From the NCBI GenBank assembly GCA_964536865.1, contig CAZHYN010000009.1:1-32000 (forward strand): a stretch of DNA of 32,000 nucleotides, in the 5' to 3' direction. The notes under the pieces were generated by a model. The model was not told where the DNA came from and did not search any database. It saw only the letters and a list, made by a program, of their open reading frames with translations. The stretch comes from an uncultured Planctomycetia bacterium. Lineage in GTDB: Bacteria > Omnitrophota > Gorgyraeia > Duberdicusellales > 4484-171. The stretch's first letter is position 1, and each line of letters starts with the position of its first letter. Below are positions 1 through 32,000 of the stretch, one piece after another. The position numbers and the translations under genes are program-made.

Positions 1-193
1 AGACATCGATAGGTCCTGTCTTTTGAGTGCACATTATTTTAGAAGGACACTTTTGAGGGGGGAAGCTTCTTACAAATTTAAGATAAGGATTTTGGGGAAT
101 CTTTTTTAACTCCTCTATCTGCTCTACTAACTCTGTTTTTAACTTCCCGTTTAACCCCAGAGGTTAAAAACACTATCTCATTTAACAAAAATT

Positions 194-1168
194 CTAAAAG
201 ATAGTATCCTCAAGAATTCTCAAGACTTCCTCTACTCTTATTTGTGAAACCTGAGGCTTCTCAATTACAATATGGTCCTTGCCCCAAGGCCCCCAGCGTT
301 GGGAAGACTGAGAAGGCTTAGTATTCCCAAAAAGAACTACAGTCTTAACACCTACACAACAAGCCAGATGAACTGACCCGCTATCATTAGAGATTAAGAG
401 TTTAGCATACTTCAAAATTCCAGCTAATTGAAGAAGGCTGGTCTTACCTATTAAATTTAGAACTCCTCTCTCTTTGAGGCTATTAAAAAGGTTTCCTCTT
501 TCCTGGTCTTCGCTTGAGCCTGTTACAACCACCCTTATACCTTTGGACAACTTTTCTGCTAACTCCAGAAAATTTTTAAGAGGCCATTCTTTTAAAGGAT
601 TACTACAAAAGGGAGAAATTACAATATAATTTTTAGGCTCAAGAGTTTGGGAGTTAAGAAAATTCCGGGTCTTCTTTAATTCTTCTTGAGGAAGCTCTAT
701 CCTCAAAGATAAATCTTCGGTATAGGCACCTATCTCCCTAACTAACTGAAGATTGTATTCTACTTCATGGAGTCTGCCCTGATCTTTTTCATCCTTAATC
801 TTTCTGTTCAATAAAAACCCCCATTTTCTATGGTAACCTAACCTAAGAGGTATCCTTGAAAGGAAAGAAATTAGGTGAGCTTCTTTTGTTGGATTGAATA
901 TTACTGCCAAGTCAAATTTCTTCTTTCTTAAGAAATTGGAAAAAAAGATAATCTCCCTTAAGGTATGTTTTTGATTCGGCCAGGATACAATCTCATCTAT
1001 CTGGGGGCTACATTTGGCTAACTCTTTAAGGTAGGGATTAACTACACAAGTTATCTGGGCAGAGAAAGTCTCTCTCAAAGCCCTTAATGCAGGGATAATT
1101 AGCAAAAACTCACCCAGTCTATCGTTCCTGAAGGCTAAAATCTTCCTTATCCTAAAAGATTTCCTCAA
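194..1168 (-). CDS. Glycosyltransferase family 9 (ADP-heptose:LPS heptosyltransferase-like)
   Basis: 324-aa ORF. The N-terminus KILAFRNDRLGEFLLIIPALRAL fits the GT9 pattern (KILIIR..LGD...P.L..L). NDSGSVHLA near the C-terminus matches the GT9 NDSGxMHLA motif. The only start available is TTG at 1168, preceded by GAAAGGTAGG. Confidence 0.8.
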   Translation of the reverse strand: MRKSFRIRKILAFRNDRLGEFLLIIPALRALRETFSAQITCVVNPYLKELAKCSPQIDEIVSWPNQKHTLREIIFFSNFLRKKKFDLAVIFNPTKEAHLISFLSRIPLRLGYHRKWGFLLNRKIKDEKDQGRLHEVEYNLQLVREIGAYTEDLSLRIELPQEELKKTRNFLNSQTLEPKNYIVISPFCSNPLKEWPLKNFLELAEKLSKGIRVVVTGSSEDQERGNLFNSLKERGVLNLIGKTSLLQLAGILKYAKLLISNDSGSVHLACCVGVKTVVLFGNTKPSQSSQRWGPWGKDHIVIEKPQVSQIRVEEVLRILEDTIF

Positions 1169-1404
1169 TACCTACCTTTCTAATTATTTCATAATTTCAT
1201 GAAATTTGGAAATAGCCCCAAAGAGACTCAAATCAGGTCTTTCCAATAAAGGGGAACAATCTTATCTTGTGCTCTTTAGGATAAATCCAAAAATAAATCC
1301 CAAAGAGCCTCAATATCCGCCAATCTTCAAATTTAGATCTATAATACCAAGGTTTAGAAAAAAGATTAAATTTAGACTCCAAGCCTGTAGATATGTGATA
1401 AATT

Positions 1405-2282
1405 TTAAACCTCATTAAAACTCTCTAAATCATAACCCATTATTTTAAACATCTCTCTTAGCCTGTGTCGGTAAGTATGGTATCTATTTACTAACTCAAA
1501 ACCTTTCAAGGCAATCTTTTCTCTATCTTCTCTATTCTGTAAGTAATGATCAATCTTTTGCTTCATCTCCTTTAAAATATCATCAAAGACTATAATATTT
1601 TCTCCCTCTTTGAAAATCTCACTAAACCCATTATTCTTAATCCTGTAAGTTATAACTAAACTTCCTGCAGACATTGCTTCAAAGATCCTGGCATTTATAT
1701 CATTATTTATAGGATAATTTACCACAATCCTGGATTTAGAATAGTAGTCTCTTAATTCTGTATAATGAGCCCTGCCAATAAAGATATTCCAGTAGTTAAT
1801 TTTTAAAATCTCTAAAACCACTTTTCTTAAACTGTATTTTCCAGTAGTACCAATAAAACAGATATCCCACTTTTATTCTCCTCTTGAGGAAAGCTAAACT
1901 CGGAAGGCACCTCATCTGTAGCCCAGGGGACCCAGAAGGTTTTCTTTCCTGTATCTTTAAATAACTTCTTGCATCCTTCTTTCTGCATACAGAAAACAAA
2001 ATCATAGTTTTTAACTTTATTTTTTATCTTTTTATAGGGCTTGGGCAGGTGTGTATCGGCAATCCACCAACAGGAAGGATGAAGATGAAAAGGAAAATCT
2101 TGAGTATAATCTCCATCATCAATTCTAAAATATAAATCAAAACCTCCCTTTATTTTCTGAATTTCTTTTAAATCAAATTGAGCAATTTCTAAATTTTTGT
2201 AAGTTTCCAAAATCTTCTGGCAACGTTCACCTAATCCTACTCTTTGATTTCGATTGTAAATTAAGGCTATATTTCTCTCCAT
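1405..2282 (-). pseudogene. CgeB-family (Glyco_trans_1_2/DUF3880-like) glycosyltransferase split by a 1-nt frameshift
   Basis: Two adjacent ORFs: 1827-2282 (N-terminal half, ATG MERNIALIY...) and 1405-1821 (C-terminal half). The C-terminal half (SRIVVNYP..NARIFEAMSAGSLVI..FDD...YHTYRHRL) matches the CgeB-type C-terminal domain. Reading the C-terminal frame upstream gives KWDICFIGTTGKYSLRK directly after a stop. Adding one A to the A4 run (plus-strand TTTT 1871-1874) joins ...PQEENK to KWDICFIG. Confidence 0.75.
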
Positions 2283-2596
2283 TTTAAATTCAAAATAAAA
2301 GCAGAAACAAGCGCACCTGCACAATTTGCTAAAAAGTCAAAAAACGAAACATCCCTTATAGGAACAGGGATTTGCACTATCTCCATCAGAATCCCATAAA
2401 GAATAGCAAATACTACTGATTTAGAAAGAGAAAAACCATTCCACCAAAATAAAAAAGTTAAACAAAAATAAATAAAAAAATGAACGATTTTATCTGTTCC
2501 TTTAACCGGGGAGGGATTTTTTACAGGAAGAATTTGAAATATAAAAACAGCTATTAAGGCAGTTATAAGGATAACTCTTCTATAACTTTTATCCAT
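2267..2596 (-). CDS. VanZ-like membrane protein
   Basis: 109-aa ORF with about 4 hydrophobic helices and the DKxxHFxxY signature (DKIVHFFIYF) typical of VanZ-like proteins. ATG start. Lies 4 nt downstream of the preceding ORF. Confidence 0.65.
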   Translation of the reverse strand: MDKSYRRVILITALIAVFIFQILPVKNPSPVKGTDKIVHFFIYFCLTFLFWWNGFSLSKSVVFAILYGILMEIVQIPVPIRDVSFFDFLANCAGALVSAFILNLKWREI

Positions 2597-2600
2597 AAAA

Positions 2601-2828
2601 TCAGAGTTTGTTCTTTCTATCTTTAATTTTGCGAAAGGGTTTCAAAGTATGATTTATAAAACAATTATATTCAGAAAGAAAAATTATAAAACGATCTATA
2701 TCTATCCTGTCTTTAACAATAAAAGGATTGTATTGGTTTTCTGATATTTTTCTTAAATCAGCTTTAAAAGTAGAAGCTCGAGCAAATTTCCCCAATTCCT
2801 TTTTTTCTTCTTCACTCAGCTTTGCCAT
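2601..2828 (-). CDS. Hypothetical small protein (75 aa)
   Basis: ATG-initiated ORF packed 4 nt upstream of the VanZ-like gene and preceded by a promoter-like sequence. I recognise no family. Confidence 0.45.
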   Translation of the reverse strand: MAKLSEEEKKELGKFARASTFKADLRKISENQYNPFIVKDRIDIDRFIIFLSEYNCFINHTLKPFRKIKDRKNKL

Positions 2829-2883
2829 ATTTTAATTTTAATTTCTAAAACTGTTTTAAAATCCATACTTTTTTGTATTTCTT

Positions 2884-2912
2884 ATTATTCTTTTTTTAAT
2901 CTTACCTGTCAA
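2884..2912 (-). promoter_or_regulatory. Sigma70-like promoter candidate (TTGACA-N17-AATAAT) upstream of the 75-aa ORF
   Basis: On the minus strand, TTGACA is at 2912-2907, followed by a 17-nt spacer and AATAAT at 2889-2884. AT-rich DNA produces many -10-like hexamers, so confidence is modest. Confidence 0.35.
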
Positions 2913-2932
2913 GAAAAATCTCCCCACCTTTA

Positions 2933-3110
2933 ACATATCCACCTTTAACACACCCGACGGGTGTGATTGATTTTAATATAGTACTCTTTTCATGTAAGCT
3001 TGCGCAAATTTAAGTTTTTAAAATTGAAAGTTACAAGTAAGACTTATTTTTTACAAGTTATTCCTATATTTCTTAGCTCAACCTCATAGGTTAAATGGAC
3101 TTTCGCTTTT
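2933..3110 (-). repeat. Hairpin-rich intergenic repeat, copy A
   Basis: Homologous end-to-end with 4287-4484. It shares ACA(T/C)ATCC..TTTAACACACCC-N3-GGGTGTG(A/G)TTG(A/G)TT (hairpin 2949-2965), CTTTTCAT, a TGTAAG...CTTACA long hairpin region, and the terminal hairpin TCAACCTCATAGGTTAA (3078-3094). The last 11 codons and the stop of the GT4 gene lie inside the repeat. Confidence 0.6.
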
Positions 3111-4256
3111 AGATAAAAGACAAAGTCTATAAACATCCAGTGTCTTTTGAGCAGTAAGTTTCCAGTCAAAAAATTTTAATCTTTCTTTACCTTTCTTTAC
3201 CAGCTCTTTTTTTAAATTTTTATCCTCTATAATTTTTTTCATAACAACAGCGAACTCTTTATGATTAAAAGAATCTATCAGATAACCTGCTTTATCTGCC
3301 ACTTCTGGAATAGCACCTACTTTAGAGCTAACTACAGGAACCTCTGAAAAGAAAGCCTCTAAAATCGGCAGGCAAAAACCTTCATATAAAGAAGGAATCA
3401 GACAAAGCTGAGCATTAGATAACAAAATTTTAAATTCTGGAGTCGAAAGATAACCTGTAATTATCACTTTCTCTTGCAATTTATTTTTTCTTATGGTCTC
3501 TACTAGCTGTTTGTAATAAATATTTTCTTCTTCAAAAATACCTGTAAATACCAAATAAAAATCACAGCCTGAAATTTCCAAAAATTCTTTAAAAACCTCT
3601 AAAGCAAATAACGGATTTTTTCTTTTATGATTTATCCCTATAGGGTCTATAATGTAATTTCTATTTTTAAGCCTGTATTTTCCCAAAATCTCTTCTTCAG
3701 AATCTTTACTTATAGGTGCTTTCTTAAACTCTTCATCTAAACCTAAATAAATCACTTTTATTTTCCCCTCTTTTACTTTACAAATTCTAACAATATCCTC
3801 TTTACTTTTATAAGAAACAGCAATTATCCTATCAGCTAAACGAGCAGAAACAAACTGGCGAAATTTATACTTTATTTCTTTTCTTTTGTTTTTAAATTCC
3901 CTCACAATCCAAGGAGCTAAATCATGAATAGTTAAAACATAAGGACATTTTTTAAAAAACGGAAGACCCATATTCCAAGTAGAATGATAAAGATTTATCT
4001 TTAGCTCTTTCAATTTTTCAGGCAAAAACTTAGATATCCATTTTTTCTTCTCTTTTTTTGAACCCGCAAATATGATTTCTTTTACTCTTGAGGAAGCGAA
4101 ATAATCTTTATATTCATCCAAAATTTTTGCATCCGAAAATAAAAAAAATTCCAAATCTTTTCCTACTTCTAAAAGATTTTTAACTAAATTAGAAACATAC
4201 ACTGATATTCCACATCGGGGATAGGCTAAAATTCTTGCATCTATAGCTATTCTCAT
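3084..4256 (-). CDS. Glycosyltransferase family 4 (GT-B, Glycos_transf_1)
   Basis: 390-aa ORF. It has the typical GT4 N-terminus MRIAIDARIL....GISVY and the E-x7-E region SLYEGFCLPILEAF. Confidence 0.85.
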   Translation of the reverse strand: MRIAIDARILAYPRCGISVYVSNLVKNLLEVGKDLEFFLFSDAKILDEYKDYFASSRVKEIIFAGSKKEKKKWISKFLPEKLKELKINLYHSTWNMGLPFFKKCPYVLTIHDLAPWIVREFKNKRKEIKYKFRQFVSARLADRIIAVSYKSKEDIVRICKVKEGKIKVIYLGLDEEFKKAPISKDSEEEILGKYRLKNRNYIIDPIGINHKRKNPLFALEVFKEFLEISGCDFYLVFTGIFEEENIYYKQLVETIRKNKLQEKVIITGYLSTPEFKILLSNAQLCLIPSLYEGFCLPILEAFFSEVPVVSSKVGAIPEVADKAGYLIDSFNHKEFAVVMKKIIEDKNLKKELVKKGKERLKFFDWKLTAQKTLDVYRLCLLSKSESPFNL

Positions 4257-4286
4257 TTAGATATCTGGAATCTTAATGTATTTTTT

Positions 4287-4484
4287 ACACATCCTTTTAA
4301 CACACCCCGCGGGTGTGGTTGGTTGAATAACTTTTCATCGTTTATGCAGAGATAATAACTTACACATAAACTCACGGTCGTGAATTTATATGTAAGTTAT
4401 ATTTTTAAGATAAAGGCTTTGTTTTTGTAAATTATTTCTAAATTTTTTAGTTCAACCTCGTAGGTTGAATGGGTTTTTCTTTGG
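4287..4484 (-). repeat. Hairpin-rich intergenic repeat, copy B
   Basis: Three hairpins: CACACCC-CGC-GGGTGTG at 4301-4317, a 46-nt hairpin at 4355-4400 (16-bp stem plus inner TCAC/GTGA), and TTCAACCT-CGT-AGGTTGAA at 4451-4469. The single mismatch in the long stem is C.A on the plus strand, which is G.U on the minus strand. Confidence 0.6.
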
Positions 4485-4486
4485 TG

Positions 4487-5275
4487 TCAAGTTAACTTTC
4501 TCTCCCTCAACGCTTTCTCCCAAATCTTAAGCCACCTAATTTGAGGACCAATCACATTAAGAATACTCCAAGCAAGTCCATACATTCCATCTTTATACCC
4601 TTTCTTTTTTACATATAGTTTCCAAAATAGTTTTAAAGACTTCCAGGTAAGGCGATATCGTATTTCTCGAAATGACACGCTATCTCTGCTTTTAACAAAT
4701 TCCTCTGCTTCTATTTCTGTATAGAAATTACCGGTGGAGATTACTTCTTTAATATTATCAAAAGCAAAGTGAACAATCTCTGCCTCTGTTTTTCCGACCT
4801 TCCCTTTAACTATAAGTGTTTCATGAACCTTTCCTTTATAATAAGCAAAACCTTTTTTAAAAATTCTTGTGTCCCAACTATAAGCTCCACAGTATTTGAG
4901 AGAGTATCCTAAAAAAACATTTTTTCTCTTCAATTGAAAAGCTACAAAACTGGTATTTCCATTCAAAGCATCCTCTATCTTCTTCTTAGTCTCTTCAGAA
5001 AGCCATTCGTCAGGAGCAAGATGAAAAATCCACCTACCTTTTGCTTTTTCTGTTCCTAAGTTTCTTTGGAAAGAAAAGTCATTATTCAAAGAATGTACTA
5101 TTATCTTACACTGAAATTCATCACATATTTTTAATGTCTCTTTGTCACTACAATCGTCCACTATCACTATCTCATCCGCCCAATTCTTTAAACAACTTAA
5201 ACATTTCCTTAATTCTTCTTTTTCATTTTTAGTAAGTACAACTACAGAAAGACCTTCTTTAATCTTCCCACTCAT
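4487..5275 (-). CDS. Glycosyltransferase family 2
   Basis: 262-aa [21 protein letters not shown]...[13 protein letters not shown] is the canonical GT2 N-terminal/DxD region. Confidence 0.85.
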
Positions 5276-5894
5276 ATACTCTTTTAAAGTAACCTTTAAT
5301 ACATTTAAGGTCTTTTATTTTTTTTACAGGTTTTGCGGGATTTCCCCTTACCACCATTTCAGAAAGTACATTTTTAGTAACCACTGAACCTGCGCCTACC
5401 AAGGAAGATGTTCCTATGGTTATCCCTGGCAAAATAGTAGAGTTTGCTCCAATTTTTGCCTTTTTCTCCACCTTAGCACCTTTTACACACTCTTTAAATT
5501 TAGGACAGGGAGGATGTAAGTCGTCAGTGAATACTGCATGGGGTCCTATAAAAACATCCTCTTCAATAATACAATACTCTAAAAAACATCCTGTATGAAT
5601 TCTAACATTGTTCCCTACTCTATTTCCAGGTTCAAGAACAGCATTAGTACCTATACTTACATTCTTTCCTATAATGTTGTCTTCTCTAATAGTGACCCCC
5701 TGTCCACAGCTAAAATTATCTCCTATTTGGACTCCTTCATAAATTACTGTAAAAGGCCTTATTATACTATTCTTGCCTATTATAGTCTGGAAAGTAGGTC
5801 TTAACTTACCTTGAGAGGGAAAACCTATAATTACAGGGGGGATTAACTTAGTTCCTTTTCCTATCTTTACGTTAGCAAAGATTTTATTTTTCAT
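5259..5894 (-). CDS. Hexapeptide-repeat (left-handed beta-helix) sugar N-acyl/acetyltransferase, WbpD/WlbB-like
   Basis: 211-aa ORF with repeated [LIV]G-x4 hexapeptides ([25 protein letters not shown]...[25 protein letters not shown]). It has an ATGA overlap with the upstream oxidoreductase gene. Confidence 0.8.
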
Positions 5895-6910
5895 TTTAAC
5901 TTAATCATTTTACCCTTATTTTTTAAAGAATTATTAACGGCCTTCAAGATTTTCACAACCTCAAGAACAGTCGTTGCAGATGTTAGAGGAATCTTTCCAT
6001 TAATAATACAATCTATAAAATGTTCACATTCCAAATATAAAGGTTCGGTAAGCTCCACCTTAGGAGAAATAGTATCTCCGAATCTATAAAGCATTTTAAA
6101 TTCACCATAATCTTTATAGTAAGGAATTTTATCTACTTTTCTTTGAAATATTTTTATAGGCTCTTCAGTATTTAAATCATCATAAACTACCATTTCCTTA
6201 TCCCCCACAACTGTAATTCTTCTTATTTTTAAAGGGTCTATCCAACTTAAATGGATATGCGCAATAAGTTCTTCAGGATAGTAAAGATTAATAAAAGCTA
6301 CATCTTCTATACCTTTATGATAGTGAGAACTTCCTGTAGCACTAACAGCTGAAGGGGTTTTATCTAATAGGTAAGTTATTATAGACACATCATGAGGCCC
6401 TAAATCTAAAACTACATTTATATCCTTTTGAAATAGGCCTAAGTTTACTCTTATCGAATTAATGTACAAGATTTTCCCTAACTTCTTTTTAGAAATTATT
6501 TCCTTCAATTTCCTTATACCAGGAGCGAAAAGATAGGTATATCCTACCATTATTATTCGTTTATTTTTAGATGCTAACTTTATTAATAAATCTGCTTCAT
6601 AGGTATTTTCAGCAAAAGGCTTCTCTACTAAAATATGCTTACCATGATCAATTGCTTCTTTAGTCAAAATATAATGTGTAGAAGGAGGGGTAGCTATAGC
6701 TATCGCTTCTATTCGTGGATCTTTTAGAATTTTTTTATAATCAGTAGTTACTTCCAGATAAGGATAGAGATTTTTAATCCATCTAAGGCGTCTCTTGTCT
6801 AAATCACATACACAACTTACATTTGTTCTTTTTACTCTAAGAAAATTTCTTACCAAATTAGGTCCCCAATATCCACATCCAATTACTGCAACATTAATCT
6901 TTCTTCCCAT
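5891..6910 (-). CDS. Gfo/Idh/MocA-family NAD(P) oxidoreductase (WbpB/WlbA-like sugar-nucleotide dehydrogenase)
   Basis: 339-aa ORF. Rossmann N-terminus [19 protein letters not shown] and the family EKP motif (HILVEKPF). It is paired with the acetyltransferase, as in 2,3-diacetamido-sugar pathways. No aminotransferase is present in the window. Confidence 0.85.
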
Positions 6911-8189
6911 AATCTCCCTTTAAAGATAAATCCAATCCTCTTAAACTGATACCTAAACTTGCCCAAAAAAATATTCCTAAATCCCAACCTCCATTTATTG
7001 TAGCTTCTTTTAAATCATTTATAAAAAATGTTAAACAAATAAAGAAAAAGCTAAGGATATAAATATTTCTGTCTATATCCCGTATATTAATAAGAAACAA
7101 ACTCATCTTTCTTAAATAGATAAAGACTATTAAAATGAAAGGGATGAACCCTACGATTCCTGTCTCTAAAAAAATATTAAGATAAGCATTGTGCGCATCA
7201 CCTTTAAAAGAGGTAACAAAAGGGGCTCGGTACAAACCTACTCCAAACAAGGGATGTGTAATTATTAATGAAATAGACTCCTCCCATATCACATCTCTTC
7301 CTCCTAAAAAAGCATTCCCTTCAAAAAATGTATCTATCCTTTTTCTAACTCCGGAAGATAAATTATAAGCAAGTAAGAAGGCAAAAAATATTATAAAAAT
7401 GAAAAACAGGAAATTCATTAACACTTTCTTATTTCTAAACTTTTTATTAAACCAGGCTATAAGAAAAAAAATTATGAAAAAGGACATAGCAAATGCTCCC
7501 CAAGCCCCTCGAGCAAGAGAAAAAATAAGTGAGAAGAAGCTTAGTAGCAATAAAACAACAATCAATATTTTACAATAGATATTTTGCTTAGAAAAAACAA
7601 GAAAACAAGCAAGCATTACTGAAACAGCAGCTGCGTAGGCGCCCAACTGAGTATACCACCCAAAAGGACCTAAAAGAGCTACGGAAGAATTCCCTGCTAT
7701 TTCCTTCGCTACTTTATATTTATTTATAAAATCAAAGCCTGTAAAATATTGAAATAAAACATCAATGCCGACAATACTAACCCCTATTAATAGACTAAAG
7801 AACAGAAACTTAATATCTTTCATCTTATTTATACAAAAAGCGCACACAAAGGGAAGAATAAGAAAGAGAGAGAATCTATAAAAGAACAACTTTTGAGAAT
7901 AATAAAAATCTGTGCTAAAAAAAAGAGAAATAAAAACTCCCACAAAAAAAAGAGACAGAAGTTTCCATAAAGAGGGTAATATTATCTTTTCTTTTTTCAA
8001 GAAATAACAATAAAGTATTGAAAAAAACCATAAAATCACCGCTGATTTTAAGAAAAATAAAGTTCCTTTCTTACTAAAAGGACAAAAAATTAATACCATT
8101 CCTAAACAAAAAAGAATAATTTTTTTTACAATTTTTGAAGAAATTAATAACTCTTTTTGTAGCATTTTCATAGTGAATAATGATATCAT
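6894..8189 (-). CDS. O-antigen ligase/polymerase family membrane protein (Wzy_C-like)
   Basis: Protein of about 430 aa with more than 10 hydrophobic helices. It has the SLARGAWGAF motif resembling the Wzy_C SRGAW signature. The ORF track starts at a TTG (8198); the first ATG is at 8189. Confidence 0.7.
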   Translation of the reverse strand: MISLFTMKMLQKELLISSKIVKKIILFCLGMVLIFCPFSKKGTLFFLKSAVILWFFSILYCYFLKKEKIILPSLWKLLSLFFVGVFISLFFSTDFYYSQKLFFYRFSLFLILPFVCAFCINKMKDIKFLFFSLLIGVSIVGIDVLFQYFTGFDFINKYKVAKEIAGNSSVALLGPFGWYTQLGAYAAAVSVMLACFLVFSKQNIYCKILIVVLLLLSFFSLIFSLARGAWGAFAMSFFIIFFLIAWFNKKFRNKKVLMNFLFFIFIIFFAFLLAYNLSSGVRKRIDTFFEGNAFLGGRDVIWEESISLIITHPLFGVGLYRAPFVTSFKGDAHNAYLNIFLETGIVGFIPFILIVFIYLRKMSLFLINIRDIDRNIYILSFFFICLTFFINDLKEATINGGWDLGIFFWASLGISLRGLDLSLKGDYGKKD

Positions 8190-8216
8190 AAAAAACAAAA
8201 AATAAAACCTTATTCT

Positions 8217-9638
8217 CTAATAAACTCCTTTGCCTTTCAAAACAGCGGGGATAGTCCACCACAATATTTTTAAATCCAAACCAAAAGACCAATGATTTAC
8301 ATACCAAAGATCCCATTTTACCCATTGAGAAAATGAAAGATCGGAACGTCCTCTCACTTGGGCTAATCCAGTTATTCCTGGCCTTATATTTAACCTTGGC
8401 AGATGATCGTAATGCATCTTTTCACTTTCCTCAACAGGGAAAGGTCTAGGCCCCACTAAACTCATATCTCCTTTTAAAACATTAATTAACTGAGGCAATT
8501 CATCTAAACTAAACTTTCTTAAGAACCGCCCCACACGTGTTACCCGAGGGTCTCTCCTCATCTTAAATATTACACCTCCCTTAGATTCATTTTTTTCTAA
8601 AAGAGCTGCTTTTATGTTATCGGCATCTTTTACCATAGAACGAAATTTGTAAAAATTAAATACTCTTCCTTTCCTTCCCATTCGTTTTTGAATATAAAAA
8701 ACAGGTCCTGGACTATCTATTTTTATGAGGATGCTCAGAATTAAAAATAACGGAGAGAGGATAAAAAGAAGAATCAGTGAAAGAAAAAAATCAAATACTC
8801 TCTTTATAGCTAACTCTGCAGGATGAATTTCCCTTTCTTTATACGTCAAAAGAGGAACCGAGCCTAAATAACTTATATTTATAGAAAACAAAGCTTCTTC
8901 AAAGTTTGCTGGGACAAGTCTTATACCTATATTCATATCTTTAGCAATTCTAGTGATTTTGGATATTACCTCTTTTTGATAAGAATCGGTTATAAACACT
9001 TCATCGATGAAATACTTTTTACAAATCTTCTTAAAGTCAGAAAGAGTACCCAAAAGAGGTAAATTTAAATCAGAATCTTTTTTAGAATCGTCTAAAACTC
9101 CGACAACATTTAATCCTAAAAATGGCCTTCGTTTTATCTCTTCAAAAAGTATCCTTGCTACTCTGTCTGTGCCCACGATAAGGATATTAAAATTATGGAA
9201 TCCTTTCTCTATAAGACTCCTTAAGATAAGTCTTTTTATAACTCTCCATAAGGTAAGGAAAACAATCATCAAAAGAAAATTTGCTAAGAATACCCAACGA
9301 GAGAAAAATTTAAACTTAGCAAAGAAGATGATAAAAGAAACAATCATAGAAGAAAAGAGAACGGATCTCAATACTAACATTATTTCTTTTGGTATGGTGA
9401 CGGTTCTATCTGTGGAATAAAGTTGTCTTCTTTTTAAAGAAATTACCGTCAGAAAACCCCACAGAGAAAAAATAAATAGATACTCTCTTAAATTAGGAAA
9501 GACTAAATTCTTAAACTCACGATGTAATAAAGATTCATAGTTATATCTTAAAAGATAAGGAATAAAAAATGAGAAGATTAGTACTACAATATCTACGCAG
9601 AAATAAATAATACGAACTCTATCTTGGAATCTAAACAT
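8217..9638 (-). CDS. Undecaprenyl-phosphate sugar phosphotransferase (WbaP/EPS priming glycosylphosphotransferase)
   Basis: Contains the bacterial sugar transferase motifs KRVFDF..., PGPVFYIQKRMGRKGRVFNFYKFRSM and DELPQLINVLKGDMSLVGPRP. N-terminal TM helices and a central Rossmann-like segment (NILIVGT) are also present. The ORF track start at 9671 is TTG; the first ATG is at 9638, 1 nt after the upstream stop. Confidence 0.9.
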   Translation of the reverse strand: MFRFQDRVRIIYFCVDIVVLIFSFFIPYLLRYNYESLLHREFKNLVFPNLREYLFIFSLWGFLTVISLKRRQLYSTDRTVTIPKEIMLVLRSVLFSSMIVSFIIFFAKFKFFSRWVFLANFLLMIVFLTLWRVIKRLILRSLIEKGFHNFNILIVGTDRVARILFEEIKRRPFLGLNVVGVLDDSKKDSDLNLPLLGTLSDFKKICKKYFIDEVFITDSYQKEVISKITRIAKDMNIGIRLVPANFEEALFSINISYLGSVPLLTYKEREIHPAELAIKRVFDFFLSLILLFILSPLFLILSILIKIDSPGPVFYIQKRMGRKGRVFNFYKFRSMVKDADNIKAALLEKNESKGGVIFKMRRDPRVTRVGRFLRKFSLDELPQLINVLKGDMSLVGPRPFPVEESEKMHYDHLPRLNIRPGITGLAQVRGRSDLSFSQWVKWDLWYVNHWSFGLDLKILWWTIPAVLKGKGVY

Positions 9639-9639
9639 C

Positions 9640-10410
9640 TTATACTTGGCGATTTTTAAAATAGTTTGCAATTAACTCTTTTACCGCACAAAATACGAAC
9701 AGGCTTCCATTTATGAGATATCTTTTCCATAATCTCTTAGGCTCAGTAAGGAGTCTAAATAACCACTCAAAACCATTATCTCTTATCCAACGTGGTGCCT
9801 GAGGTTTTGTTCCTGCTAAAAAATCAAACGCAGCTCCTACTCCTACCATAACAGGGACTTTTAGTTTATCTTTATTTTCATACATCCAAAGTTGTTGTTT
9901 AGGACAACCTAATCCTACCCAAACAATATCAGGGGAAAGCTCGTTTATCATCTCAATTATAACCCTATCCTCATCTTCACTCAGTTCCCGAAAAGGTGGA
10001 GAATAAACACCTTTTATATTAAGCCTGGGGAAATTACTGATCAATTTTTCTCTTAAACGGTTTAAAGTTTCAGTAGTTGAGCCATAAAAGAAATTAGTAT
10101 AACCCTCTGCTTGAGCACGCCTTAAAAATTCAAGCATCAATTCAGCCCCATAAACCCTTCTTTTCAATTTAAATCCGTAAAATCTTGAAGCGAGGACAAT
10201 GGAGATACCATCTGGAACAGTTAAAGAACTTCCATTCATTGCTACCCTCACCTGAGGCATCTTTTTACCTATCACAACATCATTAGCATTTGCCACAGCC
10301 ACATAATTCCCATACTCTTTTTTCTCTATCCATCCCTCCATAATCTTGATAACATCCGGTATCTGAACCATATCAACTCTTACCCCACAAATCTTAATTG
10401 AACCTTTCAT
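9640..10410 (-). CDS. WecG/TagA/CpsF-family glycosyltransferase (GT26)
   Basis: 256-aa ORF. ICGVRVDMV.., VAVANANDVV and VGLGCPKQQLWM match GT26 signatures. Confidence 0.85.
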   Translation of the reverse strand: MKGSIKICGVRVDMVQIPDVIKIMEGWIEKKEYGNYVAVANANDVVIGKKMPQVRVAMNGSSLTVPDGISIVLASRFYGFKLKRRVYGAELMLEFLRRAQAEGYTNFFYGSTTETLNRLREKLISNFPRLNIKGVYSPPFRELSEDEDRVIIEMINELSPDIVWVGLGCPKQQLWMYENKDKLKVPVMVGVGAAFDFLAGTKPQAPRWIRDNGFEWLFRLLTEPKRLWKRYLINGSLFVFCAVKELIANYFKNRQV

Positions 10411-10412
10411 AA

Positions 10413-11606
10413 TTACCTACCAGCCTTTTCTTTTGCCAACTTATATATTTCCATTAACATCTCATAATTTTTTTCTGCTGTATATTTTCTTTCATATTCT
10501 TTACGAGCTTCCCATCCCATCTCTGCCATCTCTTTTGGATGATTCCATGCCCAAGCTACCTTATCCGCTAAATCCTCAGAATTCCCATGTTCAAAAAGCA
10601 AACCATTATAACCATCTATCACCAATTCCCTAAGCCCACCTATACAAGAAGCAATAACCGGCACCCCATAAGCAAAACTCTCCAAAATTGAATACGGCAT
10701 ATTTTCATACCATTCACTCGGTAAAACTGTAACACTTGCCTTTCTTAGTATGCTATCCTTTTTATCTCCGTTTAAATAACCTATAAAAGAAACATTATTA
10801 AGTTTTTGTCTTTGTATAATCTCCTTAACTTCTTCAACTAAAGGACCGTCCCCAGCAATAACAAGCCTAAAATTCTTTATCTTTTCAAATCCTTCAAGCA
10901 AAGTCAAAATCCCCTTCTCTTTTGAAATCCTTCCAAGATATAAAACATAGTCTTCAAATTTTTCAATATCGATATCTTTTTTCACCTCTACAAAATGAGG
11001 CTTAAATATGATTTTCGCCTTTCTAAAATCTTTGGTTCCCTTCATTTTACGCTTAAGAAAATTACTTGGAGATATAAAAATATCAATCTTTTTTGTAAAT
11101 GTTTTGAAAATTTTTCTGTAGATAAAAATTATTAATGAAACAATTAAACTCTGAAAAAAACTATTTCTATAACATCTGTTTATTACTCCATAAATAAAAT
11201 TTCCATTTTTGCATTTTTCGCAAATTTTACCATTATTTAAAAGAAACAAACCATTAAGACATAAAAATCTATAATTATGTAATGTCTGAACGACTGGAAT
11301 GTTATATTTTTTTGCTATAAAATAAACAGAAGGAGAAATTCTTAAAAAAATATTGTGAACATGAATTACATCTGGCTTAAATTTTTTTATAATTTTTTTG
11401 AGTTCCCTATATGTAGCAAAAGAAAAGAAAATTTCAAAAATCTTAAAAATTCTTTCAAACAAGTTCCCTTTTTTGAACTCCTCATTACTCTTTGTATATA
11501 AATAAACCAAATGGCCGTTTTCCTCCAGAATTCTTTTTTCACTAAAAACTGTTGTATCCTCTCCTCCCTTTTTTAAATAAAAATTATGAATTATTAAAAT
11601 TTTCAT
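10413..11606 (-). CDS. Glycosyltransferase family 4
   Basis: 397-aa ORF. N-terminus MKILIIHNFY..GGEDT, and the E-x7-E region SEWYENMPYSILESFAYGVPVIAS. Confidence 0.85.
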   Translation of the reverse strand: MKILIIHNFYLKKGGEDTTVFSEKRILEENGHLVYLYTKSNEEFKKGNLFERIFKIFEIFFSFATYRELKKIIKKFKPDVIHVHNIFLRISPSVYFIAKKYNIPVVQTLHNYRFLCLNGLFLLNNGKICEKCKNGNFIYGVINRCYRNSFFQSLIVSLIIFIYRKIFKTFTKKIDIFISPSNFLKRKMKGTKDFRKAKIIFKPHFVEVKKDIDIEKFEDYVLYLGRISKEKGILTLLEGFEKIKNFRLVIAGDGPLVEEVKEIIQRQKLNNVSFIGYLNGDKKDSILRKASVTVLPSEWYENMPYSILESFAYGVPVIASCIGGLRELVIDGYNGLLFEHGNSEDLADKVAWAWNHPKEMAEMGWEARKEYERKYTAEKNYEMLMEIYKLAKEKAGR

Positions 11607-12769
11607 TCAGTTTTTGCAGAGAGATATTCTATCGCTTCTTTAACTCCTCTTATCATATTTTCTATTGAGCATTTATTTTCTACCATATATCTAATTTCTT
11701 TTTTCATTTCTTTTTGTTTACCTTCATCTAAAAGATATTCAACAATTGCATCAGCCATTTTTTTATTATCTCCATAAGAAACAAAAAAACCTGTTTTCCC
11801 ATTTATCAAATACTGGATTTCCGGACTATGATATGGTGGATCATTTCCATCTGAGGATTGGGTTATCACAGGGCAGTCAAAACAGAAAGAATGGACTATT
11901 GCCAATCCTACACATCCCGGCATAACCATCATATCTGAAGTATAAAGCAACTTCCCAGTTTTTTCATCACAAGTTACTGGTCCCCAAAATCTAACTTTGT
12001 CAGAAATTCCTAAATTCTTACTCATTATTTCTAACCTATTTTTCATAGGTCCATCGCCAATAAAATGAAATTCTATATCCTTGATTTTTTTTTGGACTAA
12101 ACTAAATACCTCTATTGCTTTATCAGGTTCTTTTTCTTTCAAAAGTCTTCCAATAAATATTAGATTATATTTCGATTTAAATCCCAATTCATTTTTTATT
12201 ATTTGTTTTCCCTTTCTTTCTAATTTATTTCTAATTGCTAATAATTTGTCAGTATTGAGTGTATTAGGTGCAATAAATATTTTCCTTTTATCTTTTATAT
12301 ATGGTTCAATTAATCTTTTACCTTTTTGTCCATATAGTATAATTGCATCTGCTTTATTTATCCACCAAACCCTTAATTTATCACCAAATGAATTGTGAGG
12401 ATTGAACCCTTTTTTTCTATTATATCCATGTGACCACAAAATGAGTTTATACTTTAAAAATGGTCTTAATAATAACAATAAATAATTTGAAATGATTAAA
12501 AGGGAAAATTCTGTAATAATAATATCCGGTCTATATTTTATTAAAGGTGTGAAAATATATAAAAAGCAAAATGTCTCCTTTTTAGGGAATGGATAAAAAT
12601 TCATAATTTTTAAATGAGGAAAACCAGGTTCAACTATTGATAAAAAAGTATTTTTAGGACCTTTTTTACCAAAACAGAGAATTGCACCAAATTTTTGATA
12701 CAATTTTCTAAAAACATCTAATCTGTAATGTGTTAATGTTCTTTGGAATATTAAAATCTTTCCATTCAT
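11603..12769 (-). CDS. Glycosyltransferase, GT-B fold (GT4-like)
   Basis: 388-aa ORF. IFIGRLLKEKEPDKAIEVF and FIGDGP are typical of the GT4 C-terminal domain. The E-x7-E motif is not obvious. ATGA overlap with the next gene. Confidence 0.7.
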   Translation of the reverse strand: MNGKILIFQRTLTHYRLDVFRKLYQKFGAILCFGKKGPKNTFLSIVEPGFPHLKIMNFYPFPKKETFCFLYIFTPLIKYRPDIIITEFSLLIISNYLLLLLRPFLKYKLILWSHGYNRKKGFNPHNSFGDKLRVWWINKADAIILYGQKGKRLIEPYIKDKRKIFIAPNTLNTDKLLAIRNKLERKGKQIIKNELGFKSKYNLIFIGRLLKEKEPDKAIEVFSLVQKKIKDIEFHFIGDGPMKNRLEIMSKNLGISDKVRFWGPVTCDEKTGKLLYTSDMMVMPGCVGLAIVHSFCFDCPVITQSSDGNDPPYHSPEIQYLINGKTGFFVSYGDNKKMADAIVEYLLDEGKQKEMKKEIRYMVENKCSIENMIRGVKEAIEYLSAKTE

Positions 12770-13983
12770 ATTTTAACAATAACCGCTGACTTAACTTCTC
12801 TATAAACATATCCAAGAACAAGAGCACAAAACCAGCTAAAACTACTATACCTTAAAGGTTCCATTGTAATTGAGTATAATACAATTGTTATAATCAATAC
12901 CAAACCAATCAATGCTGGAGAATTTATCCAAGATGAGATTTTCTGTCTTAATAATTTAAATAAAAAAATAAAAGCACTGGTTATTAAAAAAAGTGTATAA
13001 AAAATAAGACCAATCCAACCATAGTTAAATGTTATTCGTAACCAATCAGAATGAGGATCATAAGAACCATCTGGCAATTTTGGTGAGCCAAAACCTATTA
13101 GCTGTCGATAAAACTGAAATTTTATAAAATATTTACTATATTTAGGCCAAGCGGCATTTTCAGAACGTGTTCTACCTCTGAATTTCAATTGTGTAATAGC
13201 ACCTCCCTGATTTATCAAACTCCAGATAGGTTTAAAAAATATTACCATTGTAAAAATAAAAAAAAGAATTGCAAAATATTTTATTAATCCTCTTCGCATT
13301 AAAAAAATAAAAACAAATATTTGAAGCAAAACCACAATTATTGTTGCTCTATGAAAGCTACAACCTACCATAGGAAGTGTCAAAAATATCCAGAGCCAGA
13401 AAAATCCTTTTGATATTGCTTTATTAACAAATAGATAAACCAAAAGTGGAAATAAAGTAACCAGATAATTTAAATAACCTGTAGGATGGCGATATCCTCC
13501 GGAAACTCTACCAACTCTGCCTATAACTGGTAGATAGTCCCAATATGAAAATGGAAAAATTCCCAAAACCTGAAGATAAGAAAATATGGTTGGAATTAAG
13601 GAGATCAGTATCATCACCTTTCCAGCTCTTAAAAATTCCTGCTTTGAATTTAATAAAACCGGAACAGTAAGGAAGATAATAAAAAAATTATATGTTCTAA
13701 AATACTCATCTAATGAATAAATATTAAGATTCAATAAGAATGAACATGTTACCCAGATTAAAACTAAAATAGCAAATATACTGTTGTTTGTTTTAATTTT
13801 ATGTGAAGAAAATAATTTCAACAATAAAATTACAGTCAATATAATGGGAACAATAAATGCTACAATTCTATGAAAAGGAATAGCTATAGAACCTATATAA
13901 AATAAAGGCCATCTCCAATCAAGATCAAAAATAGGTTTAAGGATAATTAATCCCAATATAATTCTTATCCATTTTTTATCCAT
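12766..13983 (-). CDS. Wzy-like polysaccharide polymerase / O-antigen-ligase-like multi-pass membrane protein
   Basis: 405-aa ORF, almost entirely hydrophobic helices with one larger loop (KFRGRTRSENAAWPKY...). The call rests on its position inside a Wzx/Wzy locus. No sharp motif was recognised. Confidence 0.55.
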   Translation of the reverse strand: MDKKWIRIILGLIILKPIFDLDWRWPLFYIGSIAIPFHRIVAFIVPIILTVILLLKLFSSHKIKTNNSIFAILVLIWVTCSFLLNLNIYSLDEYFRTYNFFIIFLTVPVLLNSKQEFLRAGKVMILISLIPTIFSYLQVLGIFPFSYWDYLPVIGRVGRVSGGYRHPTGYLNYLVTLFPLLVYLFVNKAISKGFFWLWIFLTLPMVGCSFHRATIIVVLLQIFVFIFLMRRGLIKYFAILFFIFTMVIFFKPIWSLINQGGAITQLKFRGRTRSENAAWPKYSKYFIKFQFYRQLIGFGSPKLPDGSYDPHSDWLRITFNYGWIGLIFYTLFLITSAFIFLFKLLRQKISSWINSPALIGLVLIITIVLYSITMEPLRYSSFSWFCALVLGYVYREVKSAVIVKI

Positions 13984-14830
13984 AAATTATATTTTTTATA
14001 AACCTCTTCAATTTGTAAAACTTAAATTTCCTTTTTATCTTATAAAAAATTGTATATAGAGAGGGGGCTTTTCTGACAATTTTACCTTTTTCTAACTTAT
14101 AATTCGCATCTATAACTGTGTAAGCATATTCATAGCCGCCAACAAGTTTTAAGTTATAAATCGATTCTGGATTTTTATAGGGATTAGACCATCTTAAATG
14201 TGAGTAATCGTGATTCTGATGAATAATCGTAGCGGATTCGGTTACATCGATTACAGGGATTTTATCTTTTTTTGCCTTATATACAAGCCAGTTATCCCAC
14301 ATACATCTTGCAAAGATTAAAGGTGGTATATCCATATATTGCCCTTTTCTGAAAACAAAAAAATCTATACCTGTGTGAGGATGTAATTTCCCTTTTTTAA
14401 GAGCGTAATTCCTAATTTGTTCTTCCCAGCCATCATTAAAATTTATTTCAAAATCAATATCAACATCCCATCTCTGACCAATTATCAAAAACTTATCATC
14501 AAATCTTTCCAAAACTTTCTTAACCGCAATTATAAAATCATTCATAAGTATTATATCGCAGTTGATGTAGCACATTATTGAATTTTTTGCTATTTTCTGA
14601 GATGACCCAAAAATACTCCGTAAAATGGGAGTCCCGTATTTGTTTTTTTCAACTTCTTTTATATGTTTAAGTGAAAACTCTTTACAAACTTCCTCTGTCC
14701 CTTCCTCATCTCCAACGATAATTATTTCCGGCTTTGGTTTAAGCATAGACCAGCTTTTTATAGCATTTCGCTGTATCATATTTATATGTCTATCAGTAAA
14801 CGGTTTTGGTGATGTAAATATTGTTATCAT
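13976..14830 (-). CDS. Putative GT-A-like glycosyltransferase (uncharacterised family)
   Basis: 284-aa ORF. N-terminus ITIFTSPKPF...QRNAIKSW...EIIIVGDEEG and an acidic CYINCDIIL segment suggest a GT-A fold. The call rests on weak motif memory plus context only. Confidence 0.45.
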   Translation of the reverse strand: MITIFTSPKPFTDRHINMIQRNAIKSWSMLKPKPEIIIVGDEEGTEEVCKEFSLKHIKEVEKNKYGTPILRSIFGSSQKIAKNSIMCYINCDIILMNDFIIAVKKVLERFDDKFLIIGQRWDVDIDFEINFNDGWEEQIRNYALKKGKLHPHTGIDFFVFRKGQYMDIPPLIFARCMWDNWLVYKAKKDKIPVIDVTESATIIHQNHDYSHLRWSNPYKNPESIYNLKLVGGYEYAYTVIDANYKLEKGKIVRKAPSLYTIFYKIKRKFKFYKLKRFIKNIIYG

Positions 14831-15741
14831 CGGTTATTCAATTGTAACTCTGAATTTTTTATCTTAAGAGGATATAACATTTTTATTTCTTTTCTATTAA
14901 AAAAATTTGAGTTCAGAATATGCTTATATTTGTTATATATTTTTAAATATGCTTTATTATAAATTTTTTGAGCTAATTCCTTTTTCCATATTTTCTTTTC
15001 AGAATAAGTTAAATTAACTAAATCAAATGGGATGTATATATTGACTTTACCATCGATAAGAAGTTTAATACTCAAACTTAAATCATCTCCACAAAGGGGC
15101 ATAAAATCTCTATCTAACCCACCATACCTTAAAAGCAATTCTCGCTGAACGGAGAAAGGTCTATTAATTGCGTGAACTTGCCATATTCCAAAAGAATATC
15201 TTTTTTTTACCTTATTGCTTGGGAAATTTTCTCCTTTATGTTTCCTATTTATTTCAATACGTTCATATTTTACTGGAGGAAAAAATTCCTTTTTCAATAT
15301 ACCAAATTTTTTAAGTATTCTTTTTATATTCCATTCAAGAATGTCTTTAAAGGAATTAGGAATTATTTTCAATCCTGCCAGAAAGCCAATAGCTCCTATA
15401 TTCGGGATAGAATTTACAACATCTACAAGTAATGAATCCCAATTTTTATCATATATCCAATTATCGTCTTGAATAAATACAATGTAATCTCCAGTTGCAT
15501 TTTCTAAGGCTAAATTATTGCAAAATATTTCATACTTATTATCTGCGTAAAGAAATTTATATGAGATATCTGTGTTCCTTAAATATTTTTCTGCCTTTTC
15601 ATCTGAACTGTCTTTTAAATCATCAAATACAATTATTACTTCATATGTGTTTTTCCAAGATAAATTACTTAACCAACTTTCAAGCAAAGATTCTACCCAC
15701 TCTTCTTTATTAAATATTGTAAATGCCAATGTAATTTTCAT
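14827..15741 (-). CDS. Glycosyltransferase family 2
   Basis: 304-aa ORF. ITLAFTIFNKEEWVESLL, EVIIVFDD and VFIQDDN (DxD) fit GT2. Confidence 0.75.
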   Translation of the reverse strand: MKITLAFTIFNKEEWVESLLESWLSNLSWKNTYEVIIVFDDLKDSSDEKAEKYLRNTDISYKFLYADNKYEIFCNNLALENATGDYIVFIQDDNWIYDKNWDSLLVDVVNSIPNIGAIGFLAGLKIIPNSFKDILEWNIKRILKKFGILKKEFFPPVKYERIEINRKHKGENFPSNKVKKRYSFGIWQVHAINRPFSVQRELLLRYGGLDRDFMPLCGDDLSLSIKLLIDGKVNIYIPFDLVNLTYSEKKIWKKELAQKIYNKAYLKIYNKYKHILNSNFFNRKEIKMLYPLKIKNSELQLNNR

Positions 15742-17484
15742 TTATTTCTTCCTAAATACTGAAATCGAATAACATATATCAATCAAATCAAATTCATCAG
15801 ATTTTTCAATTTCCTTTGCTAATAAAGTGGGACCAATATATCCTTGTGAGAAAATTTTGTCTTCTTTATCTTCATCTATATTTTCTTTTCTTGAATCATG
15901 TAGAAGTATTAAACCACCTTTTTTAACAAATTTTGACCAAGTTTCAAAGTCTCTCTTTACCTCTTCATAAAAATGGCTCCCATCAATGAATAATAAACCA
16001 ATCTTTTGATTCCATTTCTTAACTACATTTTGACTGTAATCTGCAAATAGTTTCCAATCATTAATCCTCTCTTTACATCCCTTTTTACTCAATGCCTTCT
16101 TTATAGCTTTCTTGCAAATTGATTCATTTGCGATAAAATCACCTTTTGAATCTTTAACAAATGGATCAATAGAATACACTTTAACGTTATCTTTTTTATT
16201 AAGTAAAAATATAGTAGTTGAACCACCAAAAGCACAACCAATTTCTACTATAGCATCATTTGCATAATATGCATATTTAGAAAGAAATGGAATTTCGCTT
16301 TCATGCAAATAAAATGGATAATTGAAAATCTCAAGAAATTCTTCCTTGGTTAAACCATCTAAACTTAGAAATTTAGATATTAAACAAAATTTATCTTTAG
16401 TGGTAAACAGGTTTTTTATTAAATTCAAACTATTTTCTCTTAGCTTTTCCTTTAAACCTTCATTTTTCAACAGATATTTTATTGCTTCCCATAATGCATC
16501 TTTTGACCCACAAGGTACTAATATTCCTGTCCAATTATTATACAAATATTCCCTATTTCCTAATACATCAAAAGCAACAACAACACAGCCACAATGCATT
16601 GCCTCCTGTTGGGTTCTTGGGCATCCTTCCCCCCATAAAAGATGCTTACCCTGATTCAAGCCTACAAAGATATCTATGGTTTTCATCATATTTGCTACTT
16701 CTTTTTCACCTCCACTAATTTTAATTATATCTCTACATAATGGTTCCTTCTTACATTTTCTTTGTAAGAATTCATATATACTTTCATCCTCTTCAGTTTC
16801 AATCATACAACCTAATTTACCTTTTATACGTTTAGTAGAATCTGGATGAAATATATTTGCATCTGACCATTCATTGATCAAAACTGGTTTTATTCCATAA
16901 TTAGCCATATACCAACTTTGAATATACCTAGAATGTGTTGCAATCTTAGATATTATATTTTTCTTTAAGAATTTTTCTAGTTTGTGTTTAAATTCTAATG
17001 TCCACTTAAGATCTGCATCAATATAGAAAATTTGCTCTTTTTCTTTTAATATCTTTGTTGTTATATATTGATTATCAAGCCAACTAGTTACAAATCTTAT
17101 TTCATATCCTCCTTTCCGAAAATCATCTATTTTACTATAATTAATTATTGGTTGATGATTTACAAGCCATTTTTCATATTTATTGCCTTTTATAGCTATA
17201 TAAGCATCGTAACCATTTTCTCTTAATAATTGAGTCCATAAATTATATATTTTTGTACCACCATTATATTTAAGTAAAGTATCTCCTGCAATAAAAATAA
17301 TTTTTATTTTTTCTTTAGGTTTATAGTTATACCTGTTTATATATTTGTATCTTTTTATTTTTTCTATTTCTTGTTTTCTTAAAATATTTTTTAGATAGAA
17401 TAGTAATTTTTTTGGTAGTATATTTTTTAGGCAGTTTTTTAAATTTTTATTTTTATTTAACAAATTATAAATCTTATACCACAT
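15742..17484 (-). CDS. Bifunctional glycosyltransferase (GT4-like) fused to a class I SAM-dependent methyltransferase (Methyltransf_24-like)
   Basis: 580-aa ORF. Residues ~60-375 contain the GT-B E-x7-E element (EGCPRTQQEAMHCGCVVVA). Residues ~395-580 contain IVEIGCAFGGST (motif I) and LLFIDGSHFYEEVKRD...GGLILLHD. Confidence 0.75.
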   Translation of the reverse strand: MWYKIYNLLNKNKNLKNCLKNILPKKLLFYLKNILRKQEIEKIKRYKYINRYNYKPKEKIKIIFIAGDTLLKYNGGTKIYNLWTQLLRENGYDAYIAIKGNKYEKWLVNHQPIINYSKIDDFRKGGYEIRFVTSWLDNQYITTKILKEKEQIFYIDADLKWTLEFKHKLEKFLKKNIISKIATHSRYIQSWYMANYGIKPVLINEWSDANIFHPDSTKRIKGKLGCMIETEEDESIYEFLQRKCKKEPLCRDIIKISGGEKEVANMMKTIDIFVGLNQGKHLLWGEGCPRTQQEAMHCGCVVVAFDVLGNREYLYNNWTGILVPCGSKDALWEAIKYLLKNEGLKEKLRENSLNLIKNLFTTKDKFCLISKFLSLDGLTKEEFLEIFNYPFYLHESEIPFLSKYAYYANDAIVEIGCAFGGSTTIFLLNKKDNVKVYSIDPFVKDSKGDFIANESICKKAIKKALSKKGCKERINDWKLFADYSQNVVKKWNQKIGLLFIDGSHFYEEVKRDFETWSKFVKKGGLILLHDSRKENIDEDKEDKIFSQGYIGPTLLAKEIEKSDEFDLIDICYSISVFRKK

Positions 17485-17497
17485 TTAATTTTCACTC

Positions 17498-18997
17498 TTA
17501 CTTAATTATTTTTTTAATTTCGTCATTAAACACAAATTTAATAAAAATCGCTCCTGATAAAAATATAAATAATCCAAATGATAATAAAGAATTCATCAAA
17601 ACTTTAATTTTTAATAATGAAGAAAATAAAAATAATATAAGAAATAAGAGCAAAATGAGACACTTCTTTTGAAAATCTTTTTGAACAAAAGATTTTATAA
17701 AATCTTTCGCCTCTATTAATCGTAATTTAAATATAAAAATAACTCCAATCAATAATACAAAAAACATCCTAGTAGTCCAAGCGATAGCAGCTCCGTTGAT
17801 ATTATATTTATCTATTAAACCATATGCTAATATTAAATAAAAAGGAAGCTGTAAAAAATTTCCTATTGTTGACACGAAAGGATACCCACTTCCTTCAACC
17901 ATGGCTCCTAATAATCCTGCAAATGAACCAAAAAATATTCCTACTGTAAGACATTGAAGAATAAAAGAACTCTTTGTAAATTCTTTTCCAAGCCAAAATA
18001 CTAAAATATTCTCAGAGAATATAATAAATATTGCACCAATAAAACCCATTATTAAAAAATTGATCTTTAACCCACTAAAAAAAACTTTTTTAAATTTTAT
18101 TCTATCTTTTAAATACAATACACTATATGAAGGAAATAATACCTTTGTTAATGAAGACGGTAGTATAAGAATCTTATAAACCAAATTATAAGGAATCATA
18201 TAATAAGTGAGAACACTCGTGCTTATAAAAATTCCTATTAGAATTTTTTCTAAATACACGAGAATTGTAGATATTATATTAGAAACGAAAATCCATAAAT
18301 TAAACTTTAAAAAAGATGTAAATATATTAAATTTTAAATTAAATATTATATTTCGATTTTTTAAAATTTTTAAAATGGCTAATATTCCTAAACCCAAAGT
18401 TGATAATTCTAATCCTAATAAGCTAACCAAAATATTAGAAATGTTTAATATTTTAAATACTTTGATAATTATAACAATTATAATATTTGGAAAAATTCTT
18501 TGGATAATAATAAATAGATTTGATAAATCAAATCTAAAAAAACCTTCTATTACTCCTATCACTAGAATATTTAATAATCTAATAACTATCAAAAACGCAC
18601 AAATCTTCAATCCTAAATTTGCTTCTTTAGCCAGATTTTCTGGGATCTTGAATATTGAATTGACAAAAAAAGAAGAATAAGAATACAAAATAATACTAAT
18701 CAGTAAGGATACAAAAAAAACGAACAAAAATGAAAAACAAATCAATGACATAATTTTATCTTTTTTATTTGATGCTAAAAATTCAGCAATATATTTAGTA
18801 GTTCCTTTACCAAATCCAAAATCAAAAACAGAAAAGTTTCCTAATAAGATTAAAATAAGAGAATATATACCATATCTGTCAATTCCTAAACCATGAACAA
18901 TTATTGGTATTGTAAATATAACGACTGGTAAAGGGATGATCTTGCCAATTAAATTAATAATTGTATTTTTAACTAATAAGTGTCTTGTAATTTCCAT
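17498..18997 (-). CDS. wzx: Wzx-type oligosaccharide flippase (MOP superfamily)
   Basis: 499-aa ORF with at least 12 hydrophobic helices. The N-terminus KNTIINLIGKIIPLPVVIFTIPIIVHGLGIDRYGIYSL is typical of polysaccharide-biosynthesis flippases. Confidence 0.8.
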   Translation of the reverse strand: MEITRHLLVKNTIINLIGKIIPLPVVIFTIPIIVHGLGIDRYGIYSLILILLGNFSVFDFGFGKGTTKYIAEFLASNKKDKIMSLICFSFLFVFFVSLLISIILYSYSSFFVNSIFKIPENLAKEANLGLKICAFLIVIRLLNILVIGVIEGFFRFDLSNLFIIIQRIFPNIIIVIIIKVFKILNISNILVSLLGLELSTLGLGILAILKILKNRNIIFNLKFNIFTSFLKFNLWIFVSNIISTILVYLEKILIGIFISTSVLTYYMIPYNLVYKILILPSSLTKVLFPSYSVLYLKDRIKFKKVFFSGLKINFLIMGFIGAIFIIFSENILVFWLGKEFTKSSFILQCLTVGIFFGSFAGLLGAMVEGSGYPFVSTIGNFLQLPFYLILAYGLIDKYNINGAAIAWTTRMFFVLLIGVIFIFKLRLIEAKDFIKSFVQKDFQKKCLILLLFLILFLFSSLLKIKVLMNSLLSFGLFIFLSGAIFIKFVFNDEIKKIIK

Positions 18998-19006
18998 TTA
19001 TAAACT

Positions 19007-20320
19007 TTAAAAATTATACCTACCAAAGCTAATTAATTTTATTCTTTTATCCAATCTTTCACTATTCAATACTCTCCAACAATCTACAATCACAAGATCT
19101 GTTTTAGGATGGAAAGATTCAACCGTTTTTTTAATATATTCATCTCTAAGAGTAATCACACATAATTCAGAATTTGACAGACAAGCTTCCGGAGACTCCA
19201 CATACTCAACCGCGCTTCCAAAGAGATTTCTTGTATTATCTATTGCCAATCTATCATATGCTAAAACTACAATATCTTTCTCCAACAACCTTTTTATAAG
19301 TTTAATAGCCGGTGATTCGGTTATTACAGAGGTATTAGTCGTAAATGCCAAACCTAAAATACCAACATTTTTAAAATTATTCTTTTTTACTTCCGAATAA
19401 ACCTTTTCAAAAAGTAATTCATCTTGTATTTTGTTCACCCTATCTACCGCATGTATGATCTCCGCTTGGACACCATACTTTTTAGCGATGGTTTTATATG
19501 CCCTTATATCTCTTGGAAAACAAGTTCCACCAAATGATAATCCTCCTCGAAAATAATAAGGAGAAATCCTTTTATCCACTCCAATTGCTTCTGTTATGGC
19601 ATCAACATCTGCTCCTGGGACTTTTTCGCATAAATTTGCTATTGAATTTGCAAAACTTATCTTTACAGTAATATAGGCATTCAAACATACCTTTGCTAAT
19701 TCTGCATTGACAATTGACATACGAAATATTGGAGGATTATTTTCACACATTCTCTTATGGATACCTTCAACTATTTTCCCTGCTTCATCTGAAGATTGAC
19801 CGATTACAACAAAATCTGGTTTTAAAAATCCTTTTATTATATTCCCGAGAGCAACAAAATCAGGATCATAACAGACTGAGAATCCCTGATTAATTTTTCG
19901 ACCACTATATTTCTCTAAAAGAGGTATAAAAACTTTCTCAGTAGACTCGGGCATAACAGTGCTACTAATAACAAATAGATGTTTTTCTTTTTTGCTTGTT
20001 GAAAGAGATTTTGCTAAAGAAGTTAAAGCTGATTCTATGAATCTATTTGAAAAACTACCATCCGGCAAACTCGGCGTTGCAACAAGAATAAAAGTGATAT
20101 CTGTTTTTTCTATTGCCTCAGAATGGTTGGTAGTTGCGATTAACCTTTTTCCTCCATGTTTTTTCAAAAGTTCATCTAACCTCGGTTCATACCAAGGAGC
20201 GACACCTCTGTTTACAAAATCAACCACTTTTTCTTCAATATCTACTCCTATAACATTGAATCCTTTTTCTGCGAGACAAACTGAAAAACATAACCCAAGT
20301 TTTCCCAATCCAAATTTCAT
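19007..20320 (-). CDS. Nucleotide-sugar dehydrogenase (UDP-glucose/GDP-mannose dehydrogenase family), paralog 1
   Basis: 437-aa ORF. Dinucleotide-binding GLGKLG and the catalytic-Cys motif GGTCFPRD. About half its residues are identical by eye to the 21412-22746 paralog. Its N-terminus is about 4 aa shorter than the paralog measured from MKTLSV. Confidence 0.85.
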   Translation of the reverse strand: MKFGLGKLGLCFSVCLAEKGFNVIGVDIEEKVVDFVNRGVAPWYEPRLDELLKKHGGKRLIATTNHSEAIEKTDITFILVATPSLPDGSFSNRFIESALTSLAKSLSTSKKEKHLFVISSTVMPESTEKVFIPLLEKYSGRKINQGFSVCYDPDFVALGNIIKGFLKPDFVVIGQSSDEAGKIVEGIHKRMCENNPPIFRMSIVNAELAKVCLNAYITVKISFANSIANLCEKVPGADVDAITEAIGVDKRISPYYFRGGLSFGGTCFPRDIRAYKTIAKKYGVQAEIIHAVDRVNKIQDELLFEKVYSEVKKNNFKNVGILGLAFTTNTSVITESPAIKLIKRLLEKDIVVLAYDRLAIDNTRNLFGSAVEYVESPEACLSNSELCVITLRDEYIKKTVESFHPKTDLVIVDCWRVLNSERLDKRIKLISFGRYNF

Positions 20321-20321
20321 C

Positions 20322-20561
20322 TTTACCCAATGCCTCTGCTACAAATTTGGTCGTTGCTCGACCCAAGCCCAGGTTGAGAATGCTAAAATACCCAATAATA
20401 ATCCAAACGAGGGATAGAATTCCAAAGCGATCGGCTCCTAGACCTTTAATAACAAAAGGTATAGTAATGACTGCTACAAAAAGAGGCACTACCTGCCCTA
20501 CGAAATTCAAGACTGTATTTTTTGCTAATAGACTACCTTGTATCTTTAATCCTTCGCTCAT
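20322..20561 (-). pseudogene. 5' stump (~80 codons) of a second wzx flippase gene
   Basis: [51 protein letters not shown]...GLGRATTKFVAEALGK aligns residue-for-residue with the first ~80 aa of the intact Wzx at 17498-18997. Similarity stops exactly at the ATG of the dehydrogenase (20320). The remaining ORF (to 20235) is an out-of-frame read of that gene. Confidence 0.75.
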
Positions 20562-21394
20562 CTTTTTAACCGTTCTTTAGGCCTTGCCACTATCAACGTA
20601 TGCCAGCCAAAGTGGCGCTCCAGCCAGTGGAATAAAGGTTTTGGCATCCAGCGAAAATACCAGACCCATTCGTATTCATAGTTAATATACTTATCGATAA
20701 CATAAGGAAAGATATGCTCCTTACGCATCTCGATGATCTTAAAATCCTTCATCAAGCAGCGAATGTCACGAAACGAGTAATAGTGTGTGACAGGATAACC
20801 TGTTTGCGCTTCTGAATAGGTTCTGACTAACTCGTTCACTCGCCAAAATGCCCCTTTACCATATTTTAGAATAATCCAAAGAACTTTCCAACTCCATTTG
20901 GAATAGAGCATAACCCGAATTTCAGTATCTGGCCCACAGTACTTTTGGATTTCTTGGAAGACTCTTTCGGGATGGGGAGTATGATGGATAACCCCAAAGG
21001 AGTAAATGAGATCATAGGGTTCTATAGGCACAAAGGAACTCAATTCCTCTGCATTGCCGAGGTAAAAACGTGCTTTAAGCCCGTAAACTTCGAATCTCTT
21101 TTTACATATCTCAAGACTTTTCTCGGAGATTTCAACTACTGTAAGGTCAGCCCCAGCCCTGGCAAAATTCACGGAATCCGTTCCTATACCGCAACCGATC
21201 TCAAGCACCTTCTTGCCCTCCCATCTCTCAAACTGGGCAAAAACCGGGATGTGGGGTTCTACGAAGTACTTTCGAGCCTCTACTTCATCAAAATACTCAC
21301 GAGTGCCCACAGGCTTAGGTGAGTGTCGGATGTTGCATGGGCGACGATCCCAGAATTCTCTAACCTGTTTTACGACACCCATCTCTTCTCTCAT
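20558..21394 (-). CDS. Class I SAM-dependent methyltransferase
   Basis: 278-aa ORF with motif [13 protein letters not shown] and the downstream [15 protein letters not shown] overlap with the wzx stump. Confidence 0.85.
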
Positions 21395-21411
21395 ACCTTA
21401 TTCCTCGTACC

Positions 21412-22746
21412 CTATTTGTTTCTCCCCAATGCTATATATCTCACCTTATCGCCCAATTTTTCTGGCTCAAGCATCCTCCAGCAGTCAATAATAATTGTAG
21501 GGTTATGAATAACAAATATATAATCAATGGTCTTAAACTCATCATAAGGCAAAGTGAATATCCAATAAGATGAACTGGAAAGACATTCTTTTAGAGAAGA
21601 AGCGTATTTGATAGCATCACCAAATGCCGCTTTTGTGTTGTCCATTGCAAGGGGGTCATATACAGTAATTTCCATATCATGCTTTAGGAGGGCATCTATA
21701 AGTTTTATCGCCATTGATTCTTCTATAACAGGAGTATTTGGTTTATAAGCAAGCCCTAAAATTGACACTTTCCTGTCTTCGGGAAGGTGCTTTAAGACTA
21801 ATTCTTTTAAATGACTAATTTGATATTGATTCATCTCGTCTGTTGCCTTAGCCAATTTGGCTTCATATCCATACTTTTGGGCAAAGGCTGCAAAGGCACG
21901 GTTATCCCTAGGGAAGCAGGGGCCTCCATAGGCAGGACCCCCTTTAAGATAATAAGGCGAAACTCTCTTGTCTGCCCCTAAGGCCCTTGTTATTGCATCA
22001 ATATCTGCCCCTTCTATTTTTTCACAGATATTTGCAAGGGTATTGGCAAAGCTTATTTTCATGGTGATATATGAATTGAGGCTTATCTTTGTAATCTCTG
22101 CGCTTATGATTGACATCCTTGCAATATAAGGGCTATTTTCGCAAACTTTTTTGTAAATTTCCTCAAGTATATCTCCTGCATGTTTATCGCTTTCTCCTAT
22201 TAACACCATATCTGGATTTAAAAAATCTGTTATAACACTTCCAAGGGCAATGAATTCGGGATTATAGCATATCCCAAAGTCTTTATTCAACTTTTTTCCA
22301 GAGACGGCCTCTATTAATGGAATAAGGCTTTCTTCAGTAGTCCCAGGTGAAACTGTAGATACAATTACAAAAAGATGATATTTTTTATTAAGTTTTTTTA
22401 GTGCTTGAGAGAGAAAACTCAAAGCATCCCTTAGAAATTTATCTGAAAAATGTCCATCTTCTCTACTTGGCGTAGGCACAACCAAAAAGGTTACATCTGA
22501 ATTGCTTATGGCTTCTTCATAGTCCTGAGAGCCTTTTAGTCTTCCTTTAGAAGCGGTTATTAGCTCCTGAAGCCTTGGTTCACAAATTGGGGCTTTTCCG
22601 TTATTAATAGCGTCTATTAAATTCCTGTTAATATCAATACCTATTACGTTATAACCCTTATAAGCAAAACACGCTGCTGTGCATGCACCAAGTTTACCCA
22701 AACTGACAACAGATAAAGTTTTCATAAAAGCTTCCTTTTTATTCAT
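21412..22746 (-). CDS. Nucleotide-sugar dehydrogenase (UDP-glucose/GDP-mannose dehydrogenase family), paralog 2
   Basis: 444-aa ORF with SLGKLG, the catalytic GGPCFPRD motif, and ILGLAYKPNT in the C-terminal domain. The ATG at 22746 makes an ATGA overlap with the epimerase stop. An alternative start is MKTLSV at 22725. Confidence 0.9.
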   Translation of the reverse strand: MNKKEAFMKTLSVVSLGKLGACTAACFAYKGYNVIGIDINRNLIDAINNGKAPICEPRLQELITASKGRLKGSQDYEEAISNSDVTFLVVPTPSREDGHFSDKFLRDALSFLSQALKKLNKKYHLFVIVSTVSPGTTEESLIPLIEAVSGKKLNKDFGICYNPEFIALGSVITDFLNPDMVLIGESDKHAGDILEEIYKKVCENSPYIARMSIISAEITKISLNSYITMKISFANTLANICEKIEGADIDAITRALGADKRVSPYYLKGGPAYGGPCFPRDNRAFAAFAQKYGYEAKLAKATDEMNQYQISHLKELVLKHLPEDRKVSILGLAYKPNTPVIEESMAIKLIDALLKHDMEITVYDPLAMDNTKAAFGDAIKYASSLKECLSSSSYWIFTLPYDEFKTIDYIFVIHNPTIIIDCWRMLEPEKLGDKVRYIALGRNK

Positions 22747-23738
22747 TCTTCATTTCTTTTTAGATATTTTAATTTAACTTGTTCTTCTATCCAAGCATAT
22801 GTTATCTCAAGTCCCTTTCTCAGAGGAACTAAGGGTTTCCAACCTAATTTTTCATATATTAATCTATTATCAGAATTTCTTCCTCTCACACCCTGAGGGC
22901 CTGGAATATGTTTGATTCTAAGTTTTACTCCCGCTATTTCCATTATCATTTCAGCAAGTTGGTTTATTGTAACCATTTCCTCTGATCCAATATTTACAGG
23001 ACCGGTAAAATCTGACCTCATTAACCTTAATGTTCCTTCAATACATTCATCTATATAAAGGAAAGATCTTGTTTGTTTTCCATCTCCCCATATTTCAATA
23101 TAGTCTTCACCTTTAAGTTTAGCTATAGCAACTTTTCTACATATAGCAGCTGGTGCTTTTTCCCTTCCTCCCTGCCAAGTTCCTTCAGGACCAAAAATAT
23201 TATGATATCTGGCAATTCTTACCTTCATTCCATAATTGCGATGAAAAGCTAAATACAATCTTTCACTGAATAATTTTTCCCAACCATATTCACTATCTGG
23301 ATAAGCTGGATAGACAGAGTCTTCTGAACACTTTGGATTATTTGGATCTTCTTGATTATATTTAGGGTACATACAAGCCGAAGAAGAATAAAAAATTCTT
23401 TTTATATTTCTTCTATAACAAGCTTCCAGCATGTTAAGATTTATTAAAGCAGAATTATGCATTATGTCGGCGTCATTATCTCCAGTAAATACAAAACCTG
23501 CTCCTCCCATATCTGCTGCTAATTGATAGACTTCATCAAATTTTATATCTGTAACATATCTACATACATAAGGATCTCTCAAATCTCCAATAATGAAATC
23601 ATCAGCTGCTGTTTCTGAAAATTCTGGATACTTTAAATCTACACCTCTTACCCAAAAACCTTCTTTCTTTAGTCTTTTAACAAGATGACTACCAATAAAT
23701 CCTCCCGCCCCACATACAAGTGCTTTTTTTTGTAGCAT
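22743..23738 (-). CDS. GDP-mannose 3,5-epimerase-like NAD-dependent epimerase (extended SDR)
   Basis: 331-aa ORF. Long collinear matches to my memory of plant GME: GAGGFIGSH, AADMGGAGF, SSACMYP, GGREKAPAAICRK, WGDGKQTRSFLYIDECIEG, PVNIGSEEMV, HIPGPQGVRGRNSDN, KLGW. Strong SD AGGAGGAGG lies 4 nt upstream. Confidence 0.8.
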   Translation of the reverse strand: MLQKKALVCGAGGFIGSHLVKRLKKEGFWVRGVDLKYPEFSETAADDFIIGDLRDPYVCRYVTDIKFDEVYQLAADMGGAGFVFTGDNDADIMHNSALINLNMLEACYRRNIKRIFYSSSACMYPKYNQEDPNNPKCSEDSVYPAYPDSEYGWEKLFSERLYLAFHRNYGMKVRIARYHNIFGPEGTWQGGREKAPAAICRKVAIAKLKGEDYIEIWGDGKQTRSFLYIDECIEGTLRLMRSDFTGPVNIGSEEMVTINQLAEMIMEIAGVKLRIKHIPGPQGVRGRNSDNRLIYEKLGWKPLVPLRKGLEITYAWIEEQVKLKYLKRNEE

Positions 23739-23742
23739 CGTT

Positions 23743-23751
23743 CCTCCTCCT
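23743..23751 (-). promoter_or_regulatory. Shine-Dalgarno AGGAGGAGG for the first biosynthetic gene
   Basis: Plus-strand CCTCCTCCT at 23743-23751, 4 nt from the ATG at 23738. Confidence 0.6.
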
Positions 23752-23900
23752 AGTTAAAATTATAATACCATCTATTTTATATTTAACCCCCCAGTGATTA
23801 TCTGTAAAATAGAGGCTAAGAAAGATAAAATTTTATTTCTCCTCTTTTCTAGAACGAAAATAAGTTTTCATAATTCATTTATTAATTTAATTACACTTTC

Positions 23901-24314
23901 TTAACTAAAATTACCCTGCCCTACTCCTTTGTACTCTTTGTAAGTTCTCAATCTCTCCCATTCCTGTTTCAAGTAATTATACTCCGCCTCAGCTCGTTTT
24001 AAGAAATAGTAGGTTAAACGAACTTTTTCTTTAAAACCCTTAGGAGTTAATATATAGCTTATCTTCTTAATCTTACCAGGACGATGGGAGAAATTTTTTG
24101 CCTTTATTAACCCTTTTTTTATAAGTTTCCGCAGAAGGTAATTGGTTTTGCCTAAGGAAATATTCAATTTTGAGGAAAGTTGGCGTTGAGTAACATCAGG
24201 GGATTTAGAAAGCTCAGAAAGAAGATAGAATACCTCTTCTTTTAGCTGATCTTTAGAATTCAGATTTAGAAGCCTTTTTCCCTCTATACCTGGTTTACAA
24301 ATTTCTTGCTGCAT
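23901..24314 (-). CDS. MarR-family, EPS-locus-associated winged-helix transcriptional regulator
   Basis: 137-aa ORF. TQRQLSSKLNISLGKTNYLLRKLIKKGLIK followed by YILTPKGFKEK fits the EPS-associated MarR subfamily. It sits directly upstream of the polysaccharide operon. Confidence 0.75.
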   Translation of the reverse strand: MQQEICKPGIEGKRLLNLNSKDQLKEEVFYLLSELSKSPDVTQRQLSSKLNISLGKTNYLLRKLIKKGLIKAKNFSHRPGKIKKISYILTPKGFKEKVRLTYYFLKRAEAEYNYLKQEWERLRTYKEYKGVGQGNFS

Positions 24315-24329
24315 AAATACTACAAATTG

Positions 24330-24346
24330 TGTTCATATGATGAACA
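24330..24346. promoter_or_regulatory. Palindromic operator candidate TGTTCAT-ATG-ATGAACA
   Basis: Perfect 7+7 inverted repeat at 24330-24346, between the predicted -10 (24349-24354) and the MarR ATG (24314). Confidence 0.4.
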
Positions 24347-24348
24347 AT

Positions 24349-24377
24349 ATTCTATTACTACACAATAAATCTGTCAA
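24349..24377 (-). promoter_or_regulatory. Sigma70-like promoter TTGACA-N17-TAGAAT for the MarR gene
   Basis: On the minus strand, TTGACA is at 24377-24372, followed by a 17-nt spacer and TAGAAT at 24354-24349. Confidence 0.45.
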
Positions 24378-24400
24378 TATAGTAAAGAATGGCATAGTTT

Positions 24401-24598
24401 ATCTACACCCTTACATACCTGGCGGGTGTGATTAGTTAAGCAAGTCTACACATTTTTGGTGCACCAGTGACAAGAGCACCAGTGCACCAGTTTTATTGTA
24501 GCAATCTTCCAATAACAGGTTTCGCTTTCTTTCTGTTTTTGGCTTTAATAGCAATTGTAAGTTGACAAAACAAGTATTGCTTGATCTGTAAACTTACA
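24401..24598 (-). repeat. Diverged third copy of the hairpin-rich intergenic repeat, plus a GCACCAGTG mini-repeat
   Basis: ACACCC...GGGTGTGATTAGTT (24405-24436) parallels CACACCC-N3-GGGTGTGATTGATT of copy A. A TGTAAGTT...AACTTACA hairpin lies at 24556-24598. GCACCAG occurs 3 times within 24459-24490. Confidence 0.45.
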
Positions 24599-24620
24599 TA
24601 CAAGAAGACTCTGGAGAAGT

Positions 24621-25955
24621 TTAAAATTCAAAATCCTCAAGGTCATATACTAAAAATCCTTTTTTTCTTAATATTTCTTTATTCTCTATTCTTTTTGCTA
24701 TCAGGCCCCAAAACTTCTTTTTGAAATTTTTCTTTATAACTTCTGTCTTTTCTTTTAACTTTACCAAAATATTTTCCGCCTCTTTATTTTTTAATTCTTT
24801 CCATTTACATTCAAAAAAACCTATTTTATTTTTACCTGTTGTAACTATATCAATCTCATAAGAAGTCCCTTTCTCTTTTCCCCATTGTTTACCGATTTTT
24901 ATAAATTCAAAAGGTAAGTATTTTCTTTTCTCGATAAGAAACTCCATAGATATTTTCTCAAAGACATACCCTAAATATTGATTGTATTCTTTTTTTATCT
25001 CTCCAGCAGAAAAAATTCCCTCTTCAATAAAGGTAAGATTGGGATAAATAAATCTGAACCAGAAACTTAAAAAGTTATCTTTAAGATAATATCTTCCTTT
25101 TCTTGACTTTGTTGATCCTAATATAGGAATTCTTTTTTCTATAAATTCAGTCTCTATTAAGTTTTTCAGATAAGGAGTAATATCAGCACCTTTTAGTCCT
25201 ATATAATTTTTGATTTCTCCTAATTTAGTATTTCCTAAAGCAATTGCCTCCAGTATTTTTTTATAGGTGCTTGTATCTTTAAACTCATATTTCATAAGAA
25301 AATCTATCTCTGTTTTTAGAAATGTATCTATTTTTTTTATTTCTTTATCCAGCCACCTCCAGAAAGGATATTCTATTTTGTCTAAATAAAAAGGGATACC
25401 GTCGCTGAATCCATAGATTTCTATCAGTTCTTCCTTAGAGGCCTGGGGAAAGAAATCTTTTATCTGAAAAATTTTTAATGGTTTTAGTTTTATTTCCCCT
25501 GTTTTTCTTCCAAATAAAGGAGCCTGATAACTTAAGACTTTACTTTCCATTAAAGATATAGATGAACCTAAAAGAATAAGTTTTGTGTGGGAATCTTTTA
25601 ATATAGTATCAACTATTCTTTGAAAAAGAGAGACTATTTTGGGATTCTCTTTTATTAAATTAGGAAACTCATCTATGATAATTATTTTATTTTTCAAGAA
25701 ATTAAATAAAGCCTCCCAATCTGATTGAACATATTTTAGCTGAGGGAAATTTTTTGAGGCTACTGCTTTAAATTTTCTTAAATTATTTTCTTCTGTGGCT
25801 AAGTAGTAAATGAAATTTTTATTACGGACACTTTCTAAAGAAAGAGCGGTTTTTCCTATACGTCTTCTTCCATAAATAATATATAATTCAAATTTTTTAC
25901 TTTTTAGTTTTTCTCTTAAAGCTTCCAGTTCCTTTTCTCTATTTATAAATTTCAT
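24621..25955 (-). CDS. P-loop ATPase, Arch_ATPase (ATPase_2) + DUF234 family
   Basis: 444-aa ORF. N-terminus FINREKELEAL, Walker A GRRRIGKT, Walker B IIIIDEF. A central wHTH-like segment is followed by a C-terminal EIDIV...ECKW nuclease-fold-like DUF234 signature. Confidence 0.85.
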   Translation of the reverse strand: MKFINREKELEALREKLKSKKFELYIIYGRRRIGKTALSLESVRNKNFIYYLATEENNLRKFKAVASKNFPQLKYVQSDWEALFNFLKNKIIIIDEFPNLIKENPKIVSLFQRIVDTILKDSHTKLILLGSSISLMESKVLSYQAPLFGRKTGEIKLKPLKIFQIKDFFPQASKEELIEIYGFSDGIPFYLDKIEYPFWRWLDKEIKKIDTFLKTEIDFLMKYEFKDTSTYKKILEAIALGNTKLGEIKNYIGLKGADITPYLKNLIETEFIEKRIPILGSTKSRKGRYYLKDNFLSFWFRFIYPNLTFIEEGIFSAGEIKKEYNQYLGYVFEKISMEFLIEKRKYLPFEFIKIGKQWGKEKGTSYEIDIVTTGKNKIGFFECKWKELKNKEAENILVKLKEKTEVIKKNFKKKFWGLIAKRIENKEILRKKGFLVYDLEDFEF

Positions 25956-25977
25956 AATTTAGATTATCCTAATTTAG

Positions 25978-26005
25978 ATTATATAAATTATAAAAAGGTT
26001 GTCAA
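25978..26005 (-). promoter_or_regulatory. Near-consensus sigma70 promoter TTGACA-N16-TATAAT
   Basis: On the minus strand, TTGACA is at 26005-26000, followed by a 16-nt spacer and TATAAT at 25983-25978, about 22 nt upstream of the ATPase ATG (25955). Confidence 0.5.
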
Positions 26006-26153
26006 GGCTCTCTCCTTTATATAAAACTATTTTATCCCTGTACAAAAAACAATCTTTTTTACACAACTTTCAGAAAGAGATTTAAACATTCTCAAATTCT
26101 TAAGAATATTGGAATAGTTTTTGTTAATCATTATCACTTTATCCAGCAAAATC

Positions 26154-26336
26154 CTACTTTTTCATAAAACTGGAGTTATGCAAAAGATTCCTGGGAATTC
26201 TTAAGACAATTCTTCCATCAGGTAACTGATAAAAAACTCTTTCTCCAACACAAAAAACATTGGGCAAACCTAATTTTCTGTTTTCTGCTTGCGCTTTTCT
26301 TACAGCTTTGGTAAATATTGTAAGTATTTCTATCAT
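26154..26336 (-). CDS. Hypothetical small protein (60 aa)
   Basis: ATG-initiated ORF. Its ATG overlaps (ATGA) the stop of a possible 53-aa upstream ORF. No family recognised. Confidence 0.4.
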   Translation of the reverse strand: MIEILTIFTKAVRKAQAENRKLGLPNVFCVGERVFYQLPDGRIVLRIPRNLLHNSSFMKK

Positions 26337-26494
26337 CTCTTGATAAATAGTTTTAGGCTTCTGCCTTTTTTTTCATCCCTTCTCCTTTTTCCTGGCAATA
26401 TAGATAAAAATCTTTTAAAATTTTCCTCATCTATTATAGTATAATCTTCCTTTTCTCCACATGCTACTAAAAATGGGTATAATAAATAATTCAC
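26333..26494 (-). CDS. Possible 53-aa ORF (GTG start), speculative
   Basis: Hand translation gives VNYLLYPFLVACGEKEDYTIIDEENFKRFLSILPGKRRRDEKKGRSLKLFIKR*. The stop TGA at 26335-26333 overlaps the next ATG. It is below the size cut-off of the ORF track, has a weak RBS, and contains no ATG in frame. Confidence 0.2.
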   Translation of the reverse strand: MNYLLYPFLVACGEKEDYTIIDEENFKRFLSILPGKRRRDEKKGRSLKLFIKR

Positions 26495-26536
26495 TCTTCA
26501 TCTTGAACAACTCAACATTTATTCCTGCACCCTCCT

Positions 26537-27736
26537 TCAATAAAGAAAACCAAAAAGCCATAAGGGAATCCTGTTTTTAAATCCCACAATTATATCATCT
26601 ACTGCTAAAAAAGTATCTTGAGAGCCTTTAAACTTTTTCTCTTTACCTCCAACTTCAAATGATATTCCTTTACTATCTACAAAATCTACTTTATCAGAAT
26701 AATATAGTTTTTTCAAAACTCCTACCTGATTAAGAAAGAATGTCTCTCTAATGTTTCCCTTCTCTATACTAAAACCTTTCTCTTGTTCAATAAGGTAAAA
26801 AAGATTACTGTTTTCTAAATATATCTTTTGAGGTTTACGCAATAAACTAAATCCTTTTGCTTTTGAATAGAGTAAAATAAATAAACCTGCTTTTTGAAGT
26901 TCCTCAATATAAGTATAAATGTATTCCTTGGAAATTCCTAACTGTGAACTTATCTTAGAAATGTTAGGAATAAAAGGTTGAGAGGTGGCTACTAAGTAAA
27001 AAAGTTTTTTTAAATTATAGATTGTGAAGTGTTTAATATTAAAAAGCGAGGGTATATCTTCGTAGAATATTTTTTCTATTACATTACCTAATTTATTATA
27101 GAAGGATTCAATCCCTTCCTTAAAAAAGGGATAATAACCATATTTTAGATATTCCCTAAAGTATTTTAGAACAGGAAGTTGTGAACTGACCTCATCTGCC
27201 AATTTTATATGTTCTTTGGGCAGTTCCTTAAAATTAATGGACTTGAATTGCTTCTTTAGACGCAAAACTAAATATTCTCTGAAAGAAAGCCCCCTTAAAT
27301 TATAAAAAACTGCTCTACGAGAAAGGTCTCCTTTTCCTTTTAAAATACCTATACTTGAACTCCCTGAAAATATTATCTTTTTTTTAGGAAATGAATCATA
27401 AATATTCTTTAATTCTATTTGCCAATCAGGATATTTGTGGATTTCATCTATAAGAAGACCTTTTCCTCCAAATTTGAAAAACTCCTCGGCTATATTATAT
27501 AATCCTCTATTTATCACGTTTATATTATCTGCGGAAAGGTATAGACAATCCTGAGGAGTTCTAAAATTATGCAGATAATACTGTAAAAGTAAAGTAGTTT
27601 TACCTACTCCCCTTGCTCCTACAATCCCTATAAGACGATTACCCCAATTTATTTTTTCAAAAAGGTATCTTCTATAAAAGAATTTTTCTACCTCCTTAAT
27701 AAGTGACAACTGAATTTCTATAAATTTCTCTATCAT
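26537..27736 (-). CDS. AAA+ P-loop ATPase, COG1373-like (AAA_14/DUF4143-type)
   Basis: 399-aa ORF. Walker A GARGVGKT, Walker B LLIDEIHKYPDW, and the characteristic C-terminal ...FEVGGKEKK...IPLWLFGFLY tail. Confidence 0.85.
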   Translation of the reverse strand: MIEKFIEIQLSLIKEVEKFFYRRYLFEKINWGNRLIGIVGARGVGKTTLLLQYYLHNFRTPQDCLYLSADNINVINRGLYNIAEEFFKFGGKGLLIDEIHKYPDWQIELKNIYDSFPKKKIIFSGSSSIGILKGKGDLSRRAVFYNLRGLSFREYLVLRLKKQFKSINFKELPKEHIKLADEVSSQLPVLKYFREYLKYGYYPFFKEGIESFYNKLGNVIEKIFYEDIPSLFNIKHFTIYNLKKLFYLVATSQPFIPNISKISSQLGISKEYIYTYIEELQKAGLFILLYSKAKGFSLLRKPQKIYLENSNLFYLIEQEKGFSIEKGNIRETFFLNQVGVLKKLYYSDKVDFVDSKGISFEVGGKEKKFKGSQDTFLAVDDIIVGFKNRIPLWLFGFLY

Positions 27737-27759
27737 AAGATTCCTTATATGTAAAGTAT

Positions 27760-27788
27760 AGTTTACTATTTTTGATAAAATCCGTCAA
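27760..27788 (-). promoter_or_regulatory. Sigma70-like promoter TTGACG-N17-TAAACT
   Basis: On the minus strand, TTGACG is at 27788-27783, followed by a 17-nt spacer and TAAACT at 27765-27760. AAGGA lies 6 nt before the ATG at 27736. Confidence 0.35.
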
Positions 27789-28098
27789 CTACAATTTACT
27801 CTCATATACTCTGGCTATCTCTTTTAGTTCTATCACTCCAGTTACTATCTACAGCGATAATCTCTGTTTTATCTTGAGGATAGATTAAATCTCATTAAGC
27901 AGTTTTCTATGTTTTTCTTCATCTCTGAAAACCTACCTCTTGTCAATAAAAACTTCTTTATTTTGTTTTTCTACTTTATTTTATATTCTTTTAATGGTAT
28001 TTAAGCCATTTATCTCTTCATTTCACTAAGGAGACAATTTTGTCCCTTTATTAAAACAGTTATTTCAACTCCTGGAGTTGTGTCTTCACATTTGGCAT

Positions 28099-28326
28099 TC
28101 ATCTACTTATCAGATAATACCCTGCTCCACCAGTAACAAGAACAGTTGGAGGTTGGAAGTTGGAGGTTTGATGTTTGAGGTTGGATGATTGACGTTTGAT
28201 GATTTGGGTTGATAAAACAAAATCTTCTGATTTAGGAAATTTCTTAGAAAGGTTGTAAATCTCCTTAACTAGATTATTGGCTAACTTATATACTTCTAAA
28301 TTTTCAAAATTATATTTTTGATACAT
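28099..28326 (-). pseudogene. Truncated four-helix-bundle protein gene (23S rRNA IVS-protein / Avd-like family) running into heptamer repeats
   Basis: MYQKYNFENLEVYKLANNLVKEIYNLSKKFPKSEDFVLSTQIIK matches the first ~44 aa of the family (..ENL.VWQ.A..L...IY.LT..FP..E...L.SQ..R). The remaining ~70 aa are missing. The frame continues through heptamer-encoded RQSSNLKHQTSNFQPP. Confidence 0.65.
28144..28213. repeat. Tandem heptamer array, 10 units, consensus NGTT(G/T)GA
   Basis: Read directly: AGTTGGA GGTTGGA AGTTGGA GGTTTGA TGTTTGA GGTTGGA TGATTGA CGTTTGA TGATTTG GGTTGAT. Confidence 0.9.
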
Positions 28327-28330
28327 AATT

Positions 28331-28379
28331 CTAACATCTAACATCTAACATCCAACATCCAACATCTAACATCTAATCA
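28331..28379. repeat. Tandem heptamer array, 7 units, C(T/C)AACAT (reverse complement of the 28144-28213 family)
   Basis: Read directly: CTAACAT x3, CCAACAT x2, CTAACAT, CTAATCA. The reverse complement, GTT(A/G)GAT, is the same family as the downstream array, so the two arrays are inverted. Confidence 0.9.
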
Positions 28380-28457
28380 GCCCTAAATATTCCTGCTTCC
28401 CCTATCTTTTCCACTTTTGCGCAAAACTGGAATTCTTTCTGCCATTTCTGCCTCTTT

Positions 28458-28499
28458 CCTACCTACTACCTCCTGTCTACTGCCTACTATCTACTGTCC
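28458..28499. repeat. Third heptamer array, ~6 units, consensus ACTNCCT / CT(A/G)(C/T)CTA
   Basis: Read directly: CCTACCT ACTACCT CCTGTCT ACTGCCT ACTATCT ACTGTCC. It overlaps the last codons of the ATPase gene 28477-29787. Confidence 0.8.
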
Positions 28500-29787
28500 G
28501 CAGTAGCCATTTCCACAAAGGAATGAATTTTATTTTTATCTTGTTAATATTCAATTCTTCTTCATAATCCCAGGTAATTATTGACAAATTTTTACATTTT
28601 AATAAAGAGCTTGCTTTTTTTAAAAAATCTATTTCTTTTTTCTCCATCTCCTCTATTGTATTTATAAAACTAACTTGAATTAAATTTTTAATTTCAGAAC
28701 CTTCCTTTATCAAAAAATCTATCTCCCTTTGCTGATGGTCTTTGTAATAGTAAATTTCCCAATTATTTTGCCAGTAACTCTTTCTTCTTAAAAGCTCTAC
28801 AGCTACCAGATTCTCCATAAGTTTTCCTATATTTTCAGAAATTTTAAAAGAAATAACATCTGCCATTGCTGTATCAATACAATAAATCTTTTTGGGAGCA
28901 ATTTCCTGCTGTTTCAGTTTTGGGGAGTATCTTTCGAGAACAAAGAGTAAATAGGAATCTTCTAAAGCCCCCAACCAATTCTTTAAAGTATGCACATCTT
29001 TTATCTCAAATATATGAGAAAGTTTTCTCATCGTAAATTCAGAAGAAATGTTTGAAATCAGGTATCTGGCAACTCTTTTAAAAGTTTCTTTTCTTTTAAT
29101 TTTATATCTTTTTAAAATATCTTTTTCAATTATATCGGCATAAATTCGAGAAAGTATTTCTCTACCTAATATATAAACTTCAGGAAAACCTCCAATTTTT
29201 ATATACTCTTCTAAAAAACTTTTTATCTGGGCTATCTCAGAAACAGAATAAAAAGTATCTTTTTCAATTTTAAATCCTTTATAATCTAAAAACTCTCGGA
29301 AACTAAAAGGAAATAGATTAAAATCAATGTATCTTCCTGTTAGATGTGTAGAAAGTTCTCCAGAAAGTAATTTAGAATTACTCCCTGTAATTATCAGGCT
29401 TTTAGTTCTTCTTAATCTATTTACAAATAACTCCCATTTTTCAACATTCTGGGGCTCATCTAAAATCATTCTTTCTATTTTTCCATAAAGCTCATAGAAT
29501 GCCTGTAAAATTTTATCTAAATCTTCTGTTTTTATATCTGCTAATCTTTCATCGTCAAAATTAATATAGGCAAAAGCTTTATCTGATAAAGAAGAAAAAA
29601 TCTGCCAAGAAAAGATAGACTTGCCACATCTTCTTACACCTAAGATTGCCAGAATATTAGGGTGGAAAAGAAATTTTTTTAATCTATTCTTTTCTGGTTC
29701 TCGCTCTATAATTTTGCTCTTTTTAAATTTCTCCTCTATCTCTTCTTTTTGAGAAATAATCACTTTTTTAAGTATTTCTACATTCAT
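28477..29787 (-). CDS. AAA_14 + DUF4143 P-loop ATPase (COG1373 family), paralog Z
   Basis: Walker A GVRRCGKS, Walker B MILDEPQ, and a C-terminal REIDFLIK...IQVSF nuclease-fold-like region. The ORF track start at 29793 is GTG; the first ATG is at 29787. The C-terminus ...KIKFIPLWKWLL is shared with 31227-32000. Confidence 0.85.
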   Translation of the reverse strand: MNVEILKKVIISQKEEIEEKFKKSKIIEREPEKNRLKKFLFHPNILAILGVRRCGKSIFSWQIFSSLSDKAFAYINFDDERLADIKTEDLDKILQAFYELYGKIERMILDEPQNVEKWELFVNRLRRTKSLIITGSNSKLLSGELSTHLTGRYIDFNLFPFSFREFLDYKGFKIEKDTFYSVSEIAQIKSFLEEYIKIGGFPEVYILGREILSRIYADIIEKDILKRYKIKRKETFKRVARYLISNISSEFTMRKLSHIFEIKDVHTLKNWLGALEDSYLLFVLERYSPKLKQQEIAPKKIYCIDTAMADVISFKISENIGKLMENLVAVELLRRKSYWQNNWEIYYYKDHQQREIDFLIKEGSEIKNLIQVSFINTIEEMEKKEIDFLKKASSLLKCKNLSIITWDYEEELNINKIKIKFIPLWKWLLRTVDSRQ

Positions 29788-29940
29788 AACCACATATTTT
29801 TTATAAAAGTTTGCAGTTTCAATTTATTATACCTTCATAATTTTACCTCTACAAGTAATTTTTGTCCCAAATTATTACGATTATCATAACCTTATCTTCT
29901 TCGCCTCCCTGAGGCAGATGGTTTCTCAATCTTCTATTCC

Positions 29941-30113
29941 CTACCTTCCTAATTTCTTCTTACACTCCCCTTTCAGCAGCCATTTCCATAAAGGAATGAA
30001 TTTTATTTTTTTACCTTTAAATTTATCTTCTGCTTCGTAATCCCAGGTTATTTTAATAAGTTGTCACTATTAAGTTCTTTACTGGCTTTAATGAAGAGGT
30101 GATTTCTCTTTCC
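29941..30113 (-). pseudogene. Frameshifted 3'-end stump of a third DUF4143 ATPase paralog
   Basis: Hand translation gives ...RNHLFIKASKELNSDNLLK* in one frame, then ITWDYEAEDKFKGKKIKFIPLWKWLLKGEC... in another. This parallels KREIKSLFEASEELKCNNLSIITWDYEAEDEFKGKKIKFIPLWRWLLEGKEL of the 31227 gene. 29974-30048 is about 95% identical to 31245-31319. Confidence 0.7.
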
Positions 30114-30228
30114 TTAATGGATATTTGCCTTAATGGATATTTGGAGACAAAACTTCCAAAAGGAGATCTCGCTTCCGCTCTAAATGTTCTCCTGCATTGA
30201 AGAGATAGCCCTTCACTTTCCAAGAGTC

Positions 30229-30696
30229 TCAGAAGGTTTGCCTTCTACGGCCCTCTTTGCCTTCTTCGTTCAGCTTATCCTTTACCAATAAATCTATTGA
30301 CATACCCCATAAAATCATAAAAGTCGCCCAGCCGGTTTTGTAAAATCTCGTATATTTTTTTAAGTCTAAATCAACGTATTCATGCACAAGAATATTTCTT
30401 AATCCTGCCATACCACGAATGGTTTTAGCAAATTCAGAAGGAATTATTTCCCTCTCCCCTAACTTATCAATAATATCTACATAATCTTCAATTTGATTTT
30501 CTCCTATAGAGGCTAAAATATGATTACCCACATCAAAAATAATTTGAATTGATAGTTGCAATCCGTGACAAATTAACCACTGCTTGCCTAAGGATGAGGA
30601 AAAATCTTTCCAGGGAATATCTCTGTTTTTCTCTAATTCTTTCAAGTAGATACTTAATTCCTGAAACTTCTTTTCAATTACTTCCTTATCAATCAT
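30229..30696 (-). CDS. hepT: HepT-like HEPN-domain toxin (DUF86)
   Basis: 155-aa ORF with the Rx4-6H motif GLRNILVHEY. It sits 42 nt downstream of the nucleotidyltransferase partner. RBS GGGGAGGGG. Confidence 0.85.
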   Translation of the reverse strand: MIDKEVIEKKFQELSIYLKELEKNRDIPWKDFSSSLGKQWLICHGLQLSIQIIFDVGNHILASIGENQIEDYVDIIDKLGEREIIPSEFAKTIRGMAGLRNILVHEYVDLDLKKYTRFYKTGWATFMILWGMSIDLLVKDKLNEEGKEGRRRQTF

Positions 30697-30738
30697 TTTC
30701 CCCTCCCCTTTTTTTGCTCCATTAAAGAAGGTAGTCCG

Positions 30739-31134
30739 CTAACGCGATTTAAGCAGATATTTATAATCGTTATATCTATTAATTGTATCTATCTGAAACT
30801 TAATGCGTTTTCTTTCGTCTTGACTATAGATAATTTTTCCGAAATATAAAATACGGTGCCTTAAGAGAGGATTTGCTTCATCAAGAATTACCAAATCGAC
30901 ATTATTTGTTTTTAACAGCTGAACTAAATCTGCTAATATTTCTGACTTATATCCATAAGGGTAAATCTTTTCTTTAATTCTATCTCTGTCTATAAGTAAG
31001 GCAATATCAATATCACTTAAGGGGTTCATCCTTCCCCGGGCTAAAGAGCCAAATACATAAGCAACCTCAACTTCGGGATGCATTTTGAAATACTCTTTTA
31101 ATATTTCTTGAACTTCATTAATATTTCTTACCAT
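30739..31134 (-). CDS. mntA: MntA-like minimal nucleotidyltransferase antitoxin
   Basis: 131-aa ORF with the minimal NTase signature AYVFGSLARGR...SDIDIALL (GS-x-D-x-D). Confidence 0.85.
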   Translation of the reverse strand: MVRNINEVQEILKEYFKMHPEVEVAYVFGSLARGRMNPLSDIDIALLIDRDRIKEKIYPYGYKSEILADLVQLLKTNNVDLVILDEANPLLRHRILYFGKIIYSQDERKRIKFQIDTINRYNDYKYLLKSR

Positions 31135-31226
31135 CTTAATGGCTATTGACTTTCGGAGTCAGCTCTTTACATTTGACTACACCTACGCGGTGTAAGAGGT
31201 TCTTCGGTTTTCTACCCACCATCTTT

Positions 31227-32000
31227 TCACAACTCCTTTCCTTCCAGCAGCCACCTCCATAAAGGGATGAATTTTATTTTTTTACCTTTAAATTCATCTT
31301 CTGCTTCGTAATCCCAGGTAATAATTGATAGATTATTGCACTTCAATTCTTCACTTGCCTCAAATAAAGATTTTATTTCTCTTTTCCTAACTTCAAAATT
31401 ACTTATTTCATAACAAGTCTGCATTAATTCTTCAATCTCTGCTTTTTTTAAAACAAAATCAACTTCTTTTTTATTTCTTGTTTGATAATAAAAAACATCT
31501 CTATTTAATCTATAACCCCTTCTTAAAGTTTCAACAAAAACCAGATTTTCCATTAGTCTTCCTGTATTTTGAGAAAACCTGAATGCTTTTGCCAGAATAA
31601 AACCATTATTAACAAGATAAATCTTTCTGGGAGACTTAATCTGCTCTTTTACTTTAAAAGAAAACCTATCCAGTGGGAAAAAGAGATAAGCTTCTTCAAG
31701 ATATTTTAAATATTTCTGAAGTGTGTTTGTGCTTCTGAATTTTAAAATATTTTTTAACTTATTAAAACTGAACTCAGAACAAAAATTACTTATTAAATAA
31801 ACTGCCAAATCATAAATTTCTTGAGAAAATCTTACTCTGTATCTTTTTACTACATCTTTAAATAAGATAGCATCAAAAAGTGTCTCTAAATAAGTTTCTG
31901 CAGGCAAATTCTTTAAAACTACTTCTGGAAAACCACCTTTTTTAAGATATTCATCTAAATAACCTAAAATTTTACCTTTGACTTCAGGTATTTTTAAATA
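31227..32000 (-). CDS. AAA_14 + DUF4143 ATPase, paralog X (5' end outside the window)
   Basis: The listed ORF starts at a TTG (31907). The frame stays open to position 32000 (YLKIPEVKGKILGYLDEYLKKGGFPEVVLKN-LPAETY...) and aligns with residues ~190 onward of paralog Z (FLEEYIKIGGFPEVYIL...). The gene is therefore partial. Confidence 0.85.
   Translation of the reverse strand, partial: YLKIPEVKGKILGYLDEYLKKGGFPEVVLKNLPAETYLETLFDAILFKDVVKRYRVRFSQEIYDLAVYLISNFCSEFSFNKLKNILKFRSTNTLQKYLKYLEEAYLFFPLDRFSFKVKEQIKSPRKIYLVNNGFILAKAFRFSQNTGRLMENLVFVETLRRGYRLNRDVFYYQTRNKKEVDFVLKKAEIEELMQTCYEISNFEVRKREIKSLFEASEELKCNNLSIITWDYEAEDEFKGKKIKFIPLWRWLLEGKEL

Follow-up and report, generated by a model that had tools for sequence, protein, structure and literature searches.

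The window analysed here is a stretch of 32 kb in which the genes considered are all encoded on the minus strand. A GT4-family glycosyltransferase gene (3084..4256, minus strand) is bracketed by two noncoding elements, copy A (2829-3100) and copy B (4257-4486), and a GT2 gene (4487-5275, minus strand) is situated upstream of copy B. The original prediction that two hairpin-rich elements surround GT4 in direct orientation was confirmed. Both copies have an M5 hairpin at the stop codon of the gene upstream and a GC hairpin, M4. Order and orientation of the two hairpins agree between the copies, and the chance expectation for these pairs is 0. The M5 hairpin, CCATTYAACCTAYGAGGTTGARCTAA, was located at 3073-3098 and 4447-4472 (0 expected), while M4, CACACCC-N3-GGGTGTG followed by TTAAA, was located at 2944-2965 and 4296-4317. 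No further match to the GC hairpin was found in the 32 kb at up to three mismatches, and 0 are expected from shuffled sequences. The likeness of A to B is patchy: a 41-nt stretch is 85% identical and one of 22 nt is 91% identical, the middle part could not be aligned, and the longest exact identity is 12 nt. The intervals 2829-3083 and 4257-4486 had been described as the only sizeable gaps, which proved incorrect, since 1169-1404 is a 236-nt gap without an element. Small ORFs within the gaps (2856-2951 and 4253-4375) were rejected as coding because the reading frames of A and B differ.

Copy B (minus strand) makes up the whole GT2-GT4 intergenic region and reads, in sense order, M5, linker LK, M2, a 30-nt spacer, M4 and a 36-nt tail. 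Its M5 hairpin (4449..4472, minus strand), TTCAACCT-ACG-AGGTTGAA, comprises 8 bp with a minimum free energy of -8.1 kcal/mol and begins 14 nt past the GT2 stop codon. The conserved, A-rich linker LK, AAATTTAGAAATAATTTACAAAAACAAAGCCTTTATCTTAAAA, follows at 4403..4445 (minus strand), and its core, TAGRAATAAYTTRCAAAA, is nearly invariant among independent copies. M2 (4355..4400, minus strand) is a near-perfect 22-bp hairpin, ATAACTTACATATAAATTCACG / CGTGAGTTTATGTGTAAGTTAT, which includes two U.G pairs when read in sense and has a minimum free energy of -25.3 kcal/mol in sense versus -17.6 kcal/mol in antisense. Two Logan contigs end in or beside this hairpin, at window positions 4352 and 4381. 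The GC-hairpin module M4, AACCAACCACACCC-GCG-GGGTGTGTTAAAAGG, is located at 4293..4324 (minus strand); a promoter scan revealed no recognisable promoter behind it, and homology of the tail to a CRISPR leader block was discarded as the comparison was not convincing. Covariance model R1 gave 141.8 bits for copy B at 4354-4474. Copy B is ~92% identical to the orthologous element in two related loci (L021/L008), with 80.6% identity for GT2 and 89.7% for GT4 in the flanking DNA.

The M5 hairpin of copy A (3073..3098, minus strand) also has two U.G pairs and folds with -5.6 kcal/mol in sense and -2.9 kcal/mol in antisense. The GT4 stop codon (3084-3086) sits within it, and the last codons of the gene (PFNL-stop) are read from this module. 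Covariance model R1 and alignment identified a decayed linker and M2 region at 3003..3072 (minus strand), the model matching copy A at 3003-3100 with 55 bits (E = 3e-8). The long TGTAAG/CTTACA hairpin that had been predicted for both copies is perfect in copy B (22 bp) and present in copy A only as a decayed version. M4 of copy A (2944..2969, minus strand), AATCAATCACACCC-GTC-GGGTGTGTTAAAGG, is followed 32 nt downstream by a promoter-like site, TTGACA-17-AATAAT (2884..2912, minus strand), called by its consensus match at 11 of 12 positions and located upstream of a 75-aa ORF (2601-2828).

A third, partial copy (copy C) was found at 24405-24598 on the minus strand. Its M1 module, the hairpin TGTAAGTTTACA...CAACTTACA (24553..24598, minus strand), shows 91% identity to the M1 consensus, folds with -16.0 kcal/mol and begins directly behind the stop codon of an ATPase gene (24621-25955). 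Next comes a segment resembling a decayed CRISPR repeat (24498..24533, minus strand), ~68% identical to GAGAGAAAATAAGACCCGTTAATTAGGGGATTGCGAC by hand alignment; it was assigned as a repeat by its position, the junction after M1 being the same as that of a perfect repeat in locus L009, with BLAST falling short of E = 0.05. The M3 module, a GGTGCAC hairpin (24458..24492, minus strand; -22.2 kcal/mol), and a diverged M4, in which GCTTAACTAATCACACCCGCC is fused to GTATGTAAGGGTGTAG (24405..24444, minus strand), complete the copy. Downstream of it, a promoter-like site, TTGACA-17-TAGAAT (24349..24377, minus strand; 11/12), precedes a MarR-like gene (23901-24314).

A functional sense-strand RNA structure had been proposed on the basis of G.U pairs that would be C.A mismatches on the other strand. 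For copies A and B this observation stands, as positions 3079/3093 and 4365/4390 form U.G pairs on the minus strand, but it does not extend to the family: among 14 units, six fold better in sense, five in antisense and three equally well in both. With no consistent sense preference in folding energy, the palindromes could also matter at the DNA level. Nor was support for RNA structure obtained from covariation, since an alignment of nine units with 95.8% of cells paired contained no double-sided, compensatory change, and shuffles scored equally. Comparison with Rfam gave no family match at the gathering score in the window; in seven related loci containing all modules, hits were at chance level at E up to 1, together with weak CRISPR-DR8 matches on array repeats. 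The predicted lack of U-tracts was verified in the sense direction behind every hairpin, the sense tails being CUAAAAAA for M5, UUAUCUCU for M2 and UUAAAAGG for M4. T-rich tails occur on the antisense strand only, which does not correspond to intrinsic terminators, and canonical terminators are not enriched anywhere in the region.

Scans of public collections revealed the modules in at least five Omnitrophota-type metagenome-assembled genomes (MAGs) and in several metagenomes, with several copies per genome. The exact M2 20-mer was present on nine contigs in five MAGs, including three contigs each in two of them, and M4 matched two more metagenome contigs. Full units were found with the covariance model in L007-L015, L021, L030 (three copies in 16.5 kb) and L033. 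The 32-kb window carries three copies, and a further M4 copy lies ~640 nt past its end; the number per genome is extrapolated from such fragments. A genome contig collection scanned with the M4 motif gave no matches, and viral contigs scanned with the M2, M5 and CRISPR-repeat motifs gave 0, 2 and 0, the two being chance matches in phage coding sequence. A BLAST search of copy B against plasmids returned nothing. Matches in two high-GC metagenome loci (L001 and L002) were rejected as chance agreement with the M4 motif. Elsewhere the flanking genes are unrelated and include CoaB/FabF, KAS, lipoproteins, CRISPR arrays and others, so a novel cis-regulatory leader tied to the glycan operon, one of three roles originally suggested, is unsupported.

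All copies are situated between ORFs or overlap just the last codons of one. Eleven of the 12 scorable independent copies are in sense orientation relative to the flanking genes. They typically begin 0-80 nt behind a stop codon, often with a TTGACA-type promoter close downstream, and in most of them M5 overlaps the upstream stop or follows it by 4-80 nt. Promoter-like TTGACA/TTGCAA-16/17-TAxxxT sites follow the elements in at least seven loci. A promoter within the linker, TTGCAA-17-TAAAAN, was considered and rejected: its -35-like part is conserved, its -10-like part falls in the variable stretch and lacks the final T, and the scan did not flag it. Several polymorphisms were detected. In L008/L021, the M4 part of the element has undergone a tandem duplication of 76 nt. 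Between L030 and L033 the flanks are 100% identical and the element differs by a diverged patch and a 63-nt insertion/deletion of M1. An M4 block present in L003 is absent at the orthologous site in L004. In several assemblies, contigs terminate inside modules. An empty-site comparison at the CoaB locus gave no boundaries, the next relatives being just 62-67% identical.

Copies A, B and C are probably the local members of a modular palindromic intergenic repeat family, previously undescribed and dispersed in Omnitrophota, with the REP/BIME mosaics of enterobacteria and the BOX elements of pneumococci as closest analogues. The most likely reading is that of a new mosaic repeat family of this kind, with a role as 3'-UTR or intercistronic hairpins. 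The family is assembled from short modules, mostly hairpins: the 8-bp hairpin M5, the A-rich linker LK, the 22-bp hairpin M2, M1, M3 and the GC hairpin M4, with M6 and M7 as further palindromic modules seen in relatives. Combinations of these vary under a fixed order and orientation, and the modules fill the slot between a gene's stop codon and the start codon or promoter of its co-directional downstream neighbour. Recombination or gene conversion between copies, or the action of a transposase, may have spread and reshuffled the modules. The case for mobility comes from distribution and polymorphism only, with no transposase, RAYT or target-site duplication found. The literature and Rfam searches returned no description of an interspersed repeat family, a terminator architecture or an ncRNA repertoire in Omnitrophota.

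In this repeat family, transcription would place the elements at the 3' end of the message from upstream or in RNA between cistrons. The hairpins may then form barriers to 3'-5' exonucleases, the 22-bp stem of M2 could be a site for RNase III, and the elements may be weak pause or termination sites without a U-tract. Copy A has a strong promoter-like site downstream and would for that reason mark the boundary of a transcription unit. Copy B would remain within a transcript and could uncouple the mRNA stability of GT2 from that of GT4. The suggested role in RNA processing or stability inside the operon is plausible as a consequence of carrying such hairpins.

REP and BIME elements of Escherichia coli and relatives are known to stabilise mRNA 3' ends, to cause weak termination and to bind proteins, and the same effects are proposed here. 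Both families combine short palindromes with non-palindromic linker motifs into mosaics. In the present one, the palindromes M5, M2, M4, M1 and M3 are short, noncoding and outside genes, and they are joined to other motifs in ways that vary by locus and strain. Both are also multi-copy and extragenic, typically at gene 3' ends or between cistrons, and transcribed, as we infer for the family described here. The differences are equally clear, as there is no sequence similarity, the units keep one orientation instead of alternating, and the 22-bp AT-rich stem is much longer than a REP. No GTAG-type 5' tetranucleotide was evident in the alignments and no RAYT gene is encoded in the window. Moreover, the host belongs to an uncultured Omnitrophota lineage, and CRISPR arrays, too, have the modules at their flanks. 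In Streptococcus pneumoniae, BOX elements (boxA-boxB-boxC) have a fixed module order with variable module number, internal tandem duplication, an intergenic position and stable folds. Modular build, fixed order, tandem duplication of internal modules, intergenic location and stable folding are shared with our family, whereas sequence and host are unrelated, and to our knowledge BOX elements have no link to CRISPR flanks.

Among the roles originally suggested, a MITE-like repeat came closest, in that the elements are multi-copy, occur in multiple genomes and adjoin unrelated genes. Like the Correia elements of Neisseria and MITEs, they are small noncoding repeats, here presumably co-transcribed with their neighbours, with a long hairpin as a possible RNase III substrate and occasionally a promoter. 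Those elements, however, are bounded by terminal inverted repeats and duplicate their target site. Neither feature was seen here: the end CCATTCAACC... does not form an inverted repeat with ...GTGTAAGTTAT or ...GGGTGTGTTAAA, and no duplicated flank was found.

It is possible, though unlikely, that the elements are non-autonomous and moved by a transposase encoded elsewhere. The best fit would be a single-strand type recognising hairpins, such as IS200/IS605-derived palindrome-associated elements or REP/RAYT. Hairpins do lie near both ends, and terminal inverted repeats are absent. Orientation is uniform and no duplication was seen; the uniformity would then stem from insertion into a single replication strand and not from RNA function. 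In 15 of 15 loci the sense strand is the one richer in G, but gene orientation confounds GC skew. A loosely A-rich sequence plus CC lies upstream of M5 in most copies. About 200 kb of related loci yielded neither a clean empty site nor a target motif or transposase gene, no tnpA was detected, and the window contains no transposase-like gene. M5 and M4, the hairpins at the two ends, show no sequence relationship, in contrast to the left and right ends of IS200/IS605. The presence or absence of modules does vary between near-identical strains, yet what was observed are modules swapped inside the element or duplicated in tandem rather than gain or loss of a whole element.

A connection to CRISPR arrays deserves separate consideration, as arrays in relatives (L004, L009, L013 and L014) have these modules as their leader and trailer. 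In L009, M1 plus 17 nt adjoins a perfect 37-nt repeat. The first repeat in L004 and L014 is adjoined by M4 together with a block of 100 nt that contains a TATAAT box. M3 in relatives stands behind the last CRISPR repeat, and in L003, L013 and L014 it is followed by M4. Copy C has the order leader module, one decayed repeat and trailer, and L013/L014 present the same series of M1, identical junction, one decayed repeat and trailer modules. Based on these arrangements, A, B and C could be relict or seed CRISPR loci, either array-less or one-repeat remnants of collapsed arrays or minimal leader-repeat units able to seed new ones. The leader would be M5-LK-M2-M1, or M4 plus ~100 nt, the trailer would be M3-M4, and hairpins and promoters would serve pre-crRNA transcription. 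We regard this as unlikely. Copies A and B contain no repeat-like segment, M1 or M3, and most members (L007, L010, L011/L030 and L015) lie between housekeeping genes with no repeat nearby. The window has no cas gene, and no anti-repeat complementarity was found. A tracrRNA function was likewise rejected, the duplex energy with the CRISPR repeat being no better than that of shuffles. The arrays could also be just another intergenic site in which these repeats collect.

The multicopy 'long repeat' of Methanocaldococcus jannaschii, a conserved CRISPR leader, similarly places the same sequence before many small arrays. Here, some copies have one repeat or none (copy C, L013/L014 and L009), most, including A and B, are repeat-less, between housekeeping or glycan genes and far from cas, and leader and trailer modules are also fused together. 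Standalone CRISPR repeat-like elements are among the subjects discussed in a preprint (bioRxiv 10.1101/2023.03.03.530964). Nothing relevant to Omnitrophota repeats or dispersed CRISPR leaders was found in the literature searched. A bolder version, to which we give slightly less credence still, is that the modules are portable CRISPR leader/trailer cassettes and that the lineage disperses leader-(repeat)-trailer units genome-wide, operons included. A, B and C would then be seeds of mini-arrays or scars of collapsed ones.

A function as DNA-level protein-binding palindromes is improbable. Some BIMEs are reported to have such a role. The elements would be operators or architectural sites, for instance for gyrase, an IHF-like protein or a dimeric regulator, and M4 would act on the promoter that often follows it. 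M4 is a perfect 17-bp palindrome with stems that are almost invariant rather than covarying, and strand-neutral folding energies would fit a role in double-stranded DNA. On the other hand, a decayed M4 in L013/L014 (CACATAC-TGA-GTATG) retains its stem through two paired changes, which fits a folded strand better than a fixed operator. In copies A and C and in L023, a TTGACA box lies 30-45 nt downstream of M4, but copy B has an M4 with no recognisable promoter behind it, and no candidate binding protein could be linked to the elements.

The original prediction preferred a device specific to this operon, and the comparison of GT4 neighbourhoods bears on it directly. Ca. Omnitrophica 4484_70.2 has a GT4 gene of 91% identity that is packed tightly among other genes without elements, and DNA homology of GT4 to this element-free ortholog spans 4257-3115 only. 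L020 provides a third genomic context. GT4 has thus changed neighbours in this lineage, and the elements coincide with the synteny breakpoints around it. Its junctions are two of the three non-overlapping ones of the cluster, the third (1169-1404) being without an element. Under the repeat-family reading, this may be why the two elements bracket GT4. Contigs with GT2, GT4 or the downstream 75-aa gene come from just three assemblies, identical for each of the genes, and the arrangement never varies. The suggestion that the direct repeats mediate deletion or duplication of the GT4 gene received no support: none of the contigs found is a GT4-deleted A/B recombinant, the arrangement is constant, and the 12-nt identity is too short for efficient homologous recombination.

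As in integron gene cassettes, a single promoter-less gene lies between imperfectly repeated structured sites, and loosely attC-like core sites are present, with RYYYAAC in M5 (ATTCAAC / ATTTAAC) and GTTAAAR behind M4. It is nevertheless very improbable that the elements are a structured cis-regulatory RNA specific to the operon, or cassette boundaries of an integron-like kind, dedicated to switching or exchanging GT4. The distribution has largely refuted this already, as the family adjoins unrelated genes and single elements occur between non-cassette genes. In addition, the ends are self-contained hairpins which do not pair into one R''-L''/L'-R' bulged stem, GTTAAAG and GTTAAAA miss the GTTRRRY core, the window encodes no integrase, and Rfam matches, covariation and deletion variants are lacking.

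For this window, the results mean that the flanks of GT4 do not form a device dedicated to glycan switching. A defined family of modular repeats accounts for the breaks of this lineage's MAGs at certain intergenic sites, and it provides markers for strain typing and for transcription-unit boundaries. It is unusual for modules to be held in common with CRISPR leaders and trailers; if causal, this would bear on how arrays are founded and lost; were the modules indeed portable cassettes, the birth, death and relocation of arrays would be tied to an interspersed repeat family. Omnitrophota are uncultured bacteria with small genomes, and the family offers in them a tractable case for the origin of REP/BIME-like elements outside Proteobacteria.

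Every gene in the window lies on the minus strand, and the elements are described here 5' to 3' on that strand. Copy B occupies the gap between the GT2 glycosyltransferase gene (4487-5275) and the GT4 glycosyltransferase gene (3084-4256), and copy A that between GT4 and a 75-aa ORF (2601-2828). Both begin with the hairpin CCATTYAACCTAYGAGGTTGARCTAA (3073-3098 in A, 4447-4472 in B) and end with CACACCC-N3-GGGTGTG-TTAAA (2944-2965 and 4296-4317, respectively). Neither sequence matched elsewhere in the 32 kb with up to three mismatches, and shuffled sequences are expected to give no match, which confirms the two related elements of the original prediction. Their sharing holds for the end hairpins, while the middle of copy A is a decayed relative of that of copy B. 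The GT4 stop codon is located inside the first hairpin of copy A, and the first hairpin of copy B begins 14 nt past the GT2 stop. Copy B has a much more stable fold than its shuffles (z = -5.5), mainly because of the 22-bp hairpin that it carries at 4355-4400; copy A, taken in full, shows no such margin (z = -1.2). Contrary to what had been claimed, these are not the only sizeable gaps: a third gap of 236 nt (1169-1404) lies in the cluster without an element. It separates a half-size GT1-like ORF from a GT9 heptosyltransferase-like gene and contains no repeat module. The ORF at 1405-1821 matches the C-terminal half only of Glyco_trans_1_2, the adjoining ORF (1827-2324) has no Pfam match, and from sequence 1405-2324 looks like a split or frameshifted glycosyltransferase gene.

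Comparison of all loci resolved the family into modules: an 8-bp hairpin (M5), an A-rich linker of ~43 nt with the nearly invariant core TAGRAATAAYTTRCAAAA (LK), a 22-bp hairpin based on AACTTACA (M2), a hairpin TGTAAGTT...AACTTACA (M1), a GGTGCAC hairpin (M3), GCTTGCTTAACCAATCACACCC-GCC-GGGTGTGTTAAAAGG (M4), and the palindromes TAACTTGACAAAATCTTTTGAAAATAAAGTGTCAAGTTA (M6; contigs L003 262-345, L009 2618-2654, L010 1586-1620 and 2825-2862, L020 1348-1386) and GTTTCCACCCCAGGGGTGGAAAC (M7; L023 3605-3627). M6 occurs singly or in tandem in the same lineage and sometimes adjoins an M5-M2 unit. At the CoaB locus (L011/L030) M7 also lies immediately upstream of M5, and a looser form of it is present in the element-free genome L016 (~4415-4440). 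M5-LK-M2 forms a tight 121-nt unit, and a covariance model trained on nine copies of it recovered all known copies (55 bits for window copy A), adding two copies in L030 and one decayed antisense copy 3' of GT4 in L020/L021. The content 3' of M2 varies: nothing, M1, M4, M6, or M1 with CRISPR-related modules behind it. Copy B reads M5-LK-M2-spacer-M4, copy A M5-decayed LK/M2-M4, and copy C (24405-24598) M1-decayed repeat-M3-diverged M4. A fourth M4 of this genome (L023 3819-3849) lies ~640 nt beyond the high end of the window, with TTGACA-17-TAAAAT 40 nt further on.

Four or five AAA_14/DUF4143 ATPase paralogs cluster at 24.6-32 kb. A 142-nt repeat of 61-72% identity (28501-28642, 29974-30115, 31245-31386) represents the 3' ends of such genes, its middle copy, in the apparent gap 29794-30228, probably being a gene fragment. 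This region also encodes a toxin-antitoxin pair (HepT-like RNase and MNT/Pol-beta nucleotidyltransferase, 30229-31134) and a homolog of 23S rRNA intervening-sequence proteins (28099-28344).

The best-supported interpretation is that A, B and C belong to a new REP/BIME/BOX-like family of interspersed mosaic palindromic repeats. The genes beside the copies are unrelated, including GT2/GT4, CoaB/FabF, a second KAS, a small zinc-ribbon-like ORF, lipoproteins, a glutamine-synthetase-like gene, an SGNH hydrolase and others. Eleven of the 12 independent, scorable copies are co-oriented with their neighbours, the exception being the decayed L020 copy. M5 spans the upstream stop codon in copy A and at the CoaB locus, whose protein is ~12 aa longer than all homologs; at other loci it lies 4-80 nt past the stop in most copies. 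At least seven loci carry a good sigma-70-type hexamer pair between element and next gene (TTGACA-17-AATAAT after copy A, TTGACA-17-TAGAAT after copy C, TTGCAA-16-TATAAT before fabF, TTGACA-16-TATAAT in L020); none follows copy B. Stop-proximal M5 and downstream hexamers therefore indicate that the family fills the slot between a coding end and the signals that start the next gene. Read antisense, M5 (4449-4486) is followed by the T-run GGTTTTTC, and its L030 equivalent (15425-15460) by TGGTTTTTTAGG; because of this T-run it resembles, in sequence, a canonical intrinsic terminator aimed against the genes.

A 37-nt repeat, GAGAGAAAATAAGACCCGTTAATTAGGGGATTGCGAC, builds arrays with unique 38-46 nt spacers in L004, L013 and L014. 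Its 3' end, ATTGCGAC, resembles a ATTGAAAC-type handle, so the arrays presumably run in the same direction as the modules. M1 plus 17 nt directly precedes a perfect repeat in L009, the first repeat adjoins M4 and a 100-nt block with TATAAT in L004 and L014, and in L003, L013 and L014 the last repeat is degenerate and followed by M3 and then M4. In L013/L014 and copy C, M1 leads through the same junction into one decayed repeat, after which come trailer modules. Since modules adjoin array repeats, family modules and array flanks are the same sequences. An origin as relics or seeds of CRISPR leaders and trailers, to which the adjoining M1 or M4 (L009, L004, L014) and the decayed repeat of copy C would point, is nevertheless unlikely: the window has no cas gene, and no anti-repeat complementarity was found. 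Spread by a hairpin-recognising transposon is likewise improbable. The reading of the modules as portable CRISPR leader/trailer cassettes, the most novel of those left, is also unlikely. In L014, M3 hairpins lie between truncated repeats in a spacer-like position (384-620, 908-1040), and three mini-arrays within 1 kb are separated by M3-M4-leader blocks, which suggests that array ends were duplicated repeatedly. In L009 (1-300) a single repeat and one spacer-length segment run directly into an ORF fragment whose C-terminal motif, RRGMSWSEQGAQSLLKIRQTIANGEWENWW, resembles the end of an IS transposase, as if an element had inserted into the array.

The repeats are themselves changeable. The copy B ortholog in L008/L021 is ~92% identical over 230 aligned nt, next to GT2 and GT4 DNA at 80.6% and 89.7%, and has a 76-nt tandem duplication of its M4 part. 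The CoaB proteins of L030 and L033 are identical, and so (100%) is the DNA on both sides of the element; inside it the two differ by an M2 substitution patch and a 63-nt M1 indel, the pattern left by exchange with a further copy. At an orthologous site L003 has an M4 block that L004 lacks, and short-read contigs of several assemblies break off within modules. The M5 unit at L010 2874-3079 carries M2 twice, the first copy diverged (ATAATTCACACATAGACTCACG/CGTGAATTTATCTGTGAATTAT), another internal module duplication.

GT4 itself occurs in three differing neighbourhoods: GT2-[B]-GT4-[A]-75 aa/VanZ in the window, Wzy-GT2-[B-like]-GT4-[M6 + decayed antisense unit]-PRTase/EF-G-like in L008/L020/L021, and DUF3108-GT4-GT2 fragment in Ca. 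Omnitrophica 4484_70.2, with overlapping start and stop codons and no element. Window and 4484_70.2 share DNA homology from the GT4 start codon to ~30 nt short of its stop, so the elements lie at synteny breakpoints. The proposed GT4 deletion through A and B left no sign: their longest exact match is 12 nt, and the contigs found with GT2, GT4 and the 75-aa gene come from a single set of three assemblies, in which the genes are never apart.

The hairpins are conserved (95.8% of cells paired), with wholly one-sided variation, as G.U or mismatch, in the unit alignment. No compensatory change occurs in the nine-unit alignment, where column shuffles score as well; in one decayed M4 (CACATAC-TGA-GTATG), two paired changes leave the stem intact. 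The wobble positions cited for a sense-strand RNA are correct in A and B, and wobbles outnumber C.A mismatches on that strand of the nine-unit alignment, but across 14 units folding shows no consistent preference for the sense strand (better in six, worse in five, equal in three). The conserved palindromes thus fit RNA, single-stranded DNA and duplex DNA alike; DNA-level protein-binding sites are a very improbable explanation.

Rfam gave no match. Pattern scans for the GC-hairpin motif found none in a collection of one genome per species and two true relatives, L003 and L004, in metagenomes, two further high-GC matches being due to chance. Scanning public collections for a 20-mer of the long hairpin yielded nine contigs from five MAGs (three contigs each from two of them), labelled Candidatus Omnitrophota or 'uncultured Planctomycetia' apart from one Aenigmatarchaeota, a probable mis-bin. 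By protein searches the window belongs to Omnitrophota, with the GT4 protein 88% identical to one of Ca. Omnitrophica bacterium 4484_70.2; the window proteins were found in three assemblies, the ENA ERZ27248455 and Logan SRR7517633 versions being 100% identical to it and the third being probably its source. The distribution of the family effectively excludes an operon-specific riboregulator and an integron-like cassette boundary, and the interpretation in the original prediction finds partial support.

As mosaic palindromic repeats, the elements would occupy a 3'-UTR or intercistronic slot and be reshuffled by exchange between copies. By analogy, they would likely affect transcript ends: the hairpins may be exonuclease barriers, RNase III might cut in the long M2 stem, and the elements could serve as pausing or termination sites that lack a U-tract. 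The region shows no enrichment of canonical terminators. Copy A probably marks a transcription-unit boundary, since an 11/12 promoter match follows it, in which case the '23-kb operon' comprises two or more units; copy B would lie inside a transcript. The repeat family is new, of a known kind of element and from a poorly studied host phylum, and its module overlap with CRISPR array flanks is unusual.

What the first reader, a model, noticed from the sequence alone, without database searches (positions are those of the whole stretch)
28099..28379. Four-helix-bundle gene stump enclosed by inverted arrays of GTTNGAN heptamers (IVS-like stem-loop outside rRNA)
Seen directly:
- Ten tandem heptamers at 28144-28213 (NGTT(G/T)GA).
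- Seven tandem heptamers at 28331-28379 (C(T/C)AACAT) that are the reverse complement of the same family.

The two arrays are inverted and could pair into a long imperfect stem around a 117-nt spacer. That spacer carries only the first ~44 codons of a four-helix-bundle protein. This family was first described as ORFs inside stem-loop intervening sequences of 23S rRNA, and DGR Avd proteins belong to the same family. The reading frame then dissolves into heptamer-encoded low-complexity sequence.

An ORF in the loop of a long repeat-built stem, sitting in an ATPase/TA island rather than in an rRNA gene, is not explained by any standard feature type. Tandem heptamers recall cyanobacterial STRR repeats, but the unit sequence here is different. 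Possible roles are a selfish stem-loop element, an RNase III-type processing substrate, or a recombination/slippage hot spot that has eroded the gene.
Basis: partly seen in the sequence, partly recalled or inferred. Interest (0 to 1): 0.7.

Follow-up and report, generated by a model that had tools for sequence, protein, structure and literature searches.

The report
Decayed hairpin-flanked four-helix-bundle gene cassette
This is the broken remnant of a small gene cassette, a four-helix-bundle gene held between two inverted runs of 7-base repeats; intact copies turn up in many bacteria, and the design has so far been described only for the intervening sequences of 23S ribosomal RNA.

Summary
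Two inverted GTTNGAN heptamer arrays (28145-28201 and 28330-28378) enclose the first 42 codons of a PF05635 four-helix-bundle (4HB) gene.

Related contigs show what it was. L003 and L022 carry the same module with an intact 119-aa gene. Its stop overlaps the start (ATGA) of an epimerase gene, and the downstream array encodes that gene's N-terminal leader.

The window copy lost 4HB codons 43-119 in a deletion that ends exactly at the first downstream repeat unit. Only about 15 epimerase codons remain. It is a relic with a weakened stem (duplex z -2.5, against -7.4 in L003).

The architecture is general. About 8-10 of 12 4HB loci on finished plasmids are bracketed by inverted tandem 7-8-mers, each with a different core sequence. 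These come from cyanobacteria, Azospirillum and Gemmatirosa.

One genomic site occurs empty, filled, and with a solo array. In ten contigs the cassette is 100% identical while its flanks are about 86% identical.

Truncated stubs next to arrays recur, in L004, L086, L110, L114 and a finished Nostoc plasmid.

The Coxiella 23S IVS, which has heptamers before its 4HB ORF, is the only described relative I found.

How the arms work (RNA stem, or DNA hairpin and recombination) remains inferred.

The parts
28409..28432 (-). 24-nt palindrome TTCCAGTTTTGCGCAAAAGTGGAA at the 5' edge of the conserved module
   Evidence: Single copy in the window with 1 mismatch to the consensus. Exact copies occur in L001 and L003. 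It aligns with L001 and L003.
28379..28408 (-). Conserved leader (AGCAGGAATATTTAGGGCTGAT) between the palindrome and the upstream array
   Evidence: 97% identical to L003 and L001 over 28202-28432. Also present in L008.
28330..28378 (-). Upstream (5') arm: 7 units of GTTRGAT on the gene's sense strand, ending 3 nt before the 4HB ATG
   Evidence: The same arm, with different unit order and number, is seen in L001, L003, L004 and L008.
28202..28326 (-). 4HB (PF05635) gene stub: codons 1-41 plus 2 nt of codon 42
   Evidence: PF05635 positions 1-37 of 106. tblastn gives 100% identity to P0006 residues 1-42. The alignment to intact L003 stops at 28202.
28201..28202 (-). Deletion junction: 4HB codon 42 is joined directly to the first unit of the downstream array. 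4HB codons 43-119, the ATGA overlap and 8 further nt are missing.
   Evidence: Alignment A2 of the window against L003, L001 and L022. The same junction sequence, ACCCAAAT|CATCAAACGT, is present in L004.
28145..28201 (-). Downstream (3') arm: 8 units of NTCNAAC on the sense strand. In intact loci this arm is the coding leader of the next gene.
   Evidence: In L002, L004, L005, L009, L020 and L144 the leader translates as ...HQTSNIK....
28099..28144 (-). Stub of a UXS-type NAD-dependent epimerase/dehydratase gene (VLVTGGAGY, then diverged sequence and a stop)
   Evidence: tblastn of the L005 epimerase hits 28102-28194 at 59% identity. The same truncated stub is in L003 and L022.
28077..28098 (-). 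Conserved tail of the module (AATGCCAAATGTGAAGACAC...). Beyond it the window, L003 and L022 all diverge from one another.

Best explanation
The feature is a decayed copy of a recurrent cassette: a PF05635 four-helix-bundle (4HB) gene bracketed by two inverted arrays of short tandem repeats. In this lineage the repeats are heptamers with the core GTTNGA. In intact copies the arms can pair into a roughly 45-50-bp imperfect stem that closes the ORF into a loop, the same design as the ORF-bearing intervening sequences of 23S rRNA. In this lineage the cassette sits at the 5' end of a polysaccharide-cluster epimerase gene. Its stop codon overlaps a new start codon (ATGA), and the downstream arm is translated as an N-terminal leader, so the host gene stays intact. 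The window copy has been damaged twice. First, the host epimerase was cut after about 15 codons; this older event is shared with L003 and L022. Second, a deletion running from 4HB codon 42 to the first unit of the downstream arm removed two thirds of the 4HB gene. The remaining ~42 residues (from the MYQ start) cannot form a four-helix bundle, and the stem is weakened, so the copy is most likely non-functional. SHOWN: the anatomy; homology to intact cassettes; the deletion junction; complementarity of the arms in intact copies; filled, empty and solo-array states at one site; the sharp drop in identity at the arrays; purifying selection on intact 4HB genes; and recurrent stubs. INFERRED: that the arms act by pairing, that the cassette spreads or is exchanged by recombination in the arrays, and that hairpin-associated replication errors cause the deletions. 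If the arms act in RNA, the stem would be a long duplex and possibly an RNase III substrate, as in the rRNA IVS. If they act in DNA, it would be a hairpin or cruciform that promotes template switching and recombination. I cannot separate the RNA and DNA options. I lean slightly towards DNA-level instability for the decay seen here, and towards RNA-level pairing as the conserved property of intact copies.
For: Identity and decay:
- PF05635 N-terminal match.
- Intact 119-132-aa homologues are identical over the retained residues.
- L003 and L022 carry the same module with an intact gene and the same epimerase stub.
- blastn shows the window shares only 28077-28458 with all related loci.
- No other 4HB or UXS-epimerase remnant is in the window.

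Cassette design:
- The ATGA stop/start overlap and the array-encoded leader occur in L002, L004, L005, L020 and L145. L009-L018 have the same array-encoded leader but a separate start codon just after the stop (TAGAATG). The leader stays in frame in all of them, at 51, 72, 72, 108 and 171 nt.
- L004 and L020, the same locus, differ by 63 nt, which is 9 units.
- In L019 the same cassette stands in front of a different gene, a GT4-like glycosyltransferase.

Stem:
- Arm duplex z-scores are -7.4 (L003), -6.0 (L009), -5.6 (L020), -4.8 (L119) and -4.5 (L019), against -2.5 in the window.
- The whole L003 cassette folds with z -5.5, and the arm-arm stem is in both the MFE and the centroid structure.

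Indel and mobility signature:
- The NTP-transferase/epimerase junction occurs empty (L143), filled with heptamer arms (L005-L007), filled with 8-9-nt-period arms of the same GTTCGA core (L145), and with only the downstream arm (L144).
- In 10 contigs the 4HB gene is 100% identical at the nucleotide level and the arrays 99-100%. The epimerase immediately after is 86% identical (minimum 75%), and the upstream flank 85%.

Generality and covariation of the arms:
- Finished plasmids carry AGTAGGG/TCCCTAC, ACAGGTG/CTGTCAC, AGGAGATA/ATCTCCTA, AAGGCAG/CCTTCTG, TTAGCTG/AGCTAAA, TCAGGAG/CTCCTGA and AGCAGGG/CCCTGCT pairs. Azospirillum has 36-nt arms that are 86% complementary.
- The 4HB gene ranks 1st of 54 and 1st of 50 ORFs for complementarity between its two flanks.

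Protein function in intact copies: dN/dS is 0.09-0.26.

Recurrent decay:
- Stubs next to arrays occur in L004, L086, L110 and L114 and in the finished Nostoc N6 plasmid, where a 79-aa gene has an array at the truncation point.
- In the Coxiella IVS the heptamer number varies between strains, and one strain has a 176-bp deletion in the ORF (PMC4990558).
Against: - In the window the stem is barely better than shuffled sequence, and not at all with DNA parameters.
- No transposase, integrase or other mobility gene belongs to the cassette, and no target-site duplication or precise excision footprint was identified.
- The identity pattern comes from loci chosen for an identical 4HB protein.
- In this lineage the host gene's ATG lies on the loop side of the stem. 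RNase III cleavage in the stem would cut the epimerase ORF off from its start codon. This argues against obligatory processing here.
- Sense and antisense duplex energies are about equal, so there is no G-U signature of an RNA-specific constraint.
- More than 90% of GTTNGAN arrays in metagenomes have no adjacent 4HB gene. The arrays therefore also exist independently.
- Two plasmid 4HB families lack inverted arms: L150/L159/L162 have a downstream array only, and L165 has direct 8-mer arrays.
- Agreement between the two arms could come from quasipalindrome template switching rather than from selection for pairing.
Confidence: 0.72

Rival explanations
1. The heptamer hairpins are an independent, widespread family of intergenic repeats of the STRR type. 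The 4HB gene is a separate mobile guest that prefers to land in their loops. On this view the arrays are the target rather than the ends of the cassette, and the window shows a guest gene decaying inside a pre-existing hairpin.
For: At least 120 metagenome loci carry GTTNGAN arrays, over a GC range of 0.28-0.69. Many are inverted pairs with 1-100-nt spacers and no 4HB gene. Only about 10 of the 120 have a 4HB gene or fragment. Nostoc plasmid stretches hold many heptamer families and solo hairpins. L144 has a downstream array but no 4HB gene.
Against: The empty site L143 has no array at all, so at that site the arrays and the gene came or went together. In one search the arrays and the 4HB gene share the same 100% identity block. 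Each 4HB subfamily comes with its own repeat core. Solo hairpins and solo arms are equally well explained as end products of the decay series full cassette, then stub, then empty hairpin.
Confidence: 0.2
2. The arrays are simple-sequence contingency repeats. A 7-nt unit in the 5' coding leader of a surface-polysaccharide gene would switch that gene on and off by slippage (phase variation), and the 4HB gene is incidental.
For: The unit length is not a multiple of 3. The array lies in the 5' coding region of polysaccharide-cluster genes. Copy number differs between related loci: about 6-7, 13 and 20-22 units downstream, and 5 against 8 units in Nostoc strains.
Against: Every leader seen is in frame, and length differences are multiples of three units (21, 42 and 63 nt). 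Ten contigs from different samples have identical arrays. Units within an array are heterogeneous, which hinders slippage. A relative uses a 9-nt period that cannot shift the frame. Many arrays are in untranslated regions. This view does not explain the matching inverted arm upstream. In the window no downstream gene is left to switch.
Confidence: 0.08
3. The repeats are binding sites for a trans-acting protein or RNA-binding factor that controls translation or transcription of the adjacent genes. This has been proposed for TAACTGA heptamers in Beggiatoaceae and for paired tandem repeats in Geobacter. The inverted arrangement would reflect two operator-like sites rather than a stem.
For: The GTTNGA core is kept while positions 4 and 7, the period (7, or 8-9 nt) and the genomic GC content vary. 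Arrays often lie within a few nucleotides of start codons of unrelated genes such as lpxD, tsaD, trpS and cmk. Precedents are PMC4679880 and PMC2700814.
Against: Conservation of the core in the metagenome set was imposed by my search pattern. Across 4HB loci found independently the core differs completely while the complementarity of the arms is kept. That pattern points to pairing, or to a shared origin of the two arms, rather than to one recognised motif. No candidate binding protein was identified.
Confidence: 0.1
4. It is a remnant of a diversity-generating retroelement, with the 4HB stub being a broken Avd accessory gene.
For: Weak matches to bAvd (PF22296, E 0.006) and to NCBIfam DivGenRetAVD (E 0.009).
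Against: Both matches are far below their cut-offs and weaker than the PF05635 match. No reverse transcriptase was found in the window ORFs scanned with Pfam. None of the intact relatives has an RT neighbour. I did not search specifically for template/variable repeat pairs.
Confidence: 0.02

Closest known systems
ORF-bearing intervening sequences (IVS) of 23S rRNA (Coxiella burnetii, Leptospira, Brucella)
   Same: A PF05635 ('S23p') ORF sits in the loop of a stem formed by terminal inverted repeats. In Coxiella three to four tandem heptamers (GACAGAT) lie immediately upstream of the ORF's ATG. Their number varies between strains, and the RNase III 5' cut falls at the first repeat. ORF decay also occurs there, including a 176-bp deletion in one strain (PMC4990558).
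   Different: This element is not in rRNA: Rfam finds no rRNA in the window. It lies in protein-coding operons. Both arms are built wholly from tandem repeats. In this lineage the 3' arm is translated as the leader of the next gene through an ATGA overlap. Intact copies are under purifying selection, whereas the Coxiella authors consider S23p expendable.
Cyanobacterial STRR (short tandemly repeated repetitive) heptamer sequences
   Same: Both are tandem heptamers in intergenic regions with a different core in each family. On cyanobacterial plasmids the arms around 4HB genes are repeats of exactly this kind.
   Different: As far as I know, STRRs are described as dispersed repeats of unknown function, not as paired inverted arms around a specific gene family. 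That statement rests on my own knowledge and on literature searches that found nothing. The core here (GTTNGA) is different, and the hosts are uncultured lineages whose MAG records are labelled Omnitrophota or Saccharibacteria.
Intergenic TAACTGA heptamer direct repeats of Beggiatoaceae, Cyanobacteria and Bacteroidetes (MacGregor 2015)
   Same: Both are heptamer arrays within a few nucleotides of start codons of unrelated genes, sometimes inside ORFs. Both have a wide and patchy phylogenetic distribution and no known mechanism. The GTTNGAN arrays in metagenomes show the same placement.
   Different: The TAACTGA sets are almost all direct repeats (169 direct sets, one indirect). No link to 4HB genes is reported in the abstract (I did not read the full text). 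The core sequence differs.
MITE-like decay series of mobile elements (autonomous element, then internally deleted derivative, then ends only)
   Same: A full cassette (L003), internally deleted stubs (the window, L004, L086, L110, L114, Nostoc N6) and arm-only hairpins or solo arms (L144 and many metagenome loci) coexist.
   Different: The cassette encodes no transposase. The ends are variable tandem arrays rather than fixed terminal inverted repeats. No target-site duplications were seen.
Phase-variable simple-sequence contingency loci, such as the 7-bp repeats upstream of H. influenzae hmw genes
   Same: Short tandem repeats at the 5' end of surface-structure genes, with copy number varying between strains.
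   Different: All variants observed here keep the reading frame. The units are heterogeneous, and there is a matching inverted arm.

Membership tests
PF05635 / TIGR02436 four-helix-bundle protein (23S rRNA-intervening sequence protein) | Sequence match to the family profile above the curated cut-off | tested here: met
   Pfam PF05635: 35.4 bits against a cut-off of 33.8, E 1.3e-08. TIGR02436: 23.7 bits against a cut-off of 24, so just below. The stub is 100% identical to residues 1-42 of P0006, which is annotated PF05635.
PF05635 / TIGR02436 four-helix-bundle protein (23S rRNA-intervening sequence protein) | Full-length domain of about 106 profile positions forming four helices | tested here: not met
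   Only profile positions 1-37 are present. Codons 43-119 are deleted. It is a gene fragment, not a functional member.
23S rRNA intervening sequence (IVS) element | Located inside a 23S rRNA gene (helix 9, 25 or 45) | tested here: not met
   No Rfam family reaches its gathering score anywhere in the 32-kb window, and there are no tRNAs. The neighbours are protein-coding genes.
23S rRNA intervening sequence (IVS) element | Terminal inverted repeats that pair into a stem enclosing the element | tested here: met
   Weak in the window (z -2.5 to -2.9). Strong in intact relatives (z -4.5 to -7.4; whole-cassette z -5.5).
23S rRNA intervening sequence (IVS) element | A PF05635 ORF in the loop (the ORF-bearing subclass) | tested here: met
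   Truncated in the window. Intact in L001-L003, L005-L020 and L145.
23S rRNA intervening sequence (IVS) element | Excision from the transcript by RNase III cleavage in the stem | not testable with these tools
   This needs transcript-end mapping or in vitro RNase III assays. In this lineage the position of the host gene's ATG on the loop side argues against obligatory cleavage.
Diversity-generating retroelement (Avd accessory gene) | An adjacent reverse transcriptase and a template/variable repeat pair | tested here: not met
   No RT domain in the window ORFs scanned or next to intact relatives. The Avd model scores are far below their cut-offs. No dedicated TR/VR repeat search was run.
Phase-variable simple-sequence contingency locus | Repeat-number changes that shift the reading frame or the promoter spacing of the controlled gene | tested here: not met
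   All leaders are in frame, and differences are multiples of three units. Arrays are identical across 10 contigs. Within-population variation could not be assessed.
STRR-type tandem heptamer repeats | Tandem heptanucleotide units, dispersed, mainly intergenic | tested here: met
   The period-7 arrays here and in at least 120 metagenome loci. The named STRR families have other cores and are defined in cyanobacteria, so this is a resemblance of kind, not membership of a named STRR family.

The most novel reading that the evidence does not exclude
PF05635 four-helix-bundle genes enclosed by inverted tandem-repeat arms form a single, widespread class of hairpin-bounded cassettes that insert into, or are exchanged within, operons of many phyla. 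On this reading the ORF-bearing 23S rRNA intervening sequences are just the members that landed in rRNA, and many 'orphan' heptamer hairpins and STRR-like arrays are the empty shells left when the gene decays. The stump in this window would be a caught intermediate in that decay.
Probability: 0.35. Interest if true: 0.85.

Novelty: new variant of a known kind. Interest (0 to 1): 0.66.

Why it matters
Three old loose ends would be tied together.

- What the 23S rRNA intervening sequences are and where they come from.
- Why thousands of 'four helix bundle protein' genes sit wedged between operon genes. Here they are seen between cas6 and cas4, between cmr2 and cmr3, between the two ribonucleotide reductase subunit genes, and in polysaccharide clusters.
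- What generates the tandem heptamer repeats (STRR and relatives) that have been catalogued in bacterial genomes since 1990 without an explanation.

If the hairpin-plus-4HB unit is one element class, it gives a concrete and testable model. One can ask whether the arms are processed in RNA, whether the pentameric 4HB protein binds them, and whether filled and empty sites interconvert.

There is also a practical gain. Gene callers currently add array-encoded extensions such as MLDVRCWMLDVR- to 4HB proteins. Some array-derived leaders on downstream genes, such as -HQTSNIK-, appear to be genuinely translated. Knowing the architecture lets annotators tell the two cases apart.

The locus in this window is itself only a dead remnant. 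Its value is as the pointer to the class, and as evidence that the arrays drive gene erosion.

Tried and rejected
- **Rfam.** An E-value search of 27800-28700 and a gathering-threshold search of the whole window found nothing.
- **Promoters and terminators.** The scan gave nothing beyond the shuffle expectation and no terminator.
- **Source contig.** An exact-protein lookup of the neighbouring 438-aa ATPase found no record. The organism is inferred only loosely, from a shared module in an Omnitrophota MAG (L022).
- **Genome-collection scan.** The scan with the 4HB alignment returned only 4 loci, so it was of limited use for statistics.
- **First HMM too narrow.** My first 4HB HMM, built from close relatives, missed divergent members such as L056 and L085. 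A broadened HMM fixed this.
- **Phase variation.** Considered and rejected for lack of any out-of-frame variant.
- **DGR remnant.** Rejected because there is no reverse transcriptase.
- **G-U asymmetry.** I looked for it between the sense and antisense duplexes to separate RNA-level from DNA-level pairing. There was none, so the test was uninformative.
- **Microhomology at the junction.** None was convincing (0-1 nt). The same junction occurs in L004, so the stub allele is either older than this locus or arises recurrently. I could not decide which.
- **Literature.** Searches for the repeat sequences, and for any link between STRR or heptamers and 4HB genes, found only the Coxiella IVS paper. 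Subscription journals are not covered.
Full report
**1. What is in the window**

On the minus strand, reading 5' to 3', the region 28458-28077 holds the following parts:
- a 24-nt palindrome (28432-28409);
- a conserved 30-nt leader;
- seven GTTRGAT heptamers (28378-28330);
- three bases, then an ATG (28326);
- 42 codons that match the N-terminus of PF05635 four-helix-bundle (4HB) proteins;
- eight NTCNAAC heptamers (28201-28145);
- 'TVLVTGGAGY', a few more codons and a stop (28099).

Both arrays are found by Tandem Repeats Finder. The two arrays are paired as 42-nt arms that are 79% complementary. They are the only matches in 32 kb to a three-unit pattern: 11 hits against 0.05 expected.

The ORF passes the Pfam gathering score for PF05635 but covers only profile positions 1-37 of 106.

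The stem that the two arrays can form is only modestly better than chance. RNA folding gives z -2.6 and -2.9 on the two strands. The arm duplex is -37.0 kcal/mol with z -2.5. DNA parameters give z -1.2. No Rfam family, rRNA or tRNA is present.

**2. What it used to be**

A protein search found intact 119-132-aa homologues that are identical over the retained residues. Several gene calls among them begin with MLDVRCWMLDVR, which is simply the upstream array translated.

Their contigs show the intact design:
- an upstream GTTRGAT array;
- the 4HB gene;
- a stop codon overlapping a start codon (ATGA; in L009-L018 the start follows the stop, TAGAATG);
- a downstream NTCNAAC array read in frame as a leader such as MKNQHQTSDIQHRTSNFKPQT;
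- 'ILVTGGAGFIGSH...', the start of a UXS-type NAD-dependent epimerase/dehydratase in a polysaccharide cluster.

L003, and L022 from a MAG labelled Candidatus Omnitrophota, carry the same module as the window. This includes the palindrome, the leader and an already truncated epimerase stub with the same tail, AATGCCAAATGTGAAGACAC. In both, the 4HB gene is intact.

Alignment A2 places the window's deletion exactly. The 4HB sequence ends at 28202, two bases into codon 42. The next base, 28201, is the first base of the first downstream unit (CATCAAACGTCA...). The window shares nothing but 28077-28458 with any related locus, and it holds no other piece of the 4HB gene or the UXS epimerase.

The rest of the window is a polysaccharide gene cluster (1-23.7 kb, all on the minus strand) followed by ATPase and toxin-antitoxin genes. 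The stub therefore lies at the upstream edge of the kind of cluster that usually hosts this cassette.

**3. The stem is real in intact copies**

Arm-against-arm RNA duplex energies are far beyond shuffled controls in intact cassettes:

| Locus | Duplex energy (kcal/mol) | z |
|---|---|---|
| L003 | -57.1 | -7.4 |
| L009 | -41.8 | -6.0 |
| L020 | -48.5 | -5.6 |
| L119 | -46.4 | -4.8 |
| L019 | -34.5 | -4.5 |
| window | -37.0 | -2.5 |

The whole 506-nt L003 cassette folds at -117.8 kcal/mol, against -87.8 ± 5.5 for shuffles (z -5.5). The arm-arm stem encloses the ORF in both the MFE and the centroid structure. The window's downstream array has drifted in unit composition, which explains its weaker stem.

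**4. The cassette behaves as a discrete, exchangeable unit**

- *One site, several states.* The junction between an NTP-transferase gene and the epimerase gene occurs in four forms.
  - Empty (L143): the epimerase starts MENMGTKKLELKSKN and overlaps the upstream gene.
  - Filled with the heptamer cassette (L005-L007).
  - Filled with a related cassette whose arms have an 8-9-nt period but the same GTTCGA/TCGAAC core (L145, leader MKTLRTPRIPRTLRTPRTSRT).
  - Carrying only the downstream arm with the cassette's own ATGAAAAACCAA start (L144).
- *How common.* Among the 120 closest epimerase homologues, about seven have array-encoded leaders. Most have the 'empty' N-terminus.
- *A second host gene.* In L019 the cassette precedes a different gene, a GT4-like glycosyltransferase. 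Both arms there use GTTCGA units.
- *Sharp identity boundary.* In ten contigs from different samples the 4HB gene is 100% identical at the nucleotide level and the arrays are 99-100% identical. The epimerase immediately downstream averages 86% (minimum 75%), and the upstream flank averages 85%. The caveat is that these loci were retrieved by exact 4HB protein identity. That selection does not explain the absence of synonymous differences or the sharp boundary.
- *Frame is kept.* Leader lengths are 51, 72, 72, 108 and 171 nt, all in frame. L004 and L020, the same locus, differ by exactly nine units. The leader therefore appears to be translated and its frame selected.
- *The protein is selected.* Intact 4HB genes have dN/dS of 0.09-0.26, so the protein is functional where it is intact.

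**5. The architecture is general, and the arms covary**

I tested in both directions.

- Units vary at positions 4 and 7.
- Many loci are inverted pairs with 1-100-nt spacers.
- The two arms of a pair share unit types, and unit types differ between loci.
- About 10 of the 120 loci have a 4HB gene or fragment beside an array.
- All three pairs with roughly 420-510-nt spacers contain a 4HB gene (L056, L085, L119). A fourth pair, L132 (577-nt spacer), encloses an ORF with no 4HB match.

*Genes first, in finished sequence.* I used tblastn of the 4HB protein against complete plasmids and inspected 12 independent loci.
- About 8-10 have inverted tandem arms, each with its own core. The clearest eight:

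| Host | Arm cores or arm description |
|---|---|
| Nostoc edaphicum | AGTAGGG / TCCCTAC (duplex -86 kcal/mol, z -6.8) |
| Anabaena sp. 90, between cas6 and cas4 | ACAGGTG / CTGTCAC |
| Picosynechococcus, between cmr2 and cmr3 | AGGAGATA / ATCTCCTA |
| Stanieria | AAGGCAG / CCTTCTG |
| Calothrix | TTAGCTG / AGCTAAA |
| Several Nostoc and Aulosira | TCAGGAG / CTCCTGA |
| N. flagelliforme | AGCAGGG / CCCTGCT (duplex -124 kcal/mol, z -10.2) |
| Azospirillum | 36-nt heptamer-periodic arms, 86% complementary |

- A Chryseobacterium chromosomal 4HB gene (L021) has AT-rich 37-nt arms.
- All 12 plasmid loci have at least one adjacent tandem array.
- Exceptions: one family has only a downstream array next to a transposase, and one has direct 8-mer arrays.
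- As a control, in two 50-kb plasmid stretches the 4HB gene ranks first of 54 and first of 50 ORFs for complementarity between its flanks. In Anabaena pANA02 the ACAGGTG heptamer arrays occur only at the 4HB/cas4 locus.
- A second 4HB gene in L009 and L010 has GTYATNN arms.
- Copy number varies between finished Nostoc strains: 5, 5 and 8 units upstream, and 5, 5 and 6 downstream.

**6. Decay recurs at the arrays**

Besides the window, truncated 4HB genes abut arrays in L004 (same junction sequence as the window), L086, L110 and L114. The finished Nostoc N6 plasmid has another: the gene is 79 aa instead of about 121, with an array at the break. L004 also carries a short patch copied from its own downstream leader inside the 4HB gene, which looks like a template-switch product. 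With L144 and the many gene-less hairpins, this gives a plausible series: full cassette, then stub, then empty hairpin or solo arm. The series is inferred, not demonstrated.

**7. Comparison with what is known**

The closest described relative is the ORF-bearing 23S rRNA intervening sequence. In Coxiella the IVS has the following features (PMC4990558):
- a 28-bp terminal stem;
- three to four tandem heptamers (GACAGAT) directly upstream of the S23p ATG, in strain-variable number;
- an RNase III cut at the first repeat;
- a strain with a 176-bp deletion in the ORF.

The present element shares the design but fails the defining location test, because it is not in rRNA. It also differs in three ways: the arms are wholly tandem repeats, the 3' arm is coupled to the host gene by translation, and the protein is under purifying selection.

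Heptamer arrays near start codons have been described for TAACTGA in Beggiatoaceae. Paired tandem repeats have been reported in Geobacter. Neither was linked to 4HB genes. I found no paper linking STRR-type repeats to PF05635 genes. The library excludes most subscription journals, so this absence is weak evidence.

**8. Mechanism: what I commit to and what stays open**

With about 0.85 confidence, the window feature is a non-functional deletion derivative of such a cassette.

With about 0.6 confidence, arm-arm pairing is the conserved functional property of intact cassettes, because more than ten unrelated cores all keep their complementarity. Quasipalindrome template switching could homogenise the arms without selection, so this is not settled.

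Whether pairing matters in RNA or in DNA is undecided.
- For RNA-level action: the IVS precedent, and stems that hug the start and stop codons (L147).
- Against obligatory RNase III cleavage in this lineage: the host gene's ATG lies on the loop side of the stem.
- For DNA-level effects: the filled, empty and solo-array sites, the identity boundary at the arrays, copy-number changes and recurrent stubs.
- The sense and antisense duplex energies are equal, so they do not discriminate.

Phase variation, a regulator-binding array and a DGR remnant were considered and rank lower, for the reasons given under the rival explanations.

**9. Verdict**

The locus itself is a relic of little functional consequence. 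It does expose a widespread architecture that appears to be undescribed: a new variant of the IVS kind. Interest 0.66.

Noticed in passing
window 28459-28496: A third tandem heptamer array with a different core (CTACCTA on the + strand, NAGTAGN on the - strand; 5.3 copies, 76% matches). It lies immediately outside the conserved module and overlaps the stop codon of the 438-aa AAA_14/DUF4143 ATPase gene (28477-29793, -).
   Followed up: partly
window 28510-28540 and 29918-30040: The 3' end of the DUF4143 ATPase gene (encoding ...KIKFIPLWKWL) is repeated about 1.4 kb away: a short + strand ORF at 29918-30040 contains the same HFHKGMNFIF-encoding stretch. This suggests a remnant of another ATPase gene's C-terminus and repeated rearrangement in this island.
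   Followed up: no
window 23901-31907: All genes in this 8-kb stretch upstream of the polysaccharide cluster are on the minus strand. They are a MarR-like HTH gene, an ATPase_2/DUF234 gene, two AAA_14 ATPase genes (one with DUF4143), a HepT/MNT (HEPN-nucleotidyltransferase) toxin-antitoxin pair and a DUF4143 fragment. L001 carries the cassette in a comparable variable island with TA, HEPN/NTP_transf_2 and DDE transposase fragments.
   Followed up: partly
L009 908-967 and L010 867-899: A GTCATNN heptamer array lies inside the coding region of the epimerase itself. L009 has 8 units and L010 has 4. The net length difference is 27 nt, so the frame is kept. The same GTCATNN/GTYATNN family forms the arms of a second 4HB gene about 1.3 kb downstream (L009 2283-2657).
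   Followed up: partly
L001 1680-1790 and 2200-2330: In L001 the downstream arm runs on into an inverted copy of the whole upstream flank (array, leader and palindrome), giving a roughly 100-nt inverted repeat around the 4HB gene. This could be a genuine rearrangement or a fold-back error in metagenome assembly. I could not tell which.
   Followed up: no
L154 (Anabaena sp. 90 pANA02) 43494-43523, 44157-44186 and 44724-44780: The type I-D cas operon has a 4HB cassette between cas6 and cas4. The cassette's downstream arm lies within the annotated 5' end of cas4. A third array of the same ACAGGTG family lies between cas4 and cas1d, so cas4 is itself bracketed by direct copies of the repeat. The same plasmid also carries a bona fide DGR (an RT gene plus avd) at 9043-10539.
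   Followed up: partly
L025, L030, L035, L048, L051, L058, L064, L076, L077, L081, L083, L142 (metagenome loci): These are inverted GTTNGAN array pairs with 1-100-nt spacers and no gene in the loop. They often lie immediately upstream of start codons of housekeeping genes such as lpxD, tsaD, trpS, cmk and ribosomal protein genes. In several (L051, L142) the two arms have the same unit order, so they are near-perfect long palindromes.
   Followed up: partly
P0013-P0131 (epimerase homologues): Most 'empty-site' epimerases start with short lysine-rich N-termini such as MENM..KKLELKSKN or ..NLKPTN. These resemble single array-encoded units (SNLKPQT), so they may be vestiges of earlier arrays at the same position.
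   Followed up: no
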